Positions 1-64,000 of a stretch of 64,000 nt of DNA are shown here, one piece after another. How positions within the stretch are numbered: position 1 is the stretch's first letter; each line of letters opens with the position of its first letter. The notes beneath the pieces are model-generated. The model was given only the letters and a program-made list of their open reading frames with translations. It had not been told where the DNA came from and searched no databases. The stretch spans positions 2,976,001 to 3,040,000 of the forward strand of contig CM039000.1 of NCBI GenBank assembly GCA_017499595.2. Direction: 5' to 3'. The position numbers and the translations under genes are program-made. Origin of the DNA: Psilocybe cubensis. Its lineage: Eukaryota.

Positions 1-42
1 TACCTGCGATAAACTACTACAGTTCCTTACAGAGTTCCTAGT

Positions 43-1670
43 TCAGAACTCTTCTCTTCGATCGACACTCTCAATCACAGATGTCGATACATCGATCTCT
101 TCTTGCCACAACTTCGTTATAAACGACCGAGAAGACGCCAACCATTCAGGAGAACCATCCGTTATGTCAATCGCGGCTGTTTTGGAAAGCCCTTCTACAG
201 CGTCATTAACTATGCATGTACAAATCATTTTGAGAGTCTCCCTCCAGTTGAGTTCATTCTCTTCCGAAATAATGTATCTTCTTCCATGAATAGTGTCTCG
301 CCAAACTTGAAGCAAAGCATCAACATTTGAAGGTATCCGTGCGGTCGTTGTTGGCAAAAGATCATACAGCCTCAAGGCTGTTATTAGTCGATATGAAGGG
401 TGCGCAGGAGCAGGCGAAGAATGCAGTGTCCAATCGCTAAATTCAGGTCAATGTTAAGAATGTCGATGCAGGCAGATTAAGGAAAATATGCTGAGTATGC
501 TTACCCCCAGTATCCTTCCTCGACCAGGAGGTCCTTCATCCACGAGCCTACATCACCTCGCCTGGAAAATAGATCTTCTATCACTCCTTCTAAGTCAATC
601 TGACCTCCAGGGGTATCGTCATCCTGCTCTGTGGCATGTAGATGGCTAACAAATCCGTACTCGGAAAAGAGTGTTGCGTTGGAATGCAATCCATATCGCA
701 GGTATAATTCTTCCGTTTGACCAGTAACATCGGACGGTGATAGAAGCACAAAATTATCTCCGAATTTTCTGCTGGCTGATGGGCCTGTGTCCCAAAGTTC
801 TGCCCTCGTTGGCTCTGGTATTGTGTAAGGAGGTTTCGTCGTGTGGTTAGCGAAATCGAGAATAGGACATAATGTCATATTGTCGCCATCAGTGCGTTTT
901 TTTGCTAGTCGATGGTAAACACATCGAGTATTAACTGTATCGTTGTTATCAACCACTGCTGACAGGAAATGTAACTATTCAAACCATTTAACCATCCCCA
1001 AAGAAAGTCTTCTTCCGCTTCAACATCTTTCTTTTGATGAAGTAGCGAAGGGTTATCAGTCTTGACTCTGTAATTAGCAAGCTTCTACCACAGACAAGGT
1101 CATGACTAACTAAATAATCCTGTGTCCGTTTCCAATCTTGCTCGAACAAGCCCGTTATTTTTTCAAGCTTCTCAAGGATTCGATGAGGCAAAACGCTTGC
1201 AAGATGATGATCCAAAGACAATATATCGGGGTTGCGTCTTTTCTTCCAAAGCCAAGTCAATGGGTGGGAGTCAAAATTTTCTGGCAAAACTGATATGTAT
1301 GGTCCAAAGAGAGGATCAGAGCAATGTCCATTCACAGGCCTGTTCAGCATAAGATGCAGAGAAACAGCTTGTGTGCATGTCAACCTGGGTCGCGTAGATG
1401 GGTAATGAGGAGCTAAAGTCAAATGGTTCAACAGGGCCTGCGCCGGAATAGAAAACAGTGGAGTCGATGGTTGGATTGTCCGCAAGGAAAATAAACCATA
1501 TCCGGCGCCTAAGATTGGTACAGAAATTGGCGGTAGATTTCGAAGAATCCAGTTGGCAACTAACCAGGACTGGAACGCGCTACAACTGGCAGCTTATCGA
1601 GAGAAACATCCATGCCATGGACCTCTGAAAGCCATTGAAGGAGAGCATTCCACCGTGGATGGACGTTCAT
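43..1670 (-). CDS. SET-domain protein lysine methyltransferase (Rkm/SETD4-like), spliced
   Basis: ATG at 1670 (MNVHPRWNALLQWL..). Spliced exons give AGYGLF, LCPILDFANH and EELYLRYGLHSNATLFSEYGF SET motifs (ORFs 988-1485, 501-956, 43-375). Confidence 0.85.
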
Positions 1671-1860
1671 TGTGAAGGATGATTTTAGTTACCTAATCCG
1701 GCTTGGTCAAATGGCGGACCGATCACGTCTCGATCGCGAAGTATGGTTGGAGGTGGTTTCTAACGCAGATAAGGGCCCGGCACTCCCACAAGCTCAGATT
1801 AACGCGTCTTTGTGAACCCACACTCTTCTTCTTACTAACCACATCTACTAACCACCCAAA

Positions 1861-3012
1861 ATGTCCGTCTTCAATGCTACTCGACTCATCGGAAAGACTG
1901 TGCTCATTACAGGGGCGAGCAGCGGCATCGGAGCGGTTAGTCTGTCCTACTAAACTAATTTCCTCCCTCATCTAATCGCCCTATACAGGCAACTGCCGTG
2001 CTTTTTGCAAAGGTAAAGGCCCACGCCATATATCCCCTTTACTTCTGTTCAAAACTTTGGTTAGGGTGGCGCCAACGTCATTCTTCTCGCCAGGAGAGCA
2101 GACGCGCTTGCAAAAGTCGCCGAACAATGCGTTGCTGCCCATAAGGAGTCCGGCTTGCAACAGGGTGGTAAATTCGCATCTGTTCAGCTAGATGTATCCG
2201 ATAAGAAACAGATCGCGGATCTGTGGACAAAGGTCCCTCAAGAACTTCGCGACGTCGACATTCTCGGTACGCGTTTATCAAATATAGGGGTGTCGCTCAG
2301 TTGATGAACAACTATTTTGACCAGTCAATAACGCTGGCTTCGTCAAGGGTCTGGAGCACGTCGGAGACATAAACGAACAAGAAGTTGAAGAAATGTTTGC
2401 CACCAACGTTCTGGGTCTCATTTCAATGACACAACTTCTTGTCCGAGGTATGAAGCTGCCTTAACTCAAAGGGTGCAACAAATTCAAGCGTGTAATATTT
2501 TTCAGACTTCAAGAAGAAGCAATCAGGCCATGTCATTAACTTGGGCTCGATCGCTGGCATTGAACCCTATGCAGGGGGCAGCATTTACACCGCAACCAAG
2601 CATGCAGTCAACGCCTTTTCAGGCTCACTCTTGCGCGAACTCGTGAACACACCCATACGTGTCACAGAAATTCAACCAGGCAAGATGCACGGATGGTCAA
2701 CATCCAATGACCTTCGCTGATGTACATTTCTTACAGGCATGGTTGAGACCGAGTTTTCCATTGTGCGATTCCGTGGAAATGTAGATGCCGCCAAGAAAGT
2801 TTATGAGGGTCTTGAGCCACGTAAGTTGTATAAAGCGTCCAGCATCATTGACAATTGTACTGACACATGACGATTCAGTGACTGGACAAGATATTGCTGA
2901 GGAAATCGTTTGGGCTGCTGCTCGACCCCCTCACGTCAACATCGCGCAGGTGCTCGTATTCCCAGTTAACCAAGCTAGTGCAGGTATCAAGTACACCGGA
3001 CCTCCGAAGTAA
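1861..3012 (+). CDS. Short-chain dehydrogenase/reductase, YdfG/YMR226C-like NADP-dependent 3-hydroxy acid dehydrogenase
   Basis: MSVFNATRLIGKTVLITGASSGIG (TGxxxGxG), NNAG, catalytic YTATK, IQPGMVETEFSIVRFRG; several short introns. Confidence 0.9.
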
Positions 3013-3227
3013 GAAGATACCACACACACCCAATTGTAACTGTAGTGTTCAAATCTAGCCACGCTTGGTGTCATAGGATGTCACGAAAAGCTGCGTTATA
3101 AGAATATGTTCATTACACATCGATAAGTTGTATGGTGCATGATAGCCTGTGCAAAAAAATATGCGCGTACTAGTAAAGACAGGTAAATGAAGCAGAAATC
3201 AGACCCTTCCCCCCACGGAAATCTGGA

Positions 3228-6200
3228 TTACAGATGTAGCATCCTGCAAAGCAACCCTTGCATAGGATGTCTATTTCTTCTTTTTTGCCCGTGTGTTCTT
3301 GACAACAATTTCGGGTTCGATGACATCACTGTCATAAACAATTTTCTTGACTGTGATGTTTTCTTGTACCAAATCGGTGAGTGGGGTATCTGCATGGGGC
3401 AAGTTTCCTAGAGTGTCCAGTCGTAGAGCCTGCCAAAAGTGACACTGTCAGAAAACCCAACAATGAAAACATAAAGATAAACAACCTTAGCCGTAGGAGC
3501 CAGAATACCCTTTAAAGACACATTTTCCTTGGTTGTTTGTCGACTTCCAAGCTGCACTTCATCCAGATAAACCGTCGTAAAGAGTCCACGATCCCATTTC
3601 ACTCTCCTCTTCGGTGGCTCAGGTTCCTCTTCTTCAGGATCGCCAAAGAGCCGTGTCCGCTTGAGGTGTTTGAGAGGTCTCTCCGGCGTCACATAGTCTT
3701 CCTCATCCCCTGCCCCTCTTTGATGCTTCACCTGCTGCTCTTCATCCGCACCATGCTCCTCCCCTAGGCTCGAATATCCAACATCGCTAGATCCTTCCAT
3801 ATCTTCATCTAATAGCTCGCCGCTTCGTCTAGATCGGCGCTGCGCCCTCTCCGCTCTCTGCTTTTCCCTCTCATCCTGCTGCCGCTGCAAAACAGTACGT
3901 ACTTTCATAGCCGGACTTTCCGGTCGAATCCCCTCTCTGCGAACAACCTCAGTCTCCAGCTTCGCAGCCAGATACTTTTGATTGTGCACAGTGTTAGACG
4001 TCGTCAGATCTTTGAGAGCCGTGATACTCATCCCGGAGAACACATCATCAGACCGGAAGGCTGGAGGCTTCCGTCGACTGCTGGCAGTCGACCGCGAGTT
4101 ACCTTCACCAAAGACATCAATAGCAGTAGTAGTAGTCCTCCGCGACCGAGTCGTTCGCCGCAAACCAGAAGTAGGAGGATCGATGCTAGAATAGTCGGTG
4201 ACAGTGACAATAGGAGTGGGTGTTACAACGACCGTCTCGGAGGTGGCATTTTCTCCCATTGGTACAGATTCGGGTTCCAGTGAGGCCGGCTCAGGTGGGG
4301 AACTAGGTAATAGCTCATCAACTTCCATATCTTGGGGAGGCGAAGGGTCTTTAATCGGTGCTAATTGTCCATTTACCGCCCGCGGTGGGTTGACAACTAT
4401 TGTAGGCAGTTCAACTTCGTGTTCTGGTGGCACCACTGGAGGTGGAGGTGGCGTTACTTGTCGCGTAACAGGTGGTTCAGGGTCCATCACTCGGCGAATT
4501 CGTAAAGGTCCTTGCGATGGCTTTTTAGATTTCGCGGGAACAGAAGGGGCAGCGCTTGGAATCGACGCTTGGGTCGGCGTGCTCGTAGATGGTTCGTTGG
4601 CCGCCGCGGTTACTACGGGGGGTACTCTGCGAATTATGACCACACGAGGTTTAGGCGGAGAAACCTTCTCTGCTTCTCTCTTTCTCTTCAGGACAGTTGC
4701 AGATGTAGCAGTAGCAGGCTTGGTCTTCGAACTACTAACCACTGTGCTTTTTGTAGAATCAGGCACACGAACGCTTCTGCGTGCATTCTCTACGATTGAA
4801 GGTTTCGGTGGAGGCTGTGAAAGGTAAAAATGATTGGTTAACAAGAAAACCTCATAATTGAGAGAATTTACCTTGGTCAAATCGACTATCCGTGGGGTGG
4901 TGGTTGAAGTGGCCTTGGCTGTTGATTTCGTATCACCAGAACGAGCATAAGGTTTGGCACCAATCCTAGGTATTCTGCTTGTGGGTTGTTTAAGATTCGA
5001 TTTAAGCGGACTAGATTTGGGTTTATTGGCTTCATCCTGGGCAAGCGCTTGAGCTACTGATGGAACCGATACAGTTTGCGTTTCTGAAGGAACCAAAGGA
5101 AATGGCAGTTTGGCAACAACTGTCGTTGGCCTTTTGAGAACCGGAGCCGCCTTTTCTTTACCTTTAATAGATTCACCGAGTCTGAGAGGTGGTTCAGCTG
5201 AACGTTCCCTCTGTTTAGGCAACGTTCTGACCGGACTAGCTAGTCGAGGTGCATTCGATTTCGAAGTCGACGGCTGAGTGTCATCTTTAACAAAAACACG
5301 CCTCGCCGGCGTTGGAACGAATGCAAGAGGGGCGGCTGGTGGTTTATAACCCAATTGAGCTGCCTTTTCAGGAGAAATATAGCCTTGAGCAATGCCTTCG
5401 GAAATTGGAATGCGGCGGGCGGGAGTGACGGTTGGATCATTTAGGGAGGGAGTCTGTATTCGGAATTTGTTCGGGGAAGTTTGGGCTTTCGATGGGCTCA
5501 CGAAACGGATAGGACCAGTATTACGAATTGGAGTACTCGGCCCAGCAGTTTCCGGTGGGACAAACACAGAGAAAGAAAGGGTCGGTTGGGATGGTTCAAT
5601 GGTTGCTAAATCACTAGCAGGAGCTGCAGCAGCAACATCAGTTGCTGTTGAGTCATCACCTGCACTGAAAGCCAATGTGGAAAGGACATTAGATGAGGTA
5701 GGAGAAAGGGAGCCAAGTTCTCGCTGAAAAGAGAGGGGCACCTTCCCTGGACTGCGATGCCTAACTCGTGCAGCCACAGGTGTAGTTCGGGGCTGAGGTT
5801 CATCTTCGTCTTGAGAGTCAGCAATGATCTCCTCTTTCGGGTCTACTGCTACAGACTTCCTTCTGACCTTTGTTCGCGCTATAGAAGGAGGAGATGGGAT
5901 GGGAGCAATTGGAGCAGGGGGATTCGGTGTAATACTTTTGCGAGGACGCGTCGAGCGACGTAGCGGAGTCGTGGAACCCTCACCTACTCCCATCATTTGC
6001 GTCGAATCCACATCGTCAGTTAGATTGCCTTGTAGTGATTGGGTTAACAATGTAGTTGGAGCCTCTCCGAGCTTCGGAGTTGGTGTTTGATTCACATCTT
6101 CAACGAGAATGTCTTGTTGTGGTTGGAGATCTCCAGACGTAGAACCCACTGTGAATTCAGGTAACATTTCAATCCCTGTATCGATCAGGTTTGCATTGTC

Positions 6201-7148
6201 AACGGCCATTGGTGAGCCCGCATCCTGGGCGCTATGTTCATGTGTTTGAATTAGCACGGTTGGAATGGTGACTTGAGAAGCCATGAGAATTTTTCCGGGA
6301 CTTGGAGACTGTGCCAATAAGTCGTCCACGGAGAGCACAACAGAAGGCAGAATGGTTACTGTGGGATCACTCACATTGCCAGAAGCAGTATCCTGCTTAG
6401 GCGGCGTCATGAATGAGTCAAAAGATATCAGATTCCCCTCAGCTGCTGCTTCATTGGTCAAGTCCACCGGAACGTCAGAGGGCAATGGCGGTTGACTAGG
6501 TTGAAAATTAGTGGGAGGATTGTACAGAGGATTCTCATCATCCTCTTCGGTCTTGTCATTGATCGTGAGGGACATTAGGTCCGCTTGGTAGTCGGTAGAT
6601 ACCTCTGGGACGGTCGTGTGATATGGGTCAAATAAACTTAATGCTGCGGGTGGACTTGGAGGGGGCGAAGGGTTATCAAGTGCATGTAGAACTTTATCAG
6701 CGAGTGCGGAGGATGGTTCTGCAAGGAGGTTCTATACGATTATTGCAAGTAAATAATTGTTGCATTTCTACTCACCATCAACAAAAACTTCGCCGTTCTG
6801 TGGAGTACCTGAACCTGAGGTAGGCATGCTTTCATCCTCATCCTCCGACTCGCGAACTAGTTGTGCAACCCGTTCAATATCATCCAAGTCTTCACGTGTG
6901 GGTTGCACATCGGTTGGCGTGGCCGATCTTGGTCTGGGGCTAGATAGCCTCGGAGAGCGGCGGAGAGAGGAGTTGGATGGGGGAGGGAAGAGACGCTTGG
7001 AGGCCGCAGCGGCGGCAAACTTGCGCTCTGGTGTCTTAAGAGGGCCGAAATAGATGCGAGCCGATTCGGTGTTGTAAGAATCACTATCAGAATCGGATGA
7101 GGGGGAGGGAGACGGGGCCCTAGCGGATATGTCCATGGCTGAATCCAT
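3228..7148 (-). CDS. Large low-complexity S/P/T-rich uncharacterised protein (~1200 aa)
   Basis: ORFs 6768-7148 and 3408-6575 joined by GT-AG introns. The final exon reads ALRLDTLGNLPH..RMLHL* and ends at 3228. Confidence 0.8.
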
Positions 7149-7398
7149 GAGGGAATAATAGAAACTCTAGTAGCCAAGTGGTGAGGAGTACATAGACTTG
7201 TTGTTGTACAGACTGTCCGGTGGAGAACCCAAGCAAGAGGAAATGCTCTGAAAACGAGGCAACGAGGGATAGGCACAAGTTCGAACAATCAGAATCTCGG
7301 CGCGACATGTCACAAACCAAACAACACGTATCCACGTGACATGGGGTGTACACAACAAACGTAACAATTGAATGCTGTCACAAGCTATAAATATGTTC

Positions 7399-9140
7399 TT
7401 AACATGACATATTTTCGTTACCACTTCCTGCAAGACATCTCCGAATCCTAGCTAACTTCTCTTCACAATTTTCAAATTTAGCTTGCAACTGTGGTAAGTG
7501 AGAAGTCAAATTTCTGGCTCCGTGCATCTGATATTTCTGAATCAGGACCAACCGTTTTATTTTCTTCCGTCAAAAAGGCAATCTTCTCCTCTTGACTTTT
7601 AACCTTGAGTCTCAACTGCTCAATCGTGGAGCATTGCTCCAATTCATTATCCTCTGGGTCCTGCTTCTGTTCTTGCTGTGTAATTGAAAGACTCGGAGTA
7701 CCCGTTCCTTGCCGTCTGTTGATCTGAAAGGCCCCGTTGTTTACGCTTGGACTTTCCTCGATAACATGTGCAATCCTCGTGTCATTGTCATCCCTCGGTT
7801 GCGGATCGACAAAATCCTCTGTATCGACTCTCTTCCGTTTCTTGGAGACTTCTCCAATTGTTGTAATTCCTCGCATCATCTCATTAGTCAACGCGAGATG
7901 CAAGTGCTGGTCAATGGCTCGCTTTGTCTCTTCCGACAGTATATTGATCATCTCCTCCCAAATAATCGTACAATCCTCATCGTTCTTTTCAATCAAACTC
8001 TGACAATCCCTTCGCGTTACCATCGAGCGAGCTAACTGCGAAGCGACCACGTCATCAGCGGAGACACTGATGTTTGTTAATCTGGCCGAAATTTTTCGGT
8101 AATTTTCAATTTTCTGTTCTTCTTTCTTTTGGATTTCACAGAACTGGTCAGACTCCCTAGATAAACTAAAATCGGTCAGATTCACTGATCGTTATATCAA
8201 ATAAAGGCAAACCTTGCGAGCTTTCTCAATAGATGTGCAATTTTGCCTGGTCCACGGTCGTGAGCTAGTGCCACATCGATGGACTGTCTGGAGGCAAGCT
8301 TATCTGCGATCAGATAACTCTCATCTATTTGACTAGTCCCGGTAACTTCTCGTAGGCCCGTTAAAGTTTCCTTGACACTTAAAGATATAGACTTGGATTT
8401 CTCTTCAACAGTTTTGACGTTCTAAATGGATCATACAAACGTCTGCTGTCGACAAACACAATCGGAACTGGAGACGCATTTGCACAAACCTTGTCATTAT
8501 GTATAGACCCTGTGCTATGGTTCTCGCTATGGTTATTTTTACATTGGTTAATACGCATACACGCAGTGAGTGCATGCCTGGACATACCTATCTACGTAGC
8601 CCTTAGATCTATCTTGGCTATTATCTTTGCTCCTTGACCGTCTACTGACAGAACTGGCCCTGGGAGCATACAAGTCTCTAGAATAACTTTCGTTTCTCCT
8701 TTCATGTTGTCTGCTGAAAAACTCTGTTTTTCTGCTTCGATGGAATAGATCCGAATCCGAATCCCGAGGTACCACTTTATATGACTTCTTGTTTGCTTTG
8801 CTATCTGCTGGAGAGAAACAAACTCAGCACCGAACAGTCTTTCAACCCCGTGGTGCTCGTGCAGAAAATACATCACATTTACAGCCCAAACCTTTATCAT
8901 TCGACTTACTTGCCCGAGGCCAGTTGGTGTCCGTTGGATGGATGAAGCTGAATAAGGAATCAATGATAAGCGCCTTCGATTAAACCCGAAGAGTTGACAT
9001 TTCAACGTACCGACAATTATTTCCTTGAACGCAAGGGGTCAAGAGTCGTCCATCACCGCCGTAGTGCTAGAAGAGAACGTTGAAGGTGTGAATATATGCG
9101 AAAAGTAAATACAAACGCGACACGGAATTTTTTTGTACAT
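7399..9140 (-). CDS. Uncharacterised protein with N-terminal CCCH zinc finger, RS-rich segment and C-terminal coiled coil
   Basis: Manual splicing gives MYKKIPCR|HYGGDGRLLTPCVQGNNCR|FIHPTDTNW (C-x12-C-x5-C-x3-H). It continues into ORFs 8548-8775 and 7478-8185; last exon LQAKFENCEEKLARIRR..MSC*. Confidence 0.65.
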
Positions 9141-9653
9141 GCACTCTATTGAAAATTGATAACGACGACGAATGATGACAGGGTCAGCAAGTTGTCAACT
9201 TTTGGTAAATATCCCATTACGTCAGCCAAGGAATTCCCAAAAGCATGTGAAAGTTGTCGGAAAGGCCGCACCGTTTATCCAATTTGGCGTTTACACGTTA
9301 TGGAATCGTCCCAAAACGCAGTCTAAAGGCCACCTAAAGTTCGTATTTGTACCCACACTGATTGTTATACCAATTAAATGGACGGTGTGACCGAAATCAG
9401 ACGCACTTTAGCTGAGAAACAATCACTAGTACGACAGACAAGCGACTCGGTGTCGACAGCTATTACGACGGTGCATAGCGGTACAACTGTCCAGGAAATA
9501 CTCTGTTCCGGTTGACCGCGAGATTTGCACAGGCTCCTCGTCGCTCGATGGAAATAAGATAGTAATCGTCTTGTTAAATACCTTGAATCATCCGTTGGGT
9601 CTTCTTCTTGCTTTCGGGTGGGTCGCTTTGGAACGTGGAAGAGTTATACTTAA

Positions 9654-11436
9654 ATGGGTGCGCTTCTAAGCGTCGTTGTCCTTGTCTTCATGGGCACTCT
9701 CTTCTCGTACGCCCGTGGCTCGTCCTCGAACAACCAGCCTATCGTTCACTTCGACAAGAAGCCTGCGTTTTTGACGGTCAGGAAGAAGGATGGCAGTGGG
9801 GAGACTGAGCAGGTCTCGATAAAGGTTCTGCTGGAAACGAAGTGCAAAAGTCTGTTCAGCGAATTCAACCCACTATGGTGGCTACCCGAGTGAGTACAGG
9901 TGCTCTGTCTAAATTACAACTGACATTCTTATGATCACAGTGGCCATACCCAAACACTTTATTGTGTTTTTGGGAACTTTTCGAAAGTAGACCTCATGTG
10001 GTACCAGCGGTAAGGTGTAGACGAGTCGATCCCTTAACTTGATCTGATCGTCACTATTCTCTTGCAGCACACTGCTGCGATTGTCCGACGGAGGTACAAT
10101 GTATGTCATCAATCACGGTTCTGACACCACACTTGCTAATTCTCCGAAATCACAGTGGCCTTGACTTTGCGCCAGCTGACCACAACAAGAAACTCAAGAA
10201 CGACACACCAATTGTGATAATCCAGCACGGTTTAACAGGAGGTACCGCTTGCTATACCTTTATCTGTCGGACTTTCTCAGATATGTCATGCAGGGTCCTA
10301 CGAACCTTATGTCAGAGCTATCCTCAGCCGTGCCTGCGCACCCGTCGAGGAAGGTGGACTTGGCTATCGTGCAGCCGTCATCAACTTCCGCGGATGTATG
10401 TGACCCTGTTCAAATCATTGTACACCTTCTGACGAATGTGCTGTAGGTGCTGGCGTACCCATTACCAGCCCGCTTTTGTATTCTGCTGGACATACGGATG
10501 ATACCCGCCTGGCTTTGAGATACATCGCCCACAAATACCCAGACGCACCTCTTCTTGCCATCGGTTTCTCACTTGGAGCCAATGTCATAACCAGATATCT
10601 AGCCGAGGAAGGAGAGGACACCAAAATACACGCAGCCTGTGCTCTCGCTTGTGTACGTTAAATTGCTCACTTCTGGGTTTCAATACCTAACCGTCAAAAA
10701 CATCATACAGCCTTGGAATCTAAAAGAAAATAATGACGGGTGCGTGAATACAACTCCATCTATGTAGGACCTTGCTCTAAACACAGATAACTCCAGCCTT
10801 CTGAATTCATTTACGGGAAAACACATCTACTCCAAAGGAATGGGCTCAAACCTCCTGCGGCTCATGAAAAAACACCTGCACTCACTCATCCAGGACCCCA
10901 ACCATTACGTCGCAAAAGCCGCCGACCAGGCTCTCAAGCTGAAGAACCCGACCCTGAACGATTTCGACGACACGTTCACGCGGATCGCAGGTGGGCCCGC
11001 GCCGCACTTCCCCTTCCGCAACGCGGACGAATACTACATCTGGGGCTCGAGCCACAACGTCGTCGACCGCATCCGCGTGCCCTTCCTCGCCATCAACGCG
11101 GCTGACGACCCTGTCGTGCGCAATGTCCCCATGGACGGCGGTGGGAATGGGTTGGTCGTTATGGAGCTTACGACGGGCGGTGGCCATTTGGGTTGGTTCC
11201 AAGCGGGCCCTGGTTATATTGACCGATGGACTACGAAACCTGTTCTGGAATGGCTGTCACTTATGGGAGAAGATGTCGTGCATGACCCTATTCGCAGAGG
11301 CGCCCTCATATACACGGATGCTGATGGGTTCCTGCGGGAGAAGGGCAAGGAGCACCTGGGTTGTAAAGAAATCGAAGGGTCGGGCGCCTTGTTCGACGGT
11401 AACAACGGCGAAGACGGGGTGTTACAAGGATTATAA
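9654..11436 (+). CDS. Alpha/beta hydrolase, EHT1/EEB1/YMR210W (ABHD1-3) family acyltransferase/esterase
   Basis: HGLTGGS, nucleophile GFSLG, AINAADDPV (Asp) and GGHLGWF (His) motifs; hydrophobic N-terminus. Confidence 0.9.
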
Positions 11437-11669
11437 TTTTTTTGGCCCTCAGACGGAAGGTTAAGACAAGACATTACATTATAGATCATAATTAGACTTT
11501 TCACATACAAAAACCAAAACAAAAAAAAAACATGTACAACGACGCAGTAAAATTGCGCTCATAGCACAAAATAAGAAAAACCAAGTTTTTTTTTATACAA
11601 AGATACACAACCAGTGACTGCTTTTTTTCCAAGAAAGGGTTCTCGTAGATTGCTGTGAAAGTTCAAGGA

Positions 11670-14050
11670 CTATAACGCACGATCGAGATCATAGCGTGAA
11701 AAGGACTGTTCGGGGAAGTATCGTGCGCGCACGGAGCGTCCTCCAAAGTACCGGCCGTCGAGCTCGCGGACGGTCTTCCAAGCACCCACTGGTCCTGCAA
11801 ACAAAACGAAAATGCGGACGGCATCTTCAGGATTTGCTGGAGGCGGGTGGACAGCGTGCACTATCACCCACTCAACCGTTCCGTTCTTGGAGCACTCATC
11901 ACCTACAAAATATATATTAGTTTACCTCGACAACAAAAAGAAGGCCAGAAAAGACGATGCACATACCAATTTCTTCGCGCAAATCCTCATCATCAACATC
12001 CTCCGGCCCAACCATATTAGTGAGCACCACAACCCGACTGGGCTCTCCAAAGCGCTCTTTATCCTCCCTCGTCTTCGCATCTTCGTTATTATTGATAATC
12101 TTGCCCATCTTCGAGCCCACACCGATGCCTTTACCCGGGGGCCCATTGTTTTTACCCTTGCCTGACTTGCTGCTGCCGACTTGCTCGACGACAAGAGCGT
12201 TGACGATTCCATCTGCACCAGCACCGAGCCCTTGCCCCTCTTTGTGGCCCCATTTAGCCATAAGCCGTGCTGCGAAACCATGAGGATCCGGTCTATAATC
12301 AAATTCATAAGTCAGATAAAAGAAAAGAAGACAGATAAAATAAATATCGACTTTTTCTCCTCGACAGGTTCTTCTGCAGCGGGAGGAGGAGGAGCGGGGG
12401 ATGAAGACGACGACGACGCGCCGGCAGTTGCGGCTAGCGCACTGAGTTTCGCAGCGATAGCCGCAGCCGCCTTGACCCTTTCCTCGAACGCGTTGGGGAT
12501 AGCACCCGGACCACCCGGAGGCGGAGGTGGAGGAACAGACGGGGGCGCGAACGGGTTATACGCGAGCGCAGGAGGCGATACAGAGCGCGGACGTTCCTGC
12601 TGAGGGGGAGAGACCACAGGTGCAGGTGGGGATACGGCTGCAGCAGGTGGTGGTGGCGGCGGCGCCGGTTGTGGTGGATTATGACGGCTCATCGTCGACA
12701 TGGCCAGCCTGCGGAGGTATGCCTCTTCCCCTGTTTCTGCCTGGGGTGGTGGGTGTGGTGGCTCGTAGTCAAGGGGCCTTGAGGGAGCTGCAGCAGGGGA
12801 GACGGATGGAGGTGGTGAGCGAGGACGGGCTGCTGCAGCAGACATGGCGAGTCGGCGCTGGAAGGCTTCGTCGCCTGTTAAAGCCCTGTCGATTACGACG
12901 GGGGCAGACTCATGAGCTGGGGCATCATGAGCGGATTCAGCACGACCTCTAGACCAGCGGTCATAGGTATCGTATTTGCCTAGAGAAACTGAGAACAGAA
13001 CTACAGCAAAAGTAGGAGTGAATGTACCTGATTTACGAGGTCGCTCGTCGTCGTCTGAGCCACTATATTCAGAGTCCGAATAGCTAGCGCTTCGCCTGGA
13101 CCTCTTCCTCTCTTCCTGCCTGCGCTGCTCCGCCATACGCTCGCGCCTATCAATGCGCTCTTTGGTCCTCCACATCTTATACTCATTATAATCGTTCGGG
13201 CGCATGGGGTCGTACAATTCCATCGGATCCCACGTCGGAAACGCTGGTGCATTCTTATTCTACACAACCACACACACAAAAGGTAAAACATGTCCCAGAG
13301 AAAAAAACGGGCAAAAACGGGGACTCACCTTTTTCCCCTTCGACTTGCCCGACTTCTTCTTTTGCCCCTGATTATTATTCTTGAATCCATTCACGTCCTC
13401 GTCGAGGATCATTGACGGCGGCTTGACCTTCCTGCCCCATCCCTGCGTGCCAGTGGTGGCAGTCGTAGATTCCTGGGACGGCGCAGTCGCAGCGGTCGTC
13501 GAAGTCGCAGTCGCAGTCGAAGTCGCATTGGCGTCCACGAGCACAGGCGGCGCGAACACCACAGCGGTGGACGACAGCCCCGCGACCGCCGCGGCGGGCA
13601 ACACCGCAGCGCCCGCGGGGAGCCTGTTCACCGCCGGCTTCGCCTTGGCCGCCTGGTTCCTGCGCACGGGCGCAAACGCAAGCGCGGCGGACCAAGCTTT
13701 GGGACGTTGCGTGGAAAATGGCAATATCGAGGTTTTTATTTCAATAAACGGGCTCTATGTATTAAAACGGGGAAGGCAGATGGGAAGATACCAGCTGTGG
13801 GTTTTCCGGAGGCTGCTGCTCCTGCCGATGGCGCTGTTGTCATCGTTGGCGGTGCTGCTGAGGTGGTGGGTGGGGCACCGGCGGCAGTTGCATTTTGAGC
13901 GTCTTTGGTTGCTGTTTCGGTAGTTGGTGGTTTCGGTGGTTCAATCGAAGGTGATTTAGAAGGTTCAGCAGAGGAGGGGACGGTAGAGTTGAATACAGAG
14001 CCAGACGAGAACTGGATTCCGCCGTAGAGGCCTCCGGCTCTGCTCGACAT
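11670..14050 (-). CDS. Splicing factor 45 (SPF45/RBM17-like): G-patch plus C-terminal UHM/RRM
   Basis: [15 protein letters not shown]45-type motif, G-patch [42 protein letters not shown]. Confidence 0.9.
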
Positions 14051-14133
14051 CGTGGATAGATGATGGTGTTACAAGGTCAAGAATTGATTATTACAAAATA
14101 TTACAAGTTGTTTGTTTGTTTGTCACAAATTAT

Positions 14134-14632
14134 TTACTTTCCCAATACAGTGTTCACTATCTTTGTAACGACACCCGGTTCTTCATCTTTATGACTAGTA
14201 TTTGCGGTTTTGGTCGTTGCATTCGCCCATCCATCGTCTGGCGCATGTTTAAATTTTGTCATGAATTTTTTCTTTGAAAAATTTATTCACCTTTATTGGA
14301 ATTTTCATTCAAAGGGTCGATGTTGGTTGTCTCGATGATGCCTGGTCGAGCTTCGACAACACCAGCTGCGTCTCTCAGATTTTGCTTTGCGTTCTTATGG
14401 CCTTCGAAATTGAGGCCTGCTCCAGCACCACGCGTGGCAGTGGTTGGGTCGTTTACCTAGCCAAACATGCGATAAGCGGGTGTCCTACATACAACTTGAC
14501 CATGTATATACATACAAAGTTGGACGCAGTAGGGTCAACGGCACCCGATGAGGGCGTCGGGTTGGCAATGCCAGGGTAGGTGTTAGCACCCATACCAGAT
14601 TGTTGGAGGATATTTTGATCGTTTAGAGCCAT
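14134..14632 (-). CDS. Small hydrophilic 128-aa uncharacterised protein (3 exons, absent from the ORF track)
   Basis: ATG 14632 with a TATA-like element ~40 bp upstream. Two GT-AG introns give an open frame MALNDQNILQQSG..ASNF|VNDPTT..PGIIETTNIDPLNENSNK|DDGWANA..VLGK*. Confidence 0.8.
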
Positions 14633-14711
14633 TGTGTATTATAGAGAGCATGTACATGTAAGTGCAGGGGTTATATAGATAATACAAGTTTTGACGTCAC
14701 TTGTGCAGTGG

Positions 14712-15475
14712 CTACCATGATACCTGATTGAAATATCTCTCCCGAGAAGCTTTGCTCAAAATATGGATAGCAAAGGACCCTGCGTCTATGAGGACCCACT
14801 CTGTTCCACGGGCATGTCGTGATTTTGGAGCGAGTGGGACGGGTGGCTCCCTGGTTAGAAGCTGAGAAACACCACACCAGTAAACACAAGCGCCTGTCTA
14901 ACCAAACACCTGACGTACCGTTTTCCGCACGAGTCTGACTACAGAATCAATAGCGCCTCTGTTCTCCGTTCCTTCTTTGACCTGTTATGGAGAAGGAATG
15001 AGCGGGGTCGAAGAACAAGAGGAAACAAGTGACAAACCTGTGCGATGACAACCCAATCCCAAATGCCTCCACCCATTGAATCAAATGCGGACTCTCCCGC
15101 ATATGTCCCTCCTCGTTTCCGACGGCCGTGGGGTGCGCGTAAAGGCAGAGGAGGACCAGGCGGGGGTAAAATAGCAGGTGACACGGTCAGCTGGGCCAAA
15201 TCCAGATGGGGGGACTTTGCAAGCTCGGAATGGAGGGACTTGAGAACATCAGGCGCGTCGTCTGGGACAGGCAGAAGGGCGCTTGCTCCGTGCTGAAGCT
15301 GGACATGGGGCGGTAGCGGCCGCTGGCCGTATCTCGGTGAGGGCTCTGGGGTAGGATCAACGAACCATGGGGTACCCGCTGCTTGGAATGAGCTCGACGT
15401 GGAGGCAAAGAGACGCGCTGGACGGCGAGTGGTGCTCAGCAGAAGCGAGCAAGTATACCTGAGGGAGGACTGCAT
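14712..15475 (-). CDS. Mitochondrial ribosome-silencing factor RsfS/Iojap-like (Atp25 N-domain-like)
   Basis: Arg/Ser-rich presequence MQSSLRYTCSLLLSTTRRPARLF. WDWVVIAQ and a spliced C-terminus EWVLIDAGSFAIHILSKASRERYF match the RsfS W-x-x-x-D-x-G-x-x-x-x-H..R-x-x-Y pattern. Confidence 0.75.
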
Positions 15476-15585
15476 AGAGTTGAAGACGATCAGGAAATGG
15501 ACTAATTGGGTATGATAGAGTCGGAGTTTGAAAAGAGCGATTAGCAAGTTATTATCTGGGCCGAAGCAGAGTGAAACCAGAAGCC

Positions 15586-16372
15586 ATGGGTGTCCGCGCT
15601 GCCATAGTCGTCTGTGTTACTAGTTTCCTGCTAGGCAAGTCCCGTTCTCTCCGTGTCTGGTATGCCTCTGATAGCTTGTGACAGGTGCACTGTTCACCCA
15701 CTGGATTGCAGACTCTCTGACGCTCTGGAAATCACCTGTGACAGACGCCCACCTGTGGACAGCTGCAAACTACTATGCCGTCCTTGCAAAGAGCTCTCCG
15801 GAGGCTCTCTACTTCCTGGCAGCCATAGTCGTCCTCGGCGCAACCACCCTGCTCTGGAGTCTCAAAGACCTCCGCGCCGGAAATATCATGTTCGACGGCG
15901 GCAGCATCTGTAAGCTCACCCGTGTCCACCAACAGACCAACCTCTGACCTGTCTTCCAGTCCTCTTCGGCACAACAGTCGTCATGTATCTCAACACTGTT
16001 CTTCCCAGTACGTGTCATTTCATGTCTTTTCAAATTCTCTGACGCGCCTTTATAGACATTTTCGCCATATTCGGCTCCCTCCCCGCACACACCCTCCGCG
16101 ACCCCATCCCCCGCGCCCTCCGCAACGCCACTCTCGACCTCGCCTCCAACCACCTCATCTGCAGCGTAGCCCTCACCGGCGTCCTCGCTCTCCAGGCAGG
16201 CAGGTTCTGGGCCGAGAGCACAGAAGACGACGAGGATGACTTTGTCATGATCGAGCAGCCTGCCCCGGCTGCCCCTCCCGCGGAGAGCAAGAAATCCCGC
16301 GCAAAGACTCCCGAACTCAGCATCCGCGACGACAAAGTAAAGCCGCTTCTCCAGCAGCGGGTCCAGGCCTGA
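15586..16372 (+). CDS. SHR3: Shr3-family ER membrane chaperone for amino-acid permeases
   Basis: MGVRAAIVVCVTSFLLG|ALFTHWIADSLTLW..MFDGGSI..LDLASNHLICSVALTGVLALQAGRFWAE; four hydrophobic segments. Confidence 0.8.
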
Positions 16373-16903
16373 GTCCCACCCTCTCACCCCAGCCATTCAT
16401 TTCGCCTACCCACGACTCCCTATCACTCTCACCGAAAAAGCTACGCACACCTCTAAAACGAATTGACGACTCGAATGACCGCTATGCCTTCAACTGGCAT
16501 CCAAAACACACCAACTCCAACTCCCCTAGGGCCTAATTTTCCATTTACCCCCCAACACCGGTATTTATTTGCTCGGGACGATTTCATGATATCGCTTTAC
16601 TCCTCTTTCCGCTCTCTAGTATCTACCCTCTTGCTTGAGCTATCATAGTCATTAATAGCGATCTTCTTGTTAATGCTTGCTCGCCCATTGATACCCTGTA
16701 AATGCTTCTCTGCTGCCCGTCTTGTGAGCTAACTGAGCTGTCCCAACAAACTTGCAAAATAAAAAAACAATACACTTCCGAGTCAACTTACAAAAAAAGC
16801 GCCCACAGATCGTTCGAACGAAAAGATATTAAATTGTGATAATCTGTAAAAATATTCTATGTGCTGATATAACTTTTACTTTATGAGTAGAGGTGGTGTG
16901 CGT

Positions 16904-19279
<2,376 letters not shown>

Positions 19280-19370
19280 CACTCAACAAGGTATGCAGCT
19301 TCAAAAGTTTCAAGCCGAAGCCCAAACATCGCCAAGTTCCCGTATTTGTCTCTGTTAGTTTTCCTCCGCA

Positions 19371-20848
19371 ATGACGTCCTTTCCTCTCCTCCCTCACTCT
19401 CCCGAATACAAGAAGGCACAGCGCCAGTACCTCAAAGCCACCAAGAATCGTCCAAAGAATATCGACCAGGAATGGACTCCCTTCAGAGCCGCAGAGAAGC
19501 GCTTCAAGGCCCGCTTTCCACCCCCTGATCTCTCTGGTGTCCTGGACCTCGCTTGCTTGGATCCTGCAAGAGATGCAGAGATAGAGCTAGGTCGTTGGAA
19601 GGGATCCCCTACAGCGGTCAAATCAGTCAAGATCTCCGAAGGAGCATACACCATTCCGCAGATTCCAGGTATGTCGCAGAATCGCATCCACCGGCTGGCT
19701 CTCATCGATTCAGGTCTCGTCGTTCTGCCCTCTTACCTCTCCAAGCAAAAGCAAAGAGATCTGGCTCGGTGGTCGCTTGCTCGTCACGCTCGTCAACCCA
19801 ACGATACGAATCTCGATGTTCACTACATTCTTCCTGAGGAAGGTCTGTGGAATGCGCATCTGAAAGCGATGGAGAACCCACAACACGAAATCGTCGTCCA
19901 ACCCAAAGCAACAGGAGCCGAACCTTCTCCATCGCTTCCGTCTGGACCTCGACAATTAGTCAACAATGATGCTGGCTCACCAGAAACCTTCGAAGCAATA
20001 TCCACCACCCCCAAACCGCCCCAGGATCCATCGCCAACTGTAAAGCCTGCCCCAGCTTCCTCCCTCATTTACAAATTACGGTGGGCGAACATTGGATGGT
20101 TTTATCACTGGGGGACAAAGCAATATGATTTTACGAAAGGGCCGGGTGTTATAGATGATGAACTGCGTTCTGTCTGTAATGATGCTGTTCGGTCTATTGA
20201 CTGGAAGAAGGTTCACGGTCATTCGAATCCAGCAGAATGGGGAGCCAGTGGTCCGGAATGGGAAACTTGGGAGCAGACTTATGGTATGCTGTCAAACATC
20301 TATATCATTGAACAATGCCTTAATCATTTGATAGAACCCGATGCTGGCATCGTCAACTTTTATCAAGAAAAGGTGTGACCAACCCAAATGTTTCCTTGAA
20401 TGTGACTTATATCAAGCAGGACACTCTAATGGCGCATGTCGATCGGTCTGAAATATGCGCTACATCACCCCTGGTGTCTATATCGTGCGTGTTGTCGCAA
20501 GTGGATTGTTCATCCCGATCTCATTTCTATGTTAGACTAGGGAACGTCGCCGTATTTTTGATTGGTGGGTTGACTAGGGACACAGAACCCATCCCCATCA
20601 TATTGCGTTCTGGAGATGTTGTCATCATGTCAGGACCTGCATGTCGACGAGCATACCACGGGGTTCCCCGAATCTTGGAAGGTTCTTTGCCCTCACATCT
20701 CAAAGTCGAGTCCTTGGAGGACGAAGAGCTGAAGAAGGAGTGGGAACCATACGAAGATTATCTGAGTACGACGAGGATTAATATCAACGTTCGTCAGGTA
20801 TTCCCGAAAGGCTTTGACCCTTATTCGAATTCGAAACTGAATGCGTAG
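19371..20848 (+). CDS. AlkB-family 2OG-Fe(II) dioxygenase, ALKBH1-like
   Basis: KLRWANIGWFYHW, PDAGIVNFY, HxD (AHVDRSE), YHGVPRI and RININVRQV. Confidence 0.92.
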
Positions 20849-21051
20849 ACAAAATGTACAACTATTTTTGTGTAAAATCTCATTAGAAGCATCACAGGCG
20901 CTTAAAGTCGCTTCGCTTAATCTAATCTAGTGTTTGGCAGTTTAGAGTAGGACAAATAAAATCAACTGTACAGTTTATGCAAAACTATCCCACGCTCTCA
21001 ATTTCTAGTGCTCACTACCACCGACGACCTAGCAAAGCCCTCCAAGTCAAA

Positions 21052-21494
21052 ATGGAAAACGACTCCGTGAGTACCTATAGCATTTCTCTAGGAAGATGCA
21101 CGCCTGAATATTAAATACAGGGTGTCCTCGTCGATCTCTACGTTCCCCGCAAGTGCTCGGCTACCAGTGCGTGAAAGAGGGTGTTAATTTATGGGCCAAT
21201 TAACTGAACACTGGATTCTGCGTATAGACCGATTGATCACTTCCAAGGATCACGCTTCCGTGCAAATTAGCATCGTCGATGTTGACGCCGATGGCAGGGC
21301 TTTGAACACCTCCACCACCTTCGCTCTGTGTGGACAGGTCCGATCTCAGGGAGAGAGCGATGATTCCATCAACAGACTGGCTACCAAGGCTGGACGTGAG
21401 TTCTTCATTTACGCTCTACAAAGCATATTATGTTTGCTAATGGATATGATGCTGCTGGGTAGTGCTCCGCAATGTGTGGTCATACCAAAAGTAA
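21052..21494 (+). CDS. RPS21: 40S ribosomal protein S21 (eS21)
   Basis: [59 protein letters not shown]. Confidence 0.97.
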
Positions 21495-21787
21495 TTGTTA
21501 GATATTGGGCAGCCGTCATGTATCCTTTACTCCTCCATTGATCTTTTTTTTCGTGCCACGCTCTATCTTGTGTGATCTGTGAATATTCTCCATTTTCCAT
21601 CTTATGAGTTGCGCCGTATCGTTTCTCTCAGAATACATGTTTCTCTGGCTTTCCGTGCTCATGAACTTCGTGAAATAAGTTGCCCGCCAAGCGGGGATGC
21701 GCACGTGACATGACGAGGGCTGGGGGGGCGCAGTGATATCGCAGTCGAATTAGGAGAGAGGACCACACTTGGAAGCGCAGTCCATCC

Positions 21788-24700
21788 ATGGTTGCGACTC
21801 ACCGCCCAACCTCCGTAGACAGTATAATATCTACATCATCTGTCAGTTGCTCAGATCCCCTCGCCCTAATCTTGTAATCTTTGCTGATAACGCAGATACA
21901 GTCAGAATCCATGGTTGAAATCAAGCGCGAAGATGCACCGGCTTCAGGTTCAAAAGGCACAAAGCATCCTCAGGCGGACGATGATGACAAGTATAGGCTG
22001 ATATACAGCAAATCGAAGGTCTACGTGAATCCGACTGCGTATGCCAGGGATAACATACCGGGATTTGTAGCCCTTGTTAAACGAGTTCGTTGACTGTGCT
22101 ATTCCAGTGCCTCTATGTGCTTGCTAATACTAATACAGGAAGCCATTAATCCTATCTACCTTTTGGCTTGGATTCCAGAAAGTCTGCTTAACGAGAGGGG
22201 TACATCGGAATGGGATAAATTCGTAAAAGTGGAGGAGCAGCCAACCTCTGCGGAGGAAGATGAAGGTACGTGCTAGGGCCTGTTGTGTTGGATTCATGGT
22301 TGACTCATACGTATTCATTGACTTTAGACATAGTGCTTATTGAGCTTCCTGGCCAGCGACCAGAGTCTTATGCTTTCTCTGTGCCTATAACGTCAATATA
22401 TTCATTAATAGTAAACCCACCTTCGCTATCATCATGGTGTGCGTTTCTTTTGTTAAACTCGTGGTGTAAGGGTATCTATTCATCCTGCTTTTCGTATTCT
22501 AGATGGGTCCATTGGTATTAATCTCATCAACGGGGACACACTCCCCACACTACATTTCCACGATGATGAATCCCACTCGTTTACCATGCAGAGTCCAAAG
22601 TCCGCTCAGGGTAGCAGCAGTGCAAACGTGACGCCGTATCCGCCACCGCCGACACAAGGCAGCTCACACGCACAAAAATCTATCTCCTGGGGTGGAGAGG
22701 ACCTTTTATCTCGCCTGCGGAACTACGCTCACCTCCTCCGCTCGACCCTGCAGCCGACCTTGTTCCTCGTAGATCCGTCGCGAGCTGATATCGAGACGCA
22801 CACGACTCAGATATTCTCAGACGATGCGGTTGACGATATTCTCGGCCAGTCTTCCTTTGCGAACTCCCATTCACCCATCCCGGCCCATCGCCGTCCGCGT
22901 CCCATCTCAGAATCCGGCTCTGGCTCCTCTTCGTCGGGAAACCCGTATTCGCATCGTACGTCTGTGCTACACCGCTCCCTTGGCTCACCCAATGTGTCGC
23001 CCACCAACCCATCTTCGCAAGCGCGCATGGCGCTGATGCAGTCTTTCTCCAACATCACCCGCGCGACGCGTCACGCTGCGCAGAACATCCTCTCGCACCC
23101 GCTTGCGAAGCCGATCGTGCCGCATCTCCCGGATCCGGTGCGCAGTCTCGTAAACGCGAACGGCGAGTGGGAGTGGGGCAGCTGGGTGGAGAAGGGTGGT
23201 GTGGGCGAGTTTGAGTCCGCGCGTGTTTATTTAGCCAGGTGGGCACGGATCGTCGCGGAGGAGGGCGAAAGGGCGAGGCGGAAAGAGGCGCAAGCGCTCC
23301 CGCGGTCGGCTGCTGGTGTAGTGGAGGAGGATTCATCCTTGGGTATATTTGAGCTGTTGCATTCGACGGCAAATCTACCTACGCCCAAGAGCTCGAGAGA
23401 TCCGGCGCACCCTGTTGACGAGCGCTTGTGGGCGGGCTGGTTTGGTAAGAATGGTAGGCCGAATATCTCTAACGAGGAAATGAGACGGGAGGTATTCCGC
23501 AGGGGTATCAATCCAAAAGGTACATTGAGACAGCGGATATGGCCGTTTGTACTTGGTGTCTACAAGTGGGATGCCACGACTGAAGAACGAGAGAGGCTGT
23601 GGCAAGAAAAAAGGTTTTTTCTTTCCCTTATCTCTTATGTCATTGTCGTAACTTTTCTGCGTTACAGAAATCAGTATCAAGCTGTAAAAGATGAATGGTG
23701 TGGTGTGCCAGAAGTGTTTGACAGTACAAAAGTATTGGAAGTACGTCTAAAGCTCCAACATATAACGTTAATTCTTTAATAATTAACTAACACGTTTCTG
23801 AAGGAACGGCATCGAATTGACGTCGACTGTCGTCGTACTGACCGAAATCAGCCGATGTTCTCTGCGCCTGCTGAAATACCCACAACGGACCTTGACGATT
23901 CCGACGAAAAAACTCACCAAAGACATTACTCTATTATTTCCCCAAACATGCATGACATCGGAGCACAATCTCCGAGCAATGAACACGTTGATCGTATGGC
24001 GGGGATCCTCCTCACGTACAATTTCTACGAGAAGGATTTGGGTATGTCCTATCGCCCCGTGAGTATATTGTTTTCTTTAATTAATCCTTGGTTTTTGTGT
24101 CCCCACGCCAGGCTACGTCCAGGGAATGTCCGATCTTTGCGCGCCCTTGTACATCGTCATGGGTGGCAACGAGGAGTTGACTTTTTGGTGTTTTGTTGAA
24201 GTTATGAATCGGATGGTAAGTTCAAACAATGGGGTGCATCACATTGCTGATGAAAGTAACTTATGTTTCTCCAATTGTTATGCAGAAACAGAATTTCCTC
24301 AGAGATCAAAGCGGCATGAAGAAACAGCTGTCGACATTGCAGCAATTAATAGAAGTCATGGATCCAGAATTATTCAGGCATCTAGGTTCGCCAATTCTCA
24401 TTACATCCAGCGCCCAAACTAGTTTGGTCTAAATTCTTCGTTGGTTTGTAGAAAAAACGGACTCTTTAAATTTGTTTTTCTGCTTCCGGTATGTATTTGA
24501 TCAACATTCCGTGTGCGAAAGACTTTTTCTATATTGATATTGTATATTTTAATTCTAGATGGGTTTTGATATCTTTCAAACGAGAATTCCCATTCGATGA
24601 TGTTCTTCGTTTGTGGGAAGTGCTGTGGACAGATTATTATTCCTCGGGGTTTGTCCTGTTTGTCGCTTTAGCGGTGCTTGAGTCACACCGAGATATGATT

Positions 24701-25120
24701 CTTCGATATCTCGTGGAGGTGCGTACATAAGTTCATCATTTCTTGTTATCTGATACTCATGTTATCTGATACTCATGTTGTCGCAGTTTGATGAGATTTT
24801 GAAAGTGTGTAGCACACATCTGCCCCTTCATTCCACAACCGTTGACTGCTTTTTGTTTTTAGTATTGCAACGAACTCAGCATGACAATCGAGCTTGACAG
24901 CACCCTAAGTCAGGCGGAGGTGCTCTTCCTCTCCTTTTCTCAGATCGTTGCCGATATAGACAGACGAAAGGCCGAACAACCAAGAGAGAACACCGGTGTC
25001 CTGCGCAACCGGGTATCGACGTCGACCAGCGCTGCATCAGCGAAGCTAGCTGCAACCAACCTATCGGCTCTACACCTTTCAGACGATCTCCGGGATTTGC
25101 TCAAGACAAGTCGCGATTAG
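21788..25120 (+). CDS. GYP7: Rab GTPase-activating protein Gyp7 (TBC domain)
   Basis: LIYSKSKVYVNPT, IDVDCRRTDR (Arg finger), GYVQGMSDL (Gln finger), FCFRWVLISFKREF. Confidence 0.93.
24744..24775. repeat. Perfect 16-bp tandem duplication inside a GYP7 intron
   Basis: TGTTATCTGATACTCA repeated twice. Confidence 0.9.
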
Positions 25121-25478
25121 ATTTGTTTCATGTAAAATAGGGAAGTATCTGTAATTGTAGTAAAGGATCTGTATTTTAAATCTCGTTTCTAACACACGGC
25201 GCAACAATTGAAATCCACCACCATCGCTACACTTGTACTGTAAAAAATATCATCTTTTCATTCTATTTTGTTTTGGTATTAGCATAGTTCTTTGACAATT
25301 TCTTGTTTTCTTTTGTCAATATACGTAGTTTGTGATTCATTAGGGACATCGTAATATTACATCATTTAACGCGTCGGAACGGGGTCAAAGCTTAAACACG
25401 AGGCTCAAGCGCCAGTGCGGCGTTGAAAAAGCGTCTTCTTTCATTAAAAACTTTGCACCTCTTTGCACACAGTCCATC

Positions 25479-26467
25479 ATGGAATATTTAACCGTACTCA
25501 GAAACTATGCGACAGCTGCTCCTGAGAGCCTCTCTTCTTCGCTGCTGTACAAGCATTCGCCCAAGAATATCATCATATTCGACGCGTTTCCGAAATCAGT
25601 TTTTCATTTCCTCATTCTGCCACGCGTGCAAGAGCCCAAACTAAACACGGCTACGCTCCATAGTCTACGCACGCTACTGGGTGCAGGGGACCGCGAACAG
25701 GCAAAGGAAGTCGTCACTGCAATGGCAGAAGAGGCAAAGGCACTGAAGGAGGAAATACAGGAGGAAATGATGCAGCGGTTTGGGTTCAAATGGGACGTGT
25801 GGACTGGGTTCCACGGTGCGCCGTCGATGCAGTACGTCATTGATGCTAGATATTTCAAAGTTTTCATTCATACAAATGGTTCGTATTATTTTCTTTTTTT
25901 TGCTTTCATAGTCATATGCATCTGCACGTCATCTCGGCGGATCTGATATCTGAGAAGATGAAGCACAAGAAGCACTACAACTCGTTCCACCCCAAACTGG
26001 GTTTCTTTTTGCACATCGACGACGTGCTTTCTTGGTTCGACGCGGTGCCCAGCTTCTATTCTAACCTAGTAAGTCTGAACAGACGCGCTTTTTACGCGTT
26101 AAACGCGCCTTTGCGCCTTTTATCGTGAGTAGCACCGATTCTAATCATATTCATACCCCGTTAGATCAAAGACTTCAAACCAAGCAAGTATGAACCCATT
26201 CTGAAAGAAAGTTTGCGCTGTTTTCACTGCAACGAGGAAATGAAAAATATGCCAACTCTCAAGGCACATTTACAAGAAGAGTGGAACAAGCTTGAACGCA
26301 GAGGAAAAGAAATAGCGAAAAGGAAACGAAAACACGAGCAAACACGAGCATCCTCGGCATCTAAAAAGGATGTAGATGAAAAACGCTCAGACCAGGAAGA
26401 GTCAAGCTCAAAGAAACTGAAACCGTCACCGAGCCCACCAAGTGACGCGCCCAGTCCAGAAAAGTGA
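25479..26467 (+). CDS. HNT3: Aprataxin (HIT domain plus C2HE zinc finger)
   Basis: DAFPKSVFHFLILPR, GFHGAPSM, HMHLHVIS histidine triad, KHKKHYNSF, CFHC..HLQEE. Confidence 0.93.
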
Positions 26468-26637
26468 TATGATGTAATATTGTTACATGAACGTTACAAA
26501 TGTTGTTCCAGATACTACAAAGTTCTAGTAGAGCGTTCCTCCTATTTTTTCTTGTTTCCTTTCATGTTATCTAATCACTTCATGTCCGTAACAAAAGTCT
26601 TTTTGATCACATTTCCAGCGGATTCCATCGGAAGCAT

Positions 26638-28393
26638 TCATTGGGCAGCAGCGGCAGCTCTAAGTGCGGCAGCAGATTTTTCGGCCGCCTTGCGGATAGC
26701 CCAGGTTAATTCATATGTTCGAACAGCATCTGGAGTTACACGGGTCAACGCTGCTTAAGTAATGACATCATATTGTTTACCTTCGTAAGAGCTAAGGATT
26801 TGAGGAGAGTCCAAATCTTCCTCAATGTCCTCCACAGTGTCGATGAAATTGGAGATTTCGGAGAAGAAAGGATCGTCATCAGCGAAGCGCATAACCGTCT
26901 CGTTGTCATCACCTGGCTTGCGGATGTAGAGCACAGGTGCAACGTAGGGATTCACAAGTCTTATCTAAAGTCAATCGCAGGTTGTGAATGAACATGAAGT
27001 TACTCACTTGAGAGAGTATCCATCAGCGTAAACTTCGAACTCGCAACTGTAATTGTGTCCTTGAAGGGCAACAAGGTGTGTAAAGCTTCCCACACCTCCA
27101 TTGTCATATTTCCTATGAAAAGAATCAACGAACAGCTTCTAGACTAGACGATACTGCTTACCAAGTTGCAGCAGTTACTCGTGGAATTCTTCTCTCCGGT
27201 GGTATCTGACTCTCGTCAATTGCTTGTTTTGAAAGCTTACCGGCCGGTTCGTCCCATTCCAGAGCATGTCCTTGGACGGAATCGATTTGAACTTCTCCTC
27301 CGAAATAGCGAGAAAGATCACAAAAATGAGTTCCCTGCTCGATAATTGGGCCGAAGCTGGAAGACAGGGGTTAGCCATCTATAATAAGTGTGTTAATTAG
27401 GAGTCAGTAGAAACCTTTTAGCTTTGTCCCACCAATCCAACTTTGCAATGGATTCGTAGGCACAGGCATATCGCGCGATAGTGCTCATAACCGTGAGCTG
27501 ATTCTCGTCGATAATCTTCTTCATCATTTGGACAGCTCTCAGATAACGGAGCATGTATCTAGCAAGCCATCAAATGAGCGTCCTTCTATCTCTTACGTTT
27601 GGGAACCGCGTTTGACTGGTTACATACCCAACTGAGCACACCGTCTTCGCGTCGGAAATCCTTTTGCCCACTTCGTATGCCTCATTAATTTCAATTTCCT
27701 CACCAGTGGCAATGGGCTTTTCAACGAAAATAGCAATGCCAGGGATATGCTTGAGAATCTGAAGCTCAATGTCGCGTCCTGGCTGGGTAGACCCACGGAA
27801 CATTGGTGGGCTGCCAATGATAACGGCACGTGGCCGATCATGAGAAGACATATTTTTGACGAACTCTTCGAAGGTCTTGAACACTCGGGTGTCTTTGTAC
27901 GCAGACACGACGAAAGATTCGCATTTCTGTTGAAGAACGGAGGTTGCACGTTCGACAGACGGGTCGACTATTGCCACGACTTTGAGACGAGGGCCCAATT
28001 TACTGTCCATTGCATTTAAAGAATAATTAGAGTGAGACTTTGTTTGAGCTCACTGTTCCAGACGGAAGGAATGGTTCCAAGGTCCTTCGTCAGATCCTAT
28101 ATATAAGTAATATTATTGTGGACTGTCGGACGACAAAGTGGCGAAGAGTACGGACCGAACATGATGTTTCCAGCACCAATGAACACAACATTGAAGTCGT
28201 CAGACCCAGGGACGGCCGATGTCCTGTAGAGTGGTCAACACTTGCTATGCGCACAACGTTGAGGGTACATCACATACTTATCCATAGAAACAAGTTTGGA
28301 TGGATCGATAGATGGGCGACGAGATGCCACGCCAGATGGACGACGAGATGCAGACCCGGATGGGCGACGATAGGAAGGGCGTCTGTCCGCCAT
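26638..28393 (-). CDS. Gfo/Idh/MocA-family NAD(P)-dependent oxidoreductase
   Basis: Spliced VVFIGAGNIMFGSDEGPWNHSFRLE, IFVEKPIA, SVGYMLRYL; ATG at 28393. Confidence 0.85.
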
Positions 28394-28690
28394 TTTACGC
28401 ACTATTTAGTTGTACAGGAAAGGAATTGATCGAGGGAGGAATGGAGAGCTATGTCGCGTTGTATGGGACGGCGGGGGACAGTGGGGGGCGAAATAAGAGG
28501 CATAGACAGGAAAAGCGAGGATTATAAGCGTTGGAGCTGGAGAAGAATAAATGGATCACATGTCTTGGTGCAAACGATGATGCAGGTCACTTTCAAGCCT
28601 GCAACTTTTGAAACTTGGGATTCCGAAGGTAAAAGGCAAATAGATCACGTGCATAGATATAGTAGAGGGTGTTACATGTGCAGTTTGAGT

Positions 28691-29149
28691 TTACGTCGAC
28701 CGCTCTTCCAGCGATATCAATTCTTTTTTGCGTCGCTCAGCGGCCTCCAGACGGTCAGTCATCGCCTTGAGCTCCGCCTTGAGCTTCTCGTTCTCCTCTG
28801 CAAGCTTCAGCACATTCGACTGGCGCTTCTGCACTTTTTCCACTCTGGGTAACGTCCAATAAACCCATCAGTCAATCGTCGACACACGTGAGACTCGACT
28901 CACTTTGCAGCAGTCTCCGGATCGATGAGCGTTGAAAAGTCAAAGCTCAAGTTCGTCGACGGTATCTCGGGCAGGTCCATGAATACTGGCTTTTCATCCC
29001 TGATTGGCGACTCAGGGACATCTCTGAAGTGTCATGGTGATCAGACTCTCCTGCTACCAAACCCCAAGGACGACTGAATGCACAGACCCAGTCTGATTCT
29101 GCTGCTCCGCCGGGATGCTATTCTCTTCTAATTGCCGGGGTGAGCTCAT
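28691..29149 (-). CDS. Small uncharacterised coiled-coil protein (3 exons)
   Basis: MSSPRQLEENS..; last exon VEKVQKRQSNVLKLAEENEKLKAELKAMTDRLEAAERRKKEL..RST* with heptad pattern; GT-AG introns. Confidence 0.7.
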
Positions 29150-29324
29150 GGTGTGGTGGGTGTGGTGGAACGGTCGAGAGATGGTTCGTCGTTGCGCCAA
29201 GGTTTAGCGTTAATAGTAGACCCCTGTCTTACATAAGGTATCTAACAACGCAACAGCTGAACACATCAAGTTCACTTTTTCCCACCTCCTTTGTTGAACA
29301 TCACCCTCATGTATCTATGACCTT

Positions 29325-29631
29325 ATGTCTTTGCTTCGCAATGCCTTGCCGTTGCAGCTGAATCAAGGCCACTTGCTTGTCATATTATCGATATTCTTTT
29401 TTGTCACAGCCGGTTATGCTGTACTTTTTAGCGCCTTTTTACCCTTGACTGGATTCCCCGTGAGCGCGCTCATGATCGCTTGCAGCACATGTAACATTTA
29501 CCAAACCCCAGATACTCGATGTTTTAGCAAAGGATACCCACTACAAGTATTTCTTTTTGCTATTAATACCTACGACCTCCTATTTTGTCATTGCAAATTG
29601 GGTTGGCTGGCAGTACTATCGCAATTCATAA
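29325..29631 (+). CDS. PIG-Y-like small membrane protein (GPI-GlcNAc transferase subunit Y family)
   Basis: Two exons; exon 2 is ILDVLAKDTHYKYFFLLLIPTTSYFVIANWVGWQYYRNS*; two TM segments. Confidence 0.8.
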
Positions 29632-29837
29632 CCCCAATGCGCTCAGGTACGCATCAATATGCTCTCTGGAACGCTCCATCTGATACATTGACAGTGATTA
29701 AAATCATAAATTGGGTCCATACTACATAACACTATGCATAGCATACCGACAACAACAAAGCATAGACAAAATGCGACAATAAATTAGTTCGAATAAATTA
29801 AATCAAGTCCGTGGGTGACCGTGCAGGGAAAAAAAAA

Positions 29838-32800
29838 TCACAGATTTCTTGGCCGTCGGTTCTGATTGATGTCCTTCAAGGCAGACCAGAGTCTCCCACC
29901 ACCCTCCTTGCTCCGTACTGGAGATGCTTGTACGTTGGCAAAACTTGGGCTTTTGGTGTGTCTGTCTGGCATAGAAACAATAGAGCGAACTGGGCTAGGT
30001 TGACGAGCAGCCGACGCTCCGTACTCGGAGCGAACGACACTCCTTTCCGACCTCGCTTTGGGGCTCTTCGCTCTCCGTGTGCGTGGGATAAAGGCTTCCT
30101 TCAATGGTTCGACCCTCGCGTCGCTTAATTGACTCTCGGTGTCGTCTGCATCGCGAGTGGGTCTGCGAGCAAAGATATCACTTGTCCCAGAATAAAGTGG
30201 TCGAGAACGGACGATGGGTTGCCGTGGATTAGCTGCAGGTAGTCGGAGATACTTCGCTCGACTAAAATGTGGACTTAGATCCTGGCAGGTGAAACAGATC
30301 AAAACAATTGGTAACACTTACGCGACTGCCTTGAGGGTTGTCTTGGTTTTGTATGCTTGTGTCCATCTCTCGAAAAATTTGGCTGAGAGGATTTAATTCA
30401 GTCACCCACGTTGAAACTAAACCAAAGGAGCCACAAACCCAATGTGTTGTATGTGTCAATCTCCCTCGCCTTTTTTGCGCGTAATGCATTTGGCATGGCA
30501 TCTCTCCATCTACGGAAGAATTTCTCCTTGAGATGTTTAGAATGGAATCGTACTGCGGGCAAAGACTGAATACAGAGTCAGTAAGTTGACCCTTGCGCAC
30601 GCACAATGGGGCAAACCTCACCTCTGTTTTAGATACCCAAACCCTGAATGCTTGCGACATGATGATTTTTTGGTTATCGATGATGACAGTATACTCCTAT
30701 ATTGAAGAATGAGATTTTCCTGAATAGACGCCATGTCTGGCAAACACTTACCAATGGTCTTAGCCGCTCTTCCTTGAATCTCTCTCGCCATTTTTCCCAT
30801 GCCGAAGTTATCGCCAAATGGCGCAGCTGGGCTTCTTTGCGCTCATGGGTCAATCGTCGATGTTCAATTGATCGTTTGGCTGATAGCCAGTGCACAAAGA
30901 CACGTCGAAGTAGATCTGCAACATTTAATTAGATAGTTTATTCAAAGCGGTTCTTTGAGTCATTACCTTCTCGTTTGACAAGTAGATAATTTTCCAAAAG
31001 GCTTATCTCCTCAGCATGCTTACGCTGGCAAATTTTCCATCTCTTGAAGGCGGTGCTAATAAAAATTTAAGTCAGAGACGATCTTTTCTTGGATACACCC
31101 GGATCAGATTTTACCTTTGAAGAGAAAGATTGTATCGGTGTACCACATCCAGTTCACGAGATTTGAGTTCAATCACACGATTTGTCCAGTGAGTAAGCGT
31201 GGTAAACAGTAAACGCTAGGCTAACGTCAGAACAGTGCTTTACTTTCAGTTGAATATGTTTACCTTATTTCTACGTTGCTGCACGGTTAGTTCGCATTCT
31301 TTCAGATACTTAATCTGCCTCGTTCGATCTCGCCAAACTGGAAATATCGTCAATGAAACCGTTGCCTGAGGTCATCACTATGTCGGACTTGCCTTTCATA
31401 ATCTTTTCAACCTTTGATAAGTTCCAAAGTTTTAATCGCTCCTGACGTTTCCGTTCTTCCATTGCCAGAACCCATACATTCCACGCCCTTCTCGTGGCAA
31501 AAAATCTATTAGCCCATCGAGCTACTTTGGCTGACTGCGCTTGCTCTCGTAGTCGCAGGCGCCAAAGTAATAACATTTTAGCACGTAAGCGATCTTTGTC
31601 GTAGCTGACGGCATAAGCATGAGCATTTCGATGTGTCTGTAGGACTTGACGCCAACGAGCAATAGTAGAACCGACAAGACGGTTGTCAGTCCGATTAAAG
31701 TGGACCACAGCAACATCTGAGGAGTCTTGTGAGTAAATCGAGGGCCTAACAGGTTACTGGCCTTACCCATCCGCGCATTATTACTTGCGATTTTGGCTAA
31801 CCACTTTTTCCATGCGTTTTGTAGATCCTGTCTTGAACGGAAGTCTTCATACTTTTTGCCACGCATTCGGGCTCTCCAGATTCTGATAATTGCCCGGCAA
31901 AGGAGATCATCCTGCCTGGCGAGATGCTTGTCTGCACGACGTTCCAGAAGCTAGTATATGGAATACACAGATTAGCTATGAACATTAACAAGGCGTACTG
32001 CAAAGATACTCACTTTAAGGTTCGTTTGTGTCCGTTTCCATTTCTGCATTGTCCGTTTCAATATCATTCCATCTCTGAACTTATCGCTAAGCCTAGCTTG
32101 TGCGCTGAAATCGATTTGTTGAGGTTATACTATGTTTTAAGCAAAAATGCACTTACATGCGCTTCCTCCATAGGTCAAAAGCCGTGGTCATGACCCTGCA
32201 ATCTACTTTACGCGTTATGATCCTTTGATCTCCACGCAAGCTGGTAGCTTGCTTCCAGACATTCCAAAAATGCTGCAAAGACCTGAGATAAACATGTTCT
32301 GCAAAATCGTCTGCGATCACATCTAAGTTGTCCAGTACAATCAATCGTCCTTTCCATCGTCCGTGATGGCGCACAAGTAGAGTAGATCGATAATGTTTAT
32401 CCGCTCGACGAGAAAGTTGAAGTAGTCGCCATTTCTCCCATGCCTCCTTCATCACTCTGTTGTCGGAGAGCATTTTAACAGTCTTCATTTTATTGCGCAT
32501 ATCGTTTCTCCAGGCTGCTTGTCGCCTTTGCCTCAGTCGTGCCTGCCATATTTTGAAGAATTTTTTGAGATTGCGTCTTTGGAACTGATTGACCAATTCG
32601 TTCTCAGCTACTATCCGTATATTCACGCGATTTTGCCAGCGTTGCATATACGTCTTTAGGTCAATCTTGTCTCGGGCTTCCGCAACTTGTTTATGAGTCG
32701 TCTGCGATTCGGTAAGGCTGACGGAGAAGCTTGAGATTGTGAGAGACTCACCAAAATCCATGACAAACCCTGTCGCCACATCTCTATATACCGACGAACC

Positions 32801-33745
32801 AGCTTGTCTTCCCGAAATTTATCAGCCGCCTTTTCATCTCGTTCCATTTGGATATTTTTCCACACATCATCCGGATTTATAGATTTCTTTTGATCTTTTG
32901 GCATATTGGGATTGCGGGACATCGCCATATTAGAGTTTAAATGTGAAGACGCCTTCGGGGGCACTAAACGCGAGGTGGGTTTCGTCAGAGCTGTTGATTT
33001 GTAGGACGGAGGGACAGGAGATAAATTTCCAACATCCTCAGACGCGACAGTTGAATCCATTTCAAAGGCCAGTGCCTTAGATGGTGGGCGGGCAGCTGAT
33101 ATACTTGACATATCCATTGTATCTCCCTGGAAGGGTTGTGGAAAGAAATCGGTCGGTCCTCGTCTTCGGGTGGGTATACGAGTGTCAGCTCTCGATAGGA
33201 TTTCACGTTTCGATTCTGGAATCCATGATGTAGGCTGGTTTCGCTCGTTGATGGGTGTATCATAGGAGTTTTCAGAGAGTCCAGCTTGGGTCTGAGATAG
33301 GAAGGGGTGGTTGACATCAGTTTCTGATTGGAAACTTTGTAGAGGTGTGCCCGGACTCTGGAAAGATTGTGTCAGTGAGTTAGGGTGTTAGGGTAGATAT
33401 GCATATGACACGTACCAAGCTAGCTTGATCTTTGACCTTTCTCCACTTCTCCCCCCAATCCTTGCCCTTCAGGTTTCCTAGCTTCAAAAGCTTTCCATAG
33501 TAGACGACTTCTTGAGGGTCTAGGCCACGTTCTTTTAGTACGTCCGAGTACGCCTTGAATATCTTAAAGAAAGTTGTGGCGGAAGGACCAGCGCGATCTA
33601 TCACGGCATCCAGAATGTCGATATCTTCTGGGGAAAGATGTTGGAGTTCTGGTGCCACCGCGACAGAGGGTTCTGTCCGAGAGGAAGTGCTGAGAGCAGA
33701 TGTCCTAATCGGAGGGGATGCGCGTGTAGGTTGAAAACGGTGCAT
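29838..33745 (-). CDS. SFI1: Sfi1 spindle-pole-body centrin-binding repeat protein
   Basis: Many A-x7-L-x3-F/W-x2-W[K/R] repeats (e.g. ADKFREDKLVRRYIEMWRQ, LKKFFKIWQ, MTTAFDLWRK) across many exons. Confidence 0.85.
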
Positions 33746-33865
33746 TGTTTACACCAAACTATGCCGAGCAAAGTAGCATTAACAAAGACAGAGGTAAGCG
33801 TCTCTAAAGTAAGCGAAGAGCACACCAATGATCGTGACGACGCGTTATTGGCACCCGTGACCGTG

Positions 33866-33899
33866 TAATAATAATAATACAATAATGATAATAATTAAC
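33866..33899. repeat. Imperfect (TAA)n tract
   Basis: GTAATAATAATAATACAATAATGATAATAATT between the TF stop and the SFI1 start. Confidence 0.7.
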
Positions 33900-34003
33900 A
33901 AATACATGAAATACATAATCATACATTCCTTAGATTTATTTAATTAATTACATGTATAAGTTTGCTACCCTAAATCAAGACTCAAGACCACCCACCGCCG
34001 TAC

Positions 34004-36708
34004 TCAAGGGCTCCAGCCAGACACAGAAACCGGCTGCGACCAAGCCATAGGCTGGATATCAGGGCTTTTCCAAAGTTGCCAAGACTCGTTGAAACCTTGC
34101 ACATCTTCACTTGGAGGGGGAGAAATTGGTTGATGAGAAGTAACGGTCTTGATAAAATGAGAAAGACTGAAATCCATGTCGATCACCCCATGCGACCTCT
34201 CTTGATATCCAAAGCTTCCTGGGAGATCCGGTGTGTGGGAACCAGATGAATTGTCGTGATGAACGTCGGGCCAGTAGAATCCATCTGGTGGTGACACCTG
34301 ACGATTTTGTGAGCTATCAAAACTTGAGGAAGAAGATCGCGATTGATGTCGTAAATGGGAATTATGGTTATTTACGAGTCCGTGTTTGTTCATCAGAGAC
34401 GACAGAAACCTTGAATATAGAGCAGGGGTATGCCTTCCGTCCAATGCCACATCGTCAGATCCAAGCACGGATATCAAGCGAGATACCGTGACAATGATAT
34501 CATTCTGCGTAGTATCGTCTAGGAGATGAATAAAGCGCGGTCGAAACAGCTAGACATACAGGGTGATCATTGGAAATGATTAATTGTAGGCAGTGAACAG
34601 ATACTTACATTAATCAAGAAGGCCCCAGCGAAAGATACATACAAGAAGGTTGCGTCCATGGCATAACGAAGGAACCCCGTTGGGTACATTAGCTCCAACG
34701 TAATACGAATCACAGCTCGGGCAGCCTCTATTGATTTAATCAAAATTTCAGAATCTGGGCGTAAGTCTTCGATCCTTGCTTTTTGAAAGCCGACAAGGAG
34801 AACAACCAGCTTCAAATAAGCCGTGATCCTATGGTTATAATAAGTATAAAACGCCGTAAAGAGAGCAAGAAATCAACTGACATTTGTGTTGTGTTTCCGC
34901 GATAGCTACAAATAGGCATAGCTGACATCGGACTGTTAGTCATAGGCTTTATCGACGTTGAACTTAACCTACGCATGATCATATATTCCTCAGCGTATGC
35001 GGTTGCCCAAAGATCCATCTCGTGAGCTAAGATAGCCTGCGTTCTAATTGCTGCGGCTATGACCTCGTCAGGCTACAGATGAAAGATGAGCAGTGAGGTC
35101 CGAGCAGAACCAGGCCTATTTACCTGATGCCCCGGACTTGTTACGTCCTCTTTCATATATTCTCTCCACTGGGCCATATGGATAATCATCTGGACGTACC
35201 CGCATAGATGAACGTCATAAGGAGAATTTAGTGGAGACGTTTTGTACCAGTTCCGCGAGTTGCGCGCAATGTAATCATCAAGGTGTAACATGGGCAACTT
35301 TCCAAATTGGATAGCATGAGAACCGTCCACACAATAGCAGTTCAACCATGTACGAGTTCGATTCAACGCCTCTCGAATATCAAGATGGGCCGGAGGTGGC
35401 TGATTTAACCCCAGTTCTATTGCCATTCTGTTGGAGAAGTTGGCTTCTATATCACAATCAACAAAATAAGCGCTCACCGTATTGCAACACCCATCAGAAG
35501 CCAACTTCGGTCTTCAGCCCATCTTTTCTTTGGCACGGGATAGACAGCCAATATCAAGTACGCCTGGCAAACTTCCACGCTCCTGTCTCCTTCCACCAAT
35601 CCTTTACCGGCGCAATCGCGCGCAAATTCCATTGCTAGCGAATAAAGATTAGGCCGAGCTGTATAATAACGTGATGCAACGGCACAGACTAGAAATAAAA
35701 TTAAAGCTGTCCCTCGCTAGAAAGACATCACAGGGGCACTCACTAACGGTGAACAAAAATGGGCTGTCCCATAGCAGCTTCTCAGGCTTATGGTAGTTTT
35801 GGTCAAGAAGAGAGAAATACGGCTAGATTTGACTGTTAGGGGCGATGACATCGGAGCGGACCCTTTTGCTCACATTAACCTGATTGAAGTAACTACGTAG
35901 GCATGTATCAGCCCTGGCCGAAGAAATTACTCATGCTATCAACTTACATATCAAAAAGCTCTAGGATATCTTCAGGATATAGTCCGCAGTGTTTAACGAT
36001 CGGAGGAGGAATGAATGGCAACATTCCTAAAAATAAGGTAAGATAAAGTGCACGGCTATGCAAGGGAATGATCGACCTGACGAAAAGTAAGATATGACAG
36101 CTGATTCGGGGGCTTTCCCCTTATGCATCCAATTCAGATGCTGCTGTATTTCAAGAGTATCTGATTAACGGTATATCAGTTCGTTTTAGACGCTCGATGG
36201 ATTGCACTCACTATTGTCATTGAACGAGGCTTTGGAAACCCACTGGTTGACCTTCTGTTCGTTGCACCGCTGATCGTATTGCCCCAAAAGACTTTGAATG
36301 TACAAATCTTGCTCATGAGACCGTTCTTGAAGTTGTTCGTGTGTGCTAAAATACATTAAGTGACGTTCAATGACACAAGTTTAGCTTGTGCTCACTCAGC
36401 AGGTTTCCTCTTTTTCCTTTCTCGTGGATGGCATGGAAGGTTCTTCGTCTGGCATCGGCGACATTTTTTTTCCCCGGGCACGAATTCGCAACGGACCTGA
36501 AAGCATAATTCAGTTAATCAAATAATAGTTGTTGTGTTTCTTGGTCAACCTTGACAGATTTGCAGTCGACGCATGCACCAGATCTTTCAAAAGATTAAGT
36601 CGGACAAACGAAGTCTTCTGAATAATTAACATACGGTTTCTTGGGGCCAACTCGATTGCGCTGAACATGTTCATCAGAGGCCTCAACACTATCCGTATCA
36701 TCGTTCAT
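34004..36708 (-). CDS. Zn(II)2Cys6 fungal transcription factor with fungal-specific middle homology region (PriB-like)
   Basis: Spliced N-terminus GACVDCKSVK|VRCEFVPGEKKCRRCQTKNLPCHPRERKKRK; later RMAIELGL..RTRTWLNCYCVDGSHAIQFGK. Confidence 0.9.
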
Positions 36709-38016
36709 GAAGCTGAAAGTTCGCGATGCCGCCACTTGAGAAGGCATTATTTTGGAAGTTGTATGGATGATCTACGTCTAAACTTGACACTTCAGCCAAG
36801 CTATGCGTAGGGAGACCAATGGACTCACAATATGTGTGTACGTGGTTAGACTGTTTGCGTTGTGGAAACTAGTAGGAGCTGTAGATGAAGATGTAAAGGA
36901 CGCCAAATTTCGACTTAGCGAACGAGATGATGTGAGTATTAATATATGTTGTTCCTATGAAGGTACCGATGTCTGCGGTGCATAACGTGGGCCTGTGTAC
37001 TTAAGTACTAAATCCGACTATTGATCGTAACAGATCTATTACCTTCCATCCAATATGTCCGTCGACTACATCGAGTCCCGAAGTAGGCCGTTGTTGACGC
37101 CCGTAAGGGTTGGCCTTGGGCAAGTTGCGTAATATGACACTCGCAGCTGTACAAGAAAGAAGTTACTAATGGACTAAGATTTTCTTCCCAAAAGAGAATA
37201 TGCAAACACGTTGAAACATGAACCAATCTTGAAACCGGAGGCCATTCCAATATGTGTGCGTATCAATTGATTTGCAAAATTGAGGCTTCGAGACGACTCG
37301 TTTGGGCTGATGTGAACATGCAGAAGAGTATTTGCAGCATTTAGATGCATGGTTCCCAGGTGGCAAGGACCCTGAAGACGATCTTCCGAGCGCTCCCGGC
37401 CGGCGCTGAGCGCTGGATGTAGGCATGTGGCTTAGGCAAGCGTAGTCGTCGGTCAACAACTTGACAAGATCATTGATCTTCTTGTGAACCAGTTCTGCGC
37501 CGAGCTGCCGTGCGACGATCTTATTTCCCACAGTAAACACAGGCTAGAAACACCGGTAAACTTCCATCCACCCCCTTGCACGGACTTCAGAGTCACCATT
37601 GGCTAAGATACATTCTTGATACATCCTCTCCGAACGTCAGTTTCTCCCTCGTGTCGTCTCGGCAAGCACTATTCCTGCTCGTGGCAACAGAACACTCGTT
37701 TGTCTGTCCCATAACACCAACTAGCTTGGTATCGGGGTTCTTTTGGCTGAGCTAACTCGAACATGGCTGAAGTTTCCCAAAAAAAACACCCTGATTTTTG
37801 AATCTGCACTCCTATCTCGACATGTTCTATTTTATCTCTAATTGCTGAGTGACGTTGATTCATTTATCCCCATCGACAATCTTCAGCGTGATTATGTGAA
37901 CATACCGGCGACCTCTGGGCCGAAAGTCATGTTCATGACCGTTTATCTATTATCCTAGTCCTCTCCCACTCTGAAATATACGCCCTGCAAATCTCCTCAT
38001 TCATCATATCGACCTC

Positions 38017-39265
38017 ATGTCAGCGACTACCAGCACCAGCGACAATGCTCGTCACGCACTCGAAATGGAATCCGAACTTATGCGTCGCTTTCCCGTACCA
38101 CCGACATTTGAATCCAAGCTTGAGGAGCGGGACTACTTGAAATTCCGACTCGCCCAAGCGTTTCGCATCTTTGGTACATCTGATACATCCTCTACGCGAA
38201 ATAAGCTCATTGTTTTTTCTTTACTTCTAAGGTAATCTGGGATATAATGAGGGTGTCGCCGGCCATATCACTGTGCGGGTAAGTAGTATGCGAGCACAAG
38301 ACCTGGCATGAAACTGTTGGCCGTACTTACTCTAAATTGACGATCATAGGACCCAATAAAGCCCGATTGTTTCTGGGTCAATCCATTTGCAAGTCATTGG
38401 TCACTAAACATCTAGACCCCATGTCTAATAGGCTTTCAGGGATTGCACTTCAGTTTAATCCAACCATCGGATTTACTTCTGGTGGAGTGCGTATTTTAAT
38501 CTAGGTCATGATATGCTGATCTCATGAATTTATAGTCATCAAGGCAAAATCCTCGTGCGCAGTGTCAATCCTTTTTGCCTTCATTATTCAAATGACTTTA
38601 CCAGGACGAATCAGGACCAAGGAGGATTCTGAACGTGGCGGCCTACATGATCCATTCGACTTTACATGCTGCGCGGCCCGATGTTTTATGTGCGGCCCAC
38701 ACACATTCCATCCATGGGAAAGCTTTTTCTACTCTGGGAATCCCACTTGATATGCTGACCCAGGACACATGCGCATTTCATGACGTAATTTTTTTTTTAA
38801 TTTGCGGTCCGAGCTGGCAGATTTTGACCCCCAATGCTATCTATAAATAGGATCACGTCGTCTATACTCAGTTCAAGGGTGTAGTTTTGGACCTTGAGGA
38901 AGGCAAGGCCATAGCGGCGGCCCTTGGAAGCAAGAAGGTACTGTTTTTTAAATGCAATTTTTGTCCGCTTTCTGAACCAGGCAGCGTAGGCCGCAATATT
39001 GCAAAACCATGGAATTCTAGTTGCGACGGATTCTATTGAAGCAACAGTTTTCTTTTTCATCGCTTTAGAAAAGGCGTGTCAAGTCCAACTTTTAGCCGAC
39101 GCCGCTGCTGGTGGAACAGGCAGAGCTACTGTCAAAATTGCTCCTGATGATGCTCTCAATACCTACAAGAAAAATGGCACTCTTCGAGTTGGATGGTTCC
39201 AAGGCCTCCCTGAATTTCAGCTCTTGGAAGCTCGTGAAGGCAAAACTTTCAACTCCACGAAATAA
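38017..39265 (+). CDS. Class II aldolase/adducin-domain protein
   Basis: EGVAGHITVRDP, FWVNPFGLHF, IHSTLHAARPDVLCAAHTHS (HxH Zn ligands), LQNHGIL. Confidence 0.92.
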
Positions 39266-39554
39266 TGATGACTCTCCATGACATCTTCTTATTCCCACCT
39301 GTACAACGTACGCCGTGTATTATTATCAAGCCATATGTCATTCCGTTATTCTCATGTGGAACAACTACCAACGTTTAATGTTATTCTGCAAACGTGCGCT
39401 CAGACGCTTGCCTGATATCTTTGACAATTTGCGAGTTAACGACGGCAAACGGGATTTAGTGAGGGTCAGATGAACAGGATTCTACTCAAAGCTTCTGTTC
39501 CCTAGCATATAAGAGGCCGGATAAGTTGCATGCCTCCCAAAGTCAGCTTCAATT

Positions 39555-42500
39555 ATGCGTCTTCTGGCATTCGCCCACATCATCTGCCTGTCGGTTAATC
39601 TCATCTCCGCAAATCACAACGTATACGAGAGAAATCTTGCCTACAAGTCACCGTTTGTTGACCACCCTCAGGTACGAAGCAGTATTGTTAAGCGCTGGAC
39701 TCTTGTTGTTAATTATCACCGCGACTTCAGCTTGCCCACAACACTAGAAACCTCCATGACACCAACATTCAACGCCGACAAACTATTGATGCGGCCAGTT
39801 TCAAAGATGAGCATTACATTACTTTCTATGGATCAGATTTTAGCAATGTAAGTTTCTTTCTTAATCCTCTTTCCAGGAATAACCGTAGTGATGAAACTAT
39901 AGAGTCCCTTTATATGGAGTGGAGGAGTAAACTTCACACACTCAGGTACGCCTTTCTTTTTGTCTCACAACGAGCGCTTATCTTCCCTTTTTATTTAAAT
40001 TACTTTTGGGCAGTCGCCAGTGTAGGTCTCACAACATACCCTTTCATGTTTAAAACTTACCATTGTTTACCAGGGAGATCCGTTCGATACATCCGTTCTT
40101 CTTTGGACGCGTGCTGTTCCAATTTCCTCTACTGGTGCTTTACCGGACCAAAGCGTGCCTGTTTGCTTATCTTTCAAAATTGCTACCACCTCCGACCTAT
40201 CTGGAAAAATCATAGATAGTGGAGAAGCTTTTACCAGCTATGACGTTGACTGGACAGTTAAGGTTGAAGCCTCGGGTTTGAAACCGGATACAAAATACTT
40301 CTATCAATTCAGCGACTGTGCTTCAAAAACATCAAGTCCTATTGGCTCCACCCGAACAATCGCAAGTGCAAATAGTATGTCTCAAGAACGGTCCCAACCT
40401 CCCGTCTGTCTGACAGCTTGACACCAGCTGCGGCTCGCTCCGTTAACGGCGGAAAACCTTTGGTTCTGGCAGTGTTTTCGTGTTCTCAGTATCAAGCCGG
40501 TACGGCTATCTAACACCTGACGGTTTCTGAAAAGACTTAATGTTCCCTGAGCAAGGATGGTTCAACGCATATGGCTTTGCTGCCCATAATACGACAGCAG
40601 ATATATTTATACACCTTGGTGATTATGTGCGTCAGGCATCTAAGAAGCTTATGTGTTCTATGGAAAACTGATCTTGTCTTCAATAGATTTACGAATCTTT
40701 GGGTAGTGGGTAAGTTCCAACCCAGGACTCCAATTTTAGCTGTAAATTTACCGACTTGGATTACTCTCTCCAGTGCCAAGATCGGCAGACAAACTCTGGG
40801 CCGCGAGCTGGCGACCATTCACGACTATCGACAACGACTCAACCAATACAGAACGGATCAGAGCCTTGTTACTGCGCACCAGAATGCCCCATGGATTACA
40901 GTTTGGTATGTTCACCCTATTCACTGTCTAAAATGTTACTGAAAAGAACGTCATGCTCTGAAATGATCCAAAAGGGCAAGCACCCTCTTCCTCGTTATGT
41001 CTTTTCTTCTTACGCATTTTGGGTATTATAGGATGACCATGAGGGACGCATTTTCAACTTGCTCATATTGCTTACTTCATCTAACCGGTTCTAATAACGG
41101 CGTAAATAGGTCGCAGACAACTCCTGGAAGGCAGGCACGGCAGATTCTAATGACACCACCATTGGCTGCGCCTTTTCTCCCTCGGGAGCGTGTTTCACTG
41201 ATCGGAAGCTGGCGGCCGTGCGCGCTTATCACGAATGGATGCCAATCCGTCAGGTCGACCCCCAGGACAAGCTCAGGATATGGAGAAACTTCCAAATTGG
41301 AAAGCTACTAGATCTTACCATGCTTGATACTCGTAAGTTTCTGATTATCTCTGTTTCTTGCAATTTCTTGATGATGGCCTATATGTGACGCTGTGTTTTG
41401 TCCAGGTCAATATGACCGGGATCTTACTGATGTAGGTTGTTTTTCTTGGATTCGTCTCCACATGATTCCAACACGGCGTACTCACTCGGTCTTTATTAGG
41501 TTTACTACAACACCGGTAAGTCACAAAAATGAACCAGGCCTTGGTGACCGACGTAATGATGGTTCTATTTTTAGAATGTATGTTGGGACTTAGATCCATT
41601 TGCTATGACATGAACAAAACATCGACATTGTCACTCAACTGCTTTTATAGATGTGAACACTATTTCCTCATTTGCGAACCGGTCGCTGATGGGAGCCGCC
41701 CAAGAACAATGTAAAAACCCCTGTCATGGCCACTCATATGGCGCACTGACGGTAGCATATTCAGGGCTGTTCGATACAGTGTCGGAGTCCGAGAAGCGAG
41801 GAGCGGTTTGGCGTGTTCTAGGGTGAGCATTGTGGTTGGGAATCTCAAGTTAGAAGTTATCTCAGCTTGTAATTTAGTCAACAGATAGTTTTCACACAAC
41901 TAAACGAATCAGGAGCATGTGGGCGTTTACTCTCAATCAGACATTGTTTTTCGGCGCTGACCTAACATCACTAATTTGCGTCAGTTGACTTGGTTAGTGT
42001 AACGAGGCTGTATTTTATGGTGCTTCATTTAATTTAAATTCGAAAGGATGCATGGGATGGATACCGGGCCAATCGTGCTCGCGTGCTCGACCATCTCTAC
42101 AACAACAAGATCAGCAATACCATCATTTTATCTGGAGACAGCCACGCTAACTGGGTATCTGATCTAGCTCGTAGGTCCACTCTATGACTGATATTTGGTA
42201 GGTGCACTAACAACTTGTTTCAATTTCTACAGATCCCAATGACACAGTAACGTATGCATCATAGGAATTGTTCAGTTTGATTATTGTTGTACTAACTGGT
42301 TGTAGCTACAACCCTACCACGGGTGCAGGTGCTATTGGTGTGGAGTTTGCGGGTACTGCCGTTACATCAGGGTCTGCCTTTGGTAGTGGTATCACTCCTG
42401 AGAAGGCAGATGTTATATCACGCACTCTCGTCGATGTCAATGCTGACCTTCAATGGAGCGAAGGATCTTATCGTGGCTTCTTCACATTGTCGATTGACTC

Positions 42501-42732
42501 AGACCATCTGAATGCTACCTACTATGCTATGCGGAACGTCTGTAAGTTCTATTTTACTTGTTCTTTCATTTTGCGACTGGGTCTAATTGGCATTTCTATG
42601 ACTTTCTCAGCTTTCGCTAATCTTGATGGATTTGCGAGCGCACAATTCACCGTCAAGGCTGGACAAAATAGACTCTCACGACCAGTCGCTGGTGGATCTG
42701 TCAACGCGGGCGTGTTGAAGTCCCAATTATAG
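39555..42732 (+). CDS. Secreted PhoD-type alkaline phosphatase/phosphodiesterase, highly fragmented gene
   Basis: Signal peptide MRLLAFAHIICLSVNLISA; FTHSVASGDP, HLGDYIYE, WDDHEVADN, MLDTRQY, DAWDGY, LSGDSHANW, GVEFAGTAVTS. Confidence 0.92.
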
Positions 42733-45470
42733 AAATTCAATTTGCAGTTTTGAGAGGTTTACCACTCCTTTTTTGCTATGACACCATTGTCGCGTATTGG
42801 TATATCATTATGGATATCTTGTCTCTATGAAAAATTATACTCCGAATCCGACCTCTTTCCCTTGTAGCTAAGATGTGTTACAACACGGTTTGAATACATC
42901 CATTTTGTTTGACTGTTCTAAACGAACAAGTTTACGTTTTTTTGACTCGTTTCGAATTTTGCGCCTCAATTATTTTGCCTCAAAGAATGTCTGAAAGAAG
43001 TTGTATAATTGCTCAGCGTCTGGTGTATGTAAGGAGGGGTAGAGTACCCATGTGGGTACGGTGAGCGTCCGGGAGAAGATCGACAACGGGGCCAAGAACT
43101 GTAAACAGTGAGCAGAGATTTGAACGGACGGCAAGATAATCACGGACGAAAACTTCGCATTGACGGTGGGAGGCGCTGCACGGCTAATTCAGTGACAAGT
43201 CCAGTCCAATCTCAGTATGGAGGTGGAGGTTATCCCCAAATGGAGGTACGTGGCTGAGGTGACACCCACAAGCAAAACAGCTGCGCAGCAGAACCAATTG
43301 AAGACCTTTCAACACATTTCAAGGAATCGTGTCACCGTGCATGAGCTATGGTAATTAATTTGGGCACCAAGCAGTCGGCACGGCACGCAGGCTTCAATGG
43401 CTATATTTAACTAGGAATGGCTGCATGACAGTCCGCGTTTGCTGCCGGAAAGTCCTACTCGGGTACTAGGTTTTCTCCGAAATGTTAATTCTGAGAACTT
43501 CAAGTTGAAGAATACTGATACATACGTACATAGCAGGTAAATTTCTAGAAACATGAGAGAACTTTGCATAACTTTTTGCATTCGGCATGACTACATCTTT
43601 GTTCTATCTTTTTTTGGTGGATCAGTACTATCGCATCCATCAAGGCTCCTAAGTGTCAAATCCATCCTTCAAGAAGCGATATGCATCAGCTTTGAAATTT
43701 GGTAAATAATTGGAAGAAAAAAAACGAATATATACTAGCTCCATACCCTTCAAAATCAATACCAGTGTCTTTATTTTTTATCTGCTTTGGGTGGTTGACC
43801 CTGGGTTGACCTAATCTACTTAAAACATTGAGGTGCCTTGTACCACATTTGCAGCATTCATTCGTCAAGTCAATGCCGATGCCGCACGGATCAAAATTCC
43901 TGATAACAATCCAGGAAATTGCCGATACAAAGGACTTTAACTCAGAGTGCTGGATTCCACTAGTATCCCTGTATGCTGATATCGGGTACGGAGGTTTGAT
44001 TCATCATAGCAGGTTTTTCCAGGTCTTTCCATGTAGATCTAAAAAAACCGGCTGATTACACCATCAAGATGAAAATCTGGACGAGACGATTTGGTGCAGT
44101 GGATATACGGCAAATACTTTACCGAGCATACTGTACCGACACTGATGCACAGTTTCGCACTCAATAGTATCCAGCACAGAGCGTTCAGATGAATAATACT
44201 AGGAAGCCAAGCTATTTTAAAACTCGTAAAATGCTAACTCTGCCGTCATGTTTGGCTAATTAAAGCTTGGGGTGGATGTGTCATGCCGCGGAACTTGGTC
44301 ATTAAACGCATCGGGCATCCCAGTGCGTGCCCGAGAAGCCTTACCCTGAGCGTAGTCGACGGCAGGTTAGCGGTTAAGCGCCAACTCATACTTGTATGAG
44401 ATGAGAAATCACTCCCCTCGTGAACTGTCTCAATTCACATGGACTATGTTGCATTACCAATGAACGCCAGTCTGTTGTGCGCAATGTGCAATCGAGAGAG
44501 AAAATTACCCCGATTGGAAAAAATTCAACTCAATCTATCTCACTGGGGCACAAAAGTCACTCAAAGTCGATCGGCAGCCGCTTTGATAATATTAAAATGA
44601 GGTAAATCACTCGGATTCGACTTATTCCAACCGCTATCTTTTACGCCAGGCACATTCAGCACCCTCACAACTTGGAAGAGCCAACAATCAAATCATGTGA
44701 ACCAGACGCCAAAAAAAACCAGTTGAAGCAAGATCACTGCTCCTCCCTATCCGCGTAAATTGATATGATGGCCTGCCTCCGAATCCCAAGGCTCTTCTAA
44801 CTTAACCCGCCCATTAGCAAGCTACTACCCCACGGGATCCATTCGGAATTCTCCATCCGATTTCAGTCAGACTCGTTTATTCTATGCTTGCCAACCGTAT
44901 TCACACCGCGTGAACGGGTTTCGACGGCTAGACAATAGTCTTGGTTCAAAATTTCAAATACTCTCTCGTCAGCGCTTAATTGTATGTGTGTACTTGTAAC
45001 TCCAATCTATGCCCAAATGATACCTTGCATAGTGTTTTTATTTTTACGAAGGCAACATCAAGCCACGGTGTTATGCATTGTTCACTTCTAATTATGGACA
45101 CTGTCGATCTATATTTGGTTCTTGTCGTTTTGATGGAAAGATTTTGTCAAGAGACTAGAAATCTGAAAATTCAAATTTAGGTGTAGTAGTTCGGATGAGT
45201 GCGGCGAAGATTACCACATCCTAGTAGAGCCTTCTATGCCTCAGTGTCGTACATATATGTATTTTTCAATGGTCGAATAGTTTCATTCCAATCCAGTGAT
45301 GACTTCGGCCGACTCTTGCCTTTTCCAACTTGATTTCCAACGAGTCAACATAACGTTCTTTCTACAAATTCTAGTCAATGGGTGAAATTTCGACGTGATG
45401 TGATATCTGGAACACTATCACCTTCCATTCATGCCATTATCTGAGCTGATTCTCCGTCGAGTCAGTAGCC

Positions 45471-45651
45471 TGCCTTTTGAATTTCAATTCTGTAAGGTTA
45501 GCCCAGTTTCGCATAGCATTTCAAACGTTCGTAGGTGATCATAGTGTTCCCACCAGTGGTTGAAGATGTCTGATGAGTGTTTTCATACCAAACTGAAGCA
45601 TCATGTTTCCCTGACTCCTGAGTAACCAACTTGCCTTTTGAATTTCAATTC
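45471..45651. repeat. Direct repeat pair with an exact 20-bp core, 161 bp apart
   Basis: TGCCTTTTGAATTTCAATTC at 45471-45490 and 45632-45651, with weaker similarity in the flanks. Confidence 0.8.
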
Positions 45652-46458
45652 CACAACGTTAGATTCCTGACCAACTTTGCTAATAACTTTTGCTTATTAG
45701 CTTTTCGAAATCTCCGTCCAATGTGCATGGTTTTTTGATTAGGCATTCACATAACATCTCTTTCCAGTCAATAATCAACCGTGATCACTTAACGACTCGG
45801 AAACAGCTTCATTCCATTCCAGAATCATTGAACCTGATCACAGTCCGCCGAAAAAGTAACTCGCCTCCCCAAAATTCAATTCAACATAATCAATATCTTG
45901 TCTTCTCAATAGGTGAAAAGAGTTTGACTGTTTCACCGATAGCAAGTAGCTTGCTTTCATTAAATGAAATTACAAATGACATTACATTCAATCCTATAAG
46001 TGGTGTTCCGTAGTTTGCCATTTGAATATCCCTAACATGAAGAGCTGCATTTCAATCTGTCAGCTAGAACCAAGAATCCGTCTGATACTGAATACCACTA
46101 GCACTACTTACAAGTTTCAACCCCATAAACGAAACAAACCAAGTCGATCAATCTTCCCATTCAACGAGCGCCATAACACAACTCCCAAAAGGCAAGTTAT
46201 CAACTCATATCCATATCCATATCCAGCATCACACCAAACAAGATTCGAAATCAAAATTAATTGAATTCAAAAAAAAGATCCAGTACTATATACAAGTCTC
46301 AAACCGTGATATTACAAGCAAAAAAGAGAGGTAAAAAAAAGAGAAACAGAAAAAAAAAAGATGCGTCAAGAGAAATATGGATTGCGAAGGGATCTAGTTA
46401 TCATTACATTGGCGTCATTATTTTTGTGCAGCGTAAGATGTGAATGTGAATCTGTGAA

Positions 46459-46480
46459 TGTGTGTGTGTGTGTGTGTGTG
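46459..46480. repeat. (TG)11 microsatellite in the Hsp70 3' region
   Basis: Direct read of the sequence. Confidence 0.9.
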
Positions 46481-46554
46481 GTAGCGAGGCGACGAGGCGT
46501 GCGATGCAAAAAGAAAAAGATGACGAGGCGAGGAGAAGAAATAAAGAAAGGCGA

Positions 46555-48800
46555 TTAGTCAACCTCCTCCACGCTGGGTCCGTCCTCAGAGGCTCCGGGG
46601 AATCCACCAGGAGCACCTCCGGGAGCACCGCCAGGGAATCCGCCTGGGGCACCACCAGCTGCACCGTAGAGTTTCTGCATGATGGGGCTAGAAGAAAAAA
46701 AAGAAACATCAGCACTATGATCAAGAAAGCAAAGGGCGAAAAGAAACATACTTGGCAATAGCTTCCAACTCCTTCTGCTTCTCCTCGTACTCCTCCTTGG
46801 ATCCCTCCTGGGAGGCGTCGAGCCATGAGATGGTCTCGTTGACGGCAGTCTCGAGCTTGGTCTTGTCAGCAGGCTCGAACTTGCCAGCGAGCTTCTCGTC
46901 AGTGATCGAGTTGCGGAGGTTGTAGGCGTAGGACTCGAGAGCGTTCTTGGCAGTGATGCGGGCAGCAGCGGCCTCATCCTCAGCTAGAAGAAGAAGAAAG
47001 TCAGAATCAAGACCAATCAACTAGGTCAAAGAAAGGACATACCCTTGTACTTCTCGGCCTCCTCAACCATGCGCTCAATCTCCTCCTTGGAGAGACGGCC
47101 CTTGTCGTTGGTGATGGTGATGCGGTTCGACTTGCCGGTGGTCTTGTCGGACGCAGAGACGTTCAAGATACCGTTAGCATCAATGTCAAAGGTGACCTCG
47201 ATCTGGGGTACACCACGGGGTGCAGGGGGGATACCAGAGAGCTCGAACTTGCCGAGCAAGTTGTTGTCCTTGGTGCGCGCACGCTCACCCTCGTACACCT
47301 GGATAAGCACACCGGGCTGGTTGTCGGAGTAGGTGGAGAAGATCTCAGACTTCTTGGTGGGGACGGTGGTGTTGCGCTTGATGAGGGCGGTCATGACACC
47401 ACCAGCGGTCTCGATACCGAGGGAGAGAGGGGAGACATCGAGGAGCAGGAGATCCTGGGTCTTCTCAGAGGTGTCACCGGAAAGAATGGCGGCCTGGACA
47501 GCGGCACCGTAGGCGACGGCCTCGTCGGGGTTGATGCTCTTGTTGGGCTCCTTGCCGTTGAAAAAGTCAGAGACGAGCTTGACGATACGGGGGATACGGG
47601 TGGATCCACCGACGAGGACGATCTCGTGCACGTTGGACTTGTCGATCTTGGAGTCGCGGAGGACCTTCTCGACGGGCTCGAGGGTGCTGCGGAAGAGGTC
47701 CTGGCAGAGTTCCTCGAAGCGAGCACGGGTGAGGGAGGTGTAGAAGTCGATACCCTCGAAGAGAGAGTCGATTTCGATGGAGGTCTGGGTGGCGGAGGAG
47801 AGGGTACGCTTGGCACGCTCGCAGGCGGTGCGGAGACGGCGGACAGCACGGGGGTTGGAAGAGAGATCCTTCTTGTTCTTGCGCTTGAACTCCTGGATGA
47901 AGTGGTTGACGAGACGGTTGTCAAAGTCCTCACCACCAAGATGGGTGTCACCGGCGGTGGCCTTGACCTCGAAGATACCCTCCTCGATGGTCAAGAGAGA
48001 CACATCGAAGGTTCCTCCTCCGAGATCGAAGATGAGGACGTTGCGCTCGCCGACGACCTTCTTGTCGAGACCGTAGGCAATGGCGGCGGCGGTGGGCTCG
48101 TTGATGATACGGAGAACATTCATGCCAGAGATGGTTCCGGCATCCTTGGTAGCCTGACGCTGGGAGTCGTTGAAGTAGGCGGGGACAGTGACGACGGCGT
48201 TGGTGACGGTGGTTCCGAGGTAAGCCTCGGCGGTCTCCTTCATCTTGAGAAGAATCATGGAAGAAATTTCCTCAGGGGACTATAAAAGGCAACAAGTTAG
48301 CCAAAGTTGACACACAGCCGAGGGAGGGGGGAAACAACTTACGAATTCCTTCTGCTCGCCACGGTACTCGACACGGACGTAGGGCTTGCCCTCCTTGCTG
48401 AAGACGGTGAAGGGGAAGTGCTTCACATCAGACTGCACCTCGGGGTCGTCAAACTTGCGACCAATAAGACGCTTAGCATCAAAGACACTGCAAAAAAAGA
48501 CAATTTAGAACTCTACTCAAAAAGACAAGAAACCAAAAAGGACATACGTGTTGTGGGGGTTCATGGCGACCTGATTTTTGGCAGCATCGCCAATCAGACG
48601 CTCGTTGTCGGAGAAGGAGACATAAGAGGGCGTCGTTCGGTTTCCTTGGTCGTTGGCGATGATCTCAACACGATCGTTTTGCCAGACACCCACACATCTA
48701 AAAAGTAAAAGTCAGCAATCGTCATCGCGCACAATTATGAAAAAATTACGTACGAGTAGGTTGTTCCAAGATCAATGCCGATAGCTTTTGAGGTAGACAT
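46555..48800 (-). CDS. HSP70: Cytosolic Hsp70 (SSA-type)
   Basis: [48 protein letters not shown] repeats, C-terminal GPSVEEVD; strong codon bias. Confidence 0.99.
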
Positions 48801-48937
48801 TGCGTATTAAGGTCTAGAGTAGAAGATGAATATAAAAAAATACGCGAGAGTTGTTTTGGAGAGGAGAGGTAACGAACTTGAAGTGGGTATTTGAGAGTCG
48901 AGGAAATTTGTGCAGAACTGGGAGCCATCTGTTCCAC

Positions 48938-49013
48938 ATTTTATATATTCTCTCCCTTTGGAACACACCAGAAACCTTGCGAATCCTCTGGAACCTCTTA
49001 GAAATCACGTGAC
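48938..49013 (-). promoter_or_regulatory. Hsp70 promoter: TATA box, heat-shock-element array and GTCACGTG E-box
   Basis: TATATAAAA on the minus strand at ~48939-48947; GAA at 48961, 48971, 48981, 48991 and 49001; CACGTGAC at 49006-49013. Confidence 0.7.
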
Positions 49014-49534
49014 TCGATATTGGTGACTGTACCTTTTGCGTCATTTCCTCTTTTGGCAATTTGCAGTGCATCATGGCTTGCTGTGCTCGATTCGCATCAG
49101 TTCCAGGTCTTTCTTCATCAGTCTTTTTCATCTTTCAACTTGACTGACATTCCTCAAGAAAGCAATAGATCCCGTTGGAAGGTGCTAGATAAACTTATCG
49201 CGAATCCGCGTTTAATCCTCATGTTATCGGAAGATATGCTATGATCCATTATGCATGCATGCAGCGCTAAAGAAAAAGAGAGAAAAACAACAACAACAAC
49301 AGAAGAACCGAGCAGATAGAATTAAAGGGGAAAGGAAAAAAACAACACCACAGTAAGGTCCATGGAAAAAAAAATATAACGCGTGTCAATTTGAGTACAA
49401 CTATCGTATCGTGTTCAGGAGATCATCATCACTTCCACTAACGAGTTCTCGATTCTCCGTTTGTCTGTTAAAAAAAGGGGTAAAAAGAAACAGGAGACAA
49501 GCAGCGCGTATGAGTTGGGTTAAGCTTGATAAAA

Positions 49535-52060
49535 TCAGCGAGGCCTTTGGAGTACAGGCGTGTCTAAACTTCGGTGAGCCTCTAGATCTTGCAATACAGT
49601 CGGGTCGACTGTGATAGTATCAAATCGGGGAGGGATACAATGAGGTGAACATGTCGTGAGCAAAGTGAAACACAAATACCTGGAAGGACGCTCCTTCGGC
49701 GCACGTGCAGGCTCTCAGACGCGTGTTCATGGTTGCCTACTTGAGGTAGAGGCCTCTAAAAACAAAAAGACGGAAAAGAAAAGAGAGAGAGAGAAAGAGA
49801 GAACGAAAATGTTATAATCCAATATCTACAATCTGGTGAGATCAGTCATCGACGTACGTCCAACCCGGGATCGGCCATCGGAACCCTCTCAAGACCTGTC
49901 TCATCCAGATCACCCGGTACATCATCGATAGACGCGGCATTCAGTTCGAGCGAGAGGTCCAAAATATCGGCATCGTCGACTGTGGACATGGGTGGAGGGG
50001 GCGCCCGATATGGCTCCACATATCCTTCCGGCATCTTGTGCCCAGGCGCATTTTGAAGGGCCTTTTCACGCAGTTTCTGCCAGGCATTATACTGACTGAT
50101 GGCGTGTTCTTGTTCCCTGCAAAGATGTTGAGCATAATTTTTTCAAGGATGGTTCGAAAAAAGGGCATACTCGATCTTATTTTGCTTGTACTGGTGCATT
50201 GCTTCATCGAAAAGATCGGGATTGATCTCCATGAATAGTTTCAGCGCATTGTACACCATGCCATGGATCGTCCTGTTAATAATTCAGTTAGCCAGTGTAC
50301 CACATGTGGTTATATGCAACGATGGTTACCGATTCCAATGTGACTTTGAGTTTGTATAGAGTGCTGGGAAAACAATCGGAAGAATTACGGAAAGGTTGTC
50401 ACTCATCAGGTTGACAACATATTCGTTGTTCCAGTAGAGTAGTGCACGTTCAGCGACTTGGAAGTGCTGGCTGTTGATGCATCGTGCTAGCTGGTGGAAC
50501 AGGGGGACCTGAATTTTCTGGAATTCGACAGGATCTGTGACGTCGAGAACTTCCTCGACTTCGTGAAGGAACATGACCTCCTTGGGCGAGTTGACCTTTG
50601 GCCAGTACTTGAGGAGACCGAGCATGACGTCTTCTGCAAGTGTGGGATCCTTTTCGAGGAACTGGACGACACAGTATGCCAACTGTGGGTGGTAGAGAGA
50701 CAAGCTCTTGACCTTGTGGAGTGGGATGAGTACTCTTGTAAGGAAAGTCTTGTGTTCTTCTTTCAAGGGCAGGGCGAAACCGTTGATGATGGAACCGAGA
50801 ATCTCGAGGAGTTCGGCAATGCCATTATGGCGTTCTGTCTCGTAGACAAACTGGAAAAAGACATTATTCATGGAACGACGGATGAACGCGCGAAGATTAA
50901 GGAATTTTCCATAGATACGATGGAGAGTGGTCTTTAGAAAGTCACGCTCTCGGGGGTCCTCTGAGTCGAATAGCTCGAGAAGGTTGAGGACAAAGGATTG
51001 ATCGATGTATCGTTTAGCCATGTTAGTGTTAAAGTCTGCGCTTTCGACGAATCTAAGGAAGAATTCATAGACGATCTGTAGATGTGGCCATGCGAGTTCG
51101 AGGACAGGCTCGTCCTCTTCAGGATCAAAAGCATCTCCGATAGGATTGACGGGAGGGGGTATGGAGCGAAAGAGATTAGTGGCAAACTAGATAAAGAATG
51201 AGAGAGGAAGAGATGAAAGAGAGAAAAAAGAGAGACAGACCATGCTCACGACCTCGGGGTATACATTCTCAGTGATGACACCACGTTGGGTGGTAATATA
51301 TTCGAGCATTTCATGGAGAGTCTGAGCCTTGATCTGCTTGCCCTTGAGCTCTGCACTTGCATCGTTAAAGTCGAAAAGGACGCGGCACTGGTGGAGCTTC
51401 TTGATAAAGAGCTGGGGACGCTCGCTGGGAGGGGTCTCTGATGAAAGAATGGAATAAGAAAGGAACGATCAGAGAGGTAAATGGGACGGACCCATGAAGG
51501 GAGGGAGACGCTCGATCTCGACCTTTTCAGTGACTACGAAGCGACTGCTGCGCTGCTTGCGAGGGGGCTTGCCGACGATGGGGATGGTGTCCTTTGGGCC
51601 TGGACGGAGACGATTGAGGGCAGAAGTGCGGGGGACATTGCCATTGAGATCGAGACCGCCAGTAGAGGGCCGGTCCTGGGAGCGATCTGGGGGCGCATCT
51701 GGACTGACGACGACGATAGGGGGCGGAGTTGGAGACGAGTTCTGGTGTGAGCGGCGCTGCTGATCGTAGGGCTGCTGTGAGGAAGAGCGGGGAGCGGAGG
51801 AGGAGGAATGAGGCGGGAGGTTGGTTGGTTGGGACTTTGTGGTGTTGGGGGGCGGGGTCGGCGGGGTTGTTGTTGAAGTTGCAGGGGCGGGGGCGGGAGG
51901 CGGTGCTTGTGGGAGGAAAGAGACGGGGTTTCTGGGCTGGTCTTTCTTGGAGGAAGCGGAGTCTGTGGAACTCTTGCGGGAGAGCTGTGGGAGAGATTGG
52001 CGGGTGGAGGGGCAGAGCGCAGACAGGACTCACATTGAACGACTTTTTGAGATTTTTCAT
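49535..52060 (-). CDS. RTS1: Protein phosphatase 2A regulatory subunit B' (B56)
   Basis: [33 protein letters not shown]; spliced C-terminus [26 protein letters not shown]. Confidence 0.95.
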
Positions 52061-52169
52061 GGCGCGTATTAATGGAGGCTGGTTGAATCGATAAACAAGT
52101 GGGATGGGTGGTGTGACGCGTGACGTTGAGTGTTATTAGTGTACTGTCAACACCAGTCTCTCTCTTTCC

Positions 52170-53683
52170 ATGGCTGGTATGTCCTCCTTTCTTGCCTGCC
52201 CTGCCCACTGCTCACCATTCCCCAGCGATATACGCCGTGTACACCTCCCCGTCACACCCGCCCATCCCCAACCATCTCCCCACTCTCATTGTCACGCCCC
52301 ACGGTCCGTCTTTCTCTGCTACTCACTGAACTGAGCTGACCTCTCTCTAGGCCAGCCCTCGAACATCCTCTACTCGTATCTCCACACAAACTATGTCAGT
52401 CCTTGTCTTTATCCCGCTGACTAATCTCACCCCCTCCCTAGAACACAGAAAACTATCTCCTAACACCCTCGCCCCAAGGCGATCTCTGCGTCGCCAAGCT
52501 CTTCCCGCCCCGCCCCCGCGAGCCAGGCAAGGCCTCTGCCTCAGATCCCGGCCACTCCTCCCCCTCGGCCTCCCGCGTCGTCCGCTGCGAGGCCTCCCGC
52601 AATCTCAAGTGGTCCATCGCAAACACCGGCGTCATCTCCCCCATATACAAGCTCTCTCTCCCCTCCCCGGATTCCCCAGATCTCCCCCTTTTCCAGGTCT
52701 CAAAGCCAAATCCAAATGCCGCCTTTTGGAGCATGTTCTACTTTGCCTATGCCGGCCACAACATCCCTCCAAAGCGCATAGAGTTTGGCAAGATCCAGAA
52801 GAATCCACCCGGTCCCAATGGCGGCGGCACCCGTATCAGTATCACTGGAAAGACTCCAGAGGAAAAGGCCGTTTGGCAGACCCTCGGTGAGGGCAACGAA
52901 GACTGCGTCGAGTGGGTCGTCCTCTGCGCCGCCCTCAACCTCCTCGAGTGAGTCCGTTTCCATTCACTACGCACACATCCCGTCAACTTGACATTTTTTT
53001 TCTCTTCACATAGCGACGAGATTATGAAGGCTGCTGAAAAGAATCCTCCCCCGCCCTCGGGCCCCAATCCCCGTTCTGCGCCTGTATCCCTGCGCGATCC
53101 CGGTCCGGCAGGCGGCGCTCCTCCTCCTCCTGCTGGTCGCCCAGGTCCTGGTCCAGGGCCAGGTCCAGCGCCCGGTCAAGGTCCCCCGCCGCCAGGCCAA
53201 CAACAGCGTCCCCCGCCCCCGCCCAACGCCGGCCCTGGTCCAGGCCCCCGCCCTCCCGGTCCTCCAGGCAACTACGCGCCCCCGCCCCGCGGTTTCCCTC
53301 CCGGCCAGGGTCCCCCGCCCGCTGGATACGGTCCCCCAGGCCAAGGCCCGCCCCCGCCAGGAGCATACGGTCCACCAGGCGGTCAAGGTCCTCCTCCCCC
53401 AGGCTTCCGTCCCCCGCCTCCTGGTCAAGGTCCCCCAGGCGGGTTTGGCCCCCCAGGCCAGGGTCCTCCTCCCCCAGCTGGCTATGGGCCTCCAGGTGGT
53501 CCTGGGCCCTATGGTCCTCCTCCCCCAGGCATGGGTCCTGGCCCTGGTGGCCGCCCTGGTCCCGGTCCCGGTCCTGGCGGCCCACCACCCCCAGGCGCAT
53601 ACGGCGGTCGCCCTCCTCCCCCGCCCAACGCTATTCCCCCCGGCCAGCAGGGCCCACCACCCCAACAAATCCGCCGGTTCTAG
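52170..53683 (+). CDS. Uncharacterised protein with a globular N-terminal domain and a long Pro/Gly-rich tail
   Basis: MA|AIYAVYTSP..|GQPSNILYSYLHTNY|NTENYLL..FYFAYAGHNIPPKRIEFG..VEWVVLCAALNLL|DDEI followed by GxPPGQGPPP repeats. Confidence 0.8.
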
Positions 53684-54394
53684 TCATTCCCCTTGCATTC
53701 CTATCCCTGCTGGTGACAGTGCTTTGTCTCTCTGCCTCTGCCTCTACCTTTATTTTCTTCCTCCTTTTTTTCTACCACCCAAATTCCCAGAGGGCATCGT
53801 TGTATACCCACCCACCCACCCACGTACTGTAGCATTTTTCTGTGTTTGTGTTTGTGTTTCTGTTTTTTTCTTTTTCCCGTTCATGCCAGATCAATACTTA
53901 TGACGCCCAAATGTTGTTGTTGCTGCTGCTGTTGGCTCCTTTAAGGAACTTTGTCTTTATATTTATGTTTACGACACCCCATTCCCCTTTTATCTCCCTC
54001 TCTCTCTCTCTCTACTATGTGTCCGGTTCCGGTTGACCTTGCGTTCCACGTCCGTCATCCTTTTTTTTCTTTCTTTCTTTTGGGAAATCTCAATGGTCCT
54101 CTGTATTAGGATTGATAAAATACAAAAAGCAACCCAAATAAAAAATCAAACTGTTGTAAAAACAAAAAAGCAAAAGCAAAGCATTGCATTTCCATGCCAT
54201 TTTTTATACATCTTTTTGGGTACGTAGGATTCGTGATAAAAAATGTGGTTTATATACACAGCACCACTCTCTATATACACCCTGTACACTGTCCTATCCA
54301 CACAAACAATGTACCTTTTTTCATCGTCGCCCTCTCAAATTTTCCATCCGTTGGGTATAGAGGCCTGGTATATAGGATTTGGCGTTGTACGCGA

Positions 54395-56578
54395 TCACTG
54401 GTTCTTGATGAACTTTTCCAGTGCGTCCATCGACATCGCTAAATCACGAATTTTAACAAACAAAACCAAACGTCCAATGTTAAGCGCTCACATTTAGGTC
54501 TCTCTAAAGGCAAGCCGAGCGCACGGGCCCATACGAGCTGCGTCAGCGCACCGAGCGCGCGCGACACGCCAAAGATCACGGTATAGTACTATAAATCGCA
54601 CATATCAGCTTTAACAGTTATAATAGTCCGCCTAGGACGTAGACGTGCCTTGAACTCGGTGAGACCGTAGTGGTACAGCACGCACCCGGAAGTCGCGTCG
54701 ACGTTAGGATAGGGGTTCTTGGTCTGTTACGATGATTCAGTGAACAACAGATCAAAGTGGTCATGGTAATGGTCTGTGTACCTTTCCGTGCTCTTTCAGA
54801 ACATCAGGGGCGACTTGGAAAGTCTACGATATGGTTAGACGGATTATTATGTTTGCGATGGAATGAAGAACCATTTCACCTTGTTCACGAGATCGATGAT
54901 TGGGCTTCCTTTCAATTCAGGTCGGCTGTCGCAGAACTCTTGCAGAGCAATGAATCGAGGATCAGGGTTACGCAGCACACCATGTCCATATCTAACATAC
55001 ACCCCAATAAATCAAACCACAAACCATTCATAAACAGAAAAACTCACCCAGGAACAACCTGTCCGCTCTTCAGAGTCTTCCACAGGTACGCCTTGATATC
55101 CTCATGCGAGATGTTCTCCCCGAGCTCTTTCTGCATCGCAAGCTGCCATCTCAAAACCTCTTGGTTGGCCAGTCTATATTTAGCACAACCCTCAGTACAA
55201 AATATCCTTGGCAAAAAAAGCTTATTTGCAAATCAACCCCACATACCCGTGCAGAGGTCCAGCAAGTGCAAAGAGTGCCGAAGAGTATGAAAGGTATGGA
55301 TCGGCCAGAGTAGAGTTGACCAAGTCTGAATGAATGAATGTACAAGTTCAGTATGGAATTAAATGTTAACGTAAGAAGTAAGAAAGCATGTACGCACGCG
55401 CGGTGTGGGCAGAGGCGTTGCCTCCTTCGTGGTCTCCGTGCAAGGCAATGTACAGACGCAGGTACTCTGTCAAGCTGTGGTTGTCACCATACCCGAGCAT
55501 TCTCGAGTAGTTTCCTGAATGAATGGAGAATGTGACGCCTTGCTCGCTATCGAAAGCATGCAGGAAACATACCAACGAGATCAAGGTTCCTGTCCACAGG
55601 TGCTAGTTCCTTGTCGGGGTTGTAGACGTTGCGGTAGATCCTGGCTGCGAGCGCAGGGAGACGGGCGATGAGGTTGATGCAGTCTTCCAGGGTATGTGTC
55701 CAATACTCGGGCTTCTTCATGCCCTTCTCGTACGCTGCCTGGAACGAACTGTCGTGGTTGAGCGCAGCGACGGCCATGCCCAGTTGTGTCATAGGATGCA
55801 ACGTCCTCGGGAACCTACACGACACACACACACACAGGAGTAATCAGCAAACAATGCGATCCATCACAAAAAACACGCGCGTGCGCTTGGCCTTACGAGT
55901 CGACGAGCTGTTCTACAAATTTGGGGAGGTCACCTTTCTCGGCAAGCTCGCGCGACAGCGCTTGTGTTTGCTCTTGGGTGGGCACTTGTCCGGTGAGGAG
56001 CAGCCACAGCATGCTCTCGGGTATGATTTCCTTGCCTCCGGGTGCAGCAGGCAGCACCTTTTGGCAGTCGGGTATCGACAGTCCGTGGAATCGAATGCCC
56101 TAGTCTTATCTCAGCTGTACATTCCTACTTGTATTTGAGATGAAGCTCACCTCGATAGGATCGAGCACTGATGCTTCCCAGAGCATTGCCTTCAGTCCCC
56201 GCATGCCACCGATGATGTTGTCAACCTATGGACAAAAATGAGCCATGCATGCTGGAAAAACACGGAGTATCCAGTCCAACCTTGACATCACCAACAACAG
56301 TCTGCCCATGTTCGCTTTTCTACTCATTGCCGGGTTAACACAGCGCACATATGAAGTACAATGCTTGCTTACAAGTTTCTTGAGCTGCTCCTGTTTAACG
56401 GGGATGACTTCCTGTAACGTTTCGCGCAACGACTGTAATGGACGTGTATGAAGCTCCCGCTCGTGTCGGTCAATGAACAGAGAATATAACACACCTTGGT
56501 GGACGCAAAGCGTTGAGCAAGGACAGAGGATCTGCGAAGCGAAGCTGCTTGACGCGACAAAGCTGTTCTCGAGAGCAT
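54395..56578 (-). CDS. Mitochondrial citrate-synthase-family enzyme, probably 2-methylcitrate synthase
   Basis: Presequence [60 protein letters not shown]. Confidence 0.9.
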
Positions 56579-56918
56579 ACTGACTGTTCGGAAAGAAAAA
56601 CCAAGGTATGGAGAAAATCGGTAAACCAGCCTGTCCTCTTTTGTACCTCCTGATTATGGGGAAGCTACCCCGGCTCGGGTCTGCCCCAGAAGCGGGGATC
56701 CGAACGAAAAAAGGGGGGTGGGGGGGTTGCACGCGCAGCACTAACGGGGTAACTGCCATGTGACCTTCTCTTGCTGCTAGCGCGGCTGAGCTAATCAGCA
56801 GCGTCCAAACCAAGCAACACCACACACATTACCCGTGCTGCATGGAATTTCGCCAGCACACGTCCTACCATCCGAACACGTCGACGCTATTGTATTTCTT
56901 CCCAATCCTCCACTAGCC

Positions 56919-57740
56919 ATGGCCTCCGTCCTGGTCCCCGTCGCATACATAATAATCATCTTTGGAGGTCTCTTTGTCTTCAGTTATTTCTACCGCAAGC
57001 ACACATCCAGTACGTTTCGATCGCATACTGACTTGGCCACAGCTGGGTCCTGATCAATTATTAACGCGTCATATTAGCCAAAGCGTTTGAGCCATATTTC
57101 CCTACGCATGCCGAGCGCAACGCATACATCACACTCCTTCAAAAGACAGACCCACCCGCAAACGACGCTCTCTTGAAATCAGCCCTCGTCCGACGCGCAA
57201 TGGCCGACGTCCAGCGAGTGCTCCGCATCAGAGAAGACAAACCAGCACTGCAGAATCTCCTTCAAAAAGGATCAATAGGCGACGACCTTTGGAACAGTCT
57301 GATTGCCGCTGAAAAAGAGCTGGAGGCTGAGATTATGGAGGTAGTCGCCGAGGCCAATTCGTTCGTGGAGGGCTGGGGGCAGGTCATCTTCCCTACTGCG
57401 AACGAGATGTTGGCGAACGAAAAGATGCGCGCTGTCTTTGAGCGAACGAACGATTTAAAGGCAGAATTGGGTGCGTTACATTGATAGGCCCCATTATTCG
57501 TGTTGTTAATAACGATCGAGCAGAAGCCAAATACGAGATCAAACCTAAACCAGCTCCCGAATCGTCGGCGTCGAAAACTATTAACGGGCTGTTATCACCC
57601 ACAGCCGCTTCAGAAACCAATGCATCCAGCGACAATGAAGGATCCGTAACATCAAAATCTGTGAGCACAGTCTGACTTCTTTTACACGATATCAACTCAA
57701 TGTTGATATCCAGGGCAAGAAAACCAAGAAAAGAAAGTGA
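56919..57740 (+). CDS. SEC66: Sec62/63 complex subunit Sec66
   Basis: N-terminal TM MASVLVPVAYIIIIFGGLFVFSYFYRK, LKSALVRRAM, GSIGDDLW, EVVAEANSFVEGWGQVIF. Confidence 0.9.
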
Positions 57741-57970
57741 TCTATCTGGTTCTGTAGCGTTGGATGTATACCACCACCCTCTTAGCTGTTATAATGGTCC
57801 GCACATTATGATTATTGGATTCGTTAAAAAGCAAAATTGTGAAACGTGTCGCATATGCCTAACCGACATAAGAAGAAGGTTGGTAAAAAAGTACAGTGCC
57901 TGACGAAAGAATTGAATATAGTATGAGATGAATCAATGAATACCTAAAGTAAGTCGACATCCGAGAATCA

Positions 57971-62314
<4,344 letters not shown>

Positions 62315-63217
62315 ATCAGTCCTGCAACGACTCGACAGTGATGAATTAGCGGCCAACTAAGGCTATGGTGCAGTGTATAGTGGTGGTAGCTTTAGAGAAT
62401 GACACGAAGGAGTAGTGGATACTGTATGATGATACCTGGGTGCCTTAACAAGTCAGAGAGGGATCGCCTCAAGGAATTGGAATCGCGGTCATTGCCGGTT
62501 GATTACTCATGTATATTTCTCACGCTCTTGTGCCATAAATTTGCGCAAATTTGCGCTGTGCTCTTTTTCATTCTCGTCGCGTGTCCTGCCTATACTATTC
62601 TTTTTTCTTTCGCCAAACAACCGTGCTCATATAACACATAAGTCCCCATTCTTACTCTCTTCTAGGTGTGACTGATACACGATCCTTAAATTGTCTCGAT
62701 AGGGAAGCTTTTACAGCCTCCAACAGCCTTTCAGCTGTTCTACTGTCGTGGAATGAGTCAAAATCGTGTAAGATCGATCCGGGGAAATACAGTGTGCTGC
62801 TCTGTCGTCGTTTTGAAGGCAGCGCAGCCGGGCTCATACCCGCTGTTGTTCTCCGGATGAAGCCTCTGCACATTCACGCACGATTGCGATGCTTCATGCA
62901 TTGTATGAGCCATCGTGCGTGGTTGCATTTTTGGCATACATTTTCCATACTTATTGACACAATTTGTATATTTAGCACTAGTTTTTACCAAAATATACAA
63001 AAATATTGCCACTAAAACGTGCTTTGATTGATTGTATACGTAAAGTCCGCATATGGCAAAGGTGCACTGTAGGCGGAGGTATGTTCGTTCAGCCTCATGT
63101 CGACAGTACGCCTTTATAGCTTCGCCCAACGTGTTTACCTCTTGTTTTCTTTTTCTTCTCAATTGACCTGCTCTGGATCCTTAAGAATACCCTTAGACTC
63201 TTTCTCTGCAAATCTGC

Positions 63218-64000
63218 ATGAAAGGTTTCTTCTCACGTCTACAAGAAACCCAGACGGGACATTCTAAATCTGCAACACGAGACTCATACAAGTTCTGGAT
63301 TCCGAATGCTGATCCCGAGCGAGATTCTTCTAAGCCTCTTCCTGCGCACGAGAATGTTGCCAAAGGATCAACAACTCGTACCCACGCTGAGAAGCGAAGC
63401 TCTAGCCGTGCTCCCAAACCATCTCAACCCATGCCGATGCCCACATACGATAAACCTATGCCATCGACGAGTATGGCGGCAGCGGGCACTACTATTGAGT
63501 ATATGCGACCCAATATGGGCTCTTCTTCTCAGCAGTATTATCCTCAACCCCCGACCAAAGTTACTTCAACTAGAACCCGAGATTATGACGACAGTAAAAT
63601 GCCATCTTCTTCTCGTGCCCCGTATCCCACACGCTCGACGATCCCACCAGAGAATCCTGCCAAAAATACTCGCTACCCTAATATGCGAAGCGAATCGATA
63701 GCACCGGCTCAACACGAACGATGGATCCCAACAACAGCTCCATCTACATCAAAATATGCTGATGAGCCGAAGAAATCACTGCAGGAGGGGCTTGAGACAT
63801 TAGACCGCTATCGGAACCGTTACGATGAGAGAGACGGTCAGGTGGAAAGTGGAAGACGAGACAGGGATCGTCGTAGAGACAGGGATCGGGAAAGAACTCG
63901 CGACAGAGATGCAGATAGAGATTACTATCGACGAGATCAGGAGAGGGGTCGTGACTTGGAGCGTGAAAAGGAACGCCAGAGGACGAGGGAACGGGAACGG
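63218..64000 (+). CDS. Uncharacterised protein with an RD/RE mixed-charge region; runs off the window end
   Basis: ATG 63218 MKGFFSRLQETQ..; frame appears open to 64000, ending in RDRDRRRDRDRERTRDRD..ERER. Confidence 0.7.
   Translation, partial: MKGFFSRLQETQTGHSKSATRDSYKFWIPNADPERDSSKPLPAHENVAKGSTTRTHAEKRSSSRAPKPSQPMPMPTYDKPMPSTSMAAAGTTIEYMRPNMGSSSQQYYPQPPTKVTSTRTRDYDDSKMPSSSRAPYPTRSTIPPENPAKNTRYPNMRSESIAPAQHERWIPTTAPSTSKYADEPKKSLQEGLETLDRYRNRYDERDGQVESGRRDRDRRRDRDRERTRDRDADRDYYRRDQERGRDLEREKERQRTRERER

Follow-up and report, generated by a model that had tools for sequence, protein, structure and literature searches.

The gene for a PhoD-like phosphatase in the mushroom Psilocybe cubensis carries three uncommon splicing features around its WDDHE motif: an apparent exon of one nucleotide, a GC donor, and a GG donor. 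A first-pass annotation of the surrounding DNA (a contiguous stretch of 64,000 nucleotides, referred to here as the window) regarded these as three rare features clustered on the active site and proposed that they form an ordered splicing switch controlling phosphatase output, mark a dead allele, or reflect a sequencing error. The question raised by this locus is whether the three features share a single explanation and, if they do not, which of them departs from the normal architecture of the gene.

Gene Model and the WDDHE Motif

The gene is a member of the PhoD-like phosphatase family as judged by profile cut-offs. Its public model (P0002) scored 278 bits against PF09423 (cut-off of 27) and 83 bits against PF16655 (cut-off of 30), and single exons of the gene matched these profiles as well. 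The exon model (Table 1) aligned end to end with a transcript-like protein of a relative (P0032), with 473 identical residues in 608 columns and 7 gap columns. All 22 introns were 52-73 nt in length and the coding sequence was open over 610 codons, once the central G was counted as exon. A tblastn search within the 64-kb window revealed no second PhoD copy.

The conceptual product retained the motifs FSCSQY, GDYIYE, WDDHEVADN, and GDSHA. P0032 matched PhoD of B. subtilis (PDB 2YEQ) at E = 4e-70 (residues 87-609), with WDDHEV aligned to WDDHEV. The bacterial ligands compared were C180, D207, D265, D266, N271/N272, and D436, with equivalence taken from alignment and residue spacing and not from structure. 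On this basis, and in light of published mutagenesis, the two aspartates of WDDHE appear to match the Ca-ligand pair D265/D266, in agreement with the first-pass description of WDDHE as a PhoD metal-ligand motif. In the B. subtilis enzyme, the substitution D265A was reported to abolish activity and D266A to reduce it drastically (PMC4223295). Loss of DDHE from the mushroom protein should kill activity.

Table 1. Coordinates of the gene, of the exons and introns around the WDDHE motif, of other ultra-short exons, and of disruptive alleles (window positions; slashes here and in the text mark splice boundaries).
Feature	Position	Strand	Description
PhoD-like phosphatase gene	39555..42732	+	23 exons, 1833-nt CDS, 610 codons, no internal stop
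8-nt exon (TC GCC AGT)	40014..40021	+	exon model
Exon 9	40774..40905	+	ends ..ATT ACA GTT TG, phase 2 (first two bases of Trp codon)
Intron 9	40906..40974	+	69 nt, GTATGT...AAG; near-consensus branch motif CTGAA 13 nt from 3' end
Probable single-nucleotide exon G	40975..40975	+	third base of WDDHE Trp codon; frame restored; AG/G/GY in 21/21 orthologous loci
Intron 10	40976..41031	+	56 nt, GC-AG (GCAAGC...TAG); CTTAC 19 nt from 3' end
12-nt exon GAT GAC CAT GAG (DDHE)	41032..41043	+	two putative Ca-ligand aspartates; conserved across orthologues
Intron 11	41044..41109	+	66 nt, GG-AG (GGACGC...TAG); CTAAC and CTAAT branch motifs; G at 41045
Exon 12	41110..41332	+	VADNSWKAG...LDTR; Asp-Asn pair aligning with ligands N271/N272
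Insertion junction, inverted-repeat ends	41514..41515	.	part of X1 and X2 reads
3-nt exon AAT	41575..41577	+	splits apparent 135-nt intron into 59 + 73 nt
87-nt deletion	41980..42066	.	run X3 and one contig of X2; record 14 contiguous across joint
8-nt exon (TT GAC TTG, part of FDL)	41985..41992	+	exon model

Re-reading of the sequence located every element where it had been described, with the intron sizes of 69, 56, and 66 nt likewise correct. Exon 9 closes with ..ACAGTTTG at 40905 and is followed by GTATGT from 40906. AAAAG extends up to 40974, the lone G occupies 40975, and GCAAGC begins at 40976. Intron 10 ends in TATAG at 41031, the DDHE exon reads GATGACCATGAG (41032-41043), and GGACGC begins at 41044. 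Within intron 11, an in-frame stop is located at 41092-41094 (ORF 41032..41094); the intron ends in AATAG at 41109 and GTCGCAGAC begins at 41110. GTACGC, which had been noted as a donor used elsewhere, is the donor of intron 3 in the same gene.

Ultra-short exons of 3, 8, and 8 nt were also present away from the active site. The 3-nt exon AAT supplies a residue otherwise absent from YYNT-E-Y-VNT and reduces the alignment with P0032 by one gap column. Its TAG/AAT/GT-type sites are kept in four of the orthologous loci described below (L001, L003, L004, and L019).

Conservation of the Probable Single-Nucleotide Exon

The last two bases of exon 9 (TG) leave it in phase 2, and the DDHE exon begins in phase 0; without the G, the frame shifts and is closed by a stop at codon 366. 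The G lies directly between an acceptor AG and a GC donor (AAAAG/G/GCAAGC, 40970-40981), and the introns that flank it (69 and 56 nt) compare with 52-73 nt for the other 20 introns. The strict branch motif CTRAY is absent before the central AG in the window, where only the near-consensus CTGAA and an AAG acceptor are found; AAG acceptors were identified at two further introns of the gene. When the 126-nt interval was shuffled, an AG/G/GY with both halves of at least 45 nt arose in 1.8% of 20,000 trials, and the same pattern arose in 0.6-7.2% of shuffles of the individual orthologous loci.

The comparison set comprised 21 orthologous genomic loci of other Agaricomycetes, compiled from metagenomes and placed by means of named proteins, which yields rough nearest relatives only and no assignment to orders. 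Exactly one AG/G/GY was identified in each of the 21 loci, dividing intervals of 102-132 nt into halves of 50-64 and 50-71 nt. The donor downstream of the single G was GT in 20 loci and GC in one (L019, GCACGT). The remainder of the interval was saturated (47-56% identity between 7 lineages). Of the 12 distinct sequences, 9 had a strict CTRAY at a distance of 11-27 nt upstream of the central AG, and the other three had near-consensus motifs. The DDHE exon kept the form GAYGAYCAYGAR in each of the 21 loci and likewise in the cDNA-like contig L002, which contains a continuous 330-aa ORF and reads TGG GAT GAC CAT GAG GTC.

Transcript-like proteins that span the junction contained xWDDHE without exception (12/12). 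The loci included no pair of cDNA and genomic DNA from one species, and the best match of L002 to a genomic locus did not exceed 79% identity. A search with exon 12 recovered no transcript-derived P. cubensis proteins, and identity of 100% was observed only with the genome models P0001 and P0002. One possible RNA run (X4) placed nothing on the stretch and is uninformative on expression either way.

Given the uniform intron sizes, the open coding sequence, the low frequency in shuffles, and the recurrence in all 21 loci, the AG/G/GY pattern exceeds chance. Together with the transcripts of relatives, this strongly supports the first-pass proposal of a one-nucleotide exon between a GT-AG and a GC-AG intron, and we consider the exon at 40975 very probably real. 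It looks like a constitutive exon, an inherited architecture common to orthologues across the Agaricomycetes. The GC donor of intron 10 is an ordinary one: the intron has the form G/GCAAGC...TAG, with a donor that is otherwise near consensus and a normal acceptor, and GC donors are also found at this position in L019 and at the next intron in 9 loci.

In this architecture, the Trp codon of the catalytic WDDHE would be completed by the G at 40975, situated between two complete introns of normal size. Splice sites in these short-intron fungi are presumably paired across introns. Since the acceptor and the next donor are one base apart, the two introns would be removed one after the other, in a manner that resembles recursive splicing but leaves one base behind.

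The reading frame could also be maintained with no single-nucleotide exon, either through a GT at 40910 joined to the acceptor at 41031 (yielding VWYDDHE) or through a non-canonical splice shifted by one base. The route through 40910 is open in the window, and VWYDDHE occurs in several public gene models of other species. However, the extra residue was detected in none of the transcript-like proteins, and several relatives (e.g., L003 and L005) would read TGG TGA, a stop, so that this route is not general. GTTCAC is moreover a poorer donor than the GTATGT four bases upstream. This reading also offers no account of the conserved AG/G/GY, the interval of double length, or the second branch motif, and is extremely unlikely. 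Ordered splicing under regulation, acting as a switch on phosphatase output, would be compatible with abutting introns that must presumably be spliced sequentially, as has been argued for Arabidopsis APC11 (PMC4674806), and with the observation that a transcript skipping the 12-nt exon keeps its frame and would encode an inactive protein. Yet both micro-exons are included in every one of the transcript-like relatives, the layout is a conserved gene structure and not a peculiarity of this locus, other ultra-short exons lie away from the active site, and no alternative isoform was seen in the data examined. The switch suggested by the first-pass annotation is accordingly very unlikely. Sequencing or assembly error might be invoked for the absent G, for the GG donor, or for the two together, and such errors typically take the shape of a one-base deficiency and a single odd base. 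Against this, contigs of three DNA runs span 40884-41097 (word depths of 88, 15, and 24), and the indels of these runs in 3.2 kb (40724, 41356, 41384, and an 87-nt skip) include none at 40905 or 41032. Run X1 differs from the window at five positions in total, none of them 41045 or 40977, and the one-base deficiency recurs in all 21 independent metagenome loci. An error here is extremely unlikely. Read directly from the data are the sequence and its conservation, the relatives' transcripts, the lack of an assembly error, and the alternative frames; the order of splicing and the failure of the GG donor are inferred.

The GG Donor and Other Alleles of the Gene

Intron 11 was present in 19 of the orthologous loci, with a GT donor in 10, a GC donor in 9, and a GG donor in none; where the window has G at 41045, the relatives have T or C. 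Among the loci compared, the GG donor is peculiar to the P. cubensis sequence. The ortholog alignment suggested by the first-pass annotation gave a divided result, with AG/G/GY conserved and the GG donor not. Across all spliceosomal introns, donor position +2 hardly varies. The other donor bases (GAG/GGACGC) come no nearer to consensus than the ordinary GTACGN donors of the gene, and so nothing compensates for the GG. Inclusion of DDHE in the protein depends on splicing of the GG intron, and there is no in-frame alternative donor that keeps both WDDHE and the single-nucleotide exon. DDHE is skipped in both public P. cubensis models (P0001 and P0002) and is kept in the P. cyanescens gene model, which we take to imply a canonical donor in that species. 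An off-frame ORF of 114 aa that spans 41045 (40967-41308) had no match in the protein database.

A GG in place of GT or GC would most likely disable the donor of intron 11. The 12-nt exon might then be skipped, giving an in-frame protein that lacks DDHE, or intron 11 might be retained, giving a message truncated at codon 316; either product would make this allele null or severely impaired. We regard the GG donor as a probable disabling lesion and this copy of the gene as probably dead.

Two of the three DNA runs were approximately 3% divergent from the window. The divergent haplotype (X2 and X3) carries 72 differences, 37 of which are listed, and the codon counts rest on these 37: 16 are exonic and fall in 15 codons, with 10 synonymous and 5 non-synonymous changes. 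The difference rate was 2.3% in exons versus 5.1% outside exons. The low exonic rate and the excess of synonymous changes indicate that selection constrained the gene until recently, a history that a still-functional GG donor would fit as well. In the run summaries, X2 and X3 each have three G>T changes, one of which is among those listed; this is a weak hint on position 41045.

Two other, clearly disruptive alleles were also detected. Lost with the 87-nt deletion are an acceptor, one of the 8-nt exons, an intron, and 20 nt from the start of the DAWDGY exon. The insertion lies at the 3' end of a 16-nt exon (41500-41515); the loose ends on either side of it are mutual reverse complements, and a 58-nt contig bridges the site uninterrupted. 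In a search for a copy of the inserted element, a 12-nt motif from its inverted-repeat end had no matches in the window. That different runs show a GG donor, a coding deletion of 87 nt, and an exon-end insertion suggests that the gene is decaying or dispensable in the sampled strains.

An alternative is that the single-nucleotide exon is real, the GG-AG intron is spliced well enough, and the gene is functional, with GG acting as a rare but working non-canonical donor. The allele is otherwise intact over its 1833 nt, the CTAAC and CTAAT motifs and the TAG acceptor of intron 11 are undamaged, and the codon changes between haplotypes are predominantly synonymous. Both X1 haplotypes carry G at 41045 (in a single collapsed contig of depth 88), so that the base is not a private error. 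GG-AG introns are also on record in a mushroom, with 20 of them (0.022% of splice-site pairs) reported for a manually curated annotation of Ganoderma lingzhi. These points are opposed by the lack of any GG donor among the orthologous introns, the near invariance of position +2, the lack of a compensating match in the remainder of the donor, and the other disruptive alleles, and we regard a functional gene as unlikely, if conceivable. The more specific proposal that P. cubensis truly splices this intron, with stepwise removal of three packed introns tolerating a non-GU donor, appears distinctly improbable. Were it correct, the locus would hold a natural working GG donor inside a micro-exon cluster of a catalytic motif.

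[quoted passage not shown] A dead allele is the likeliest explanation for the GG donor alone and not for the cluster as a whole. Taken in its entirety, the account of a constitutive single-nucleotide exon within a GG-disabled allele of a PhoD-like gene is one that we hold to be moderately probable.

Annotation Cost and Comparison with Known Systems

The layout of this gene with its single-nucleotide exon is usually missed by gene predictors, at a cost to annotation. Among 144 public genome-derived protein models that span the junction, 116 are wrong there, with VW dropped, DDHE dropped, or residues added. Many fungal PhoD entries consequently appear, wrongly, to encode dead enzymes or to be frame-shifted.

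Single-nucleotide exons are already known, in few reports, from Arabidopsis (APC11), Fusarium (CYP621A), and Coprinopsis (thirteen unnamed genes), and the PhoD-like case adds another. It is conserved across mushroom-forming lineages with otherwise saturated introns, lies in the codon adjoining two putative catalytic Ca ligands, and offers a good natural system for the study of the ordered removal of two introns one base apart. A literature search that combined PhoD with micro-exon terms yielded no paper among the matches listed, and nothing relevant was found on Pholiota with PhoD. In comparison to B. subtilis PhoD, the mushroom gene is eukaryotic, of secreted type, and intron-rich.

Coprinopsis cinerea, which like P. 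cubensis belongs to the Agaricomycetes, has a long-read annotation in which 13 genes together contain thirteen 1-nt exons and 1,165 gene models have an internal exon no longer than 15 nt (PMC12230235). These counts indicate that ultra-short exons are an established feature of this class of fungi. The main text of that article names none of the genes, and the terms PhoD, alkaline phosphatase, and phosphodiesterase do not appear in it (PMC12230235); the orthologue of C. cinerea could already be among the thirteen.

In the stwintrons described from Pezizomycotina, an external intron has one of its splice signals split by an internal intron, and the whole is lost from the mRNA. The WDDHE interval is similar in that two U2 introns are in immediate contact, would have to be excised consecutively, and form an intervening sequence of double length. 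Unlike in stwintrons, both introns are complete and the one base between them is retained. A stwintron was rejected as a description of the P. cubensis locus, since no splice signal of either intron is interrupted and the mRNA has to keep the intervening base.

Arabidopsis APC11 likewise has a constitutive 1-nt exon between GT...AG introns that is essential to the frame and was mis-annotated, and its authors propose intron definition with stepwise, recursive-like removal (PMC4674806), the same mechanism that would apply to the mushroom PhoD-like gene. APC11 differs in being a plant gene with A as the single base and long introns, and in having been proven by substitution and deletion constructs (PMC4674806), whereas the mushroom case is argued from sequence.

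Fusarium CYP621A is similar in its AG/G/GT pattern (given there as AGGGT), in the location of the G inside a codon of a conserved motif, in an apparent intron of double length (139 nt versus a median of 56), in flanking phases that are irreconcilable without the G, and in conservation among orthologues (PMC12940212). The Fusarium exon is backed by SRA reads of the same species (PMC12940212), and that of P. cubensis by transcripts of relatives. The two differ in enzyme (P450 versus PhoD-like phosphatase) and phylum (Ascomycota versus Basidiomycota), and the G is the middle base of a Gly codon in Fusarium (PMC12940212) and the third base of a Trp codon here, where the downstream donor is GC. Finally, conservation extends over one genus in the Fusarium gene (PMC12940212) and over at least seven lineages with saturated introns in the PhoD-like gene.

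Gene model and the WDDHE junction

An exon model built with relatives as guides yielded a PhoD-like phosphatase gene with a coding sequence of 1833 nt (610 codons) and no internal stops. All 22 introns are 52–73 nt long; the donor is GC at 40976, GG at 41044, and GT in the other 20. Tiny exons are abundant (1, 3, 8, 8, 12, 16, 19, 23, and 26 nt). The product is identical to P0032, a transcript-like protein from a relative, at 473 of 608 aligned columns (7 gap columns), and matches to PF09423 and PF16655 (Pfam) were far over their cut-offs. P0032 matched Bacillus subtilis PhoD (2YEQ; E = 4e-70), with WDDHEV opposite WDDHEV. In B. subtilis PhoD, D265A, N271A, and N272A abolish activity and D266A drastically reduces it (PMC4223295). 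The positions of D265, D266, N271, and N272 fit the residue spacing in DDHEVENN, suggesting that the residues are equivalent.

The first-pass annotation described this junction, and its description matched the window sequence exactly throughout.

Features of the PhoD-like locus in the window
Feature	Position	Strand	Remark
Class II aldolase/adducin-domain gene	38023-39187	+	upstream neighbor
PhoD-like phosphatase gene, 23 exons	39555-42732	+	relative-guided exon model
Exon 9 end, ..ACAGTTTG	last base 40905	+	GTATGT next
Intron 9 acceptor AAAAG	last base 40974	+	window sequence
Single G	40975	+	window sequence
Donor GCAAGC	from 40976	+	window sequence
Acceptor TATAG	last base 41031	+	window sequence
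GATGACCATGAG, 12-nt exon	41032-41043	+	window sequence
Donor GGACGC	from 41044	+	CTAAC and CTAAT downstream
In-frame stop after GG donor	41092-41094	+	ORF reading
Acceptor AATAG	last base 41109	+	window sequence
GTCGCAGAC	from 41110	+	window sequence
Insertion junction	41514/41515		part of X1 and X2 reads run off here
3-nt exon AAT	41575-41577	+	inside double-length 135-nt intron, 41516-41650
87-nt deletion	41980-42066		stretch missing from X3 and one X2 contig

Within YYNT-EY-VNT, the Glu and Tyr codons are partly supplied by the 3-nt exon. Its TAG-NNN-GT layout also occurs in four metagenome loci (L001, L003, L004, and L019), and the intron upstream of its position has been lost in L005. The public P. 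cubensis models P0001 and P0002 match translated exons of the window at 100% identity; they are 519 and 596 aa long, versus 610 codons in our model, and miss several small exons in addition to DDHE. In models from Psilocybe cyanescens and Panaeolus cyanescens (P0003 and P0058; 868 and 852 aa), the aldolase/adducin and PhoD genes are fused. These proteins look like gene-model fusions; gene order is conserved as well.

A highly probable single-nucleotide exon between introns 9 and 10

Introns 9 and 10 are two complete introns separated by one base, and the mRNA of relatives contains that base. The cDNA-like locus L002 is a continuous 330-aa ORF over the sites of 11 window introns and reads TGG GAT GAC CAT GAG GTC at the junction. 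Among 186 relatives, gathered and classed by regular expression, 18 have no source other than short contigs of metagenomes, metatranscriptomes, or run assemblies; all 12 short-contig relatives that span the junction encode xWDDHE. Genome-derived models spanning the junction (n = 144) were correct in 28 cases and wrong in 116, with VW dropped, DDHE dropped, residues added after W, or the upstream frame shifted. Both P. cubensis models omit DDHE (VWYVADN and ITVADN). Such scattered errors would be expected from gene callers restricted to GT-AG introns when they meet a one-base phase gap.

Scanning metagenome contigs with exon 12 identified 24 fungal loci. The interval from ..GTNTG to GAYGAYCAYGAR was 102–132 nt in all 21 genomic loci with this intron position (L001, L003-L022), and each interval held exactly one AG-G-GY, with halves of 50–64 and 50–71 nt. 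The single G is followed by GT in 20 loci and by GC in L019. The AG-G-GC/GT arrangement is therefore present in 21/21 orthologous loci, as the conservation check proposed in the first-pass annotation had sought. The 12 distinct sequences represent seven lineages, between which interval identity is 47–56%, and a permissible AG-G-GY arose by chance in 0.6–7.2% of 20,000 shuffles per sequence. Nine of the 12 sequences have a strict CTRAY 11–27 nt upstream of the central AG, and the other three (the window, L005, and L019) have branch motifs close to the consensus. Two more distant PhoD relatives have other arrangements roughly 250 nt before the start of the match: in L032, two introns flank an 8-nt exon, C TGG GAC G, and in L033, a single intron lies within the second Asp codon. 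These other layouts indicate that the 1-nt exon is widespread, not universal, and that intron positions at WDDHE moved during evolution.

The single-G exon had been counted among three clustered rare splicing features, and this part of the claim is supported. The GC donor at 40976, also counted, is ordinary: G-GCAAGC agrees with the donor consensus at +3 to +5, L019 has a GC donor at this intron, nine loci have one at the following intron, and 1.85% of the splice-site pairs in a curated Ganoderma lingzhi annotation are GC-AG.

The GG donor and the state of the gene

Sequencing or assembly error had been offered for both the missing G and the GG donor. Contigs from three runs span 40884-41097 (word depths 88, 15, and 24) and hold introns and exons contiguously, and therefore are DNA. 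Their indels over 3.2 kb are an 87-nt skip and those at 40724, 41356, and 41384; with none at 40905 or 41032, error is rejected for the missing G. X1 reads as the window at 41045: neither 41045 nor 40977 is among its five differences from the window, all listed. X2 and X3 diverge from the window by about 3%.

The GG donor itself is not conserved. The intron after DDHE is present in 19 loci, with 10 GT, 9 GC, and no GG donors, and is absent from L005 and L019. The nearest loci have GTACTG (L001) and GTACGT (L003), and the window GGACGC looks like GTACGC in which the T at +2 has become G. DDHE is retained in the P. cyanescens model, which suggests a canonical donor in that species. GCAGGA follows the 12-nt exon in nine loci (L007, L008, L012-L018), whose nearest named relatives are Agaricaceae, and GTAGGA follows it in the sister group (L006, L009-L011).

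A dead allele would follow if the GG donor fails, and no alternative in-frame donor preserves WDDHE. Skipping of the 12-nt exon is predicted to remove DDHE in frame, retention of intron 11 to give a stop at codon 316, and skipping of both micro-exons a stop at codon 362. Against a dead allele, the remainder of the coding sequence is intact, and GG-AG accounts for 20 entries (0.022%) in the curated G. lingzhi annotation. Among 37 listed of 72 differences from a divergent haplotype, 16 lie in exons, where they affect 15 codons (10 synonymous and 5 non-synonymous changes), and the listed differences amount to 2.3% in exons versus 5.1% outside. The synonymous excess and lower exon rate indicate constraint until recently.

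Other alleles are also damaged. The 87-nt deletion begins before an acceptor and extends 20 nt into the DAWDGY exon, taking out an 8-nt exon and an intron on the way; the coding loss is 28 nt, and the allele is clearly null. At 41514/41515, each run-off end is the reverse complement of the other, which points to an inserted element with inverted-repeat ends and a 2-nt overlap, located where the 16-nt exon ends on its 3' side. The intact site is crossed by a contig of 58 nt, and a 12-nt end motif of the element had no matches in the window. Three different lesions of one gene in three runs, all from one study, are consistent with relaxed constraint in these strains.

Splicing of the junction and known single-nucleotide exons

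Splice sites would be paired across each short intron. A spliceosome at the acceptor would also occupy the space of the next donor, so introns 9 and 10 would have to be excised one after another. Such a process would resemble recursive splicing with one base kept; the authors of the Arabidopsis APC11 study make the same recursive-like argument (PMC4674806). Nothing points to regulation; a splicing switch controlling phosphatase output had been suggested as one possibility. A stwintron reading of introns 9 and 10 was rejected because one base is retained.

None of the papers listed in our literature search joins PhoD with micro-exon terms. A long-read annotation of Coprinopsis cinerea reports 13 single-nucleotide exons in 13 genes, unnamed in the main text (PMC12230235), and its supplement may already contain the PhoD orthologue. 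Single-nucleotide exons are already known, including those reported in Arabidopsis APC11 (PMC4674806) and in Fusarium CYP621A, where the exon lies in a double-length 139-nt intron (PMC12940212), and the PhoD-like case adds another example. The AGGGT pattern is common to Fusarium CYP621A and the AG-G-GY of the PhoD-like loci.
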